Shown here in pieces: positions 1-64,000 of a stretch of 64,000 bases of DNA (positions are counted from its first letter, which is position 1; each line of letters begins with the position of its first letter). Source of the stretch: Candidatus Latescibacterota bacterium (GTDB lineage: Bacteria > Latescibacterota > UBA2968 > UBA8231); assembly GCA_965261395.1 (NCBI GenBank), contig OZ253462.1:1344001-1408000 (forward strand). Direction: 5' to 3'. Position numbers and translations under genes: made by a program. A model generated the notes under the pieces. That model was not told where the DNA came from, made no database searches, and worked only from the letters and a program-made list of their open reading frames with translations.

Positions 1-74
1 GGCATGGTCTTAGGTGAATGCGCGGATAAACGATCTATTAAATATATAAGATAGGTAAAAGGCCGCCGACCGCC

Positions 75-724
75 CTAGCCCACCAATTCGGCTGTACCCC
101 AAGTGCTCGGATCGCGTTCAACGCCCATGTCCGAGATCAACGACCAAGACTGGGTGCCGTGCTGCGAGTCGTGCAATAGGTACGCAAACCCCACCCGGCT
201 GAACTCCCTCGGCGCAAAACCATTGAGGCCCGCGGCCGGTAGTTTGATCTCTAACTGATAGCTCCGCTTGAGCCGGCGCAAGCCGGTCTTAATCGAGTCT
301 TCCGGGCAGGGCGGTGCCTGTTCGCGGGCGTCTTCAATGGAAGTCTGGCGGGCGATGGGTTGCTTGCCGTCCTTGCCGCTGCCGCCGGGCAAGACGTAAA
401 AGCGGTGGCAGAAGCGGTTGGCGCGGTGCTCCTTGACGTCGCGGGTGTCGATGAACAGTTCGAGGCTGTCGCCGGCAGCAGGTTGCAGCGGGTTGAGTTT
501 GTAGGTCGTCTTGCTCTTGACCTCGCAGGCAAAGTACAGGCCGCTGTCGTCGTAGGCCATATAGACCGAGGCAAAGGGCTGTTGGCCATCGACGGCCATC
601 AGGTCGGGCACGCGCTCTGTGTCGTCCCAATCGCGTAAGTTGCCGTCGATCTTGGGCGGCTTCTGCCGCCGCGGGCAGCGAAAGGAAAACTCGAAAAAGG
701 CGCGTTGGGGCAGGTACAACTCGC

Positions 725-728
<4 letters not shown>
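75..728 (-). CDS. CBM9/DOMON-like sugar-binding domain protein (217 aa)
   Basis: Likely start MSELYLP at 728 overlaps the uvrA stop (ATGA). Motifs 'PKIDGNLRDW', 'VYMAYDDSGLYFACEV', 'DSLELFIDT', 'YQLEIKLP' and 'PSTWGTAEL' are typical of CBM9-like DOMON folds. Confidence 0.7.
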
Positions 729-6394
<5,666 letters not shown>

Positions 6395-6439
6395 GACTCC
6401 ATGTAGCGCGGCAAAGGGAGGGGAACGAAAGCAGAGAAT

Positions 6440-6483
6440 ATACTATACGGATGTGCAGCGGGCAAGCGGGGGAGTGCAGAATG
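6440..6483 (-). promoter_or_regulatory. uvrA upstream/promoter segment (copy 1)
   Basis: Minus-strand TTGCCC-N17-TATATT. The 44-bp block is repeated at 9036-9079 with 2 mismatches. Confidence 0.55.
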
Positions 6484-6496
6484 AAGCGTGGGGGTT

Positions 6497-7735
6497 TTAG
6501 CGATGCGTTGAGGGAGCAGGACGTCGCTTGCGAATTTCCGTCCTTTCGCCGAATCCTGTGAGCAGGCCCTGTTCCCATAGATAGCCGGCTTTATCTCCGG
6601 CCTCCATTTGGCCTCTGCTTAGTGGGTCTGCGGCGAAGGGGGCAATGACCGATGTGCCGTCGATTTTCTCTATGTAGTACAGGTTTTCTAGCGGTATGGC
6701 GTTTAAAAACTGCGGCGAGTGCGTGAAGACGAACACCTGTCCGCCTCTATGGGCGTACTCTGCAAATTCTTCTGCAAGCAAATTCATCAGTAGTGGATAT
6801 AGATAGTTTTCAGGCTCTTCGACACAGAGAATTTTGTGTGGTTTAGGCTCGTGCAACAGCAACATGTAAGCGAACATTTTGATGGTGCCATCGGAGACAT
6901 TGAAGTCCAAAAAAGGTTCTATGAACGAGCCGTCAGCATAGCGGATTAGCAGGCTCCCGTCGTCGCCGATTTTGGCTTCAATATTCGAGACGCCCGGTAC
7001 CCTGTCGCGCATTTTTTGTAGGACTGTCGCAAAAATATCCGGATGTTCCTCTTTTAACTGGAAAGCGACGGAAGGTAGGTTATCCCCCGAACTGGAGAGA
7101 TGAAGGCCCTCTTGATGGCTCTTCTTACCGCGTGCTTGGCTAATGTGAAAGTCCGAAATATGCCAGTTTTCTATTAAGTCGCGGAATGCTTTCGCCGCCT
7201 TGAAACGCTCCAGTTGCCCGAGGCTGCTAATCGCCAATACGTCAGGGGCAACCGCTTGTTCTTCCCGCGTGAGTTCGGCGTCGGGTTTGCTAAAATCTTC
7301 TTCGTTGCTGACGGCTTCGCCTCGGCCTGCGGAGAAGTCGAGAAAGTGAAAAGGCTTGCCATAAGAGGATCGTTTATAGCGCAGTATTTCGCGGCGCACG
7401 AGCGGTTTTCCATCCTGTAAGCCTATTTCCAAGCGGTAGGTTACAAGGCGCTCTTTTTCTGCTATCGTCAAGCGAAACTTAAGTTCGATGATGATGCTTT
7501 CCGTGGCGTCCACATTGCGCGTAATAACTTCCCTGAACCCTCTGAAGCCACCTTCGTTTTGCAACGCGATGCGGACATTGTCAGACAAACAGTTTTTCAG
7601 GAACGCAAAGACGCGAAACAAGGTGGTTTTGCCGGTTCCGTTTTTGCCGATAAACACTGCTAGTGCAGGCAGGTTTTTCAGATGAATGTCTTTTAACGCC
7701 TTAAAGTTTTGGATGCGAATTTCTTTGATGATCAC
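6497..7735 (-). CDS. ABC-type AAA ATPase (AAA_21/AAA_15, defence-associated type)
   Basis: 'IRIQNFKAL', Walker A GKNGTGKT, signature 'VSDGT', Walker B 'LCVEEPEN', H-loop 'FTHSP'. GTG start at 7735 follows a GGGAG RBS. Lower GC than flanks. Confidence 0.85.
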
Positions 7736-7764
7736 GGCAATGCTCCCGTTAGATTTAGTACGTT

Positions 7765-8580
7765 CTAATCGTCGTCCGAGTCGTCGATCGAGAAGTGTGT
7801 CTTGAGGCCGAGGAGTTCGGTGGTCGAGTCGAGGAGCTTCAGATGGGTGAGGAACCATTCTTGCCCGGCACCGCGTTCTGAGTTTCTGAGGTGACCAGAG
7901 TCATTCAAACGGCGATGAATTTTCCTTTCAACTTCCGCTATGTCTATGCCGTTTGAGCCGACGTATATCCGCAGCAAGATGGGCGGTTCGGGAAGTGCTG
8001 TGCTTCCTCGCTGCTGCCGGAACCGCTTAATGGCGTTTTTTTCGGACATGCCCACTTTTAAGTACGTCCGGTCGTCTGTTTCGTCGTTTTCGGAAGTCTC
8101 GACTGGATAGCGGAGATAGTGCGGCAGCGCGTACACGTATATTCCCGGCACCGCCTCTTTTTCAGCGGCACTCGTTTGGCGCTCGAGTTTTTGTTCTTCC
8201 TCTGCCCGTTTTGCTGGATCCTTCGCACGACGATCGCACTCGGCTACCCGCTTCTCAATCTCCATGATAGTTGCAGGGGAAAGGTGCTCTTGGTGGCGTT
8301 CTACAAAACCTCGCAGCTCCTGAGCGTAACGTTGAAGTCGAGATAGAGGCAGAATCTCCACCCTAAAGGTATCTACAATTGCTTTTATATAGCGCCGAGT
8401 GCCGTAGACAACTCCCGTTGTCTTAACGTTCAGCTCCTTCTTGATCTCTTCTTCACTCACTCCCTTCTGACTAAGCCGCCATACCACACCGAGCCTCGTT
8501 TCGTCCTCACTAAGCGCCCTCTCGACTTCCTCCCGATACGTATCGCTTCCAGACTCTGGCTGTGTCAATTCATTGGCCAT
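7765..8580 (-). CDS. GIY-YIG/T5orf172-like nuclease domain protein with N-terminal helical region
   Basis: C-terminal 'GIYVYA...YLKVGMS...R.RQQ...E.KIHRRL...GQEWF' pattern. ATG at 8580 follows GAAGGGA. Confidence 0.75.
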   Translation of the reverse strand: MANELTQPESGSDTYREEVERALSEDETRLGVVWRLSQKGVSEEEIKKELNVKTTGVVYGTRRYIKAIVDTFRVEILPLSRLQRYAQELRGFVERHQEHLSPATIMEIEKRVAECDRRAKDPAKRAEEEQKLERQTSAAEKEAVPGIYVYALPHYLRYPVETSENDETDDRTYLKVGMSEKNAIKRFRQQRGSTALPEPPILLRIYVGSNGIDIAEVERKIHRRLNDSGHLRNSERGAGQEWFLTHLKLLDSTTELLGLKTHFSIDDSDDD

Positions 8581-8666
8581 GAATCCCTTCTTTATCCTTT
8601 TAATTTTCGGCCTCTTCGCCTCGTAATATAGGCGCACAAGAGCAGTCCGGCCAATTGTGCGGTCGC

Positions 8667-8796
8667 TTGAGGCTCCCTTTTCGTCTGCGTATAATGACCG
8701 CTCGGTAATTCAGTAAAATCAATTGTTTATCACTCAAGAGGAGTTGCGAAAATGATTCAATTAGGGGCCAATTCGGTGCTCTTTGCAGGATTCGAT
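8667..8796 (+). repeat. Duplicated promoter, RBS and first 15 codons of the 9899 isomerase gene
   Basis: Near-identical to 9815-9943. TTGAGG-N17-TATAAT, AGAGGAG RBS, MIQLGANSVLFAGFD versus MIHLGANSVLFAGFD. Confidence 0.9.
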
Positions 8797-8801
8797 ATAG
8801 A

Positions 8802-9037
8802 GTTGGCTCCTGATAGGAGATGCCGCAGGCCGTGCAGTCGAAGCGGTTGCTGAGCAGGAAGTCGGAGGCTCCTTCGCGGGCGACGATAAAAATCCCCTGC
8901 CCGAGGCGTAGCGCGTTGTCAACGGCCTCTGCCAAGCGGCGGTCTTCCCGCTTGCGGAGAATCAAGCGATCAACCACGACTTCAATGTTATGGCCGCTGT
9001 ATCGGTCGAGCTGAGGGGCGCTGTCGAGGGTGAAAAT
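8802..9037 (-). pseudogene. Internal uvrA fragment (diverged copy of 5607-5842)
   Basis: About 90% nt identity by hand alignment (about 23 mismatches in 236 bp). Encodes IFTLDSAPQLDRY...CTACGISYQEPT. Confidence 0.92.
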
Positions 9038-9079
9038 ACTATACGGATGTGCAGCGGGCAAGCGGTGGCGTGCAGAATG
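9036..9079 (-). repeat. uvrA upstream/promoter segment (copy 2)
   Basis: 42/44 identical to 6440-6483. Confidence 0.9.
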
Positions 9080-9145
9080 GGAAGACCCCTTCCAGTTCTA
9101 GCAGGATTTGTTGATCGATTATAATCTACAACTTATATTTCAAGG

Positions 9146-9478
9146 ATGGAAATCCTCTACTATACCACTGCTTCAGGCAATTCGCCGGTCAAGAAATTTG
9201 TCGAGGGATTATCTCAAAGCCTACAGGAGGATTTCCTCCTGGCACTCGATCGGTTGAGGCAGGGGGAAAGCTTGGAGATGCCGTTGAGCAAGCCGCTGTT
9301 CAATATTGCTCTCGGTTTACACGAACTGCGCTTCAAAGAACGGCGCAGTATCTATCGAGTTTTTTATTTTATCAAGCGCGGAGATGCAATTTATCTGGTT
9401 CATGCGCTCCCCAAAAAGACCGAAACCATTCCCGATAAGGATAGACGGCTGATTCTCAGAAGACTGAAGGAGATTTGA
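9146..9478 (+). CDS. Type II TA toxin, RelE/ParE (Gp49/HigB-like) family
   Basis: 'YYTTASGNSPVKKF...GLHELR...YRVFYF...LVHALPKKTETIP' pattern; toxin-first order. Confidence 0.85.
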   Translation: MEILYYTTASGNSPVKKFVEGLSQSLQEDFLLALDRLRQGESLEMPLSKPLFNIALGLHELRFKERRSIYRVFYFIKRGDAIYLVHALPKKTETIPDKDRRLILRRLKEI

Positions 9479-9783
9479 AAATGCCTTGGGAAAAGGTAAA
9501 CATTGAGCAATGGGCAGAGGAACTCGGCGTCAATATTAACGAACTACGCCAGAAAGAACAGCTCATCGAAAAGATCGTGAAGAGTAGAAAGCGATTTGGC
9601 TTGACGCAAGGCCAATTGGCCGAGATGGTCGGCGTCTCCCAACCGCGCATTGCCCAGATTGAAAATAGAACCAAGATCGGAAAAATTAGCTTCGATGTAC
9701 TTTTCAATATCCTCGGTGTCTTGGGGCATGATTTTAAAATCACTACACGTAAGGTGCGCGATCTCGAGAATGTAAATACGTAG
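9475..9783 (+). CDS. XRE-family HTH antitoxin
   Basis: 'GLTQGQLAEMVGVSQPRIAQIEN' HTH; overlaps the toxin stop. Confidence 0.85.
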   Translation: MKMPWEKVNIEQWAEELGVNINELRQKEQLIEKIVKSRKRFGLTQGQLAEMVGVSQPRIAQIENRTKIGKISFDVLFNILGVLGHDFKITTRKVRDLENVNT

Positions 9784-9814
9784 CGGTATACCCAGACCAA
9801 CAGCGTCTGGCCGA

Positions 9815-9843
9815 TTGACGCCCCTTTTTCGTCTGCGTATAAT
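9815..9843 (+). promoter_or_regulatory. Sigma70-type promoter
   Basis: TTGACG-N17-TATAAT upstream of the 9899 operon. Confidence 0.75.
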
Positions 9844-9898
9844 GATCCCTCGGTAATCCAGTAAAATCAAGTGCTTATCACCCAAGAGGAGTTGTAAA

Positions 9899-10699
9899 AT
9901 GATTCATTTAGGAGCCAATTCGGTGCTCTTTGCAGGATTCGATTTGGAAACGGCGATGCGCCATATCCACCTCGCCGGATACGACGGCGTCGAGCTGGCG
10001 GCGATCAGGGGCATGTGCGAGCACTTGGAGTTGGACAACTGGCAGGCGCAGGCCAACCAGATCAAAGAGCTGGCGGAAAAATACGAGCTAAAATTGCTGG
10101 CGATGGAGGAAGCTGCGCTCGACGAAGAGCGGCTGATGCTGGCGTTTGCGGCTGGCGCTGAGATTAGCATTCCCGTCATCAACGTCGGCCCGGGGGGCAA
10201 AAGCGATGTGGAAGAAGATTTCGAGCGGCAGGTCGCGCTGTTGGCCAAAATGGCCGATAGGGCGCATGAACACGGCGTGACGCTGTGCGCTAAGGCGCAC
10301 GTGGGGCAGTGCATTTACGATACGCCGACCACGTTGCGGGCGATGGAGCGGATCGACTCGCCGGGGTTTGGGGTGGATATGGATCCGAGCCACATCCATC
10401 GGGCGGGGGAGAATACGGTAGAGGCGCTGGCGGCGGTTATTTCGCGAGTCAAGCACGTTCACATAAGGGATTGCGCTGTGGCAGAAGGCGGGCCGGGCGC
10501 GCCGGAGTTGCAGGCGTGCGGGCGGGGCAACATCGATTTGTTCGGGTACGTCAAGGTGCTGCACGAAGCTGGACTAGATGTGGCGGCTAACTTGGAAGTG
10601 ATTGGTGCCAAGGAATACGACTTGGGGCAGGTGGCGACGATTGCGGCGGAGAGCCGGGGATATTTGAACGCCTGCTTGCGGGCTTGCGGTGCCCGTTAG
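9899..10699 (+). CDS. Sugar phosphate isomerase/epimerase (xylose isomerase-like TIM barrel)
   Basis: 'GYDGVEL', 'DMDPSH', 'HVHIRD', 'G.G.ID', 'NLEV'; GAGGAG RBS. Confidence 0.85.
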   Translation: MIHLGANSVLFAGFDLETAMRHIHLAGYDGVELAAIRGMCEHLELDNWQAQANQIKELAEKYELKLLAMEEAALDEERLMLAFAAGAEISIPVINVGPGGKSDVEEDFERQVALLAKMADRAHEHGVTLCAKAHVGQCIYDTPTTLRAMERIDSPGFGVDMDPSHIHRAGENTVEALAAVISRVKHVHIRDCAVAEGGPGAPELQACGRGNIDLFGYVKVLHEAGLDVAANLEVIGAKEYDLGQVATIAAESRGYLNACLRACGAR

Positions 10700-11240
10700 T
10701 CGAGCCTTTGTCGGTATCCGGGTACCGGCAGTGCTGGGAAAGCTGAGCGACGCGATGCGACCGTTGTGGCCGGCGCAGGGTGTGAGTTGGGTATCGCCGG
10801 AGAACCTCCATCTGACGCTGCGCTTTCTCGGCGCGGCTGAGGACGGACAAATCGCCGCGCTGAGACAGGGGCTGACGGCGGTTGCCGCCCGGCACGAGGG
10901 GTTTGTCGCGACTACAGGGCAAAGCGGCTGTTTTCCCAATCGCCGCCGGCCGAAGGTTATTTGGGCTGGAGTGGCGGATGCGGACGGACGGTTGGGCGCG
11001 TTGCAACGGGATGTTGAAGAAGTGGTGTGCGCTGCTGGTTGGGAGCCGGAGGAACGGGCCTTCCGCTCGCACGTGACGCTGGGTCGGGTGCGAGCAGAGG
11101 TGCGCCCGCCACGCAGCAAGTGGGGCGGCGATCTGCCACCGTTGCAGGTTCCGGTGGAGGCGGTGGAGCTGATCGAAAGTGTGCTCAAGCCGACCGGAGC
11201 CGAGTATCGAACATTGCACCGAGCGGAACTCTCATTGTAA
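10689..11240 (+). CDS. thpR: RNA 2',3'-cyclic phosphodiesterase (2H family)
   Basis: Two HxT motifs (NLHLTLRFLG, FRSHVTLGR), 'FPNRRRPKVIWAG', 'SVLKPTGAEY'. Confidence 0.9.
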   Translation: MPVSRAFVGIRVPAVLGKLSDAMRPLWPAQGVSWVSPENLHLTLRFLGAAEDGQIAALRQGLTAVAARHEGFVATTGQSGCFPNRRRPKVIWAGVADADGRLGALQRDVEEVVCAAGWEPEERAFRSHVTLGRVRAEVRPPRSKWGGDLPPLQVPVEAVELIESVLKPTGAEYRTLHRAELSL

Positions 11241-11251
11241 AGGAACTTTAT

Positions 11252-12013
11252 ATGCCCGGCCGACCCTACATCCTCGCCGAGACCAATTGGCAGACCGTAG
11301 AGCACACCCCGTACGAGGTGGCGATCCTGCCGTGGGGGGCGACGGAAGCCCACAATTACCACCTGCCCTACTCGACCGACGTGGTGCAGTGCGATGAAAT
11401 CGTCGCGGCTGCGGCTCGCATCGCCTGGGAGCAGGACGCCAAGGTCATCGTCTTGCCGACCGTGCCCTTTGGCGTCAACACCGGCCAGTTCGACATCAAG
11501 CTGGACCTCAATCTCAATCCCTCGACCCAACTCGCCGTCTTGCAAGACTTGGTCGAGGTGCTCGCCCATCAGGGCATTCCCAAACTGCTCATTGTGAACG
11601 GTCACGGCGGCAACGACTTCAAGCAGATGGTGCGGGAGCTTTTGCCGCGCTATGCGATATTTATTTGCTGCATGGATTGGTTTAGGATCGCCGATCAGGA
11701 ACTTTTCGCGGCTGGCGGCGACCACGCCAACGAGATGGAAACCAGCCTCATGCAATACTTGCGGCCGGATTGGGTACTGCCCCTGTCGGAGGCGGGCAGC
11801 GGCCACGAGCACAAGTTTAAGATTGCCGCGCTGCGGGAAGGCTGGGTTTGGACCCAGCGCGATTGGACGCAGGCGACCGACGACACAGGCATCGGCGACC
11901 CGCGCCAAGCCACCCCGGAAAAGGGCCGCCGCTGTTTGGAACAAGTGGCAGCCCAACTCGCCGGATTTTTGGTCGAATTGGCCACTGCTGACCTAGATGA
12001 CCTCTATGAATAA
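11252..12013 (+). CDS. Creatininase/amidohydrolase family protein
   Basis: 'PWGATEAHNYHLPYSTD', 'NGHGGN', 'DHANEMETS', 'GDPRQATPEKG'. Confidence 0.88.
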   Translation: MPGRPYILAETNWQTVEHTPYEVAILPWGATEAHNYHLPYSTDVVQCDEIVAAAARIAWEQDAKVIVLPTVPFGVNTGQFDIKLDLNLNPSTQLAVLQDLVEVLAHQGIPKLLIVNGHGGNDFKQMVRELLPRYAIFICCMDWFRIADQELFAAGGDHANEMETSLMQYLRPDWVLPLSEAGSGHEHKFKIAALREGWVWTQRDWTQATDDTGIGDPRQATPEKGRRCLEQVAAQLAGFLVELATADLDDLYE

Positions 12014-13085
12014 GGCCATGCAGTTCTACGCGTTCGTCGCCCCCGGGCTAGAGCAAATCGCCCAACGAGAAATCGCCGCGCGCTTGGGGGCCGAGCGACA
12101 GGGCCGGCAGCGCGGCGTGGTGTTCTTTGCGACGGATGCCCCGCCGCAAGACTTACTCGCCTTGGGGACGACCGAGGATGTGTTCGCGCTAGTGGCTCGT
12201 GGCCCGGTGGATGCGGGGCGCGAGGGCTTGGAAAAGGCTGGCGCACTCGTCGCGGAGTCGCCGCTTTTTGAGGAGGCCGTGGGCGCGCATCGCCGCGCTC
12301 GTCCCAAGCGGATCAAGCGCATTACCTATCGGATTGTGGCCCAGCGTCGCAGCGGGCAGCAGCGCTATGTGCGCCAAGAGATGCGCCGCGCTTTGCAGCA
12401 GGCCATCGCTTGGCGTTTCCCGAGTTGGAAGCACGTGGCTGAGCAAGCGCTGTTGGAGGTGTGGGGTTTGGAGGCTGCGGGCGAGCTGATCTGCGGAGTG
12501 CGCCTTTCCGACGGGACTATGCGCCACCGCACCTACAAGGTTGCGCAAGTGGAGGCTTCGCTGCGGCCGACGGTGGCGCGGGCCTTAGTGATGCTATCCG
12601 AGCCGGAGGATGGCGACGTTTTTCTCGACCCCATGTGCGGGGCTGGGACCATTCTCATTGAGCGGGGGCTGCACGGCCGCTACGCCCAGCTTTTGGGCGG
12701 CGACATTCGCCCGGACGCTGTGGCTGCCGCCCGCACGAATATTGGCCCGCGCTACAAGCCGATTGCCATTCGCGAATGGGATGTGCGGGATTTGCCCTTG
12801 GGCGACGGCAGCGTAGATCGGGTGGTGTGCAACTTGCCATTTGGCAAAAAGATCGGCGGGTCGCAAGCGCTGCGCCCGCTCTACAAGGGCTTTGCTAGCG
12901 AGGTAGCAAGAGTGCTAAAGGCTGGTGGAGTGGCCGTGTGCCTGACTAGCGAGCGCGCCTTGCTGGCCGAAGCATTCGGCGCATGGCCGGGGCTGTACAT
13001 GGAGCGCGTGTTCCCGGTCGAAGTGCTGGGGCAACAGGCGTTTTGCTGTAAACTGTGTAAACTGAATAAACGCGCTGATCGTTAG
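12006..13085 (+). CDS. THUMP-domain RNA methyltransferase (UPF0020/Trm14-like)
   Basis: 'PGLEQIA..E', 'MRHRTYK', 'ASLRPTVA', 'LDPMCGAGT', 'NLPFG'. Confidence 0.85.
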   Translation: MNKAMQFYAFVAPGLEQIAQREIAARLGAERQGRQRGVVFFATDAPPQDLLALGTTEDVFALVARGPVDAGREGLEKAGALVAESPLFEEAVGAHRRARPKRIKRITYRIVAQRRSGQQRYVRQEMRRALQQAIAWRFPSWKHVAEQALLEVWGLEAAGELICGVRLSDGTMRHRTYKVAQVEASLRPTVARALVMLSEPEDGDVFLDPMCGAGTILIERGLHGRYAQLLGGDIRPDAVAAARTNIGPRYKPIAIREWDVRDLPLGDGSVDRVVCNLPFGKKIGGSQALRPLYKGFASEVARVLKAGGVAVCLTSERALLAEAFGAWPGLYMERVFPVEVLGQQAFCCKLCKLNKRADR

Positions 13086-13127
13086 AGCGGCGCATGAGAC
13101 ATTACATCAACCATAAAGGAGATTGTC

Positions 13128-13916
13128 ATGGCTGATTTTACGGGCCAAGTAGTTATCGTAACTGGCGGTGCCAAGGGTATTGGTGGGGGGATTTCTCGGG
13201 CGTTCGCTGGCCAGGGGGCGAAGGTTGCAGCATTGGACATAGACGCGGAGGCTGGCGCGGCCTTGGCCGAGGAGGAGGGCCAGATCCGCTTTTTTGAGGC
13301 CGACGTGGCCAGCGACGAGGTCTGCGCCCAGACCGTGGGACAGATCATCGAGGATTGGGGCCGCGTTGACGTGTTGTGCAACAACGTCGGCATCCAGCCT
13401 GTGCCCAGCTATTTGCCAGCCCACGAGCTGCCGATAGAAATGTGGGATCGGATCATTGACGTCAATCTGAAAAGTTTCTTCCTGATGGCCAGGCACTGCC
13501 TGCCGCAGATGATGGAGCAGCGCAAGGGGGTCATCATCAACACGGCCAGCGTCCAGGGATTGCAGTCGGCGTCGATGGTTTCGGCTTATGCCGCGAGCAA
13601 GGGGGGGATTATTTCTCTGACGCGGCAGCTTGCGCTCGACTACGCCCGGTACGGGATTCGGGTTTTAGCGGTCAACCCAGGGGGTATTCAGACGCCGTTG
13701 GTCGATGAGGTGATTGAGGCATTCGGCCACGAGCGCGAGCAATTCTTCAAGGATTACGCCAAGATCCATCCGATCGGCCGATACGGGCAGCCGGAGGACA
13801 TTGCCAATGCCGTGCTGTTCTTAGCTAGCGACAAGGCATCGTTTATGACTGGCGAGAATGTCTGCGTCGATGGGGGGCTGATGGCTAAGGGGGCGTGGGC
13901 TGAGGTTGAGGAGTGA
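13128..13916 (+). CDS. SDR family oxidoreductase
   Basis: TGGAKGIG, NNVG, YAASK. Confidence 0.93.
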   Translation: MADFTGQVVIVTGGAKGIGGGISRAFAGQGAKVAALDIDAEAGAALAEEEGQIRFFEADVASDEVCAQTVGQIIEDWGRVDVLCNNVGIQPVPSYLPAHELPIEMWDRIIDVNLKSFFLMARHCLPQMMEQRKGVIINTASVQGLQSASMVSAYAASKGGIISLTRQLALDYARYGIRVLAVNPGGIQTPLVDEVIEAFGHEREQFFKDYAKIHPIGRYGQPEDIANAVLFLASDKASFMTGENVCVDGGLMAKGAWAEVEE

Positions 13917-13965
13917 GAAGGTCGGGATTGTCGCCGAAGTAGTTTAGTCAAGAAGAAATAGATAT

Positions 13966-16900
13966 ATGCCCGGCCAATTGTTCACTCATTACTTCCTTAC
14001 CGACGGCATAAAGGCTACGGCTGAGTGGCAAGCGTCTCTGGGCCAGCCGGAAGCGTTTGCTGCGTTTAGGAACGGCGTTACTCGACATCACGACGCCCTC
14101 AGCCGTTCCCGAAATCCCAACGAAGCCCGCACGGAGGAGGAACTGATTCGTCCGGTTCTGGAGCTTTTGGGATGGACCGAGTACGTGCCGCAGCCAAGCG
14201 CCGCTGGCCATGAGGACATTCCCGATCATCTGCTTTTCGCTGACGCCGAATCCAAGGTGCGGGCCGGGAATCCCTTCCAGAGCGCGACAGTAGTTGAAGA
14301 GAGCAAGCGCTTTGGGCTTGCTCTCGACAGCCGGGATCGGAATGACCGGGCGCAGCGTGGGACACCGCATGGTCAGATTCTCCGATACTTGGCGACGGCT
14401 GAGATCGAGTCGGAGGGGCACATTCGTTGGGGCATTCTTACCAATGGCAGCGTCTGGCGGCTCTACGACTATCGAGCCCGTCCGCGCGCCAGTGGTTTCT
14501 TTGAAGCCGACTTGGCAGAACTGCTCAAGCCCGGCAAGGAAGACGATCTCCGCGTTTTTCATCTGCTGTTTCGCCGCGAGTCCTTCATGCTCCGGGAAGG
14601 GGCCACGACCACGTTCCTTGAAGCGGCGTTGGCTGAGGGTCGGCGCTATGAGGAACAGGTCGCGCAGGATCTTTCGGGGGTGGTGTTTGAGCGGGTGTTT
14701 CCCAGCCTCGTCAATGCGCTTGCGAAGAAATCGGGGGGAAGCCTCGTCGAGAGTCGGGATGCGGCGTTGATCTTCCTCTATCGGCTGCTGTTTGTGCTCT
14801 ATGCCGAGGACCGGGGGCTGCTGCCGGTCAACGACGCGCGGTACGACGACTATGGTTTGCGAAAGCCTGTCCGCGACGAGATTGCGAGCAGGATGGCGGC
14901 TGATGACACGTACTCGGCGATTGCTACCAATTATTACGACCATCTGACGACGTTGTTCAAGCTCATTGACAAGGGCGACGAGTCCATCGGTCTGCCGCCC
15001 TACAACGGTGGGCTGTTCGCGGTGGAAGCAGCGCCCTTGCTGGAAGCGGTCCGCTTGGACGACAAAGAAATCGCGCCCATCATCTACGATCTGAGCCACG
15101 CTGAGGATTCGCAGGGCGTGCGGCGCTTTGTCAACTACCGCGACATGTCCGTGCAGCAGCTTGGCTCGATCTACGAGCGGCTGCTGGAGCGCGAGCCGGT
15201 GCGCGATGACGACGGCAACATTTCCATTCGTCCCAATCCGTATGCCCGCAAGGACAGCGGCAGTTTTTATACCTCTCAGGAACTCGTCGATCTGATTGTC
15301 GAGCGGACCTTGAAGCCGCTGGCCGAAGAGCGGCTGCAAGCCTTTGAGGACAAGGCCGCCGTGCTCAAAAGCGAACGCCGATCTAAGGAGGAACGACGGG
15401 CAGAGCTTGAGCAGCTTGACCCAGCAGAGGCCGTATTAGACCTCAAAGTTCTGGACCCGGCGATGGGTAGCGGACACTTCCTCGTCACGGCGGTGGATTT
15501 TCTGTCTGACTACATCGCCGAGTTGATCGAGCGCGTCCCCGAAATTCCGGAATGGTTGGATGGCGAGTACGCGTCGCCGCTGGTGGGGCGCGTGGCGGCG
15601 ATTCGGGATGACATTCGCAAACGGGCCGACGAATCGAATTGGGTCTTGGACGAGGCGCAGCTTACCGACCAAGCCATTATCCGCCGCATGGTGCTCAAGC
15701 GCTGCATTTACGGGGTGGATAAGAATCGGCTGACGGTCGAGTTGGCTAAGGTATCGCTGTGGCTGCACAGTTTTACGGTGGGTGCGCCGTTGTCCTTCCT
15801 CGATCACCATTTGCGTTGCGGCGACTCGCTGGTTGGTCTGCGAGTGCGGGACGCCACCGATGAGCTGCACCGGCTCGGCGGGATGTTTGCCGGTAGCGCC
15901 ATTGCCGGGGCGGAGACGGCTACCGACGGGATGCAGCGCATTGAGGAGATGTCCGACGCGGATGTTGCGGAGGTGCAGGAATCGGCAGTGCTGTTCGACG
16001 GGGTGGAGAAGACGACCGCTGATCTGCGCGGCTTGCTCGACTTTTTGTGCGGTTGGCGTTGGCTGACGGCTGGAATGAAGAAGAAAGAACGCGATGAATT
16101 TGAGGGGCCGTTGGTTACGACGCTCGGCCAGCATACGGCGGATGCTTACGAGCTTTTGGCGCGCGGGCCGGAGGAGATGGGTGTTGCCGACGACACGCGG
16201 TTTGCCGAGTTGTGGCGCGCGGCGCGAACTATTGCCAACCGCGAGGGCTTCCTGCATTGGGAGGTCGTCTTTCCGGGGGTGTGGCATCGGTGGCAGGAAA
16301 GCCGTCCGCAAGGCGGCTTTGACGCGGTTATTGGCAATCCGCCGTGGGATCGGATCAAGCTGCAAGAGGTCGAGTGGTTTGCCACCCGCGCTCACGACCT
16401 CGCGCTGGCACCGACGGCGGCTGCGCGACGAAAGGGCATTCAGCAGTTGCGCGATCAGGGAGCGTCCCTTGCGGCCGAATTCGACGCGGCCAAGGCGCAG
16501 TCCGAGAGTCTGAGCCAGATGGTGCGCTCCGGTGGCGACTACCCGTTGCTCAGCGGCGGCGACATCAACCTGTACTCGCTGTTCGTCGAGCGGTCCATGA
16601 GCCTGATTAAGCCGGATGGCTTTGTCGGCTTGCTGACTCCGTCGGGCATTTACGCCGACAAGACGGCGGCCCGGTTTTTCCAGTCTGTTTCGACCAACGG
16701 ACGGGTGGGCGGCCTATTCGATTTTGAAAACCGTCGTCTTGGAACCGACCTGCCGCCTTTCTTCCCGGATGTGGACTCCCGCTTCAAATTCTGCGCCCTC
16801 ATCTTGGGTGGTGAGGAGCGACGATCCGACCAGACCGAATGCGCCTTCTTTCTGCACGACACGAAAACGATCCATGACGAAGACCGCTGCTTTCCATTGA

Positions 16901-17970
16901 CGCCGGACGATTTCGCCCGCGTGAATCCGAATACTGGCACTGCGCCCGTGTTTCGCCGACGACGGGACGCCGAGATCACTCGTAGAATCTACGAGAGGCA
17001 TCCAGTGTTGGTGAAGTGTTTGCAAAATAAAAAGAAGCGCGTGTGGCCGGTGAAGTACACGACGATGTTTCACATGACCAACGACTCCCACCATTTCAGG
17101 ACGGCTGAACAACTCGATGTGGAAGGTTTCTATCCTGTCGAAGGCAATCGTTGGAAGAAAGGCGAGGAGCTCTATTTGCCGCTGTATGAAGGTAAGATGG
17201 TGCAGGCATTCGACCATCGCGCCGCTAGCGTCGTGGTCAACCCAGAGAACCTGAATCGTCCGGCCCAACCCCGCGAAGCTACCGACGAAGAACACGCCAA
17301 CCCAAATTGGCTACCGGAACATCAATACTGGGTGCCGGCATCTGAATGTGGCTGGACTTCGGGATCGAATTGGGTCTTGGGATTCAAAGAAATCACAGCG
17401 CCTACAAATGTGAGGACATTTATCGCCGCGCTTTTTCCTGCGGTCGGATTCGGGAACAAGGTGCCGATTCTCAAGCCGGGAAAGACAGACCGCAACGAAT
17501 GGTTGCTGGCTGCTAATCTCAACGCGATGTCTTTCGACTTCGTGACGCGGCAAAAAGTCCAAGGCCAGACTCTAAACCTGTTCATCGTTGAACAACTCCC
17601 CGTCATCGCCCCCGCCGACTACGACCGCTCCTTTGGCGCGACGACCGCCCGCGACCTCGTCCGCGACCTCGTGCTCCGCCTCACGTACACCGCCCACGAC
17701 ATGGCTCCCTTCGCCCGCGACCTCGGCTACGACGGCGAGCCCTTCATCTGGGACGAAGAGGAACGCCGCCACCTCCGCGCCCGCCTCGACGCCCTCTACT
17801 TCCACCTCTACGGCCTGTCGCGGGACGACGCCGAATACGTGCTCGACACCTTCCCAATCGTCCGCCGCGAAGACGAAGCAGCCTGCGGAAAATACCGCAC
17901 CCGCGATATGACGCTGGCCTACATGAATGCGCTGGCAGCGGGAGATACGGAGACGAGGGTGGCGGTGTAG
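13966..17970 (+). CDS. Type IIG (Eco57I-like) fused restriction-modification enzyme
   Basis: N-terminal PD...ESK nuclease motif, 'GILTNG..WRLY', 'GSFYT', motif I 'DPAMGSGHFL', motif IV 'GNPPW', C-terminal TRD. Confidence 0.92.
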   Translation: MPGQLFTHYFLTDGIKATAEWQASLGQPEAFAAFRNGVTRHHDALSRSRNPNEARTEEELIRPVLELLGWTEYVPQPSAAGHEDIPDHLLFADAESKVRAGNPFQSATVVEESKRFGLALDSRDRNDRAQRGTPHGQILRYLATAEIESEGHIRWGILTNGSVWRLYDYRARPRASGFFEADLAELLKPGKEDDLRVFHLLFRRESFMLREGATTTFLEAALAEGRRYEEQVAQDLSGVVFERVFPSLVNALAKKSGGSLVESRDAALIFLYRLLFVLYAEDRGLLPVNDARYDDYGLRKPVRDEIASRMAADDTYSAIATNYYDHLTTLFKLIDKGDESIGLPPYNGGLFAVEAAPLLEAVRLDDKEIAPIIYDLSHAEDSQGVRRFVNYRDMSVQQLGSIYERLLEREPVRDDDGNISIRPNPYARKDSGSFYTSQELVDLIVERTLKPLAEERLQAFEDKAAVLKSERRSKEERRAELEQLDPAEAVLDLKVLDPAMGSGHFLVTAVDFLSDYIAELIERVPEIPEWLDGEYASPLVGRVAAIRDDIRKRADESNWVLDEAQLTDQAIIRRMVLKRCIYGVDKNRLTVELAKVSLWLHSFTVGAPLSFLDHHLRCGDSLVGLRVRDATDELHRLGGMFAGSAIAGAETATDGMQRIEEMSDADVAEVQESAVLFDGVEKTTADLRGLLDFLCGWRWLTAGMKKKERDEFEGPLVTTLGQHTADAYELLARGPEEMGVADDTRFAELWRAARTIANREGFLHWEVVFPGVWHRWQESRPQGGFDAVIGNPPWDRIKLQEVEWFATRAHDLALAPTAAARRKGIQQLRDQGASLAAEFDAAKAQSESLSQMVRSGGDYPLLSGGDINLYSLFVERSMSLIKPDGFVGLLTPSGIYADKTAARFFQSVSTNGRVGGLFDFENRRLGTDLPPFFPDVDSRFKFCALILGGEERRSDQTECAFFLHDTKTIHDEDRCFPLTPDDFARVNPNTGTAPVFRRRRDAEITRRIYERHPVLVKCLQNKKKRVWPVKYTTMFHMTNDSHHFRTAEQLDVEGFYPVEGNRWKKGEELYLPLYEGKMVQAFDHRAASVVVNPENLNRPAQPREATDEEHANPNWLPEHQYWVPASECGWTSGSNWVLGFKEITAPTNVRTFIAALFPAVGFGNKVPILKPGKTDRNEWLLAANLNAMSFDFVTRQKVQGQTLNLFIVEQLPVIAPADYDRSFGATTARDLVRDLVLRLTYTAHDMAPFARDLGYDGEPFIWDEEERRHLRARLDALYFHLYGLSRDDAEYVLDTFPIVRREDEAACGKYRTRDMTLAYMNALAAGDTETRVAV

Positions 17971-18131
17971 ATTGGCGACAGCGGCGGTGCTTGACAGGGT
18001 TCGGGCGATCCGAGACGTTAAGCGTGACAGGCTTTTGGGACGGGGCAGTATCCATTCAACAGCTTCACTGAAGAGTGAACGCGGATTCCTGCAACAATGC
18101 CTATAATTACATACTACATGGAGTCCGTAGC

Positions 18132-18410
18132 ATGGATATCGGATATGTATGGGATAAAAATAAATATCAAGAAGTTCAAAGGAAGCACCAAGTCCAGTTT
18201 TATGAGGCCGTTTCCGCATTTGATGATCCAGACGGATACGAGGCCTCGGATCCAGCAGGGCATGAAGATCGGTGGATTCGGATAGGGGCAACCGCCAGTG
18301 GTCGAGTATTAGCCATAGTTTGCTCCGAAGAAGATTTACCGATCTACCGTTTTATCACCGCATTTGATGCAGAAGGAAGATGGCTCGATGGATACTACAC
18401 AAGAGACTGA
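18132..18410 (+). CDS. brnT: BrnT family ribonuclease toxin
   Basis: 'YVWD.NK....KHQV.F.EA..AF.DP...EDRW..IG.....VL.IV.......R.ITA'. Confidence 0.8.
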   Translation: MDIGYVWDKNKYQEVQRKHQVQFYEAVSAFDDPDGYEASDPAGHEDRWIRIGATASGRVLAIVCSEEDLPIYRFITAFDAEGRWLDGYYTRD

Positions 18411-19626
18411 ATTTGACTATCAAACGCATATGAAAGAAAGCGCACAAGGACCAAGCAAAATTAATCGTGGAACAGAGGCGCGTGAAAAACGACGTGAGGC
18501 TGCCGAGGAGCGGCTTTCCCAAAGCGGCCAGTTAAGCAGAGTTTTAGAAAAAATCCAAGAGATAGCGGAAACATCGGCTGACGGAGACCACATATACCGT
18601 GGAGAACCTAAGCACTATAAGAAAGTGTCTTCAAGTCTTTATCGTAAATATGGGGATATTGATGCAGAGCATTTTAATATTGAAATTGTCCAGAAAGAAA
18701 TTCTGAAGGAAGCCAAAAAATACACTAGCGAAACCGATGACTTTGAAATACTGACCGAACTCCAACACTACGGTGGCGCTACCAACCTGATAGATTTCAC
18801 CACTGATTGTCTCATAGCTCTTTTCTTTGCTTGCGAGGGCTCTGAATTTTTAGAAAAAGATGGTAGGGTTATCTTGTTGCAGAACACCAAGGAGGTGAAC
18901 AAATGGATTCAGTTCCCTCAGAATCCAAGAAACCGCATCATAGCCCAGAAAAGTATATTCGTTCTTCCACCTAATGGCTTTATTGAACCAGATCATGTAA
19001 TCAACATTCCAAAAGACATTAAATCTCCCATGTTAGATCACTTACGGAAATACCACGGCATATCTACGGAGACCATATACAACGACCTCCATGGTTTCAT
19101 CATATACCAAAGCGTTCATCAAAGTGCCTCTGTAGAGTTTTACGCTGGTCTTACTTATCATAGGAAAAAAGACTGCCTCAAAGCCATCGAACATTATAGC
19201 AAATCTATTGAACTCGATCCGCGAAAATCCTCTGCCTATTACAATCGAGGTATTGCTTATTTCGAAAAAGGTGCGTATGATCGTGCCTTCGAAGACTATA
19301 ATAAGGCAATAGAATTGGATCCAAAGTTTGCCGATGCTTTTAACAATCGCGGCAATGTTCACCTCGCAAAAGGTGCGTATGATCGTGCCTTCGAAGACTA
19401 TAATAAGGCAATAGAACTAAAGGATGTCGCGGCCTATTACAATCGTAGTCTATGTTGGCTACACTGGCAAAATTGGCAAGAAGCCAAATCCGACCTAACT
19501 GTTGCCAAAAGCATGGGTATGGATATTATTGCGGCATTTCGTAAAAATTGCGAAAACATTGAGGAATTTGAGGAGAAAATTAGTGTTAAATTGCCGGAAG
19601 ATATCGCAGCCATGCTAACGCCATAA
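18388..19626 (+). CDS. FRG domain + TPR protein with an antitoxin-like N-terminal extension
   Basis: 'YRGE', 'LQHYGGATNLIDFT..CLIALFFAC', 'NRIIAQKSIF' (FRG), followed by 3-4 TPRs. Start overlaps the brnT 3' end. AT-rich. Confidence 0.85.
   Translation: MDTTQETEFDYQTHMKESAQGPSKINRGTEAREKRREAAEERLSQSGQLSRVLEKIQEIAETSADGDHIYRGEPKHYKKVSSSLYRKYGDIDAEHFNIEIVQKEILKEAKKYTSETDDFEILTELQHYGGATNLIDFTTDCLIALFFACEGSEFLEKDGRVILLQNTKEVNKWIQFPQNPRNRIIAQKSIFVLPPNGFIEPDHVINIPKDIKSPMLDHLRKYHGISTETIYNDLHGFIIYQSVHQSASVEFYAGLTYHRKKDCLKAIEHYSKSIELDPRKSSAYYNRGIAYFEKGAYDRAFEDYNKAIELDPKFADAFNNRGNVHLAKGAYDRAFEDYNKAIELKDVAAYYNRSLCWLHWQNWQEAKSDLTVAKSMGMDIIAAFRKNCENIEEFEEKISVKLPEDIAAMLTP
19266..19416 (+). repeat. Exact 49-bp direct repeat in adjacent TPR units
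   Basis: 19266-19314 equals 19368-19416; spacing is 102 bp (34 codons). Confidence 0.9.
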
Positions 19627-19641
19627 TGAAGACACGACGAG

Positions 19642-19908
19642 ATGAAGAGAACATTGACCATTGACTACAGCGATGAGGTTCTACTGGCTCTCGGATGTTC
19701 ACCCAAGTAGTTCAACGAAGAGGCCAAGCTCCTCGTCGCTATCAAGCTCTACAAGTTGGGACGGTTGTCCTCGGGGGCCGCAGCCAAACTGGCCGACATT
19801 CCCAAGCCATTATTCCTGATGAAGTTAGCCGACTACGGTGTCGATGCCTTCCACCTGACCGAGGCAGACCTCCGACAGGACTTGGCTAGTGTCCGACATC
19901 ATCTGTGA
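19642..19908 (+). pseudogene. UPF0175 family antitoxin with an in-frame TAG at codon 23
   Basis: MKRTLTIDYSDEVLLALGCSPK*FNEEAKLLVAIKLYKLGRLSSGAAAKLADIPKPLFLMKLADYGV...; TAG at 19708-19710. Confidence 0.8.
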
Positions 19909-19942
19909 AGGCTATCAAAGCCGCTATCGAGGAGTCGAAAAA

Positions 19943-20182
19943 ATGAAGATGGGCTCCCGTTACGTCAAAATAGTGGAATGGTCTGCTGAAGATCAGTGCT
20001 ATGTTGGCAGTTGTCCGGGTCTCTTTTACGGTGGATGTCACGGTGATAACGAACAAGAAGTGTTTTCAGAACTGTGTCGCATCGTTGAAGAGACAATTGA
20101 ACTATACAGGCAAGACGGCAGGTCATTACCTTCACCGATATCCGGTAAGGACTATGCCAACAAGATGTTAGAAATTGCCTGA
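19943..20182 (+). CDS. HicB-like antitoxin
   Basis: 'YVKIVEWSAEDQCYVGSCPGL...CHGD...' HicB pattern; GAGGAG RBS. Confidence 0.75.
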   Translation: MKMGSRYVKIVEWSAEDQCYVGSCPGLFYGGCHGDNEQEVFSELCRIVEETIELYRQDGRSLPSPISGKDYANKMLEIA

Positions 20183-20199
20183 CAGGCCGCTGTAGTTAA

Positions 20200-21777
20200 T
20201 CAGTGAGCTATAGCCAATTCGACGCCGGTCAGTATCACTTGCTCGCGGCGATCTTTTTGCCCTGCCACTAGCCGCACGACGATCTCGTTGATCCCCTGCC
20301 GCAAAAAAGAACCATCCACTGCAAATTCCACGCTGACCCCTTCCATTTTCCCCTCGACCGGACGGGTGGGATAGCTGGCCCAAAACAGCGGTGCTGCCTG
20401 CTGGCGTGCCCAGCCCTCGCCGCTGACTTGAGCTTGATCCCAAGGGAGGGCGTGGCCGTTGAGAACGACTTCGAGGCGGTCTTCCGGGGGCAAGCGATCC
20501 AAACGCAAGGCCAAGCCGCCGGTGGCGTCGGCTACCTCATCGACAACGCGGATGCGAAGCGTCGGCCCCAAACTCGGGCTTTCAGCAGGCAAAGGCACGG
20601 GAAGCTGCGTCGAGGGGTTGGCCAAGCGGAAGGCGGCGCTGTGGCCCTCCGTGGGGCTGAAGGACATGGTACCGCTGATTTCATAGCACTTGTCGAGTTT
20701 TTTCAGGGTTTCGAGGTCGGAAAACTCAGCGGCGGTTTGGCGGTTCCATTCGGGCGACATGGTGTAGAAGTTGTACAGATAAATGCCGTCGGCCCCGTCG
20801 GTGAGCCAGCGCAGGGCCAAGGCGCGGAGGAAGCGCCGGTCGCTGTGGCGGGTGGCCTCAATGCAGCCATAGACGAGGCAGGGAGTAGAGGCCGCAGCGC
20901 GGACGAATTCATCGACCGGAGTTTCAAACGAGATAAAGCCGCCGCCAACGACGACGATATCGACGAGGCCGGTCTCGATCCATTCGTCAACGTCGAGGCC
21001 AATGCTCCGGGAATCGGCCAAAGTCGGCGGGACGCGGACGGCCAGTTGCAACGGTTTGCCCCGTTGGGCACTGACCTCGTCGAGCCGCGCCCTGATCTTT
21101 TGCACCAGATCGGTCATTAGGTAGCTGTTGGCCGTGGCTTCGGCCATGCGGAAGAAGGCCGAATGGCGCATGAAGTCGAGTTCGATGCCATCGACGTCAA
21201 AGCGCTCAAAGACCTCGCAGGCGATGCGCCGCATGTGTTCGCGCACCTCGGGGTGGGCGTAGTCGAGGCCGGTGCGGATGCCCCACTCAACTGACTTTTC
21301 GGGGAATTCTTCGCCGGGGCGGCCAATGAGCAGGTGGGGCTGCTGGCGGCGGAAGCGACCGTAGCCGGGATGGGTCGGGTCGATCACGTAGTGGCTGTTC
21401 ATGCGCACGCGCGGGAAGAAAGGGATCTCCGCCTCCCGGCACAGTCGCGCAAGCGCAGTCAACGGCCCGCCGCACTCGGCAATCAGACCTTGTAGGTTGG
21501 CGGCGAGTTGCTCTTCGACGCCGGGCGTGGCCGAGTGGACGAAGGAAGGGGCTGTCGCGTCGAGGCCGCTGCTTTCGTCACCGAATCGCTCGCCAATCTC
21601 CGTCTCGAAATGATACACCTCGTGATCGCCCGTGCTCCACCAGAGCGCGCCGCCAGTGCCAGCATAGCCGTCGACGACTTTTTCCTTTAGGTCAGCGACG
21701 GTGACGTTTTTCTCGGCTGTGAAAATCCAGCCGTCGTCAGTGAAGATGATGGGCGGTGCCTTGGGCTTGGGGGCCAT
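20200..21777 (-). CDS. Glycoside hydrolase-like TIM-barrel protein (GHL10-like)
   Basis: 'LDYAHPEVR', 'FDVDGIELDFMR', 'GADGIYLYN'; GGAGG RBS. Confidence 0.65.
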   Translation of the reverse strand: MAPKPKAPPIIFTDDGWIFTAEKNVTVADLKEKVVDGYAGTGGALWWSTGDHEVYHFETEIGERFGDESSGLDATAPSFVHSATPGVEEQLAANLQGLIAECGGPLTALARLCREAEIPFFPRVRMNSHYVIDPTHPGYGRFRRQQPHLLIGRPGEEFPEKSVEWGIRTGLDYAHPEVREHMRRIACEVFERFDVDGIELDFMRHSAFFRMAEATANSYLMTDLVQKIRARLDEVSAQRGKPLQLAVRVPPTLADSRSIGLDVDEWIETGLVDIVVVGGGFISFETPVDEFVRAAASTPCLVYGCIEATRHSDRRFLRALALRWLTDGADGIYLYNFYTMSPEWNRQTAAEFSDLETLKKLDKCYEISGTMSFSPTEGHSAAFRLANPSTQLPVPLPAESPSLGPTLRIRVVDEVADATGGLALRLDRLPPEDRLEVVLNGHALPWDQAQVSGEGWARQQAAPLFWASYPTRPVEGKMEGVSVEFAVDGSFLRQGINEIVVRLVAGQKDRREQVILTGVELAIAH

Positions 21778-21790
21778 GTCGCTTCCTCCG

Positions 21791-22867
21791 CTAACAGTCT
21801 AGATAGGCTTTGATGATGTCGATGATCAGGGCGATGTCGCAGCGGGCCTCTTCCAAGGGAGTACGCGGCTGCGCGCCCTCAGTGATGCAGGCGTGGAAGT
21901 GCTTCATCTCGCGGACGAAGGGGCCTTCCCACGCAATGGCTGGGCGGTGGACGACGGCCTCGCCGGCCTCGTCGAGAGTCTGAATCTCCAAGGTGGAGAG
22001 GATCCCCCGCGAAAAGCCGGTCGGATAAGAGAGCAACACGCGGCGGTCGTCCCCGCAAACTTCGAGGGTCTCCTTGAAGTCGCGCACATCCCTCAGCTCG
22101 ACCCAAGTGGCCGCACAGCGCGCGCCGTTTGGGTATGCGAGCATAGTGCTGACGCCCCAGCCGTCGTACCAGATTTCGGTGCTGGCGACCCGTTCGGGTA
22201 CGCCCATGATGGCGCGCAAGCCGTAGATGTCGTGGATCATGCTGCCGGCGAGGTGGCCAAAGGCAGCTTGCACGTCGGCGGGGACTTCGCCGATGGCTTC
22301 GCGCACGGCCGCAGCGCGCGCCGCGCTTGTCCGCTCGACGGCATCAGCGGGCAAATCGTCGGTGCGGTGCAGGCGGAAGTGCGCGAGGTGATGCGAGTTG
22401 TTGGTGTGCAGGTGGTGGATCTGCACGAAGCGGATTGCGGCCATGTCAGCGGCAGCGCGGGCCGCGGCCTCAAAGGCCGGATCGTACACCTTCATATAAC
22501 CAGCCAAGCCAACGGTGCCAGCCGCCTGCCGGGCGGCAATGATCCGATCGGCCTCTTGCAGCGAGAAGCAGATCGGCTTTTCGATAAAGACGTGTTTGCC
22601 AGCCTCAAAGGCGGCGACGGCGATCTCGGTCTTGGGATCGGTGTGGCACAAGAGCACGGCGTCGAGATCCGCGGCGAGCAGCGTGCGCCAGTCGTTGGTG
22701 TGGTATGGCACGTGAAACTCTTGCGCCACGGTCTGCGCCAAGGTCGGCGAGAGGTCGCAGACCATCTCGACGAAAAACAGGTCCTTGAGCGCGGTGAGGT
22801 TGGGCAGGTGCTGGACTTGGGCGACGGCCCCGCAGCCGATGACGCCGATGCGGATAGGATTTTTCAT
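21791..22867 (-). CDS. Gfo/Idh/MocA family oxidoreductase
   Basis: GVIGCG, 'AGKHVFIEKP', 'IHDI'. Confidence 0.92.
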   Translation of the reverse strand: MKNPIRIGVIGCGAVAQVQHLPNLTALKDLFFVEMVCDLSPTLAQTVAQEFHVPYHTNDWRTLLAADLDAVLLCHTDPKTEIAVAAFEAGKHVFIEKPICFSLQEADRIIAARQAAGTVGLAGYMKVYDPAFEAAARAAADMAAIRFVQIHHLHTNNSHHLAHFRLHRTDDLPADAVERTSAARAAAVREAIGEVPADVQAAFGHLAGSMIHDIYGLRAIMGVPERVASTEIWYDGWGVSTMLAYPNGARCAATWVELRDVRDFKETLEVCGDDRRVLLSYPTGFSRGILSTLEIQTLDEAGEAVVHRPAIAWEGPFVREMKHFHACITEGAQPRTPLEEARCDIALIIDIIKAYLDC

Positions 22868-23011
22868 AAGCGGTGTACCACGGTTGAATGGAAGGGAGTG
22901 TTAGGTGCTCAATATGGCGAAAAATAGAACGGCCCCTTTCCTGCCACAAGGCAAAAGGAGTCTTGCTAGCCAGCTTGGACGACGTATCTTGCTATGCCGT
23001 ATAGGAGGTGC

Positions 23012-23250
23012 ATGACTTTGACCAATCTATTTTTTGATCAGCCCGTTTTCAACTCGTCATATGAGTACCCGGTCAAGCGTTGGGAACTGGAAGAGAGAGC
23101 AACTGACCCAAGAGATCGTCAAAGGCCGGAGGCCAGTTCAATTCATCACGCCGATCCCGCAGCCGAAGAAGCAGCGAGACGGGCAACAAAATCGCCGTGA
23201 AGGTGGTCAATCTTCTGGGGGACGAGGTGATGAAGATGTTTCGGATGTGA
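23012..23250 (+). pseudogene. Collapsed type III-like R-M relic: Res N-terminus joined to Mod C-terminus
   Basis: AGGAGG + 'NLFFDQPVFNSSYEYPVKRWEL/QLTQEIVKGRRPVQFITPIPQPKK' (frameshifted), then 'KIAVKVVNLLGDEVMKMFRM*' at 23188-23250. Confidence 0.7.
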
Positions 23251-23584
23251 GGGGAAGGAAGAGATAGTTTGTAGTTGTGAAGGAGATGGACGATTTTTAT
23301 ATTGGCGAAGTTAAAGCGAGGAAGTGAGCGCGGTGATAAGACAGTGGATGCGAAGGAATCAAGCTGATTGCGGACTAAACAAAGAGGTGTAATGACTGAT
23401 CAAGAGATACAAGAATTGATAACATCTCCCAAGAAAATTAAAAAGAGGGAGCCTGCTGAAGGGTACAATGAAAGAGACAGCCACAGACGTTGCAATCTGG
23501 TATTGGAAGATGCCTCGGGCGATGAAAGAGTCCTTTCTGTTTTTATTCGTCAGAATATCTTTTTCGGAATAAGTAGTATTTGGC

Positions 23585-23613
23585 TTGACATATCCTCTTT
23601 ATCTTCGTATATT
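23585..23613 (+). promoter_or_regulatory. Transposase promoter overlapping the left TIR
   Basis: TTGACA-N17-TATATT. Confidence 0.7.
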
Positions 23614-23638
23614 TACAGTAAGAAAAGGGAGATACGCC

Positions 23639-24511
23639 ATGAACCTAATCACCATTTTTAATCAGTTCCCCGACCAACAATCTTGCATCGCTCATTTGGA
23701 GGCGATCCGCTGGCCGGAGCAAGCCTTTTGCCCACAATGTAGTAGCGACCGCGTAGCTCGCAAAGCTGAAAAAACGCTGGTTGGCCGGTGGAATTGCCAT
23801 AAGTGCAAGTCGAGCTTTAACGTGCTGGCTGGTACCATTTTTAGCGGTACTCAAATCCCTCTGCAAAAGTGGTTTTTGGCAATCAGCTTAATGGCCAATG
23901 CGAAGAAGAGCTTGTCGAGCTATCAATTGGCCCGCGACTTGGAACTAAACCAGAAAACGGCATGGTACATGCAACAGCGTATCCGCGCGGCAATGGCAAG
24001 CGACGAAGGGGCCTTGTTGCAAGGAATCATTGAGGCGGACGAAACCTATCTCGGCGGCAAGCCGCGCCACAAGGACAAGGACAACAGGCGCGGTCGTGGA
24101 GCTTCGGGCAAAACCTCCGTCGTGGGAGCCGTCCAGCGCAAGGGCGAAGTCAGGGCCGAAGTTACCGACGATACCAAGGGCGCGACCGTCTTGGGCTTTA
24201 TCGAGCAGTCCGTAGAGCCGGAAGAATCCGCGCTTATCACCGACGAGTACAAAGCCTACACCAAAGCCTACAAGCTTATGCCCCATCGCGTCGTCAATCA
24301 CGGTGAAGGCTTTGTCGATGCCGACGACAAGACCCTCCACACCAACACCATTGAAGGCTTTTGGAGCTTGCTTAAGCGAGCATGGTACGGCTCACACCAC
24401 AAGTACACCAAAGGCTGGTCGCCACTGTTTGTGGCTGAGGCTGTCTGGAAGTATAACCATCGCAAGGATGACGATAGCTTTAACGGCCTATTGAGGACTT
24501 GCTTCGCGTAG
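23639..24511 (+). CDS. IS1595 family transposase
   Basis: Zn ribbon CPQC...CHKC, HTH, 'IEADETYLGG', 'ITDEYKAY', 'HTNTIEGFWSLLKR'. Confidence 0.95.
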   Translation: MNLITIFNQFPDQQSCIAHLEAIRWPEQAFCPQCSSDRVARKAEKTLVGRWNCHKCKSSFNVLAGTIFSGTQIPLQKWFLAISLMANAKKSLSSYQLARDLELNQKTAWYMQQRIRAAMASDEGALLQGIIEADETYLGGKPRHKDKDNRRGRGASGKTSVVGAVQRKGEVRAEVTDDTKGATVLGFIEQSVEPEESALITDEYKAYTKAYKLMPHRVVNHGEGFVDADDKTLHTNTIEGFWSLLKRAWYGSHHKYTKGWSPLFVAEAVWKYNHRKDDDSFNGLLRTCFA

Positions 24512-24526
24512 CAACTTGACGCACAT

Positions 24527-24562
24527 CTCCTTAGTGTACTAAATTGTCAGTACACTAAGGAG
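24527..24562. repeat. Perfect 14-bp inverted repeat (operator or terminator)
   Basis: CTCCTTAGTGTACT-N8-AGTACACTAAGGAG; overlaps a possible promoter and the AGGAGG RBS. Confidence 0.8.
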
Positions 24563-24681
24563 GTATAGCATGGATGGTACTCTGAGTACTAACAAAAAAG
24601 AAGCGACTTACAAGAAAATAATATTTTTCCAGAAAGACCAAAAATATCAGATAGAAGACTATCTAAACTCAAAAGTTATAA

Positions 24682-25613
24682 GAAGCCGTCTGAAAACTAT
24701 ATTTTTTCTATTTGATCCGTTTGAGCAGCAAGTGGATCATAGCAATCTGGATCAAGGCTTCGCTATGGTGGGTCAACACCTCATAATCTCGGGCATGTCG
24801 GCGAAAATTCATCAACCACGCAAACGTGCGCTCGACGACCCAACGGCGTGGTAACACCTCAAAGCCGGGGCCTTGTTTGGCGACGACTTCCAAGTCTATT
24901 TTGTGCGTCTTTTTTACGTTAGCCACCCACGTTCGGATCGGATCGCCTCGATAGCCGCCATCGCCCCACAGTTTGCGTAACCGGGCTACGCCGGAGGCCC
25001 CCAAGCGGGTCAACACCTGCTTGAGGCCGTCCCGATCCTCTACATCGGCGGCGGTGACCACCACCTGTCTAAGCAAGCCCGAGGTGTCGACCAACAGATG
25101 ACGCTTGCGCCCCTTGACCTTTTTTCCGGCGTCATAACCGGTTGTTTTACCATGGGTTGCCGTCTTGATCGTCTGACTATCGACTACGCCAGCCGACGGC
25201 GTTGGAGCCCGTCCGTTGAGGCGGCGTTCCCGCTGGGTGAGTCGATCCAATACCTGCGGCCAGACCCCTTGTAGACTCCAGCGACGAAAGTAATCATACA
25301 CCGTTTTCCACGGTCCAAAACAAGAAGGCAACAAAGCCCAAGGACAACCGGTCTTGGTCAGATACAAAAGGCCGTTGACGATCTGGCGTCGATCCCGCGG
25401 TGGCCGACCCGGACCGTTCGGCTGCCATGTCGAAGCCGGCAGCAACGGTTCGATCCGACGCCATTGCACATCGGTTACATCGGTGGCATATTGCCTACTA
25501 GGCGTACTCATCATACGAGCCTTTCTGTTCAGATTTTGTCGCGAAACCTGAATATGGCTCGATGAGTACGCCGATTCAAATACCGGCTACAGCAAGGGTT
25601 TTCAGACGGCTTC
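24682..25613 (-). mobile_element. IS5-family element (IS1031-like) nested in the IS1595
   Basis: 16-bp TIRs GAAGCCGTCTGAAAAC / GTTTTCAGACGGCTTC; TAA target duplication (24679-24681 and 25614-25616). Confidence 0.92.
24708..25514 (-). CDS. IS5 family transposase
   Basis: 'Y.TD.TD.QW', 'TGCPW..LP..F.PW.TVY..F..W', 'DSQT.K', 'GYDAGKKVKGRKRH', 'RWVVERTFAW'. Confidence 0.95.
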   Translation of the reverse strand: MMSTPSRQYATDVTDVQWRRIEPLLPASTWQPNGPGRPPRDRRQIVNGLLYLTKTGCPWALLPSCFGPWKTVYDYFRRWSLQGVWPQVLDRLTQRERRLNGRAPTPSAGVVDSQTIKTATHGKTTGYDAGKKVKGRKRHLLVDTSGLLRQVVVTAADVEDRDGLKQVLTRLGASGVARLRKLWGDGGYRGDPIRTWVANVKKTHKIDLEVVAKQGPGFEVLPRRWVVERTFAWLMNFRRHARDYEVLTHHSEALIQIAMIHLLLKRIK

Positions 25614-25845
25614 TAAGAATTTCTCCATCATCAGTTGTTGTCATTGTAGGCAAAGAGATCCAATCTGTTTCCTGATCTCCTTTCCCATAACGTATTCTTA
25701 CTTCGTAATTTTTATTCGGAAACAGATTTTGAATTACTATCCCATTTTCGACCTGTCGAAAATTACTATTCCCAGTCGGACGAATAAATTCAGGTTCATC
25801 TGCTAAACGGTATTCTACATCAGTCCAAATCCGTTCATCAGCCAT
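25576..25845 (-). CDS. Small FN3-like passenger protein of the IS1595 (last 6 codons displaced by IS5)
   Basis: AAGGAG RBS; 'IVIQNLFPNKNYEVRIRY' FN3-like pattern. Removing the IS5 gives ...DGEILITFEFR* (stop at 24659-24661), 83 aa. Confidence 0.55.
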   Translation of the reverse strand: MADERIWTDVEYRLADEPEFIRPTGNSNFRQVENGIVIQNLFPNKNYEVRIRYGKGDQETDWISLPTMTTTDDGEILRSRLKTLAVAGI

Positions 25846-25997
25846 CGTCTAGCTCCTTCTAGTTGATGGTTAGGTGGCTCCAGTCTCGGTAACTGGGGCC
25901 GCTATTAGAGCGCAGCAGGTAGTTAGAACATATCTTTATCCTTAGTTCCGCGGTACACGGAGCCACCGGGCATTACAGCCCGGACTACCTGCTGCGC
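25840..25997. ncRNA. Candidate structured non-coding RNA(s) at the IS1595 right end
   Basis: Two hairpins that pair best on the + strand (25840-25871, 25873-25903) and a multibranch domain closed by a perfect 14-bp stem (25910-25923/25984-25997). Confidence 0.55.
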
Positions 25998-26012
25998 CTT
26001 TTATAGTGGGCA

Positions 26013-26041
26013 AAAGTACTACAGACAGACTACCAAGTCAA
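26013..26041 (-). promoter_or_regulatory. Inward promoter overlapping the right TIR
   Basis: Minus-strand TTGACT-N17-TACTTT. Confidence 0.5.
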
Positions 26042-26380
26042 GCCAAATACTACTTATTCCGATCTTTTTTATAGAAAATTTTTCTATTGGTTTGGTCTAT
26101 AAAACAAAAGATAAAGCGTTGGGGTCCATAACGCTTGTTCGCTACAATGGTCCGCACGGAGAAACGAGCCGGAATAAGGACGGTCATTACGCCAAGTCAC
26201 ATATACACCGTATAACTGCTGAGGAAGTTCAGTCTGGCATTATGCAGCCGCAAGAGAAGCACAGAGAGATTACAGAAAGGTATAGCACGTTTGAAGGCGC
26301 TCTCAAGGCTTTTTTTGACGATGGGGGCATAGTGAATGGTTTAGAATACTTCCCTAAGTTGAGTCAAATGGGACTTTTCG

Positions 26381-27148
26381 ATGGACACCAATAAAGTAAT
26401 CCACCTTCTACACGACAGAGCCAAAACGGGCTTTGACGTCTATGAGCGAAGGCCTGGAGCATATCAACTTATAATCCCCATACTTCACGAAGACGGTGAT
26501 ATGGTGGATATTTATTTGCAAGATAGTCCTAAAGGTGAAAACTATGTCCGTGTCTGTGATTTTGGCATGGCTGTTATGCGTCTTTCTTACACCTATGAAA
26601 TAAATACGGATTCCCGGCGGAGAATTTTTGAAAGCATTTTAATGAACAGTGGGGTTCAAAATGAGGAAGGAAACCTTTATTTAGATACTTCCCTTGAGAT
26701 GGTCTACGAGAGTATTCTTCAGCTTGCAGGTTGTGTGCAGAAAGTATGCAATATGCGCTATTGGAGCAGAGAGATCGTCCGATCTACATTCTATGAAGAC
26801 CTTAAAGAGTATACCACGACAGAGTTGAGAAAATTCGACCCGCAGCCGGACATCACGCCTATTGCCAATTATGAACTAATCACTATAGATTGGTCTTTGA
26901 GTTACAACAATCGTAAATTTTACCTTTTTGGAGTACGCGGAAACAGTAAAGCAAAAAGCACGGCTATCGCACTGTTGGAGCTCAAAAGAGCGGGTCTCCT
27001 GTTTACCAGTCTGGTAGTACATGAGGACATGCTGGAATTGGGAACTAAGGAAGCCGCCTATCTTACTAAGAATGCCGATAAGCAATATCTAAAGCTGGAT
27101 GATTTTCGAGAAGGCGTAGTATCCGATATTAGCAGGATTGCGGCATGA
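26381..27148 (+). CDS. DUF1828-like protein
   Basis: 'IIPILHEDGDMVDIYL...VCDFGMAVMRLSY' N-terminal pattern; possible nuclease-like C-terminal domain. AT-rich; overlaps the upstream gene. Confidence 0.65.
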   Translation: MDTNKVIHLLHDRAKTGFDVYERRPGAYQLIIPILHEDGDMVDIYLQDSPKGENYVRVCDFGMAVMRLSYTYEINTDSRRRIFESILMNSGVQNEEGNLYLDTSLEMVYESILQLAGCVQKVCNMRYWSREIVRSTFYEDLKEYTTTELRKFDPQPDITPIANYELITIDWSLSYNNRKFYLFGVRGNSKAKSTAIALLELKRAGLLFTSLVVHEDMLELGTKEAAYLTKNADKQYLKLDDFREGVVSDISRIAA

Positions 27149-27294
27149 GTCTTGTTATACGGCTCTGATCCAACAACAAGAGGATTGGAATTCAATCGAC
27201 AGGAAGCAATTCGGGAGGTGGAAGGCGAGTATAATAAAATCGCCATTCTACCTCCTTCTTTCTTAAGCATCCGCTGTCATTTTCTGCCCCTGAT

Positions 27295-27939
27295 TTATCC
27301 CACCTTGCCGACGCGCGGCGTCAAGTCGTTCCACAGATCGGCCATTGCGTAGGCCCGCTTTAAGCTCTGGTACACGTCTTGCCACATGGCCTCGCGCAGT
27401 TCGGTGGCCTGTGCTTGGTCGCCGGCCGCGAGAGCCGCCTTGAGTTGGTCGCTCCTTGCTGCTTGGGCGGTCGCTTGGTCGCTGGCGGCCTGGGCTAGGT
27501 CGGCTGACGCGGCGGTGAAGTTGTCGATGAGTTCGTCGATGGGCGTGTCGGTGTCCGTCTCCACGTCGTACGAACTAGAGGGCTGGAAATGGGTCGAGTG
27601 GCGGGTGCCGTCGGGATCGCGGCCGGTGTGGGTCGGTTGGATGTGGGGCGTTACTGACAGGTACATGACCATTGGTTCGTCGCCGATCACCCGCACCTGA
27701 TGAATCTCGTCGGCGAGGGCAACGCAGAGCTGACCCGCGCACAGCTCCTGTTCGCTACCAGCGATGTGGAAGACGCAGCGGCCTTGCAGGATGAGGAAAA
27801 TCTCGTGGCCGAGATCGTGGCTGTGCAGGCCGGCCACCGCACCCGGCTCCATGCGTAGGAAGCGGGAGCGGATGTGCGGGGTGACGAGCAGGTTTTTGAT
27901 GTGTTCCTCTTGGCGAAAGTCGAAAATTTCAAAGGCCAT
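27295..27939 (-). CDS. Cupin domain protein
   Basis: 'LHSHDLGHEIFLILQG', 'L.AGQ...A.ADEIH'; GGAG RBS. Confidence 0.8.
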   Translation of the reverse strand: MAFEIFDFRQEEHIKNLLVTPHIRSRFLRMEPGAVAGLHSHDLGHEIFLILQGRCVFHIAGSEQELCAGQLCVALADEIHQVRVIGDEPMVMYLSVTPHIQPTHTGRDPDGTRHSTHFQPSSSYDVETDTDTPIDELIDNFTAASADLAQAASDQATAQAARSDQLKAALAAGDQAQATELREAMWQDVYQSLKRAYAMADLWNDLTPRVGKVG

Positions 27940-28067
27940 GAACAGGCTCCTTGCGGAAATAGATGGGAATGGTAAACGGGCCATTGCCAATATACCCAAG
28001 TCCAGCGTCCCTAAAAACGTCTATAGAGGAAGCTGCTCGTCGCTTCTGAACAGTTCGTCCGAACTTG

Positions 28068-29822
28068 TCAAACTTCGACGAATCCCTCCGGCAACCCCTC
28101 CCCTTTGACCAACGCCTCCTTTAGCGCCCGCGCATGTTGGCAAATCCCCCGATAAGAAAACCCCTTACAACTGCAACTTATATCGTTCCCTTCCCCTTCC
28201 AACTCGTAGAACGCCCCCGGCTTCGACGAACTGTCCACCCGGTACCGCGCTCGCTTTGGCCCTGCCAAGACCCGCGCCAACACCCGCACCGCTTCCGCCG
28301 ACGGCAAGCGCGACTTGGCCGCCGACTCGACGGCGGGCTGCGCGGCGACAAAAGCTGCCCCGGCCTCGCGCAACAATTCCACCACTTGCTGATCGTCCAT
28401 AGCGCCAGCAGACGGCGCGGGCAGCACCTCCATCACCCGCCGCAATTCGTCCATTACGTCGCGCTGGAAATCTCCGGGCAAGGCGCTGCCTTCGACTAGT
28501 TGGTCGATCAGCGCCGACTTGGTCTCGAGGACCGTCTTGACGAATTCGTCGATCGTGCCGCTGCCGACCATATAGGTGACGTTGACGGTTTGCTGTTGCC
28601 CGATGCGGTAGGCCCGGTCCTCAGCCTGCCAGTGATTAACCGGCACCCAGTCGAGATCGTTGAAGACCACCTGCCGCGCTGCCGTGAGGTTGAGCCCGAT
28701 GCCCCCGGCGGTAATCTGCGCGGCCAGCACCTGCACTGAATCGTCCTCCTGAAAGCGGTCGGCCAGTTGTTGCCGCTCACTCGCTGGCACTGCGCCGGTG
28801 ATGGCTACTGCCTTCTGGCCAAAGTGCTTGCGCAGCGTGTTGACGGGTGATAGATAACACGAGAAGACCAGCACCTTCTCGCCCTGTTCTAACGCATTTT
28901 CGACGAAGGGGATCGTGCTGCGGACCTTGGCGATGGCCAAGCGGTTGCGCGCAGTGGTCAACTGGCCCATGATCCAGCCCTGGCGCGAGCGGCGCTCGGC
29001 CTCGGTCTCGCCGGCAAGCTCGGCTTGGCCCCGGCGCGAGATGGTGTGCAACAGCTCCATCACCGCCTCGCTCATGTCGCGCGCCACCCGGCTGGCGACC
29101 TCCACGTCGAGCCAACTGCGGATCTTGGGCGGCAAGTCGAGTACCTCGGCCTTGGTGCGACGCAGCATGATGCCGTGCAATTGCACGGTCAGCTCTTCGA
29201 TGTTGGAGGCCCCGTCGGCGACCCAGCCATAGTCGCCCTTGTAGCCGTCGCAATAGCGCTTGGCAAACGAGACGAACGAACGTCCGAGTGCGTGGCGCGC
29301 CAACTGCAACAAGGGGAAGAGATCGCGCGGCCGGCTCGTCAATGGCGTGCCGGTCAAAAGGTGAACCACGGCCTCGTCGCCAACGGCCTTGACCAAGTCC
29401 AGCGACAGGCGGTGCCGCTGGCTGCGGTAGTTTTTGAGATAGTGGGCCTCGTCGAAGACTAGGCCGCTCCAGGCGTGTGCTGCCAGCGGGTGTTTGGCGA
29501 GAATGTCGTAGTTGATGACGACCCAGCCGGTATAGCCGGGCTCAGGCGCGGGTGCGGGGCCGACGATGGCGATCTCCGCCGTGGGTAGCACCAGCGCAAT
29601 CTCGCGCGCCCAGTTGATCTTGACCGCAGCCGGGCCGACGGCCAGATACGGTCCCTCGGGTCGGGCTTGGCGCATGGCCAGCACGGACTGCCGAGTCTTG
29701 CCCAGCCCCATGTCGTCGGCGAGGATGGCCCGCTGCCGACCCAACAAAAAGGCGATGCCCTCGACCTGATGGGCATATAGCCCGGCGGCTAGGGCTTCGG
29801 CCTGTTGTTGTGCCGTACTCAT
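28068..29822 (-). CDS. SNF2-family (SMARCAL1/HARP-like) helicase with C-terminal SWIM Zn finger
   Basis: 'LADDMGLGKT', DEAH, 'LTGTP', 'GLNLTAA', 'QAEDRAYRIGQ'; C-terminal 'CSCKGFSYRGICQH'. Confidence 0.9.
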   Translation of the reverse strand: MSTAQQQAEALAAGLYAHQVEGIAFLLGRQRAILADDMGLGKTRQSVLAMRQARPEGPYLAVGPAAVKINWAREIALVLPTAEIAIVGPAPAPEPGYTGWVVINYDILAKHPLAAHAWSGLVFDEAHYLKNYRSQRHRLSLDLVKAVGDEAVVHLLTGTPLTSRPRDLFPLLQLARHALGRSFVSFAKRYCDGYKGDYGWVADGASNIEELTVQLHGIMLRRTKAEVLDLPPKIRSWLDVEVASRVARDMSEAVMELLHTISRRGQAELAGETEAERRSRQGWIMGQLTTARNRLAIAKVRSTIPFVENALEQGEKVLVFSCYLSPVNTLRKHFGQKAVAITGAVPASERQQLADRFQEDDSVQVLAAQITAGGIGLNLTAARQVVFNDLDWVPVNHWQAEDRAYRIGQQQTVNVTYMVGSGTIDEFVKTVLETKSALIDQLVEGSALPGDFQRDVMDELRRVMEVLPAPSAGAMDDQQVVELLREAGAAFVAAQPAVESAAKSRLPSAEAVRVLARVLAGPKRARYRVDSSSKPGAFYELEGEGNDISCSCKGFSYRGICQHARALKEALVKGEGLPEGFVEV

Positions 29823-30126
29823 GAGTGCTCTGCAGCGTGGGCGGCGAATTCCTCGAACTTGCCGATATAGGTCCCTTCTTCGGTGGGCATGGTTGCTCCT
29901 CGTGGCTTGGGTTGGTCGTAGGATTTAAGGCGACGGGGATGACCGGGGCAAGTCTTTGCCAGCTATCGCGTGGGCAGAGCTTAGAAAATACCGCGGTGAA
30001 ACTATCGGCTTTGATAATGTCGTTGACGCCCTGTAGTTTACAATACGGAACGGCGGTCGCGTCTCGATTATGAGGCCGGCCGCGGGAAGACGTGGGCGAC
30101 CGAGCAAAATCCCAGCAAAGGCGAAT

Positions 30127-32055
30127 GTGACAGCAGCCCAACCACAGCGCGGCGTTTCCAAACGGGCGGTTTTTGTCGGCCTGCTCTGCGCTACTGCGAT
30201 CTCCTGCGGGGAATCCTATGGCACGCTGGTGGTGAGAGGTTCGGCTATGGCCGCCGATTATTCCACTGGTGCTGCCATCTTCCTGTTCTTTCTGCTCACT
30301 TTGCTGCTCAATCCCCTTGCTCATCTGCTCACCGGTTCGCGGCTGCACAGCGGCGAGTTAGCGACCATTTACATAATGATGATCGTGGCTTCGGCGATTC
30401 CCTCTTGGGGTTTCGTTATGAACTTGATCCCGTTTTTAGGGGGGCTGTTTTACTTCGCCACGCCGGAGAACGACTGGGCCAATATCATTCACCCGCACAT
30501 CAAACCCTGGCTCGTGTCCCAGGACCGCGCGGCGATCTGGAAGCTCTTTGAGGGGGCGGCGCGCGGCGAGCCCGTGCCCTGGGGGCTGTGGCACAAGCCG
30601 ATGTTGGCTTGGGGGTTCTTCATACTCAGCGTTTATTTCGTCACGCTCTGCATGCTGGTCATCCTGCGCAAGCAGTGGATGGAACACGAGCGCCTGCTCT
30701 TCCCGCTCTCGGTCCTGCCGCTCGAATTGGCCCAAGGGGAGCAGGGCCGTCTGCTGCCGCCGTTGCTGCGCAACTATCTGACTTGGGTCGGCTTTCTGCT
30801 CCCGTTTCTCATCAATCTCGTCAATGGCCTGCACTCCTACTTCAACTACTTCCCCTTCATCCAGTTGAATACCCCGCTGCGTTTTCTGCGCGAATCCGTG
30901 CGTCTGAACCTTTACCCGCGCTTCGAGGTCATCGGGCTTTCGTATCTGTTGAGCCTCGATGTCTCGTTCGGCGTGTGGTTCTTCGCCTTTCTCGCCTATG
31001 TCCACACTGGGGTCGAGCGGCTGTTTGGCTGGAGCATTGGCCCGTCGCAGCCCTACTCGATGCCCGCTTCGGCCAGCGTCGCCCACCTGGCGCAGGGCGC
31101 AATGTTCTTCCTAGTCTTTTCCAGCCTGTGGGCCGCGCGCCAACATATCGGCGACGTGCTGCGCAAGGCCTTCAAGCGCGATCCGGCGATTGACGATAGC
31201 GGCGAGATGCTCTCGTACCGCACGGCCGTACTGGGTTTTATCTTCGGGTCGATCTTCGCCGTGTGGTGGCTGGCGCAAACCGGCCTGCAGTTCGGCATTG
31301 CGCTTTTTTACTTTCTGCTCTGCTTGGCCACTTTTATCGGTTTGGCGCGTATTGTCTCCCAAGCCGGCCTCGCCTACGGTGTGTCGCCGGTGGCCCCGCC
31401 GGTATTTATGGTCACGGCGCTTGGGCCGACCGCGCTTGGAGCGAGCGGGCTGACGGCGCTCGGCATGAACTTCCCCTGGACAGCCGATTTGCGCACCTTC
31501 GTCATGGCCTCGGCGGCGACCGGCCTCAAGATCGCCGAGGTTATGCGTTTGGAGACCCGGCGGCTGTTTTGGGCGATCGCCGCGACCATAGTGGTCACTC
31601 TGATTTCCGCGGCATGGATGGTTACCACGTTGGCGTATAAATACGGTGGCATCAATCTCGGGGGTTGGGGTTTCGGCGGCTTGACCCAACTGACGGGTAA
31701 CTGGATCGCACACAATATCAACAACCCGGAGGAAATCTACGGCTGGCACCTCATCTACACCGGCATCGGCAGCGTCGTCATGGCCGTGCTGAGCTTTCTC
31801 AAGGCGCGTTTCGTCGGCTTCCCGATCCATCCCATCGGCCTAGTCCTCGGTCTGACCTACCCGATCAGCCAGATTTGGTTTTCGGTCTTTATCGCCTGGG
31901 CTTTCAAAGCGGTCATTTTGAAATACGGCGGGGCCAGGGGCTATCGCCTGCTGCGCCCGCTCTTTCTCGGCATGGTGCTGGGCGCTTTTGGCTCGGCGGG
32001 CATGTGGCTGATCATCGACTATTTTGGCGGCATGTCGAACAGGTTTACCATGTGA
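30127..32055 (+). CDS. Polytopic membrane protein, DUF6785/DUF6784-like (putative transporter)
   Basis: Many TM segments, 'LRKQWMEHERLLFPL', 'PIHPIG', 'ILKYGG..GY..LRP.FLG'. Start uncertain (30070 or 30127). Confidence 0.7.
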   Translation: MTAAQPQRGVSKRAVFVGLLCATAISCGESYGTLVVRGSAMAADYSTGAAIFLFFLLTLLLNPLAHLLTGSRLHSGELATIYIMMIVASAIPSWGFVMNLIPFLGGLFYFATPENDWANIIHPHIKPWLVSQDRAAIWKLFEGAARGEPVPWGLWHKPMLAWGFFILSVYFVTLCMLVILRKQWMEHERLLFPLSVLPLELAQGEQGRLLPPLLRNYLTWVGFLLPFLINLVNGLHSYFNYFPFIQLNTPLRFLRESVRLNLYPRFEVIGLSYLLSLDVSFGVWFFAFLAYVHTGVERLFGWSIGPSQPYSMPASASVAHLAQGAMFFLVFSSLWAARQHIGDVLRKAFKRDPAIDDSGEMLSYRTAVLGFIFGSIFAVWWLAQTGLQFGIALFYFLLCLATFIGLARIVSQAGLAYGVSPVAPPVFMVTALGPTALGASGLTALGMNFPWTADLRTFVMASAATGLKIAEVMRLETRRLFWAIAATIVVTLISAAWMVTTLAYKYGGINLGGWGFGGLTQLTGNWIAHNINNPEEIYGWHLIYTGIGSVVMAVLSFLKARFVGFPIHPIGLVLGLTYPISQIWFSVFIAWAFKAVILKYGGARGYRLLRPLFLGMVLGAFGSAGMWLIIDYFGGMSNRFTM

Positions 32056-32258
32056 ATTTGGGCTCGGCGATGTGGCCAGCTACTCGGAAGGCGCAACCGA
32101 CAATACCTATCTGGTGATCGGCGAGTCGAGCCGCCGCTCAAGTGGATGTGCTTATTTCGCCCGGCTATATTTGACGGGGCAAACGCCGCCCCACGCACAT
32201 CGACCGGCTTCATGCCGGGTCCACCTTTATCGGGCTGTACAACTGAGAGGGAGCAAAG

Positions 32259-33443
32259 ATGAAGACTATCGACGAACGGGCAGAACGCGAACGCGGACAC
32301 GTGCGCATCACCGGCCTCAAGGCCATGGAACTGAGGAATTCCACCGGCCAGAGCTTGGTGCGCGTGGAGACGGACTCCGGTTTGTTCGGGGTCGGCGAAG
32401 CGGGGGTCGCCGGTCCGGCGTGCAGGGCGAACCTGAAATGGCTCGAACGCGTGCTTATTGGTGCCGATCCGCTCAATATCGACAAGCTCTATCACCAGAT
32501 GATGGGGCTGCAGCATACCTATCAGGCACATGTGCCGACGATCAGCGGCGTCGATATCGCGCTGTGGGACCTGACGGGAAAGATCCTCAACCTCTCCGTC
32601 TCCGAGATGCTGACCGGCCGCTTTCGCGAGCGCGTCGAGATTTATTACGGCGGATCACCGCCCAGCTGGACCGATCGCCCCGCCATCGACGACTGGGTGG
32701 CCAAATTCCGCGCCCATCCCCACGGCTACCGCACGGTGAAATGCGGTTTTCCGTTGCCCGACAACGCGCTGCTCTCCCGGCCGTTCGCAGGGGCCGCGCC
32801 GAGTCAATCGCTCAAGCAGAGCGACTTAAAGACCATCCGCGACGGTTTCGCGACGTTTCGCGACGCTCTGGGGTGGGATCTCGACTTCATCGTCCACTGT
32901 CACAACGAGTGGGACGTGCCGACGGCGATCGGTATTTGCGAGGCGGTGGAAGAGGCGCGCCCCCTCTGGGTGGAGGATCCGCTGCAGGTCTTTTTCTCCG
33001 ACGGCTACAAGGCACTCAGGGCGGCATCGGGTGTGCGGATCTGCACCGGGGAGAAAATCGAAGGGTTCCGCGCGTTCTTCCCCTTTATCGCCGAGGGCGG
33101 CATCGACGTGTTGCACCCCGACCTGTGCTGGTGCGGCGGCATCAGCGGCGGCCGCAAGATCGCCGAGTTGGCCGACCACTACGGCCTGCCGGTGGCGCTG
33201 CACAACTGCGGCACGCTCGTGCACAACATGGCCAATGTGCATTTCGGCGCATGCGTGCGCAACTTCAGCATGAGCGAGACGCGGCTCTACGAACGCCAGT
33301 ATATCGCCGATATGGGCGGACTCGACGGTTACGATCTGGTCGACGGCAAGATGGCGGTGCCCGACGGGCCGGGCTTGGGCATCGAGTTGGTGCCCGAGGT
33401 GCTGCGCGCCGAGCTCAAGGAGGGAGAGCCTTTTTGGCAATGA
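32259..33443 (+). CDS. Mandelate racemase/muconate lactonizing enzyme family protein
   Basis: 'SGVDIALWDL.GK', 'WVEDP', 'TGE', 'GGISGGRKIA', 'PGLGIE'. Confidence 0.92.
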   Translation: MKTIDERAERERGHVRITGLKAMELRNSTGQSLVRVETDSGLFGVGEAGVAGPACRANLKWLERVLIGADPLNIDKLYHQMMGLQHTYQAHVPTISGVDIALWDLTGKILNLSVSEMLTGRFRERVEIYYGGSPPSWTDRPAIDDWVAKFRAHPHGYRTVKCGFPLPDNALLSRPFAGAAPSQSLKQSDLKTIRDGFATFRDALGWDLDFIVHCHNEWDVPTAIGICEAVEEARPLWVEDPLQVFFSDGYKALRAASGVRICTGEKIEGFRAFFPFIAEGGIDVLHPDLCWCGGISGGRKIAELADHYGLPVALHNCGTLVHNMANVHFGACVRNFSMSETRLYERQYIADMGGLDGYDLVDGKMAVPDGPGLGIELVPEVLRAELKEGEPFWQ

Positions 33444-33477
33444 GATCCATTGCGAAGACTCTTAAAGAGGGGCTGAC

Positions 33478-34341
33478 ATGAGACTCGGTATTGTGGGTAT
33501 GTTGCCCGGCGACTTTCGCGCGTTTCGATCCGAGCAGATGGTGGCGATCCGAGACCTGGGCTTCACCGGGTTTGGCTTCCATCTCAACGGCGACGATGTC
33601 TTCGATATTAGCGAAAAAGATTGCGCTGCTTATCGCCGCCTTATCGCCGCTGAGGATCTCGATTTAGCGCAGTTTGCGATTACGTATGATGAGTGCCTCT
33701 TTCAGCCGGATCTGGCCGAGCGAGAGCGGGTGAGCGGCAAAATACAACGCGGCACGGAAATTGCCGCGCAACTGGAAGCACAGGCTTTTTTGCTACGACC
33801 CGGCAGCCTGAATCCTGCCGGTCCTTGGACACCGCATCGCGACAATCATCGGCCGGAACAGGTCGGACGGTTGGTCGAGACTCTGAGACCCCTGGCTGCG
33901 AAGGCGGAGCAGGAGGGCGTGGTGTTGGCGATGGAAACCCATGTCGTTTCTATCATGGATCCGCCGCCGAAATGCCGGGAGATCGTCGAGGCGGTGGGCT
34001 CAGAATATTTGCGTTTGATCCTAGACCCGGTTAATCACTTTCAGAGTTTGCAACAGGTCTATAATAGCAGCGAATTTGTCGAGCATATCTTCGACGAGTT
34101 AGGCCCTATCTCGCCTGTTGCGCATATCAAGGATTTGACGGTCTCCAATGGGCTGGTGCTGCATATTAGTCAAGTGCTGCCCGGCGAGGGAGACTTGGAT
34201 TTGGCCCTGGTGCTGCAACGCTTCGATGCGCTGTTCCCGGATGGATACGGGCTTATTGAGCATCTCGGTCTGGAGCAGATTCCGCAGGCTGCGGAGAATG
34301 TGCGTCGCATTGCCGCTGAGATTGGCGTTGAGCTTCGCTAG
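33478..34341 (+). CDS. Sugar phosphate isomerase/epimerase (TIM barrel)
   Basis: 'LAMETH', 'LDPVN', 'AHIKD', 'PGEGDLD', 'IEH'. Confidence 0.85.
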   Translation: MRLGIVGMLPGDFRAFRSEQMVAIRDLGFTGFGFHLNGDDVFDISEKDCAAYRRLIAAEDLDLAQFAITYDECLFQPDLAERERVSGKIQRGTEIAAQLEAQAFLLRPGSLNPAGPWTPHRDNHRPEQVGRLVETLRPLAAKAEQEGVVLAMETHVVSIMDPPPKCREIVEAVGSEYLRLILDPVNHFQSLQQVYNSSEFVEHIFDELGPISPVAHIKDLTVSNGLVLHISQVLPGEGDLDLALVLQRFDALFPDGYGLIEHLGLEQIPQAAENVRRIAAEIGVELR

Positions 34342-34487
34342 AAGTCATTTCATAAGTGCCTCATGGTAATAATGAGACAGGCGAACTAAAAAATGCTCGA
34401 TACATTATCTGCGCCGGCCCTTCCAGCGCGAACCCGACTTTGGCGCGCTTTGGCGCGACCAGCGTCAACTACGACTTCGCCAAGCTT

Positions 34488-35633
34488 TTAGCGCGGGCCG
34501 AGCCCCAGCCTGAACCTACCCCCAAGCCCCAGCACTTCCCTAACCCGCGCTGCCAAGAGCTCCTCGTCGCCGTCGGCCACTGTGGGCATCGACAAGTGGA
34601 GCTGGCCCGGGGCCGTTGAGAGCCAGACCGAGGGGTTGCCGTTGCGCAGGGACTCTTCTAGGTCGGCGGCGGTGCGGCCGAGGGCTTGTTCGTCCAAGGT
34701 CAGGGTCAGGGACGCGCCATCGACGGAGCTTTGCACGTGGGGCAGTTCGCCTAGGTGCTGACGCACGGTCTCGGCGCGGCGGGCGTCGCCTTGGTTGCGG
34801 GCGTCGTGGTCCATGGCCAGCCAGCGGCGCAGGGCCACGACCACGCCGACGACCTCTTGGCGGTCGATTTTGAGCGGGCGGCCAACCCCTTCTAGGCCGC
34901 GGGTTTCAAAGCAGGCAAAGCTGTGCAAGTGGGCCGCTTCGATTAAGTCGGCGCGGCCGCAGAGAATGCCCGAAGAATTGGGCGCGCCCACGTACTTGGC
35001 ACCATAGCCGACCAAGTCGGCTCCGGCCGCTATGTAGCGGGTCAAGCCGTCTAGGGGATAGACGCGGAAGGCCGCGTCCACCAAGATCGGGACATCGTGG
35101 GCGTGGGCGATGTCTATGGCCTCGGCCACGGGGACGATGGCGGCTGGATTGTCGATGGCCGGGTAGAGCACCGCGGCGGTTTGAGGGCCGATGGCTGCGG
35201 CGAGTTCGTCGGCTGTGGTGCCTTGCTCCGTGCCCGCCTCCACGAGGGTGACGCCGGGCAGGCGCACCACGCGGTCGTATTTGTAGCGCTGGGCCTTTTG
35301 GATGACCACTTGGTTGGGCATGCCGGTCGAATCGGGCAGGCGGGCCATTTTCTCGGGGTCTGCGCCGGTGACGCAGGCGGCCGTGCCGAGGACCAATGCG
35401 GCTGCACAGCCAGGGGTAATCAGCGCGGCCTCGGCCCCGAGCAGGTCGGCGACAATCCGCCCCGTGCTCGCCAAGAAGGCGTCCATGTCAACGTAGTAGC
35501 GGCCAGCTAGTTCCATGGCGGCAATGATATCCGGGTGGGGGGACGATCCCCCTAAGAGGGTGCGCGGGCCGAGGGCGTTGATCACGGGCGTCGCCCCCAT
35601 ATCCGCGTACAGTGCTCGGGCTTCCTTACTCAT
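34488..35633 (-). CDS. SelA-like/DgaE-like PLP-dependent enzyme
   Basis: 'PVINALG..T.LGGS', 'VDAA', 'GADLV.YGAK..G.P.SG...G', 'VGRPLKIDRQE'. Confidence 0.82.
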   Translation of the reverse strand: MSKEARALYADMGATPVINALGPRTLLGGSSPHPDIIAAMELAGRYYVDMDAFLASTGRIVADLLGAEAALITPGCAAALVLGTAACVTGADPEKMARLPDSTGMPNQVVIQKAQRYKYDRVVRLPGVTLVEAGTEQGTTADELAAAIGPQTAAVLYPAIDNPAAIVPVAEAIDIAHAHDVPILVDAAFRVYPLDGLTRYIAAGADLVGYGAKYVGAPNSSGILCGRADLIEAAHLHSFACFETRGLEGVGRPLKIDRQEVVGVVVALRRWLAMDHDARNQGDARRAETVRQHLGELPHVQSSVDGASLTLTLDEQALGRTAADLEESLRNGNPSVWLSTAPGQLHLSMPTVADGDEELLAARVREVLGLGGRFRLGLGPR

Positions 35634-37959
35634 AGGTGTTTTCTCCATACAGCCCCACCGGGCTAGGTATATGGTTGGCGGGAACCAGCAACAAGGGCAA
35701 ACCATTGTGCTGGAGGCGAAATTGCAGGTAGTCGAGTTCGGGGGTGGGCTGCGCGGCGAGGCCCAAAAGCCGCGGGCGAAAAAGCGCGGGCGAAAACAGC
35801 TTGGGCCGGGGCCGCTCCATCAGCTCGACGGTCTCGTCCGCCGACAGCCCGATCTTTTCCTTGGCGAGCGCGATGGCCACTTCGAGACCGCCGATCCGGT
35901 CGGCAAGGCCGAGCTGCACGGCGCGCTGGCCGCTCCAGACGCGGCCTTGGGCCATGACTTGGACCGAGTCTGGCGCGATGTGGCGACTGCTGGCGACCTT
36001 GGCGACAAAGTCCTCGTACAGCGAGCGGATGGTGCGCTCCATGCGCGCGCTTTCGTTCTCACTGAAGGTGCGGTCTGGCAAGCGCAGGCCGAGTAGGGGC
36101 AAGACCATGCCAAAAGGCAAGTCCGCGTGGCGACCCACCTGTACGCGGCTCGTGCTCAAGCTAAGTTTTTCCTTGAGCCCTTTGTTGTACGCCCAGCCGG
36201 CAATGACCCCAATCGAGCCGGTGATGGTGTTGGGCGCAGCGACGATCGCATCGCCGGGCAGCGAGATCATGTAGCCGCCCGAAGCCGCGACGTAGCCTTG
36301 AGAGACGATGACTGGCTTGTGCTCGCGGCATTGCAGCACGGCGTCGGCCACGAGGGCCGAGGGCAGGATGTCGCCGCCCGGAGAATCGACGCGCAGCACC
36401 ACGGCGTCCGCGGTCGCGCAGGCCGAGGCAATCTCGCCGACGAGTCGGCGCGCACCGATGCCGGTGTCCATGGCACAGACGCCGAGCGCATAGACGATGG
36501 CAATGCGCTTGCGCTGCCCCCAGCGCCGGTTGGCGGGCCGCGAGTACGAATTGGCCGCGACGACATTAAAGCCCTCGACCATGCGGTCGATTTCGTTCCA
36601 GCGTCCGAGGCGGTCCACTAGGCCGGCGTCGAGGGCTTCCTGCGGCAGGAAGAGGGCGGTCTCTTCCACGAGCTGGTCGAAGCGCTCGGGCGCAAGCGAG
36701 CGGTCGGCGCTGATGTCGCGGCGGGCGAGGGCGTACCAGTCGTCGAGTAGGGTCGTTAGCTGCTCGCGCTCGCCCGCGGACATGTCGCGGCGGACGTATG
36801 CTTCGTTCGCGGACTTGTACTGGAAAAGCCGCCACTCGTCAAAGCCGATCCCGAGCTTGTCCAACGCGTCCTTGAAGTACGTGTGCCCCGCCACATAGCC
36901 CTGCAAGCCGATCGCACCGGCCGGGTCGAGCACCAAGTGATCGGCCGCCGAGACCCAGTGATAGCCGGAGATGTCCACGCGGTCAATGTACACGACGACT
37001 CGCTTCCCTCCAGCGCTGATCTGGCGCAGCTTCTCCCGCAGTTCCCAGCCGAGTGCCGGGCTAATCCGCAGGCCCGACGCATTGATAGCGACTCCCTTGA
37101 TCGAGGGATCGCGGCGCGCGCGTTCCAGCAAGGCGATGAGGCTGAGCAGGCTCTGCGACTCGTCGAAGTACGCAAAGCGGCGGTGGCGAACCGGTCCGGA
37201 CAATTCTAGAGAGAGGAAGCGCGCCCGCGGCCGGAACAGGTTCCCCCGCTGTGCTCCGAGACGCGCCGCATACGTCTGCCAGGTGCGCCCACGCGCCTGC
37301 GCTTGGAAATCGACTGCGCCCAGCCCGATGCGCAAGCCAACGCGCAGGGCGCGGTCTGAGAAAAAGCGCCCTGTCAGCGCCAGCCCCTGCACTAGCTCGA
37401 CTACGGCCCCGGTGCTCCAGAAATCCGCTCCGCCAGCGTGCGCGTAATCCGCATACAAGGTTAGCCGCTCATCTCCCCAAGGACGCAGGGAGAGATCAAC
37501 GGCCCCTTCGCGGCCTGTGTTGGCAAAGGTCGAGGTCCAGGTGCCTCCCAGTGAAAGATGCGGGCCGGCCCGCCAAATCCCCCCGAGGACCACGTGCCGC
37601 ACGCTCCCCCACCCCATGCCCATCCCAAGGCTGAAGGCGCGGTCGCCGGTGCTGAGTCCAGCCCGGTACTCGCGGGCGCGGCGGCCGTTTACCATTCCAA
37701 ACCCCAAACGGGGCACGGCCGTAAAAAGTCCCCACGAATGGACGGAATTGCTGTCCGACCAAGCGACCCCCTGCTCCAAGCCCTCGACATAACTGAGCAG
37801 CGCGGGATTGGCGTATCCGTATAGCCCTATGTCCAACCCGCCAAAAGCGGCAAGGGCGAATTCCCCGCGCTCGGCGTAGGGGATAAACGGCGCTTGGGCC
37901 TTGGCTGCGCCGAAGGCGAGTAGGCAGCACAAGGCCGCGCCAAAGGGCCGGTTTGGCAT
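35626..37959 (-). CDS. sppA: Signal peptide peptidase SppA (S49) with N-terminal beta-rich domain
   Basis: Signal peptide, 'YKSANE', 'LRVDSPGG', 'AASGGY', 'TGSIGV', 'GRVWSG'. Confidence 0.88.
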   Translation of the reverse strand: MPNRPFGAALCCLLAFGAAKAQAPFIPYAERGEFALAAFGGLDIGLYGYANPALLSYVEGLEQGVAWSDSNSVHSWGLFTAVPRLGFGMVNGRRAREYRAGLSTGDRAFSLGMGMGWGSVRHVVLGGIWRAGPHLSLGGTWTSTFANTGREGAVDLSLRPWGDERLTLYADYAHAGGADFWSTGAVVELVQGLALTGRFFSDRALRVGLRIGLGAVDFQAQARGRTWQTYAARLGAQRGNLFRPRARFLSLELSGPVRHRRFAYFDESQSLLSLIALLERARRDPSIKGVAINASGLRISPALGWELREKLRQISAGGKRVVVYIDRVDISGYHWVSAADHLVLDPAGAIGLQGYVAGHTYFKDALDKLGIGFDEWRLFQYKSANEAYVRRDMSAGEREQLTTLLDDWYALARRDISADRSLAPERFDQLVEETALFLPQEALDAGLVDRLGRWNEIDRMVEGFNVVAANSYSRPANRRWGQRKRIAIVYALGVCAMDTGIGARRLVGEIASACATADAVVLRVDSPGGDILPSALVADAVLQCREHKPVIVSQGYVAASGGYMISLPGDAIVAAPNTITGSIGVIAGWAYNKGLKEKLSLSTSRVQVGRHADLPFGMVLPLLGLRLPDRTFSENESARMERTIRSLYEDFVAKVASSRHIAPDSVQVMAQGRVWSGQRAVQLGLADRIGGLEVAIALAKEKIGLSADETVELMERPRPKLFSPALFRPRLLGLAAQPTPELDYLQFRLQHNGLPLLLVPANHIPSPVGLYGENTYE

Positions 37960-37962
37960 CCG

Positions 37963-38586
37963 CTAATCTTCCTCGGCAAACAAGCGCAAATCCCCTTTGC
38001 CCTCGCGGAGTACCTCGGCTTGATCCCCCATCAACGACACCACGCTCGAAGCCTCGACGGGCAGCGGCCCGCACTCCAAGATCAAATCCACCTGCGGCCC
38101 CAGTTTTTCCTCCAAGGCCCACGGCTCGGTCAGCACTTCTTGATCGGCGTAGTTGGCGCTGGTGCTCAGGATGGGTTGGCCGAGGGCGCGGACCAAGGCC
38201 AGCGGTACCGGGTGATCGGGAATCCGCAGGCCGACGGTTTTCTGTTTGGTTTGCAGGATGCGCGGCGTCTGGCGGGTGGCTGGCAACACGAAGGTGTACG
38301 CCCCCGGCAGGCACTGCTTGAGGATGCGGTGGGCGTAGTTGGAGACGCGGGCGTAGTCGCTGATGTGGGTCAGGTCGGCGCAGACAAAGGACATGGGCTT
38401 CTTGCGGTCGCGGCCCTTGATGCGCTGCACGCGCTCAATCGCCTGCTTGTTGGTGATGTCGCAGCCGAGGCCGTAGATCGTATCGGTGGGATAGACAATG
38501 ACGCCCCCTTGTTGGAGTACTTCGGCTGCGCGCTGGATGTGGCGGCCTTTGAGGTGGTCGGGATGAACGGTCAGTACTTGGGCCAT
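37963..38586 (-). CDS. Sua5/YciO/YrdC (TsaC-like) protein
   Basis: 'YPTDTIYGLGCD', 'IKGR', 'VGLRIPD', 'STSAN'. Confidence 0.92.
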   Translation of the reverse strand: MAQVLTVHPDHLKGRHIQRAAEVLQQGGVIVYPTDTIYGLGCDITNKQAIERVQRIKGRDRKKPMSFVCADLTHISDYARVSNYAHRILKQCLPGAYTFVLPATRQTPRILQTKQKTVGLRIPDHPVPLALVRALGQPILSTSANYADQEVLTEPWALEEKLGPQVDLILECGPLPVEASSVVSLMGDQAEVLREGKGDLRLFAEED

Positions 38587-38587
38587 G

Positions 38588-39322
38588 CTAGCGCTCCTGG
38601 TCGATTTTGGCGACCCACGCATCGACGACGGCCGCGATCATGGCCTGGCCGTGCTCCGCGTTGGCCGTGTAGCTGTTTTTGGTTTCGTCTTGTTGGCAGT
38701 ACCAAGGCGGGTCGTCGCCGAGGCGGTCTTGCTCCACGAGTTCGGGACGCGCGGCGAGCAGGAAGGAGGTCTCGTTGTATCCGGCGTGATCGCCCCCGGC
38801 CGGGGGACTCGATTCCGGGAGGATCATGGGCTGCACTTCGATGTGCCCGCCCGAGGAGCTAGCCCGGTCGAGCGCGTCGCGGTCGCCCCACCAGCCGCGT
38901 GGGTGCCCCGCGGCGAGCACCTGCTCAAACGCCAGTTCGGCCGCGGCCTTGCTGAAGGCCAAGGCGAGGGGGCCGCCCATGCCTTGGTGCATGATGGTGA
39001 CGTAGGTCTTGCGGAAGCCCATCTCGATAAAGTTGCGCAGGATGCTCTTGGCCAAGCGGCCAAAGGCGTCGTAGTCTGGGTCAATGGTCCCGTCGGCTGG
39101 GCCGCCGAGGGCATAGCCGGTGGGACCGTAGTCAAACGACGGGGCAATGACGCAAGGGGTGCGGGCGGCCACGCGGTCGCAAATTTCCTCGACGATGAGG
39201 GTGTCGTGGCCGATGGCCATGTGCGGGCCGTGGGTCTCGATGCAACCGGCCGGCACTAGCAGGGGATGCCCTTGGGCCACCGCATCTGTAAGTTGGTAGG
39301 GACGCAGGTGCTTGAGATGCAT
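38588..39322 (-). CDS. Creatininase family protein
   Basis: '[17 protein letters not shown]', 'DHAGYNETS'. Confidence 0.85.
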
Positions 39323-39401
39323 GGAGAAGCTCCTTGTTGTGTCTGCGGAATTGGACATAATATAGGCCAAGAAGAGCACGTCAATCCAGGACATTGAGCA
39401 G

Positions 39402-41303
39402 ATGGCGCACACTGTTATTGGCACGGCTGGACACATCGACCACGGCAAAACCCTGTTGGTCAAGGCCCTGACCGGCATGGATACCGACCAGGCCCCGGAA
39501 GAGCGGGCGCGGGGGATTACCATTGAACTCGGCTTTGCCTTTTTGGGGGATCAGGCCACGATCATCGACGTGCCCGGGCACGAGCGCTTCGTCAAGACCA
39601 TGGTGGCCGGCGTCAGCACCATTGACTTGGCCATGCTGGTCATTGCCGCGGACGACGGCGTAATGCCGCAGTCGCGGGAGCATCTCGATGTGCTGCGGCT
39701 TTTGGAGGTCGAGCGCGGGGTGGTGGTGATCAACAAAGCCGACTTGGTGGAAGAGGAGTGGTTGGACTTGGTGGAGGAGGAGGTGCGGGAGTTCGCGCGC
39801 GGGACTTTTTTGGCCCAGGCCGAGATTTTTCGCGTCTCCGCGCTCAGCGGTGCGGGCATTGACCCGCTGCGGCAGCGGCTGTTGGCCATGGTCGAGGACA
39901 CTGCGACCAAGCGCACCGATGCGCCATTTCGCCTACCTGTAGATCGGGCCTTTGGGGTCAAGGGCTTTGGCCCCGTCTGTACGGGCACGGTGCAGGCCGG
40001 GATCTTGACTGAGGGCGACCGCGTCGAGATCGTGCTCGGGGGTCGGTTGGCGCGCGTGCGCCGCCTGCAACAGCACGGCGCGACAGTACAAGAGGTGCGG
40101 GCCGGCGACCGAGCCGCGATCAATTTGGCTGGCGTGGAGCAGGACCAAATCGCGCGCGGCCACTCGCTGGTCGCGCCTGGATTTTTCCGCTCCACGCAGA
40201 TGCTGGACGTCCAGGTGCAACTCCTCGCCTCCAGTCCGATGACCATGGCGTCGCGCACCCGCGTGCGCCTGCACTTGGGCACGCGGGAGATTATGGCGCG
40301 GGTCGTCCTCCCCGATGCCAAGCCCTTGACGCCCGGGCAGGAGGGTTTCGCACAGCTTCGCTTGGAGGCTCCCGTAGTTGCGGCGTGGGGCGATCGCTTT
40401 GTGCTGCGCCGGTACTCGCCCGCGCTCACCATTGGCGGAGGCCGCGTGCTCAACCCGAACCCGGCCAAGCATCGGCGCTTCGAGCCAGCGTTGCTCACGC
40501 ATTTGCAGGCGTTGGCCAGTGCCGATCTGCCCGAAGTCTTCGAGTGCTGGCTCCGCTACGCGGATGACCGACTCAAGAGCCAGCAGGCGCTGGCTGGCGA
40601 GATGGGCATCGGCGTGGAGCGGTTGGCGCGCTTGACGGACGCGCTCGTAGCCGCTGGCCGCGCCGAGCGCGTGGTGTCGGAGGGGCAAACGCACGTTTTG
40701 CATCTGGATGTGTGCGAGCAATGGGGCGCGGAGATCGAGGCTGCGCTTGCGCGCTTTCACCGCGCCCAGCCGCTCAAGTTGGGCTTGCCGCGCGAGGAGC
40801 TGCGCAATTTGAGTGCGCGCTACATCCAGCCCGAATTGTTCGACTGCGTGTTGCGCTACTTGGAGGAAGCGGGGCGGATCGCGCTGGACGGGGCCGTGGT
40901 GCGGGCCGCGTCGCACCGCATTTGCTTCACCCCGGAGCAAGAGGTGCTAAAGGCGGCTGTAGAGGCGCGGCTCAACATTGCGAATTTCGCTGACTTGCCT
41001 ACGATGGCCGATCTAACCCAAGCCCTCGACGCCCCGTTGCCGCAGGTAACGGACATGGTCCATGCGCTGCAAGCACTGGGAGTGGTGGTCGCATTGGAGG
41101 GGGGCTTGCTGATTCATTGCGAGGCTCTCGCCCGCGCGCGGACGCTACTGAGCAATTTTCTCGAGCGCGACGGCGAAATTGCGGTAGCCGAATTCCGCAC
41201 GATGATTGGCAGCAACCGCAAATGCGCTATGGCGCTTTTAGGCCACTTCGATGCTGAGGGACTGACGGCGCGGCAGGGGGATGTGCGGGTTTTGGTGGGA
41301 TGA
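39402..41303 (+). CDS. selB: Selenocysteine-specific elongation factor
   Basis: '[11 protein letters not shown]', '[10 protein letters not shown]', '[12 protein letters not shown]', 'GDRFVLR', C-terminal winged helices 'RK.A..LL..FD'. Confidence 0.95.
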
Positions 41304-41408
41304 TCTTACGGCCCCGCGTTATGATGGAATCGTTATCGACAATTGCAGCTCAAGTCACGTTAGAGCTTACAATGCCACTGGAAACTAATTTGGAGGTCAA
41401 AAAAGAAG

Positions 41409-41873
41409 GTGACAGACTCGCTAGGTTATCGAGTGAGACCAGCAAGAACTGACGATGTACATTCGGTTGTGGGTTTAGCGAAACTTTGGGCCGAGGAAGG
41501 TTGTACAACCGGCTATGTGGCGTTAATGGAAGGCGACAAGCATCTCCAGTCTTGGCTTGACGGCGGCTATTTTTTTGTCGGCGAGCATGAAGATGTGGTC
41601 ATAGCGTACGCTGCGGGAGTCGTGAAAGTCGGGAAAAGTGCAATATTCAAACCCGAGGGCGAGCAATTTTTAGATGTTCACGAGGTCTTTGTCCATGTTG
41701 ACCACCGTGAAAAGGGAGTTGGAGATCGACTCATCGAGGCGTTGCTATCGAGATCAGAATCGGCAGGAATCAGCCGCTCCATGGTTGGTTCAAATAACAT
41801 AGACTGGTTGCGCACGTATCGATTTTATGAGCGGCATGGCTATAGGATGTTCTCGATTCAAATGTACAAGTAA
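41409..41873 (+). CDS. GNAT family N-acetyltransferase
   Basis: 'VFVHVDHREKGVGDRLI', 'FYERHGY'. Confidence 0.85.
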   Translation: MTDSLGYRVRPARTDDVHSVVGLAKLWAEEGCTTGYVALMEGDKHLQSWLDGGYFFVGEHEDVVIAYAAGVVKVGKSAIFKPEGEQFLDVHEVFVHVDHREKGVGDRLIEALLSRSESAGISRSMVGSNNIDWLRTYRFYERHGYRMFSIQMYK

Positions 41874-41935
41874 TTGTGCCTAGGATATTTCGCTTTGACG
41901 ACGTTTTAGGCGGCTAATCTGCTAAGGTAGGTATA

Positions 41936-42039
41936 TGGCTTTGATGGAATGGTTGGCCGAACAGATTGAGGCGGCCCGGCCTAAGCCGAATCGCCCCAAG
42001 ACGTACAAGAAGCATCAAATTTCAACATGAGTCACTACC
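41936..42039 (+). mobile_element. Right-end remnant of an IS1-like element
   Basis: Transposase-like tail 'IEAARPKPNRPKTYKKHQIST*' followed by ...GAGTCACTACC (reverse complement of a GGTAGTG-type end). Confidence 0.55.
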
Positions 42040-43154
42040 GACGAACAGGTCGGCGAGGTCTGCCGTAGTGCGGTTGACTTGGAGGCCCGGATGGGGTGGC
42101 CCGTTGACTTGGAGTGCGCTTTTAAAGATGGGAAGCTGTACTTACTCCAATGCCGCCCGGTGACGACTCTTGCGGAACGCGAGGGAGATTGGTCGGTGGA
42201 ATGGGACGATCCCAAAGATGCTGAATTGACCTGGCGCAAGGGCAGTCTGGAAGCGCCGCTCGATCAGTCGTTTGAATGGTATTGGATGCAGAGTTGGGCG
42301 AAAGCGCGGCGGGAGACGGGTAGCGGTACGTTACCTATACGGGTCTATGTGAACGGCTACGCATACAGGGCGTGGAAGATCCGCACGTGCAATTGAGCCG
42401 ACTAGCAGCCGAGCGCGAGCAATTCACCGCGCAGGTGCGTTCGCTGCTGAAAAAGCAGGAACGCGAGGTTTTCGAGGAACTTTTGCAGGTGGCTCTGGCC
42501 AATTATCCGCTAACTGAGGATCACAACTACTGGGTCGATGGTATCGCAACGCATTACATATTTCCGCTCTTCGATGAACTGGGCCGCCGAATGATCAAGG
42601 GCGGCATCCTCAACAAGAAGCGGAGTGAGATCAAATACTTGGAACTGAACGAAATCATCCTCTGGGGATTCGGCGTGCGGCAGCCATTGCGCGCGCGGGT
42701 CGTCGAACGCCAACGGGAATTTAATCGACGGTTGAAACTATCGCCGCCGGAATTCCTCGGTGCTTGCGATAGGCCGCCGACTGAAGAGGAGGATTACCTG
42801 TATTGGGGCCCCTCGACTCCATTCGAGGCACCAAAGGGAGAGGTGCGCGGAGTAGGGGCTTCGCCGGGGATTGTCAGGGGGCGTGCGCGCGTGGCCGTGC
42901 ATCTGGACAAGGCATTGGAACTACAGCCGGGAGAGATATTGGTCTGTAGTACAACCAATCCCCAGTGGACGCCGCTTTTTGCCGTCGGAGCGGGATTAGT
43001 GAGCGATAGGGGTGGAGCGTTGTGCCATGGGGCGGTCGTCGCCCGGGAGTACGGATTACCGGCGGTAGTGGGAACCCTGATCGGGACCAAGAAGATCAAG
43101 ACCGGTCAGTTGATAGAAGTCGATGGTCAAAGCGGGGTGATAACGCTGTTATGA
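42040..43154 (+). pseudogene. PEP-utilizing/pyruvate,phosphate dikinase-like (rifampin phosphotransferase-like) gene remnant
   Basis: 'GWPVDLECAF...LYLLQCRPVT', frame break near 42380, then 'T.P.WTPLF...GGALCHGAVVAREYGLPAV'. The 5' part is missing. Confidence 0.8.
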
Positions 43155-43252
43155 TGTAAGACATCGCTTTGCGCTATGGCAGCATCGACGATTATCGTAG
43201 GAGATATTGTATTTGCGTGCCGTACTTGACTGCATTGTGAAATGGAGAACGC

Positions 43253-45474
43253 TTGATACACTGTATCGCATTTAACAAGTGCCGCAGAATTTGTGCATAT
43301 GGCACCGCTTTTTTGTTATCGCTAAGCTTGGGATGTGCTACTGAGCCTGAGCACACAGCTCGCACCGAATCGCCAGAACCTCAATCCGTCTCGAATGCGG
43401 CCATAGCCGTGTATTTCGAGGATGTAGGTCAGACCTTGGGTCTGGACTTTGAGAATGTGTCGGGTGGTCCCGAGCAGGGCTACATACTGGAGACTATATC
43501 GGCGGGTGTGGCTTTTTTCGATAGCGATGAGGACGGTTATCTGGACATTTTTTTTGCCAATGGCATGCGCTTGGAAGGCGAGACGGTCGGCAACCACAGC
43601 CGGCTCTATCGCAGCACTGAGGCGGCAACAGGCGAACGCGTCTTCAAGGATGTAAGTCAGCAGGCCGGTGTCGATTACAGCGGCTGGGGTATGGGCTGTG
43701 CGGTGGGCGACTACGACAACGACGGGGACGCCGATATCTATGTAGCCAATGACTCGGAAGTCAATGTCCTCTATCGGAACGACGGGAACTGGAACTTGGT
43801 CGATACCGCCATCCCGATGGGGGTAGGCTTTAGCGAAGGAGGGCGGGCTCAAGCCGGCATGGGCATCCACGGCGGCGACTACGACAACGACGGCGATCCA
43901 GATTTGTTGGTGGCTAATCTAAACGATCGGCCGGCGTTGTTGCGCAACGATGGAGGTAATGCTCATAACTGGCTGGGCTTGAAACTGGTGGGCGTGCAGA
44001 GCAACAAGGATGCCATCGGCGCGCGCGTGCGGGTGTGGGCAGGAGACCTAGTGCAAACAAAGGAAGTGCAGCGCGGGTACGGTTTTCACAGTCAACACGA
44101 TGAGCGCCTGTTGTTTGGTCTGGGCCGGGCGACGAGTGTGGACCAGGTAGAGATTCGCTGGTCTTCAGGCCTAAAACAGGTAATCCGCAATCCTCTGCTG
44201 CGTCGCTATCTGATCGTACACGAAGGCAGCGACCAGATAGCGGCCGGGACTGAAGTGCCGGCTGTGGCGCCGGCTGTGAGAGCATCGGCTTCTCAAGTCA
44301 GAGAATCCGATGTCGTACCGCAGGTCACAGGGGCACCGGATTGGGGGCCGGCAGATTATCGCCGCTCCAGCGAGGTTCTCTTCAAACAGGGCCGCTATCT
44401 CGAGGCGCAAGCTATGTTGCAAAAAGCCTTGGAACAGGACCCGGAGTATATCCCGGCCATACATCAACTTGGGCTTGGTGCTCTTTTCCGGCTTGGGTGA
44501 GTTTGATGCGGCGCGCAAGGTGCTGGAACAAGCCGTGCAGATAAAACCAACGCGGGCTGATGCCCACCATTTGCTGGGTAAGGTCTATCTGCACCAGCAG
44601 CGGCTGCCCGAGGCAATCAAGGCGCTCGGACAGGCGACCCTGCTAAAACCACAAGATTGGGAACATGCTCACTGGTTGGGGCTAGCCTACCTGCGAGCTG
44701 ATAGTCTAGTGGCCGCTGCTGGTGCCTTTAGAGATGCGGCCCGGCGCGGTTTGGGATCCCAAACCGCACTTGCATCTGGCCCAGTTGTACGCAAGCAAGG
44801 GACAGCATGAACAGGCTGTCAAAGAGCAGGCGCTGTTTGAGCGTTTAAGTCTAGTCCAGAATCGGGTGGAACTCTATGAGAAAAAGGTCGCCGATTATCC
44901 AAAGAATGCCCGGGCCCATTACCTATTGGGATTGACCTACGTCGAACAGGGGCGCTTGGCGCTGGGATTGCAGTTCTTTGAACGCGCCCTTGCACTAGAT
45001 CCTTCCTATGCCCCGGCCTTTCACGGTAAGGGGCGGGTATTGTACCAGCGCAACCAAATAGCGCAGGCCATCCGCGCCTACGAACGGGCTTGCCAACTAG
45101 ATACGCAGCTCTATGATGCCTTCAACGATCTGGGCCAAGCCTATCACCAGAGCGGTCGCTATGATCGGGCTGTGACCGCATACCGGCGGTCCTTGGAGAT
45201 TAAACCGGATCTGGCGTTGGTCCACAGCAATCTGGGCATGGCCTATGCCATGCAGGGAAATTTCAACGCTGCCACTACATCATTTAAGCGCAGTATTGAG
45301 CTCGACCCCGAGGCAGCGGATACAAGAGATGCGCTGGCGCAAGTCTATGCGGCCCAGAAAAATTGGTCGCAAGCGATAGCCCAGTGGGAAGCCGTATTGC
45401 GCTTGGCACCTGATCACGCTGGCGCGGCTCAAGGGATCCACCAGGCGCGTCAGCGGCTGGCAGGGCAACGCTAG
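43253..45474 (+). pseudogene. CRTAC1/ASPIC-UnbV + TPR protein, frameshifted
   Basis: FG-GAP-like 'GDYDNDGD' repeats, 'SNKDAIGARV...LFGLG' ASPIC domain; TPRs continue across frameshifts near 44459 and 44745. Confidence 0.82.
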
Positions 45475-45595
45475 GGCGAAGACTACACTTGGGGGAACCG
45501 CTCCACAATGCATCGGCTGTAGCACGTGCATTCGGATGGTGGGCTTCTGTGGGTGTTTGCAGCGGGGCTGTTCGCCGTGGCAGTCCGATTTCAAA

Positions 45596-46012
45596 CTATT
45601 CTTTTCGCAGCTCTTCCGTTGCTAGCGGTATTTTTTCAATCCCCACGCGCTTGGCCACCTCAAACAGATCCAGTAGGTACTTATGCGGGGTCTCCTGATC
45701 GGTCCGCACTACCAGCGTTAGACTCCGAGTACCTTCTTTTTCCCGCAAAAGGACCTGTTCCAAATTGTCCAAAGTCACAAGATGGCGGTTGATCTCCATG
45801 CGGCCGTCTTGGGTGATCGATGCCACTAGTTTCTTCTCTTCGACAATCACCCCCTGTTGCGCTTCGGGTAATACGACTTGCAGGCTGTAGGGTTGCTTAA
45901 ACACCGTGGTTACCATAAAGAAAATCAGCAGCAAAAAGACGCAGTCGATCAGCGGCGTCATATTCAATTCTTGCTCTTCGTACAGGGATTTGCGTCTAGG
46001 CATCGGATTCAT
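45596..46012 (-). CDS. exbD: ExbD/TolR biopolymer transport protein
   Basis: 'NMTPLIDCVFLLLIFFMVTT'. Confidence 0.92.
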   Translation of the reverse strand: MNPMPRRKSLYEEQELNMTPLIDCVFLLLIFFMVTTVFKQPYSLQVVLPEAQQGVIVEEKKLVASITQDGRMEINRHLVTLDNLEQVLLREKEGTRSLTLVVRTDQETPHKYLLDLFEVAKRVGIEKIPLATEELRKE

Positions 46013-46425
46013 TCCTCCCGTTCCCGCACAAAAGCGATGCCCTCAACCCCGACCTCTTTGGCTCTATCCACCACAAACACTACGTGTTTCTGGGCACACT
46101 CGCCGTCGGCCTGAATAATGAGATTCTCGTTGTTGGCCTCTTCCATGGCCGTGACCAGCCGAGCCGCCAAGGCCGCCGGTGCCACGTCCTCGCCCTTGAT
46201 TTGGATCTTGCCATCGCGGTCCAGCAAGACGTTGATATCTTTCTTCTTTTCTTCCGTGGCTTCGCTTTCGGCCGGCATGTCCACTTCCAGCCCTTTGGTG
46301 TGTAGAAACACCGTGGTTACCATAAAGAAGATCAGCAGCAAGAAAACGCAGTCAATCAGCGGCGTCATATCCGGACCGCCTTCTGCGACAAAACTCTCAG
46401 ACCGATGTTTTCGGTGTCTGGCCAT
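46009..46425 (-). CDS. exbD: ExbD/TolR biopolymer transport protein
   Basis: 'DMTPLIDCVFLLLIFFMVTT', 'IIQAD'. Confidence 0.92.
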   Translation of the reverse strand: MARHRKHRSESFVAEGGPDMTPLIDCVFLLLIFFMVTTVFLHTKGLEVDMPAESEATEEKKKDINVLLDRDGKIQIKGEDVAPAALAARLVTAMEEANNENLIIQADGECAQKHVVFVVDRAKEVGVEGIAFVREREE

Positions 46426-46449
46426 GGGTTAACTCCTCCTAAGCAGGAG

Positions 46450-47196
46450 CTACTCTGTCGCGCCGGATTGTTGGCGCTGTCCCGTAGAAATAAGAGCATT
46501 GGCAAAGGCATGCCCGTACATCTCGGCATCTTCCAGTAGATTGTCCGCTTTGCGTGCCAGATAGCGGTACAATACAATCGTTGGAATGGCGACGATCAGT
46601 CCCGATGCTGTAGTGACCAAGGCTTGGGAAATACCGCCGGCAACGACTTTCGGGTCCCCTGCACCCGCTGTGGCGATGGATTCAAAGGCGATGATCATTC
46701 CCATAATGGTGCCGAGCAATCCCAACAAAGGGCTTATATTGCCAATGGTATTCAGGATCGCCAGATTTTTGCCCAAATAGGCCCGGGCGGCTCCCTCCGT
46801 CTGAATGACTAGCTCTTCTTTGAGATCGGCCAGTTCCCGTTGCATCACCATAAACCGGCCCACCGGCCCACCGCCGCCGGCGTCCGCTAGGCGGATGATC
46901 TCCTCGTTCGTCTCCTTGAATTCCCGCTGTTCGATCATCAGCGTATCGTATCGTTTCAACAGCGAAGCAAATACATAATTGAGCAGGCCCTTGCCTTGGT
47001 TGCACTCTTCCACGACGGCCTGTTCCCCGCCGTTGCGCAGCGCGTTTTCGAGCCGGTCTAGCTCATTTTGGGCTTCTTCAGGCGTGGGCAATTGCTTGAA
47101 GATCCACAGGCGTTCAATAGAATAGGCAATGGCCAGAATAGCACAGCCGATTAGGGGAACCATCATCGGACCGCCACTTTGAATTATATCCCACAT
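46450..47196 (-). CDS. exbB: MotA/TolQ/ExbB proton channel protein
   Basis: 'SPLLGLLGTI.GMI.AF', 'GISQALVTTA.GL.VAIP'. Confidence 0.92.
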   Translation of the reverse strand: MWDIIQSGGPMMVPLIGCAILAIAYSIERLWIFKQLPTPEEAQNELDRLENALRNGGEQAVVEECNQGKGLLNYVFASLLKRYDTLMIEQREFKETNEEIIRLADAGGGGPVGRFMVMQRELADLKEELVIQTEGAARAYLGKNLAILNTIGNISPLLGLLGTIMGMIIAFESIATAGAGDPKVVAGGISQALVTTASGLIVAIPTIVLYRYLARKADNLLEDAEMYGHAFANALISTGQRQQSGATE

Positions 47197-47228
47197 TGCT
47201 ACGGCTCCTTTTTGGCAAGAGAAGAGTT

Positions 47229-48170
47229 CTAGTCGTCTTCTTTGGCGTTTCTATTTCTAGATAAACGCTGTCCTATGCGCAAACCGGTATCGATGACACC
47301 GAATTTCTCAACGACCTCGGCCTTGCACAAGTGCGGCCCGATAATCTGATGCACTCTGACTAGCGCGATTCGGATCTCTTTATTATACAGCGGCAGGACA
47401 TCGCCGTACTCGACGCGATCCAAGATGCCGATGCCTAGATACACCTCGTCGTCCTCCACAGCTAGGACCTGGGCCTGCTCGCTGGAAAGGTCGATGGGGG
47501 GGCGCTCTATCAGACTCGTAATCATTTGGCTGCTGAGGTCTCTGAAGGTGACATCGACGAGCTCGCCAAAGGCCAACTCAAAAAAACGCTCGGAACCGAA
47601 GTCAACCTTGAAGAGTTCGCGGAATACCCGATCCTGTTCGCGCGGCCGCCCGAATAGATTCAGGCCGTACGACTTTTCCGTGGAGTCTCTGAGCGTTTCA
47701 AAGGTCTCGACTATTTCTCCGGTCGCTACTCTGATTAGCTCCACTTGGCTGAGGTGGATCACTGAATTGTAGGATTTATAGCCGGCCAAATTAGGATTTC
47801 CCACTGTCACGCGACGCATGCCCAGTTGCTCCACGACACCGGTAATGACCACGTCAGCATCCAAGAACTGCCCCAGCCGCACAGCCCGGTCAATGCCGTG
47901 GTATTTTTTAAACTGTTTGTTTAGTTGAACGGCCTCGACTTCCTGTGTAGGAATGACAGAGACCGCATCGTCTGCGTCCAGATATTGGCCTAGCAAATCA
48001 GGCACCTCCCTCGACAAGTGCCATTCCGCCTGAAAACCGGCTCGGTCCTCAAAATCGAGCAGGGCGAGGCGCAGGGTCGGCAGCGGTCCCTCGGCAGCGA
48101 CCGCCACGTCGAGCACTAGGAGGTCAGCACCTGCCCAAGTGCAAAAGAATAAAATGATTAGCGAACGCAA
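47229..48170 (-). CDS. Exported protein with CsgG/TolB-N-like domain
   Basis: Signal peptide, 'RLALLDFED', 'AVRLGQFLDADVVITG.V'. Confidence 0.55.
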   Translation of the reverse strand: MRSLIILFFCTWAGADLLVLDVAVAAEGPLPTLRLALLDFEDRAGFQAEWHLSREVPDLLGQYLDADDAVSVIPTQEVEAVQLNKQFKKYHGIDRAVRLGQFLDADVVITGVVEQLGMRRVTVGNPNLAGYKSYNSVIHLSQVELIRVATGEIVETFETLRDSTEKSYGLNLFGRPREQDRVFRELFKVDFGSERFFELAFGELVDVTFRDLSSQMITSLIERPPIDLSSEQAQVLAVEDDEVYLGIGILDRVEYGDVLPLYNKEIRIALVRVHQIIGPHLCKAEVVEKFGVIDTGLRIGQRLSRNRNAKEDD

Positions 48171-48178
48171 TGGGCCAA

Positions 48179-48937
48179 CTACCTGTCCGCTGCCTCAGCT
48201 TGCCGCACTTTTTCGGTTGCGATCTTTTGATCGAACTCGAGGGCGATATCCACGGTTTCCAGCGGCTGTCCGGAGGCGTCGAATTTCAGGACAAAATCTT
48301 TGAGTACCAGGCGTACCTGGCGCACTTCCTCGTTCAGTGGATCGAAGGCGATGAGCCCCGAATATTTCTCTCCTTTGAACACCTTTTGGTTTTCTATATA
48401 GGCCGTGCTACGCGCATTGCCCATGCGCAGGTCAAAGCGATAAAATTCGTTGCCGCTCTGACCCCGAATGGCCCGGTAGTAGCGCTCAAAACTTTTGTGC
48501 GGCGAAAAAGACGGCAGACCATAGGAATGCATGACCTCGCCCTGATCGGTGTAGAGCAACGCTTTGATCGGATCGAGCAGGACTTTGGCGTAGATATCGT
48601 TGATAATCGTAATGCGAAAAACCGTAAAACGCTTGGGTCTGTAGCCCAACAGCGGATCAATCCAATTGCCGTAGGTGTAGGGATTCGTCGAGAACATCCC
48701 TTTGCTCGAATCCTCGGGCAACAGGGCATTCAATTGATCGTCCGTCATAGGGTCCACTTTGACGCGCAATCCCTCTATGGCATACGCGGCCGACCCGTCT
48801 TCACCCACGATATACTGTTCCTCTGTACCTTGGGAAGAACGGGGTATCAGCTCGTTTTTGTACAGAATGGTCGGCGGTATAAAAAAGCTGCAGCCGGACG
48901 CGAATAACATTAGCATAATTCCCAAATGCATGGCCAT
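48179..48937 (-). CDS. Hypothetical lipoprotein
   Basis: Lipobox 'FASGC'; in operon; AGAGG RBS. Confidence 0.7.
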   Translation of the reverse strand: MAMHLGIMLMLFASGCSFFIPPTILYKNELIPRSSQGTEEQYIVGEDGSAAYAIEGLRVKVDPMTDDQLNALLPEDSSKGMFSTNPYTYGNWIDPLLGYRPKRFTVFRITIINDIYAKVLLDPIKALLYTDQGEVMHSYGLPSFSPHKSFERYYRAIRGQSGNEFYRFDLRMGNARSTAYIENQKVFKGEKYSGLIAFDPLNEEVRQVRLVLKDFVLKFDASGQPLETVDIALEFDQKIATEKVRQAEAADR

Positions 48938-48945
48938 TACCTCTC

Positions 48946-50181
48946 TTATTGGCCCCGCTGGCTGAAGAAATCGATCTGCTGCTGGGCAATAGATCCTTCC
49001 TGCGTCAGGGCAAAAATAACGGCGTTAATGCCAAATCTTAGTTGTGGCTCATTGCCGTAATCGCGTGCCCAGGTATGGACATATCCCTTGTCGGAGTACA
49101 TGGCTACGAGGCGATCTCCCAGGAAAACACCTTCTAGGTAATACGATTGCTCGGCGATGACTAAGTGATCAAGGCTGCGCTGTTCGGAAAAGCTGGGAAT
49201 TTCCAGTTCGGAGCCGACCGGCGGGCCGTCAAAATCGTAAAAGGTATGATAGATCGGATGATTGTTGGAAATGGGCCGCAGTTGGCCTTGCGCCCCCAAG
49301 GCACCGCGAAAGATGCGTCGCAAAGACGCCTCCCCCTGACTGAATTCTGTGGTGGGATTGGCATTGTCGACAAATATGAATCCGCCCCGACGCAAATATT
49401 CCCCTAGATTCTCTAGTTCGCGTTCCGTCAGTTCAAAGGCCTCCGTGGCGGTGATGTACACAAAAGGGGTGCGAAACAGTTCTTGGGAATCGATAAATAA
49501 ATGCGCGTCCACTCTAGCCGATATACCCGTCTGTTCGTTGAGGGCGTCGACTAGGTTGGGGATGGCCTTAGCAGCGCTGTCAAAAGTTGGCTTTAGGTCG
49601 TTTGCCCAAGCCGTACCCAGATAGACAAACCCCTTGACTTTGCGGCGGTCGGTCGGGTCCTGGATGATAAGACCCTTGTATTTGCCCGTATCTAGCGCGT
49701 TCAGGTCGATCAGTTCCTCGCGCATGGCAATGCGCTTTTCCGGATCTTTGGTCCCGGTGATCTTGGCGGCGGACAATTCGATGGAGTTAGTCTTCAGGTT
49801 GATTAGCACGTCTGCTTGCAGGGTGTATTCGAACGTTTGGACATTGCCAAAAACACTGGAGCCTTTGAGGCGCGGAGCCGCCGACGTGGACAGACGCGGC
49901 TTGAGTGCCGTGACCTGTTTGGTGAGGGCCCGTGGCCGGAGCCGTTGACGCTTGAGCGCAAAAGTCTTGGTAGCCCTAGGTTTGCGAATGATGAGTCGGG
50001 TCAACGCCGGTTCCGGCGCGGCACGCTCCTCGACACTCAATACCCAATAGACGAAGACCCCGGCGATCAGTCCCGCACCGACGAGTAACCCCCAGACGGT
50101 GTACTTGAGGGTTTCCCGCAGGAGGTGGTTAAAGTTTAGCTGATCACTTGGCGCTTGAAAACGGCCTAGGTCTGAGACCAT
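48946..50181 (-). CDS. Membrane-anchored DUF4159 domain protein
   Basis: N-terminal TM, 'PFVYIT...E.ENL.EYL..GGF.F.D', 'HPIYH.FYDF', 'G.N...FAL'. Confidence 0.78.
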   Translation of the reverse strand: MVSDLGRFQAPSDQLNFNHLLRETLKYTVWGLLVGAGLIAGVFVYWVLSVEERAAPEPALTRLIIRKPRATKTFALKRQRLRPRALTKQVTALKPRLSTSAAPRLKGSSVFGNVQTFEYTLQADVLINLKTNSIELSAAKITGTKDPEKRIAMREELIDLNALDTGKYKGLIIQDPTDRRKVKGFVYLGTAWANDLKPTFDSAAKAIPNLVDALNEQTGISARVDAHLFIDSQELFRTPFVYITATEAFELTERELENLGEYLRRGGFIFVDNANPTTEFSQGEASLRRIFRGALGAQGQLRPISNNHPIYHTFYDFDGPPVGSELEIPSFSEQRSLDHLVIAEQSYYLEGVFLGDRLVAMYSDKGYVHTWARDYGNEPQLRFGINAVIFALTQEGSIAQQQIDFFSQRGQ

Positions 50182-50233
50182 ACTACGCCACTCCTGCTAA
50201 GTTCATGCTCGGAAGGTGTGGTTGGGAGGCATT

Positions 50234-50605
50234 CTAAAAAACCGCCAACGTATCTACTGTCGAGCGCGGTCCGAAAAACAGGCGGGCATCTACTGCCCAC
50301 ACCTGGATCAGATACCAGACTCCCGGGCTCAGATCCAAGTCTGCCTCCTCGTAGGACCTTGCCCCCGCATCTTCCAACGAGCGCGTTTTCACAACTCCAA
50401 TCGGATCGGTGAAGCTAATGACAAAACCGGATACATTAGCTGCTGAGTCCAAATGCCATGAAACCACAATTCTGCCTTCTTCAGCCACGGCCTCCACACT
50501 GGTAGGCTGAGCAAGATAGCCTCGGTGGTACTGCATAGGCAGTTCCGTGTCGTTGCTGCACCCCCAGATCAGCAGACCGAGTAAAAGATAACTTCGCGTT
50601 CCCAT
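50234..50605 (-). CDS. Small FN3-like lipoprotein
   Basis: Lipobox 'IWGC', 'VSW', 'LSPGVWY.IQV.AVD'. Confidence 0.65.
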   Translation of the reverse strand: MGTRSYLLLGLLIWGCSNDTELPMQYHRGYLAQPTSVEAVAEEGRIVVSWHLDSAANVSGFVISFTDPIGVVKTRSLEDAGARSYEEADLDLSPGVWYLIQVWAVDARLFFGPRSTVDTLAVF

Positions 50606-50630
50606 ATCCAGTTTCTCCCTAGACCAGATA

Positions 50631-51197
50631 CTAAAACCGGGCGACCATCAAAACGCCTGGTGTTCTGGTCTGCGGCAATAGCGCGATGCGCATTCTCCGC
50701 TTCGCGGCGGGTGCCGCCCCGTCCAACAGCAGGACATCGAGCAAATTGTAGCCGTAAATACCCACGGCTAAGACGCCGAAGAGGCGGCGACGAATATGGG
50801 AGCCGTCCAGATCGGATTTTAAATTACCGAGCCGTCGCCAGCTTTTTTCCGCCACGTCAAAGGACCCCCCGTTTTGCAGCGAAAGATAGCGTTCTTTTTC
50901 TAGGGCGAACTGATCGGCCTGCGTATTGTAGTCGGCGTGCGAGGTGAGCCACCCGACTATGGTGACGATACCGGTTGCCACCAGTGCCGTGCCCTTGATT
51001 CGCTGCCCGGTAGCCAGTTGTCCCAAACCCGGAAAGGCAACCGAAAGGGCGATGATCCGAGAATGGGATATATCGTTTGAGGCCGCCTTGGGCCGGATAT
51101 CCGTCTCTGCTTGGGCATGAAGGAGCTGGTTGGAGGCCAGCATCAAGGCGCTACCCAGAATGACCAAGTGCCAGCGTTGTCTGAAGCGCATTCCCAT
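50631..51197 (-). CDS. Hypothetical membrane/exported protein (DUF5683-like)
   Basis: 'LS..FPGLGQ...G...KG', 'YGYNLLD'. Confidence 0.6.
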   Translation of the reverse strand: MGMRFRQRWHLVILGSALMLASNQLLHAQAETDIRPKAASNDISHSRIIALSVAFPGLGQLATGQRIKGTALVATGIVTIVGWLTSHADYNTQADQFALEKERYLSLQNGGSFDVAEKSWRRLGNLKSDLDGSHIRRRLFGVLAVGIYGYNLLDVLLLDGAAPAAKRRMRIALLPQTRTPGVLMVARF

Positions 51198-51216
51198 TGT
51201 TATACGACCTTCCACT

Positions 51217-51513
51217 TCAGAGCCGGGTGGAGACAATCCAATCCCGGTGGGATTGGGCAAATAGAAAGGCATCCCTAGTGGCGCGTTTATCCTCGAACAA
51301 CTGAATCACTCGGTCGTACGCTTCTACGGCCTGCCGCCATTTTCCCAGCCCCTCCAAGCAGACGCCCATATTGCTCAGCGCGCCGATTTCGCTCTCGGTG
51401 CCGGGATAATTGTCGATCACATCCTGAAAAATCTCCACGGCCTGCTGATAATACTGGGTCTCCTTGGTCGCTTCGGCCGAGTCCATCAGAGCGATGCCTT
51501 GTTCGTAGCGTTC
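51217..51513 (-). pseudogene. 3' fragment of a TPR (BamD/YbgF-like) protein
   Basis: 'YQQAVEIFQDVIDNYP', 'WRQAVEAYDRVI'; no native 5' end, abuts an opposite-strand fragment. Confidence 0.7.
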
Positions 51514-51514
51514 A

Positions 51515-52809
51515 TTTAGGAATCCGATCATGTGGGCGGGCTTTGCCATTCCCTTCTTCATCGGCTCTATCCGCGCCTTGCACAACTACTACGACTTTGT
51601 CCCCGATATCGTTCTGGTCACCAGCATCCCGCTTTTCCGCAATACAACCAACCTACAGATCGCCCTGAGCTTCCCCATGGTGGGTTTCGCCTTTCTGGTC
51701 AATCTCGATATCGCTTTTAGTATCTGGTTTTTTAACCTAGTCGGCCGCGTCCAGGAAGGTACCCTTGGTATTCTGGGTGTGGCGAGTACAGAAAATCTCG
51801 ATTTCGCCACCATCCCCATCTTCGCCCACCAGGGCATGGGTGCCATGATCGTGCTGGTGTTCTTTAGCCTGTGGATGGCCCGCCGGCATCTGGTGCGGGT
51901 TTTCCGCAAGGCGTTCATGGGGCTCCCGGATGTCGATGATTCGGACGAGATGCTCTCCTACCGGACCGCTGTTTTCGGCCTTATAGCCACGAGCCTTTTT
52001 ATCGGGGTTTGGCTGGCATTGGCGGGTTTGGCGTGGTGGGTGGTGCCCATCTATTTATTCGCCATGTTCACGCTGTTCGTCGGCATTACCCGGGTTGTGG
52101 CCGAAGGCGGTATTGCCGCCACCCGGGCACCGCTGATCGCCTCGGATTTTGTCACCTCGGGTCTGGGCTCTGCAGTGCTCGGAGGCCAGACCCTCACGGC
52201 GCTAAGTTTCACGTATGTTTGGGCCGCTGATATCCGCACCTTTGTTCTGGCGTCCTGCGCCAATGGCCTCAAATTGGCCGAAGAGTATTTAAGCGGGAGC
52301 AAACGGGCACTTTTTGCCGCCATCATGCTGTCTATCTGCATTAGTCTGGGAGCTTCGATCTGGATCGTACTCTATCTGAGCTATACTTACGGGGGTGTCA
52401 TCTAGAGCCTTGGTTTTTCATCAGCGGCCCCCAAGTGCCCTTCAAATTTGTGGCGCGCGAGTTCCATACGCTAGACGGTCCCGATCTGGTAGGCTGGATC
52501 TCGACCCTAGTCGGCGGTGGGGTCATGGCCTTGCTGCTGATCGCGCGTCAGCACCTGTTCTGGTGGCCCCTGCATCCGCTCGGGTATGTCGTCAGCGCCA
52601 GCACCTACCTGACCAACTACATTTCTTTCAGTGTCTTTTTGGCTTGGCTAATCAAAGCCGTCATTCTCAAGTACGGAGGCCCGACCTATTTTCGGCAGGC
52701 CTGCCCTTTCTTTTTGGGATTGATTCTAGGCCAGTTTTCCGTGGCCGGGGCGTGGCTGGTTATCGACTACTTTACGGGCATGACCGGCAATTCCATCTAC
52801 TGGGTATAG
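51515..52809 (+). pseudogene. 3' two-thirds of a second DUF6785-like membrane protein, with frameshift
   Basis: Colinear with the 30127 protein from 'RNPIMWAGF' onward. One base is missing near 52400 (YGGV/NLEPW versus YGGINLGGW). Confidence 0.82.
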
Positions 52810-52815
52810 ACTCCC

Positions 52816-53541
52816 TCAGCCTTCGTCGTATCCCTTTACAGGCCGCGCCCAGATATTGCGATAGCGCACTAGGTCGCCGTGATCTTGCAAGCGGAGCGGG
52901 CCGGTGGGGGGATGCGCTTCGTAGCGATAGACGCCGCGATGGCCCGTGGGGCCTAAGACCTCGACGTGATGGTGGACTAAGACGCCGTTGTGGATCAAAG
53001 TGAGATAGGCCGGGCTGACCAGCTCGGGGCCGTTGAAGCGCGGAGCCGTCCAGAAGATATCGTAGGTCTGCCATTCGCCGGGCGGGCGGCAGGCGTTGAC
53101 CAGCGGCGGGTACTCGCCATAGACGGCGGCTGTGGTGCCGTCGGCGTACGTGGGGTTGTCGTACCCGTCGAGGACTTGGATCTCGTATAGGCTCATGAGG
53201 AAGACGCCGCTGTTGCCGCGCCCTTGGCTCTCGCCTTTGACCTCGCTGGGGCAGGCGAATTCGAGGTGGTACTGGACGTCGCCAAAGCGCGCCGTGCTCA
53301 CTATGTCGCCGGTGCGGGGCACGACCTCCATGTATCCGTCGGCCATCTGCCAGGGGGCGTCGCCGCCGTTGGCGCTCTGCCAGCCGTCGAGGCTGGTCCC
53401 GTCGAAGAGGACGATCGCATCTGAGGGGAGGCTGTTGTCGCTGCCGGGCGTCACCACTGCTGGGGCGGGCCGCCGGTGATCGTGGACGCAATAGGGAGAG
53501 TTGGGTAGCAGAGGGGTGTCGTCGTACCCTGATTTGCCCAT
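52816..53541 (-). CDS. DUF1080 (3-keto-disaccharide hydrolase-like) protein
   Basis: 'LFDGTSLDGW', 'GNSGVF', 'YEIQVLD', 'LQDHG..VRYRNIW'. Confidence 0.9.
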   Translation of the reverse strand: MGKSGYDDTPLLPNSPYCVHDHRRPAPAVVTPGSDNSLPSDAIVLFDGTSLDGWQSANGGDAPWQMADGYMEVVPRTGDIVSTARFGDVQYHLEFACPSEVKGESQGRGNSGVFLMSLYEIQVLDGYDNPTYADGTTAAVYGEYPPLVNACRPPGEWQTYDIFWTAPRFNGPELVSPAYLTLIHNGVLVHHHVEVLGPTGHRGVYRYEAHPPTGPLRLQDHGDLVRYRNIWARPVKGYDEG

Positions 53542-53662
53542 TTAGACAAGCTCCTTGTTGGGGTTAGATAGGTTGGGATATAAAGGGAGCAGGACGCGCT
53601 CGCGTCAATAGCTCGCCGTTGTGCATTACATTATATTAAGTGCCATTCAACGGGAGGACGTG

Positions 53663-55657
53663 ATGGTCCGCGCACCGATGTACAGAGTTGCTCTGATCGC
53701 GCTTGCGCTGTGCTCCTCGGCGGAGGCGCAAATATCGCTGTGGCAAATCGGCGGGGCCGGGCTGGCGTGGGACGAAAGCGACACCACGCGAGTCATCATG
53801 GCCATCGACGCGAATCGCATCCGGCCCGTGTATTTTGCCGACGATGACAACATGTTCCTATCGGTAGCGGGTTGGTCCGAGCTGATCATCCCGCGCGAGT
53901 TGGGGTACCTCGACGGGCATCAGCCGCGTCTGTGGTATGGCGACGGCACGAATGTCAACCAGACCTCGTACTACGACAGCCCGCTCTATGTGGATGGGCT
54001 GCGGAGCACGTACAACACGGCCCTCGACGGCTGGTGGACCCTAGACATCGGTGTGCCCGTGCCGGCCACGCACTTTGGGTTTGTCACGCCGACCGAGGGG
54101 ATCCGCTCCGACGGCGTGCAGCTCAACCAAGATCCCGTGCCGGCCTTTGAGGTGAGCATTGCCGCCGAGGTGAGCGACATCCTCGCGCAAAAGGGCTATT
54201 ACCGCTTGGGCACTCTCATCGCCGACGTGCCGGTCAACTTCGACCCGGAGGTCGAAATCGAGTTCCCCCAGCAATACGTGCGCTTTGTGCGCTACCAGCG
54301 CAAAGCATCCGTGCTCGACGAGCAGCGCACCACCGACAGCAACGCCGTACGCGGCACCATCGCCGAGTTTATACTCACTGGTCGCGGCGTGCCCAAGCGG
54401 GCCATTTACCGGAGCAAGATCCTCGACTTGGAGGGCGAGGTGAACTTTGGCCGCTTGGCGTGGGCAGCGCGCACCATGCGGATGGTCGGCGGAGAGGCCG
54501 TGGCCGTACCCGACGCCGAGGCATGGGTGGAGGTAGAGGTGCGGGCCGGCCGCGACGGCGACCCCAATATCTACTACGAGTACACGGACTCGGGCCGGGA
54601 GTTTGCGGTGACGCGCGAGCGCTACGAGAGCGAATTGCGCCTGCCCGAAACCGAGGGAATCCTGCAAATCGACCGCCAGCCCGGCATCCGCGCTTCCATT
54701 GGCTACGACAGCGAGAATTGGTCTTTTTGGTCTAGCCCCATCGCGGAATCCGGCACGTGGCTCGACCTGCGCAACGGCTCGCATTTGCAGCTCCAAATTA
54801 CCCTGCAAAGCCGGGCTTTCGGCGACTGGGTGGAACTCGATTCGCTGTGGATTGAAACCTCGCCATTGCTGGCCGATCAGATCGTGGGAGAGGTTGCGCG
54901 CGCCGCCGACATGCAGCCCGCCCCGGGTTTTGTCCAAGTCGAGTTGGGGGCGCGGGAGACCTTTGTGTACGACGTGCGAGCCTCGTTTGTCCGCGCCGCC
55001 GAGGGAGGCTTTGACCGAGTGCGGATCCACACCGGTATTGCGCCCGAGTTTGCGCGTTTGGAAATGGGCGACCCGCTCGTGGCCGTCGATCCGCTGGCTG
55101 TGGTCGAAGGCGATGCGAGCTTGGAAGTGGTCCTGCCGCGTAAAGTGACGGCCGCGTCCAACGACCCGCTGCGGGTGGTCTTTGACGTGGAGGTCTTTGC
55201 GCGCGCGACGACCTTTACCGGCGAGGTGTTGGCCGAGGGGGAGAGCCACCTGCCGCAGCCGATTGAGCCGGGCGATGCCAGTGCTGCCGTCTCCACCAAT
55301 AGTCTGCGGGTACTCGGGGCTGCGGAAACGACCTCGGAGATCATCCGGCGCGTGCGCTTGTCGAGCGGGGTCATCACGCCCAACGGCGACGGGGTCAACG
55401 ACCGCTTGGCTATAGATTACGCGCTCTTCCTGCTGCCCGCGCCCGTGCCGGTGGTGCTCAATGTGTACGACTTGGCGGGCAACCGCCGTGCCCAGATGGA
55501 GGTCGGTGCGCAGGGCACCGGTCCGCAGCGGGCTTTTTGGGACGGTCGCGACGAGCAGGGTGCACTCCTACCTCCGGGCCTGTACCTGTTGGACCTAGCG
55601 TTGGTGACCGAGGCCAAGCGCGGGCGCGCACTGCGGCCTGTCGGCTTGGTCTATTGA
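53663..55657 (+). CDS. Secreted protein with C-terminal FlgD-Ig-like domain
   Basis: Signal peptide; C-terminal 'ITPNGDGVND...VYDLAG...WDGRD..G..LPPGLY'. Confidence 0.75.
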   Translation: MVRAPMYRVALIALALCSSAEAQISLWQIGGAGLAWDESDTTRVIMAIDANRIRPVYFADDDNMFLSVAGWSELIIPRELGYLDGHQPRLWYGDGTNVNQTSYYDSPLYVDGLRSTYNTALDGWWTLDIGVPVPATHFGFVTPTEGIRSDGVQLNQDPVPAFEVSIAAEVSDILAQKGYYRLGTLIADVPVNFDPEVEIEFPQQYVRFVRYQRKASVLDEQRTTDSNAVRGTIAEFILTGRGVPKRAIYRSKILDLEGEVNFGRLAWAARTMRMVGGEAVAVPDAEAWVEVEVRAGRDGDPNIYYEYTDSGREFAVTRERYESELRLPETEGILQIDRQPGIRASIGYDSENWSFWSSPIAESGTWLDLRNGSHLQLQITLQSRAFGDWVELDSLWIETSPLLADQIVGEVARAADMQPAPGFVQVELGARETFVYDVRASFVRAAEGGFDRVRIHTGIAPEFARLEMGDPLVAVDPLAVVEGDASLEVVLPRKVTAASNDPLRVVFDVEVFARATTFTGEVLAEGESHLPQPIEPGDASAAVSTNSLRVLGAAETTSEIIRRVRLSSGVITPNGDGVNDRLAIDYALFLLPAPVPVVLNVYDLAGNRRAQMEVGAQGTGPQRAFWDGRDEQGALLPPGLYLLDLALVTEAKRGRALRPVGLVY

Positions 55658-55668
55658 GGGAGCAACGC

Positions 55669-58020
55669 ATGGCGATCTTTTTCTTATGCGCAGGTCTTGG
55701 CCTGTGGGCCGGCCCCCTCGTCGCCGAGATCTTTACCTTTGACAGCGCCGAAAAGTGGCAGACTTGGCAACTGCCGCAAGGGCTGGTACAGCTTGGCGCG
55801 TCTGGGCACCTAGAGTTGGTCAAATTCCGCAAGGCCATCGACCCCGTGCGCGATGCGGGCGGCTTTTTCCACGATACGATGGAGCGAAAAGCCGCGCAGG
55901 GCGGCATCTTTCGGGCTGGGTCCAATCCGGGCGACGCCTTCAAGATCATCGATGGCGACGCTAACACTTTCTGGCAGCCCGATCTGGCCGATCCGCTGGC
56001 CAAATGGGAAGTCGAGATTGACTTGGGTCGGGCGGTGTTGGCCCAAGAGCTGCGCTTATACTTCCCCGACCAAGCAGGCGCGCGTCCCTTGCGGCAGTTT
56101 ACGGTCTATGTGGCCACCGGGGCGACGATCGACCCCCGCAAGGACCTCTTCCGCTTCGAGCCGGTGTATCAGACGACCTTGCCCAACGAAGAGACCGAGA
56201 CCCGCATCGAGCTGAGCGGGCGCAACGACACCACGCGGGTCCTAGACCCCGGTTTGGACGTGGTGCTGGAGGATGCGGCGCGTTTCCGGGTCATCCAGTA
56301 CATTCGCATCGGCGTCGATGAGCAGAGTGCGGACGCAGCCCTCGCCGAGGTCGAGGTGAGCGCCGTCGGCGACAACCTCAGCCTCGGTACCCTAGAGCGC
56401 GGTGGGACCTTCGCAACCGGCCTAGTCGTCCGCGACGTGGTGGGTTTGGTTGACGGCGACATGAATACCTATGCCAACAAGTTCACTACCTATCGAGCCA
56501 CCTCCGGCTGGCGCAACGAAGGGCTGTGGTGGGAGCTGGATCTAGGGGCCCAGTTCTGGATCGACGAGATCCTCCTCTACTTCAACAACCAAGGCGAGGG
56601 GGCTTCCGGCTCTTCGGTGCGCAACGGGGGCACGGGATTCGCCTTCTTGGTCTCGGACGGGCGGCGCACGACCTCGGGCGAGGTGGACTACGATCGCTTG
56701 GTGGGCCAAGGCAACGAGCAGGAGCCCTTCGCCGGTCCAGAGCGGCACTATCGCTACCTGTTCGAGCCGCGCAAAGTGCGCTACCTGTTTTGGCACGGCT
56801 TCCTGCGCGGCCTCCCGAATTCGTGGGAGTGGCACGCGCGCGCGGCAGAACTGATGCTGTTTTCGCCCGGTTACCCGGCACAAGTGGTGCTGCGCTCGGG
56901 CTTCATTGACTTGGGCCAGATCGTCGGCGACGGCCGCTCCAAGGCCATTAAGAATCTGTCGTGGGATGCGGATTTGCCAGTGGGAACGCGGATGCAGTTG
57001 CGTTCCCGCTCGGGCGTGGTGCTCAGCGAGGAGTACACATTTCACAACAAGATCGGCGAAGAGGTCACCGAAGAGAAATGGATCAGCTCGCCCAAGGTAC
57101 TGCGCGGCCGGGTGGATACCGCACTGGTCGTCGGCGAGGATTGGGGCGAGTGGAGCAATGTCTATCAGCTTTCGGGCGAAGCCTTCCAGTCGGATAGTCC
57201 GCGCCGCTTCATCCAGCTAGAGGCCTTGCTTTCGACCGAGGATCCGCGGGTTGCGCCCGTGTTGCGCTCGCTGTCGATCGAATTTGAGGACGCCTTGGTG
57301 ACTGAGGCCAGGGGGCAGATCTGGCCGCGTCAAGCTCAGCCTAACGAGGACACGCGCTTTACCTATACGCTGTGGCCTACGGCTGCCGAGGACGATAGCG
57401 GCTTTGACCGGCTGCGGCTCATCGCTCCCGGCGGCTGGCTGGAGGCCGGAGCAGTGGAGGTGAACCTTGCCGGTGAGACCATCGCCCCGGAGGAGGTCGC
57501 GCTGCGGGGCGACTCCCTTTTCGTGACCTTAGGTCAGCGCGTTGGCGGCGACTCGCTGGAAGTCCATTTCACCGCGCGCTTGTGGCGCAATGCCACGGTC
57601 TTCAGCGCAGAGCTTGGCCACGCCGACCGGCCGGGCCTTTGGCAGTCGGTGGAGGCCGCTGCTCGGCGCGCCAACGTGGTGCTCCTACCGGCCCTAGCTG
57701 GCAGCGACCGCCTAATCGGCGACTTGGAGCTGTCGCCCACCGCCTTCACGCCCAACGGCGACGGCATCAACGATCAGGTGCAAATCCGGTTTGTGATTTT
57801 TAAGGTCGAGGAAGCCATGCCGCAGGTGCGGATCCTCGACTTGGTGGGGCGGGTGGTAGCCGAGCTTTCCGGCGCGCTTGGGGGAGTTGCCGCGTACACG
57901 TGGTCGGGCCGCGATGCACACGGGGCGGCCGTGCCTCCGGGCCTGTATCTCTGCCACATTGATTTGGGGGCGGCAGCCGGCGAGAGCGTGGCTGTGCGCC
58001 CCGTCGCTGTCATCTATTAA
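55669..58020 (+). CDS. Secreted protein with discoidin-like modules and C-terminal FlgD-Ig-like domain
   Basis: Signal peptide, 'IDGD.NT.W', 'EIDLG', '[10 protein letters not shown]...WSGRD..G..VPPGLY'; paralogous to the upstream gene. Confidence 0.75.
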
Positions 58021-58039
58021 CCCTTGCGCAAGGAGTTCC

Positions 58040-59452
58040 ATGTCCCGTCCCAACATCCTCTTCATTATGACCGACGACCACGCGGCCCACGCCATGAGTT
58101 GCTACGGCAGCCGCATCAACACCACGCCCAACCTCGACCGCATCGCCCAAGGCGGCATGCGCTTTGACAACTGTTTTTGCACCAATTCCATTTGTGGCCC
58201 CTCCCGCGCCACCATCCTCACCGGCACGTACAATCACGTCAACGGCATGACCACCTTGAACTCGCGCCACGACAACCGCCAGCTCAACTTCGCCAAGCTC
58301 TTGCAGGACGTCGGCTACCAGACCGCCATCGTCGGCAAATGGCACCTAGGCCAAGGACCGGCCCACTGGCCCACCGGCTTCGACTACTACAACATTCTCC
58401 AGGGCCAAGGTCCCTATTTCGACCCGGAAATGGTGTGCAACGGCGACAAGGTCCAATACCAGGGCTACACCACCGATATTATCACCGATCTGTCGCTCGA
58501 CTGGCTCAAGGCGCGCGACAAGGACCGACCCTTCTGCCTGCTGTACCACCACAAGGCACCGCACCGCCCGTGGGAGCCGGACGAAAAACACGCCCATCTG
58601 TACGAAGACGAAGATATTCCCGAACCGGAGACCTTTGACGACGACTACCAGAATCGGGCGGCGGCAGCCGGGGCCGCCAAAATGCGGATCGACCGCGACC
58701 TCAACGCCACCGATCTCAAGCGGCCCGTCCCCGCAGGGCTGACCCCAGAAGAGGAAAAGAGGTGGAAGTACCAGCGCTATATAAAGGATTATCTGCGCTG
58801 CGTCGCCTCGGTCGATGACAACGTCGGTCGCGTGCTGGACTATCTCGACGCCGAGGACATTGCCGACGACACCATCGTCGTCTATACCTCGGATCAGGGC
58901 TTTTTCCTCGGCGACCACGGCTGGTACGACAAGCGCTTCATGTACGAGGAATCGCTGCGCATGCCTTTCCTCATCCGCTATCCTCGTGCCATTGCCGCCA
59001 GCAGCGTCAGCGCCGACATGATTCTCAACGTTGACTTTGCCCCCACGTTCCTCGACTACGCTGGCGTCGCCATTCCCGACTCGTTCCAGGGTCGCTCTAT
59101 GCGCCCCGTGCTGGAAGGACGGACCCCGGACGACTGGCAGACTGCGATGTATTACCGCTACTGGATGCACTTGGCGCACCACCACGTGTACGCCCACTAT
59201 GGGGTCCGCACCCTGCGCTACAAGCTCATCTACTACTATGCCGACGCCCTAGGCCAGCCTGGTGCGCTAGACGAGGCCAAAGAGCCGGAGTGGGAATTGT
59301 TCGATCTGGAAAATGATCCGTGCGAACTGGTCAATGTGTACCACGACTCGGCCTACGCCGAAGTGGTGCGCCATTTGCGCGGGGAATTGCGCCGCCTACA
59401 GGAAAAAGTGGGCGACCAGCCCTATGTGGGGGAAGATCCGCTGCCGGATTGA
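58040..59452 (+). CDS. Sulfatase (Cys-type, formylglycine-dependent)
   Basis: '[10 protein letters not shown]', 'CGPSRA..LTG', 'GKWHLG', 'TSDQG', 'YEES..MP'. Confidence 0.95.
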
Positions 59453-59513
59453 GCTAGGTGAAGCCCAAAGCGGTACACTCGCAGGTTTTAAGACGGCTGC
59501 TGGGAGAAAACTC

Positions 59514-61334
59514 ATGCCCGAATCATATCGCGGTTCACATCAGCAGTACGACGCGGTTTGCCAATCCAACGTGATGATTCCGATGCGCGATGGCGTATGC
59601 TTGGCAACCGACATCTACTTTCCTGCGCTGGGCGGTCAGCCGGCGGCGGGAAAATTTCCGGTAATTTTGGAACGCACTCCCTACGACAAGGCAGCCGCGG
59701 GCAATGTGACGAATGGTGCGTACTACGCCCGGCGCGGTTACGTCTGCGCGATTCAGGATGTGCGCGGCCGCTTTGCCAGCGACGGCGAGTGGTATCCATT
59801 TGCCAAAGAAGCCCCCGATGGCTACGACACGGTGGAATGGCTCGCCGCGCAAGAGTGGAGCGATGGACAAATCGGCACGATGGGCGGGTCGTATTGCGGC
59901 AGCGATCAGTCGGCGCTGGCAACGCTCAACCCGCCGCATCTGGCGACGATGATCGTCGCTGTTGGCGCGTCGAATTACTACCACTGTTCGATGCGCCAAA
60001 ACGGCGCGCTCGAACAACGGTTCATGATCTATGCCTTCCGCATGGCGACTACCAGCAAGGAAGCGCTTGCCGATGTTAACATCAAAGCCGCGGTTGACAA
60101 GGCGTTTGCCAATGTGGACGAGTGGGTGTCGCGTGCTCCGCTCAAGAAAGGCACATCGCCGTTGCGGATGCTGCCGAATTACGAACAATGGGTGCTCGAT
60201 CTGTTCACGCACGGAGAGTACGATGATTACTGGAAGCAACGCGGGTACGCCATCTCCCAGTATTACGAAGAGCACGCTGACGTGCCGACTCTCTACCTAG
60301 GTGGATGGTATGATTCGTATGCGCGGGCGACCTGCGAGAATTTTACGGTACTCAGCAAAATGAAAAAGTCGCGGCAGGTGTTATTGATGGGACCGTGGAC
60401 GCATGGCGGCTGGAGTGTGTCGAATGCCGGCGACGTTGATTTCGGCAATCACTCCTTCATTAATTACAATGACCTGCGGCTGGCGTGGTTCGACCACTTC
60501 CTCAAAGGGCAGCACACAGAAGTCGCTGACTGGTCGCCGGTCAAGATTTTCGTGATGGGCACTGGCGAGGGCACAGCCAACTATCAGGGACGCCTCCATC
60601 ACGGCGGCCATTGGCGCGACGAGCAGGACTTTCCCCTGCCCGACACCCAGTTCACGCCGTACTATCTGCACGCCGCTGGCGAGCTGTCCACCGCGCTACC
60701 AACGACTGGTCGCCCAGCAAGCCGCTTTAGCTTTGATCCGCGCGATCCCGTTCCAACTATTGGCGGCGGAATCTCCGCTGCGGACCCCATCATGGGTGCT
60801 GGTGCGTTTGACCAGCTAGGGGACTCCAGGTTCTTTGGCTGCAAAGACACCCTACCTCTCAATGCCCGCAGCGATGTCCTGACCTTCCAGACCGATCCGT
60901 TAGAGAACGATGTGGAAGTCACGGGGCCAATTACGGTTAAACTCTACGCCTCATCATCGGCCCGCGATACTGACTTCACAGCCAAACTGATCGACGTTTG
61001 TCCATTGAGCGATGACTATCCCGATGGGCTTGCCATCAACCTGACAGACTCCATCATCCGCGCCCGCTACCGCAATAGTTGGGATGCTCCAGAATTATTG
61101 GAACCGGGGAAGGTTTACGAATTCGTCTTTCAACTGTATCCGACGTCCAACGTCTTCAAGAAGGGACATCGGATTCGCTTAGACATTTCTAGCAGCAACT
61201 GGCCGCGCTTTGACGCGAATCCGAATACGGGCGGCGATTTGGGCTTTGAGCGGCGGTTTGAGATTGCAGAGCAGGCGATCTATCACGAGCCTGAACACCC
61301 GTCGCATGTGGTTTTACCCATTCTTGAGCGCTAA
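59514..61334 (+). CDS. CocE/NonD family hydrolase
   Basis: 'MRDGV.LATDIY.P', 'RTPY', 'QDVRG...S.G', nucleophile 'GGSY', 'GW.D', 'GPW.H'. Confidence 0.93.
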   Translation: MPESYRGSHQQYDAVCQSNVMIPMRDGVCLATDIYFPALGGQPAAGKFPVILERTPYDKAAAGNVTNGAYYARRGYVCAIQDVRGRFASDGEWYPFAKEAPDGYDTVEWLAAQEWSDGQIGTMGGSYCGSDQSALATLNPPHLATMIVAVGASNYYHCSMRQNGALEQRFMIYAFRMATTSKEALADVNIKAAVDKAFANVDEWVSRAPLKKGTSPLRMLPNYEQWVLDLFTHGEYDDYWKQRGYAISQYYEEHADVPTLYLGGWYDSYARATCENFTVLSKMKKSRQVLLMGPWTHGGWSVSNAGDVDFGNHSFINYNDLRLAWFDHFLKGQHTEVADWSPVKIFVMGTGEGTANYQGRLHHGGHWRDEQDFPLPDTQFTPYYLHAAGELSTALPTTGRPASRFSFDPRDPVPTIGGGISAADPIMGAGAFDQLGDSRFFGCKDTLPLNARSDVLTFQTDPLENDVEVTGPITVKLYASSSARDTDFTAKLIDVCPLSDDYPDGLAINLTDSIIRARYRNSWDAPELLEPGKVYEFVFQLYPTSNVFKKGHRIRLDISSSNWPRFDANPNTGGDLGFERRFEIAEQAIYHEPEHPSHVVLPILER

Positions 61335-61370
61335 GCGAGCCACGAAACGTACAGGTGAAAAGTCCGCCGC

Positions 61371-62378
61371 TCACAAACGCGTCCCCTGCTCTTTGAACCA
61401 ATCGAAGGCGTCGCGGATTGATTCTGCAAGTGGCCGAGATTCGTATCCCAATAGTTCCCTCGCTGAGGATTGATCAACGGATACCGGGCAGTCGTGCAAG
61501 AGTTTGAGCGAGTTTCGGGAGTAAAGAGGCGGTCGGATTCGCCTAGCGGCATGTTTAATCAAGGGCAAACCTGCCCGAGCCAGAAAATGGGATATGACAG
61601 GGCGCATCACGCTATGTCCCAAGACCTGAGAACATAGACGCGCCAGTTGAACGGTCCTTGCGTATCGCCCCGCAGTAAAATGAACCTCACCCCCGTATTC
61701 GTTGGTCCCCACAGCATTCGCTATGGCATTTGCCACGTCGCGCACGTCGCTCCACCAAAATCCCCCCTTGACGAGACACGGAAGCTGCTTGCGCGCTATG
61801 GCGAGCAACGCGCTGCCGACGAGGGTCGGTTCACTGTCGCCGGGGCCTATGAGGGCCGAAGGACAGACGATAGATGCATTGAGCCAACCGCCTCTCGTCG
61901 CGTCAAGCACGCTTACATGCGCTTCGGCTTTTGTGGCCTTGTAGGGGATTTTGGAATGCTGATCCAGTTTTGAACTGACACTTAGAGTCGTTCCACTCAG
62001 CGGGCTGAATGCGTGGATGGAACTGATGTGTACCAGTTTGCGGACGCCGTTGCCAATACATGCTTGAATCACATTGCGGGTGCCCGTCAGGTTGACTTCA
62101 TCAGCTAAACCTGCGGGATCATCGTCAATGGGCACAATCTCGGCACTGTGGACGACGGCGTGAGCATTTTGGAATGCTTGGTTCAACGACTCAGGATTGC
62201 GGACATCGGCCGACCGCAATTCGACCTGTTTGCTCAGGTCCTCGGGAAGTTTGCGATTGCTACCCTCGCGCGTAACCGCGCACACCGCATACCCGCAGTG
62301 CAACAAGGCGCGACATATATGGCTGCCGAGAAAGCCCGCAGCACCGGTCACCGCCACTGTGCTACCCGTGTCACTCAT
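61371..62378 (-). CDS. NAD-dependent epimerase/dehydratase (dihydroflavonol reductase/HpnA-like)
   Basis: 'VTGAAGFLG', 'HISS', 'YKATK', 'DVRDVA'. Confidence 0.88.
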   Translation of the reverse strand: MSDTGSTVAVTGAAGFLGSHICRALLHCGYAVCAVTREGSNRKLPEDLSKQVELRSADVRNPESLNQAFQNAHAVVHSAEIVPIDDDPAGLADEVNLTGTRNVIQACIGNGVRKLVHISSIHAFSPLSGTTLSVSSKLDQHSKIPYKATKAEAHVSVLDATRGGWLNASIVCPSALIGPGDSEPTLVGSALLAIARKQLPCLVKGGFWWSDVRDVANAIANAVGTNEYGGEVHFTAGRYARTVQLARLCSQVLGHSVMRPVISHFLARAGLPLIKHAARRIRPPLYSRNSLKLLHDCPVSVDQSSARELLGYESRPLAESIRDAFDWFKEQGTRL

Positions 62379-62409
62379 GCCTGCCGTCCTGACTCTTGGC
62401 TGCTCTTCC

Positions 62410-63192
62410 CTATGACCAATTCTTTGGCCAGGAAAAATGCGCGTTGATATCTTCCACGTATTTCATCGGTTCATTGGGTTCAATATTAAACAACGCGTCC
62501 AGTGTCTCCAACCCATGCTCATAAGATTTTGTCTCTTTGCTTTCGAGCACGCCAAACAGCAGCATCGATTTATCGCCCGACAAGACCGCTTCGAGGGTGC
62601 GCTCCATGTCGAGCCAGTCGGGATAGATGCATTCCAGCATGATTTTCTTGGGTAACGGCGGCACGCGCAAAGGCTGAATGCCTTTCTTATTCACGATCGC
62701 GGGGACTTCCACCGCCACGTCGTCGGGAATGCCCGGCAGGGCTCCGCAATTGGGCACATTCACCTGAAACTGGCCTTCCACGTTGTTGACCAGTCCGTTC
62801 ATAATGGGAATATGCTGCTCGGGCGTCATCTGATCGCCAAACAGATCAACCGGCCGGATTTTCTCATCATAGGCCGCCGCTTTCATCTGCTCGTACTTTT
62901 TGGCCTTGCCCGCTAGCACTGCATCGCGCCCAGCCGGCGTGTCTTTGCCGCCATTGGGGTCGTACCAGTATTTCCGCGTCGCCAAATCCGTGTGATACCA
63001 CCAGCCACCGCGCCGAGGCGTATCGCCAATGGGCATCAGGCCATACATCTTGTATTGATGAATCGCCGCGCGCGACATCTGCGTGGGGATCGCCTTGCCT
63101 TCGCGGGTCATTCTTTCCCAATACGCCTCGCTTTCTTCGGCGATCCACTGATTCAGCGTTGGGTACATGTCTTTGTTTTCATAGATGAAATC
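62410..63192 (-). pseudogene. C-terminal part of a GH4 glycoside hydrolase, cut by an IS5
   Basis: 'PIGDTPR..GWWYH', 'EQHIPI', 'VNVPN.G...G.PDDV.VEVPA'; the frame runs into the IS end at 63193. Confidence 0.8.
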
Positions 63193-64000
63193 GGCTTTGT
63201 TGCATGAAAACCGGTCGGGGCCGTGTTGGCTTCTTTCGCGTGTGATTTACGCTTTTTTGGTTAGCGGATAGGACTCAGGTTTCGCCAACGCCCGCATCCG
63301 GTTGAGCAAGGCACAGCCCAACCGCGCTTCGGTCTGTTGGTTGGTTAGGGTTCGGGTGCGCAAGGTGTCACCAAGTATCTGTTTGTAGCGGCCTATCTGC
63401 GTTTCGGCTACCGAGCGTCGATGATAGCCGCTCTCGTGTTTCCAACCTCGACGGCCCCGTTTGCGGATGGCTCGAATCGTCTCATCGCGGGGCAACGGCT
63501 CGGCGTTGGTGTTGCCATGTTGCTCGATTTTGGCGTCCTTGCGCGGCGGAATGATCGGATGAATAGGTGCCCCCTGCTCGGGCGCGGCCAACGCCTTGAA
63601 CACCTTGCGTTTGTCATAGGCCCCATCGCCGCCCAACGCCTCCACGGGGGCCTCGATCTGTGCCAGCAACGGCTCCACCTGCCCCGCATCATCGTGGCTA
63701 TTCGTCGTCAAGGTCTGCGCGACGATCTCGCCGGTGGCTTCATTAACCCCGAGGTGCAATTTGCGCCACGTGCGCCGCTTGCTCCAGCCGTGCTGACGCA
63801 CCTTCCATTCGCCTTCGCCATACACTTTCAGCCCGGTCGAATCCACCACCAAGTGCATCGGTTGGTCTCCCCGCTGGGGCGGCCACGCCACGGCTAAACC
63901 CGCCTGACGGCGCGACAGGGTCGTGTGATCGGGCACCCGCAGATCCAAGCCCATCAGGGCCAACACCGAAGCGACAAACCCCTCGGTTTGGCGTAGGGGC
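63193..64000 (-). mobile_element. IS5-family (IS903 group) element, truncated by the window end
   Basis: Terminus GGCTTTGTTGCA matches the IS903-type TIR start. Confidence 0.88.
63247..64000 (-). CDS. IS5 (IS903 group) transposase, 5' end outside the window
   Basis: 'PDHTTLSRR', 'DSTGLKV.GEGEW', 'WRKLHL', 'DGAYD', 'GYHRRS.AET'. Confidence 0.93.
   Translation of the reverse strand, partial: PLRQTEGFVASVLALMGLDLRVPDHTTLSRRQAGLAVAWPPQRGDQPMHLVVDSTGLKVYGEGEWKVRQHGWSKRRTWRKLHLGVNEATGEIVAQTLTTNSHDDAGQVEPLLAQIEAPVEALGGDGAYDKRKVFKALAAPEQGAPIHPIIPPRKDAKIEQHGNTNAEPLPRDETIRAIRKRGRRGWKHESGYHRRSVAETQIGRYKQILGDTLRTRTLTNQQTEARLGCALLNRMRALAKPESYPLTKKA

Follow-up and report, generated by a model that had tools for sequence, protein, structure and literature searches.

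The start of a short minus-strand gene within the 64,000-nt stretch of Candidatus Latescibacterota DNA analyzed here (the window) is covered by two hairpins, raising the question of which strand these structures act on and what they control. A sequence-only reading of the window had proposed a plus-strand cis-antisense RNA of the SymR or ptaRNA1 type, controlling a possibly toxic or addictive cargo gene of an insertion sequence (IS). The reading favored here, to which we assign a probability of about 45%, is that both hairpins and a neighboring three-way junction form a folded 5' leader of ~160 nt on the cargo mRNA, driven from the right inverted repeat of the IS. Three aspects of this leader are inferences: where transcription starts, which strand serves as the transcript, and the regulatory roles set out below.

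An IS1595-family element interrupted by a nested IS

The gene lies within an IS at 23565-26061 that is 2497 bp in length, or 1562 bp without an element nested in it. It ends in perfect 26-nt terminal inverted repeats (23564-23589 and 26037-26062) and is flanked by a direct repeat of 8 bp, ATCTTTTT, as target-site duplication (left copy at 23557-23564, right copy at 26062-26069); a duplication of 8 bp is typical of the IS1595 family. The transposase gene (23639-24511, plus strand) encodes 290 amino acids from its ATG, with Pfam matches above the cut-off to both DDE_Tnp_IS1595 (PF12762; 6.3e-34) and Zn_ribbon_IS1595 (PF12760; 5.4e-08), and relatives of the protein sharing 51 to 91% identity were identified in 29 of the 76 family genomes at E<=1e-30. 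The transposase with its zinc ribbon, the inverted repeats, and the 8-bp duplication place the element in the IS1595 family. The nested element (24682-25613, minus strand) is 932 bp, interrupts the passenger gene, and has its own inverted repeats and a TAA duplication around it (24679-24681 and 25614-25616); its transposase gene (24708-25514, minus strand) matches DDE_Tnp_1 (PF01609; 6.8e-31) and DUF4096 (PF13340; 2.8e-29), and it belongs to the IS5 family. Between the convergent transposase and passenger genes is a hairpin with a perfect 14-bp stem and an 8-nt loop (24527-24562), which may act as a terminator and has no T-run after the stem.

Contigs with a precise 935-bp skip from 24678 to 25614, representing the intact element, were found in X16, X17, and X13. 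X17 also contained a joint of the empty site, running from 23556 to 26062 with 8 letters in common, and X13 contained a related one. Taken with the inverted repeats, the duplication, and the IS1595-type transposase, these joints bear out the earlier assignment of the regulated gene as an IS passenger. A second copy of the composite in the same genome carries 1 mismatch in 2497 bp and has a different 8-bp duplication of its own, ATATAATA; thus, transposition of the composite took place once the cargo had already been disrupted. Both matches to the cargo in this genome are the interrupted copies, with no intact one detected, and since the composite moved after the disruption, the cargo is dispensable for transposition. 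The cargo is broken in both copies of this genome and intact elsewhere, a pattern that favors none of the readings considered here.

Wherever sampled, the element is essentially invariant. Among the matches listed, no differing letter was present across 25584-26177 (four runs, three studies); long pieces over 25614-26061 contained no other letters and an X3 piece over 25610-26061 contained one, again among the matches listed. The search listing placed the element in eight studies. This is an active IS in symbiont genomes from several sponge metagenome studies.

Four related IS1595 elements were identified in the same bacterial family, with transposases 70 to 91% identical and one or two extra genes in each. 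Their passengers all differ and include a lipoprotein-like gene, secreted-looking proteins, and a restriction-specificity fragment; because the related elements hold such different passengers, the capture of foreign segments appears to be usual in this lineage. Passenger-carrying subgroups of the IS1595 family are listed in ISfinder.

The passenger encodes a small FN3-like protein

Codons 1 to 77 of the passenger gene occupy 25615-25845 on the minus strand, where the reading frame is cut by the nested element. It resumes on the far side with the last six codons, ITFEFR, and a stop (24659-24679, minus strand), matching the C-terminus of P0001 and P0099. The 83-aa protein reconstructed in the sequence-only reading is therefore a real one, its intact form being present in the protein collection as P0001 and P0099, the latter a near-identical form recorded on 112 contigs.

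The cargo matches Pfam fn3 below the cut-off of 25 bits, the intact form scoring 17.3 bits and the fragment 15.4 bits. An AlphaFold2 model predicts an all-beta sandwich (pLDDT 83.2, pTM 0.70), for which the best Foldseek matches in the PDB are FN3 domains, albeit weak ones (best E 0.028, none reaching 0.001). An exhaustive HMMER search returned 96 proteins at E<=0.001, 92 of which are at least 335 aa and match via several repeats; the three large matches that were checked are all fn3-rich (1.9e-53, 5.1e-29, and 5.7e-31), and the neighbors of the cargo in the Atlas are fn3 clusters. By predicted fold and by homology, the stand-alone cargo can be described as FN3-like, though it remains below the Pfam fn3 gathering cut-off, in agreement with the earlier description of the protein as FN3-like rather than SymE-like.

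No signal peptide was evident on inspection of the sequence, and the model is that of a soluble, single-domain beta-sandwich, predicted to be signal-less. The suggestion of a toxic or addictive cargo found no backing, as neither a PADLOC match, a Pfam toxin family, nor an AbrB-like feature was identified in the protein. A target that is neither SymE-like nor toxin-like also weighs against an antisense RNA as its regulator. Two 85-aa homologues, P0029 and P0110, share 30 to 35% identity with the cargo over the full length, with conserved core residues and the same length and termini. Stand-alone proteins of this type thus constitute a small family under purifying selection. A related-locus search of genome and viral contig collections gave no cargo relatives in other genomes, and P0029 was not found in other genomes of the phylum.

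Two hairpins overlie the start of the cargo gene

Fold computation placed hairpin 1 at 25840-25871, with the 5' arm AGCCATCGTCTAG (25840-25852), the loop CTCCTT (25853-25858), and the 3' arm CTAGTTGATGGTT (25859-25871). On the plus strand, the loop is complementary to AAGGAG, the Shine-Dalgarno (SD) sequence of the minus-strand open reading frame (ORF) that reads from 25845 to 25576; the ATG of this ORF corresponds to CAT at 25843-25845, and the SD is 7 nt away. On the mRNA (minus) strand, the 6-nt loop displays AAGGAG and the AUG forms part of the paired stem. Hairpin 1 contains two G-U pairs and one U-U mismatch on the plus strand, which had previously gone unmentioned. Hairpin 2 (25873-25903) consists of GGTGGCTCCAGT (25873-25884), a 7-nt loop, and ACTGGGGCCGCT (25892-25903). 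It forms 12 pairs on the plus strand, including three G-U pairs; on the minus strand, it has 9 pairs and contains a bulge.

Over 25835-25906, the minimum free energy (MFE) structure of the plus strand consists of precisely these two hairpins (-33.5 kcal/mol, z -5.48); none of 200 shuffles folded as well. Each hairpin is far beyond the shuffled expectation. The sequence-only reading was correct in describing both hairpins, including the anti-SD loop and covered ATG of the first and the full pairing of the second with three G-U pairs. Of the 24 pairs formed on the plus strand, 5 are G-U and would turn into A-C mismatches in the mRNA; the mirrored structure on the minus strand retains 19 pairs, and the MFE of that strand is -24.5 kcal/mol (z -4.24).

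These values give the antisense explanation its one positive argument, a local plus-strand advantage of 9 kcal/mol and five G-U pairs, which equally counts against a leader on the mRNA strand. By our own estimate, five G-U pairs would all fall on one strand in about 1 of 32 cases by chance, if they arose as transitions from perfect stems. A plus-strand cis-antisense RNA would start at approximately 25820-25835, inside the cargo coding region, form hairpins 1 and 2, present the anti-SD loop, and pair with the SD and AUG of the cargo mRNA so as to block translation; it may end at the junction described below. Hairpin 2 is not followed by a U-run, which counts against such an RNA, and taking all the evidence in this and the following sections together, we regard it as unlikely.

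A switch by alternative pairing was also considered, as GGAGCCACC at 25959-25967 complements 25873-25881 in hairpin 2. It was rejected as chance, since 215 of 2000 flank shuffles yielded a 9-nt complement, and a comparable 9-nt complement is absent from both junction homologues introduced below (G048 and G042).

A compensated three-way junction adjoins the hairpins

The feature delimited in the sequence-only reading ends at 25906; just past it, and overlooked in that reading, is a three-way junction of 88 nt (25910-25997). Its outer stem, a perfect 14-bp helix (25910-25923 with 25984-25997), encloses 60 nt containing the inner hairpins GUUCCG/CGGAGC and CCGGGC-AUUACA-GCCCGG, the latter stacked on the outer stem. 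The fold is similarly exceptional on both strands, with z scores of -7.56 (plus) and -7.36 (minus). This neighboring, covarying junction, for which no Rfam family was matched, is the most interesting item at the locus.

Two homologues of the junction (n = 2) were identified outside the element, with one copy each in the G048 and G042 genomes; in the genome of the window, the junction is found solely inside the two IS copies. The G048 copy lies between convergent genes, ~25 nt beyond the stop codon that closes a two-gene unit on the minus strand. In a model-guided alignment, used for all pair counts because MAFFT misaligned the outer stem, 7 of the 26 pairs were altered on both sides between the window and G048 (five in the outer stem and two in an inner hairpin) and none of the 26 was broken. 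The inner hairpin CCGGGC/GCCCGG is replaced by CCUAGC/GCUAGG in G048, and two internal blocks are identical. In the G042 copy, the same inner hairpin and preceding CCACC are enclosed by yet another perfect 14-bp outer stem, distinct from the other two, and the interior is longer. As the stem changes relative to G048 are fully compensated and none is broken, the junction is under selection for pairing. Neither the outer stem nor the conserved inner hairpin contains a G-U pair in any of the three copies; thus, these parts are uninformative with respect to strand.

Further copies were sought in several ways. Motif scans allowing up to 3 mismatches across 168 genomes of the phylum, exact-motif scans of genome and metagenome contig collections, and a covariance model run on 76 family genomes gave none beyond the copies in the window, G048, and G042, and a second junction motif gave nothing further in the 168 genomes or in viral contigs. 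Other motif matches were rejected, as they were inside coding sequence or without the outer stem. The possibility that the junction is a mobile miniature element was likewise rejected, because its arms differ yet stay complementary and no consistent target duplication was present. The G048 and G042 loci showed no relic IS inverted repeats, and no tRNA or tmRNA was identified. Among the genomes searched, the junction was found in one genus only, in chromosomal loci as well as at the head of a mobile cargo.

Neither strand of the junction was called by an intrinsic-terminator scan. Its plus strand continues with CUUUUAU, a short U-run consistent with the end of an antisense RNA; this run is confined to the copy in the window and is missing from G048 and G042, which detracts from its value for that explanation. 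On the minus strand, CUCU and an A/U-rich tract follow all three copies. The latter arrangement is in keeping with a different explanation, in which the structures are carried along or act at the DNA level and do not serve specifically to control the cargo; the junction would then be a hairpin in single-stranded DNA or a palindrome resembling a terminator or insulator, captured along with the FN3 gene at the time the element gained its passenger, and hairpins 1 and 2 would be incidental. The G048 copy, after a stop codon and between convergent genes, is in a terminator-like position, and the outer stem and conserved inner hairpin are entirely Watson-Crick on both strands in the three homologues, as expected if both strands or the DNA itself must pair. 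The variety of passengers in the related elements, with segment capture being usual, points the same way. However, a plain terminator would not conserve a 60-nt interior, with 100% identity over two blocks, nor compensate an inner hairpin, and a terminator directly after the promoter-like site of the cargo would silence the cargo unless it were regulated. That hairpins 1 and 2 individually far exceed shuffled sequences also argues against their being incidental, and on balance an explanation without cargo control seems improbable.

Strand comparison and promoter-like sites

When the junction is included, the strand asymmetry disappears: over 25835-26006 (172 nt), the plus strand folds at -81.0 kcal/mol and the minus strand at -78.6 kcal/mol, with 6 G-U pairs on each. 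The earlier claim that the G-U pairs mark the plus strand as the selected one thus holds within 25835-25906 (-33.5 versus -24.5 kcal/mol) and fails over the region as a whole. In other words, the G-U to A-C asymmetry is real within those 72 nt and absent over the full structured region, which counts against an antisense RNA.

All statements on promoters are based on an E. coli-type consensus, which may not be that of this phylum. A consensus scan found a promoter-like site upstream of the transposase gene, within the left inverted repeat (23585-23613, plus strand; TTGACA-17-TATATT, matching at 11 of 12 positions). Reading of the sequence revealed a counterpart in the right inverted repeat (26013-26041, minus strand; TTGACT-17-TACTTT), which reads inward toward the cargo; this site was not called by the scan, its -10 box agreeing at 3 of 6 positions of a consensus that may not be the host's. 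The right-end layout of -35 and -10 boxes, with a spacing of 16 to 17 nt, is present in all five related elements compared, as is the promoter-like layout at the left end. All 10 ends of these five elements therefore carry, facing inward, TTGAYT (once TTGCCA), 16 to 17 nt, and TAYNNT, the first bases of TTGAYT lying within the inverted repeat, and in each of the five the passenger ORF next to the right end reads inward. Because all 10 ends and the passenger ORFs face inward, the layout of the family suggests that the cargo is transcribed in the sense direction, starting from the right repeat.

Across 24572-26300, the same scan gave no promoter-like call for the plus strand, and the best plus-strand candidate by eye, TTCAGG-16-TATTCT, matches at only 7 of 12 positions, with the caveat that an E. 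coli-type consensus may not be the host's. Both results speak against an antisense transcript. The expression data comprise four runs (three RNA libraries) of assembled contigs that break at the element ends and carry no strand or end information, and cover in the RNA libraries was not counted as evidence of expression.

A proposed folded leader on the cargo mRNA

According to the reading favored here, transcription would start near 26006 from the right-end promoter-like site, the -35 box of which is in the inner end of the repeat, and proceed inward. The transcript would have the 88-nt junction at its 5' end, followed by hairpin 2 and then hairpin 1. The junction may serve as a 5' stabilizer, or as an insulator or attenuator against transcription reading in from outside, and hairpin 1, with the SD in its loop and the AUG paired, would damp the initiation of translation. 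The minus-strand leader with 30 nt of the ORF folds at -78.8 kcal/mol (z -5.98 versus mononucleotide shuffles), and the MFE and centroid structures contain the same three structures.

Several findings agree with such a leader. The inward -35/-10 layout at 10 of 10 ends, together with the inward passenger ORFs, would supply its promoter; neither strand is favored over the whole leader, and no plus-strand promoter-like site was called. The junction is compensated, hairpin 1 on the mRNA strand has the SD in its loop and pairs the AUG, and the 5' untranslated region (5'UTR) of IS200 tnpA offers a precedent for control of initiation by mRNA structure (PMC4513863). In P0029 and P0110, the cargo also has the relatives of a real gene family. 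Against this, the plus strand folds better locally, as described above, and the -10 box at the right end is weak (3/6) and uncalled by a scan whose E. coli-type consensus may not be the host's. Nor is a structured leader a family trait, since three of the four related elements have leaders that are short or unstructured (z -0.26, 0.67, and 0.98) and only L023 has a structured one (z -3.16). As the related leaders are mostly of this kind, the folded leader appears to belong to the cargo module and not to the IS lineage. Finally, the G048 junction lies between convergent gene ends, outside any 5' leader, and the role of the junction may therefore be unrelated to leaders.

A more specific proposal is that the junction and the two hairpins represent a new class of cis-regulatory element or small RNA gating a stand-alone FN3-like protein, acting either as an attenuator on the mRNA that responds to a ligand or a protein, or as a structured antisense RNA from the other strand; we consider this quite unlikely. 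Should the junction turn out to regulate as an RNA, it would add a small new motif and exemplify the capture by an IS of a gene along with its regulatory RNA. The points that otherwise remain are modest ones, namely, an active IS1595-lineage element with an FN3-like cargo and an elaborate leader, and a compensatorily evolving junction that is also found outside the element.

Comparison with known systems

A scan of the whole window with all 4227 Rfam models gave no match at the gathering score, and the junction matched no family. At E<=10, five chance-level matches (E 1.2 to 9.9) were found in 25300-26400, to models of miRNA, an HIV frameshift element, and a Bacillus sRNA, none being SymR or ptaRNA1. 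SymR is represented by a family in Rfam, and ptaRNA1 is reportedly named in the 2010 Rfam paper. The proposed membership in the SymR/ptaRNA1 group is consequently not supported, and the lack of a match to these or any other family is a further point against an antisense RNA. ptaRNA1 is a plasmid-transferred antisense RNA and thus an antisense RNA on a mobile element; this general idea is all that the locus has in common with it. An addiction module of the SymR/ptaRNA1 kind would be a new kind of IS cargo, which the evidence does not support. Passenger-carrying insertion sequences are known already, as are IS genes whose expression is controlled through the structure of their mRNA or by an antisense RNA.

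SymR is described as an RNA of 77 nt encoded across from the 5' end of symE, with a promoter inside the symE coding sequence, its target SymE being an AbrB-fold toxin (PMC1891008). A plus-strand RNA at the present locus, if it exists, would similarly lie antisense to the 5' end of its target, including the SD and the start codon. In contrast to SymR/SymE, the locus has no Rfam model match, lies inside an insertion sequence, and has a cargo that is predicted to be FN3-like and not of the AbrB fold; unlike in the case of SymR, no plus-strand promoter-like site was called here under the E. coli-type consensus, which may not be the host's.

Parallels are also provided by insertion sequences themselves. 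A stem-loop in the tnpA 5'UTR of IS200 controls initiation by mRNA structure, in addition to the antisense RNA art200 (PMC4513863), and antisense control is documented for IS200 (art200) and IS10 (RNA-IN/RNA-OUT) with the transposase as the target (PMC4513863, PMC5006887). These cases are a precedent for an antisense RNA as well, though a transposase-directed one. The likeness to IS200 and IS10 would be that an IS gene is limited by mRNA structure at the ribosome-binding site, by an opposite antisense RNA, or by both. The difference is that the gene controlled here would be a passenger at the other end of the element and not the transposase, with no sequence or Rfam relationship to either system.

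In its DDE_Tnp_IS1595 transposase with a zinc ribbon, its inverted repeats, its 8-bp duplication, and its extra genes, the element resembles other passenger-carrying IS1595 elements. What sets it apart from its IS1595 relatives is a stand-alone FN3-like cargo behind an unusually long folded leader with a covarying junction.

Insertion Site and Nested Element

The IS1595 element (window 23565 to 26061) splits a plus-strand ORF, the halves of which lie at 23368 to 23563 and in the region 26070 to 27148 and join in a single reading frame across the 8-bp target duplication. Other samples contain this target site in uninterrupted form. None of the PADLOC models matched the interrupted gene itself. 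The gene that follows it (26381 to 27148) encodes a DUF1828 protein with a match (5.8e-14) to PDC-M24B, a candidate defence model of PADLOC.

In the assembled contigs of one sequencing run, X13, summed depths, a rough measure, reached approximately 1500 to 5300 over the IS5-family element nested within the IS1595 element (24682 to 25613), compared with approximately 316 over the IS1595 element and 26 over its flanks. Many sequence variants of the nested element were also present in this run; thus, by this rough measure, it is both far more abundant and far more diverse as a repeat in X13.

A possible plus-strand ORF was identified opposite the 3' end of the cargo gene, the minus-strand passenger gene of the IS1595 element, with its features spanning 24527 to 24680 and continuing at 25617 to 25676. 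The 3' arm of a perfect hairpin (24527 to 24562) carries AAGGAGG, with an ATG 7 nt downstream at 24570. Read from the sequence of an intact element, one free of the nested IS5, the ORF would extend for about 57 codons and overlap the cargo gene's 3' end in antisense orientation; in the window it enters the nested element, giving an ORF of 94 aa. It may be a shadow ORF.

Apparent Cargo Exchange and Possible Rearrangement

Four related IS1595 elements of 1546 to 2298 bp were identified (L019, L020, L021, and L023, in genomes G048, G050, G044, and G006, respectively), with the transposase of the G048 copy containing an in-frame TAG. In all four, unrelated passenger genes adjoin the right end in inward orientation, and a -35-like box faces inward in each of the two inverted repeats. 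The cargo appears to have been swapped within this IS1595 lineage. P0004, a 66-aa database ORF known here from the protein alone, fuses cargo codons 1 to 43 to a tail, which is the region of the three-way junction (25910 to 25997) translated on the minus strand, suggesting that another sample contains a copy of the element that was rearranged or lost an internal segment.

Chromosomal Homologues of the Three-Way Junction

Two homologues of the junction are chromosomal and outside any recognisable IS: one in G048 (L005, 1488 to 1573), with convergent small genes on either side, and one in G042 (L050, about 1445 to 1560), within an A/T-rich spacer approximately 670 bp from another transposase gene. 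TAGAG or TAAGAG lies directly 5' of the junction stem on the plus strand in all three copies, including that in the window. An inverted-repeat relic was sought in the G048 junction locus and not found. Short stretches of this locus (L005, 900 to 2200), 64 to 139 nt long and 82 to 86% identical, are also present in three further genomes of the genus (G053, G044, and G031). As those in G044 and G031 are situated within about 0.4 to 1.6 kb of transposase genes of the IS1595 type, the locus in G048 may represent a mosaic of DNA associated with IS elements.
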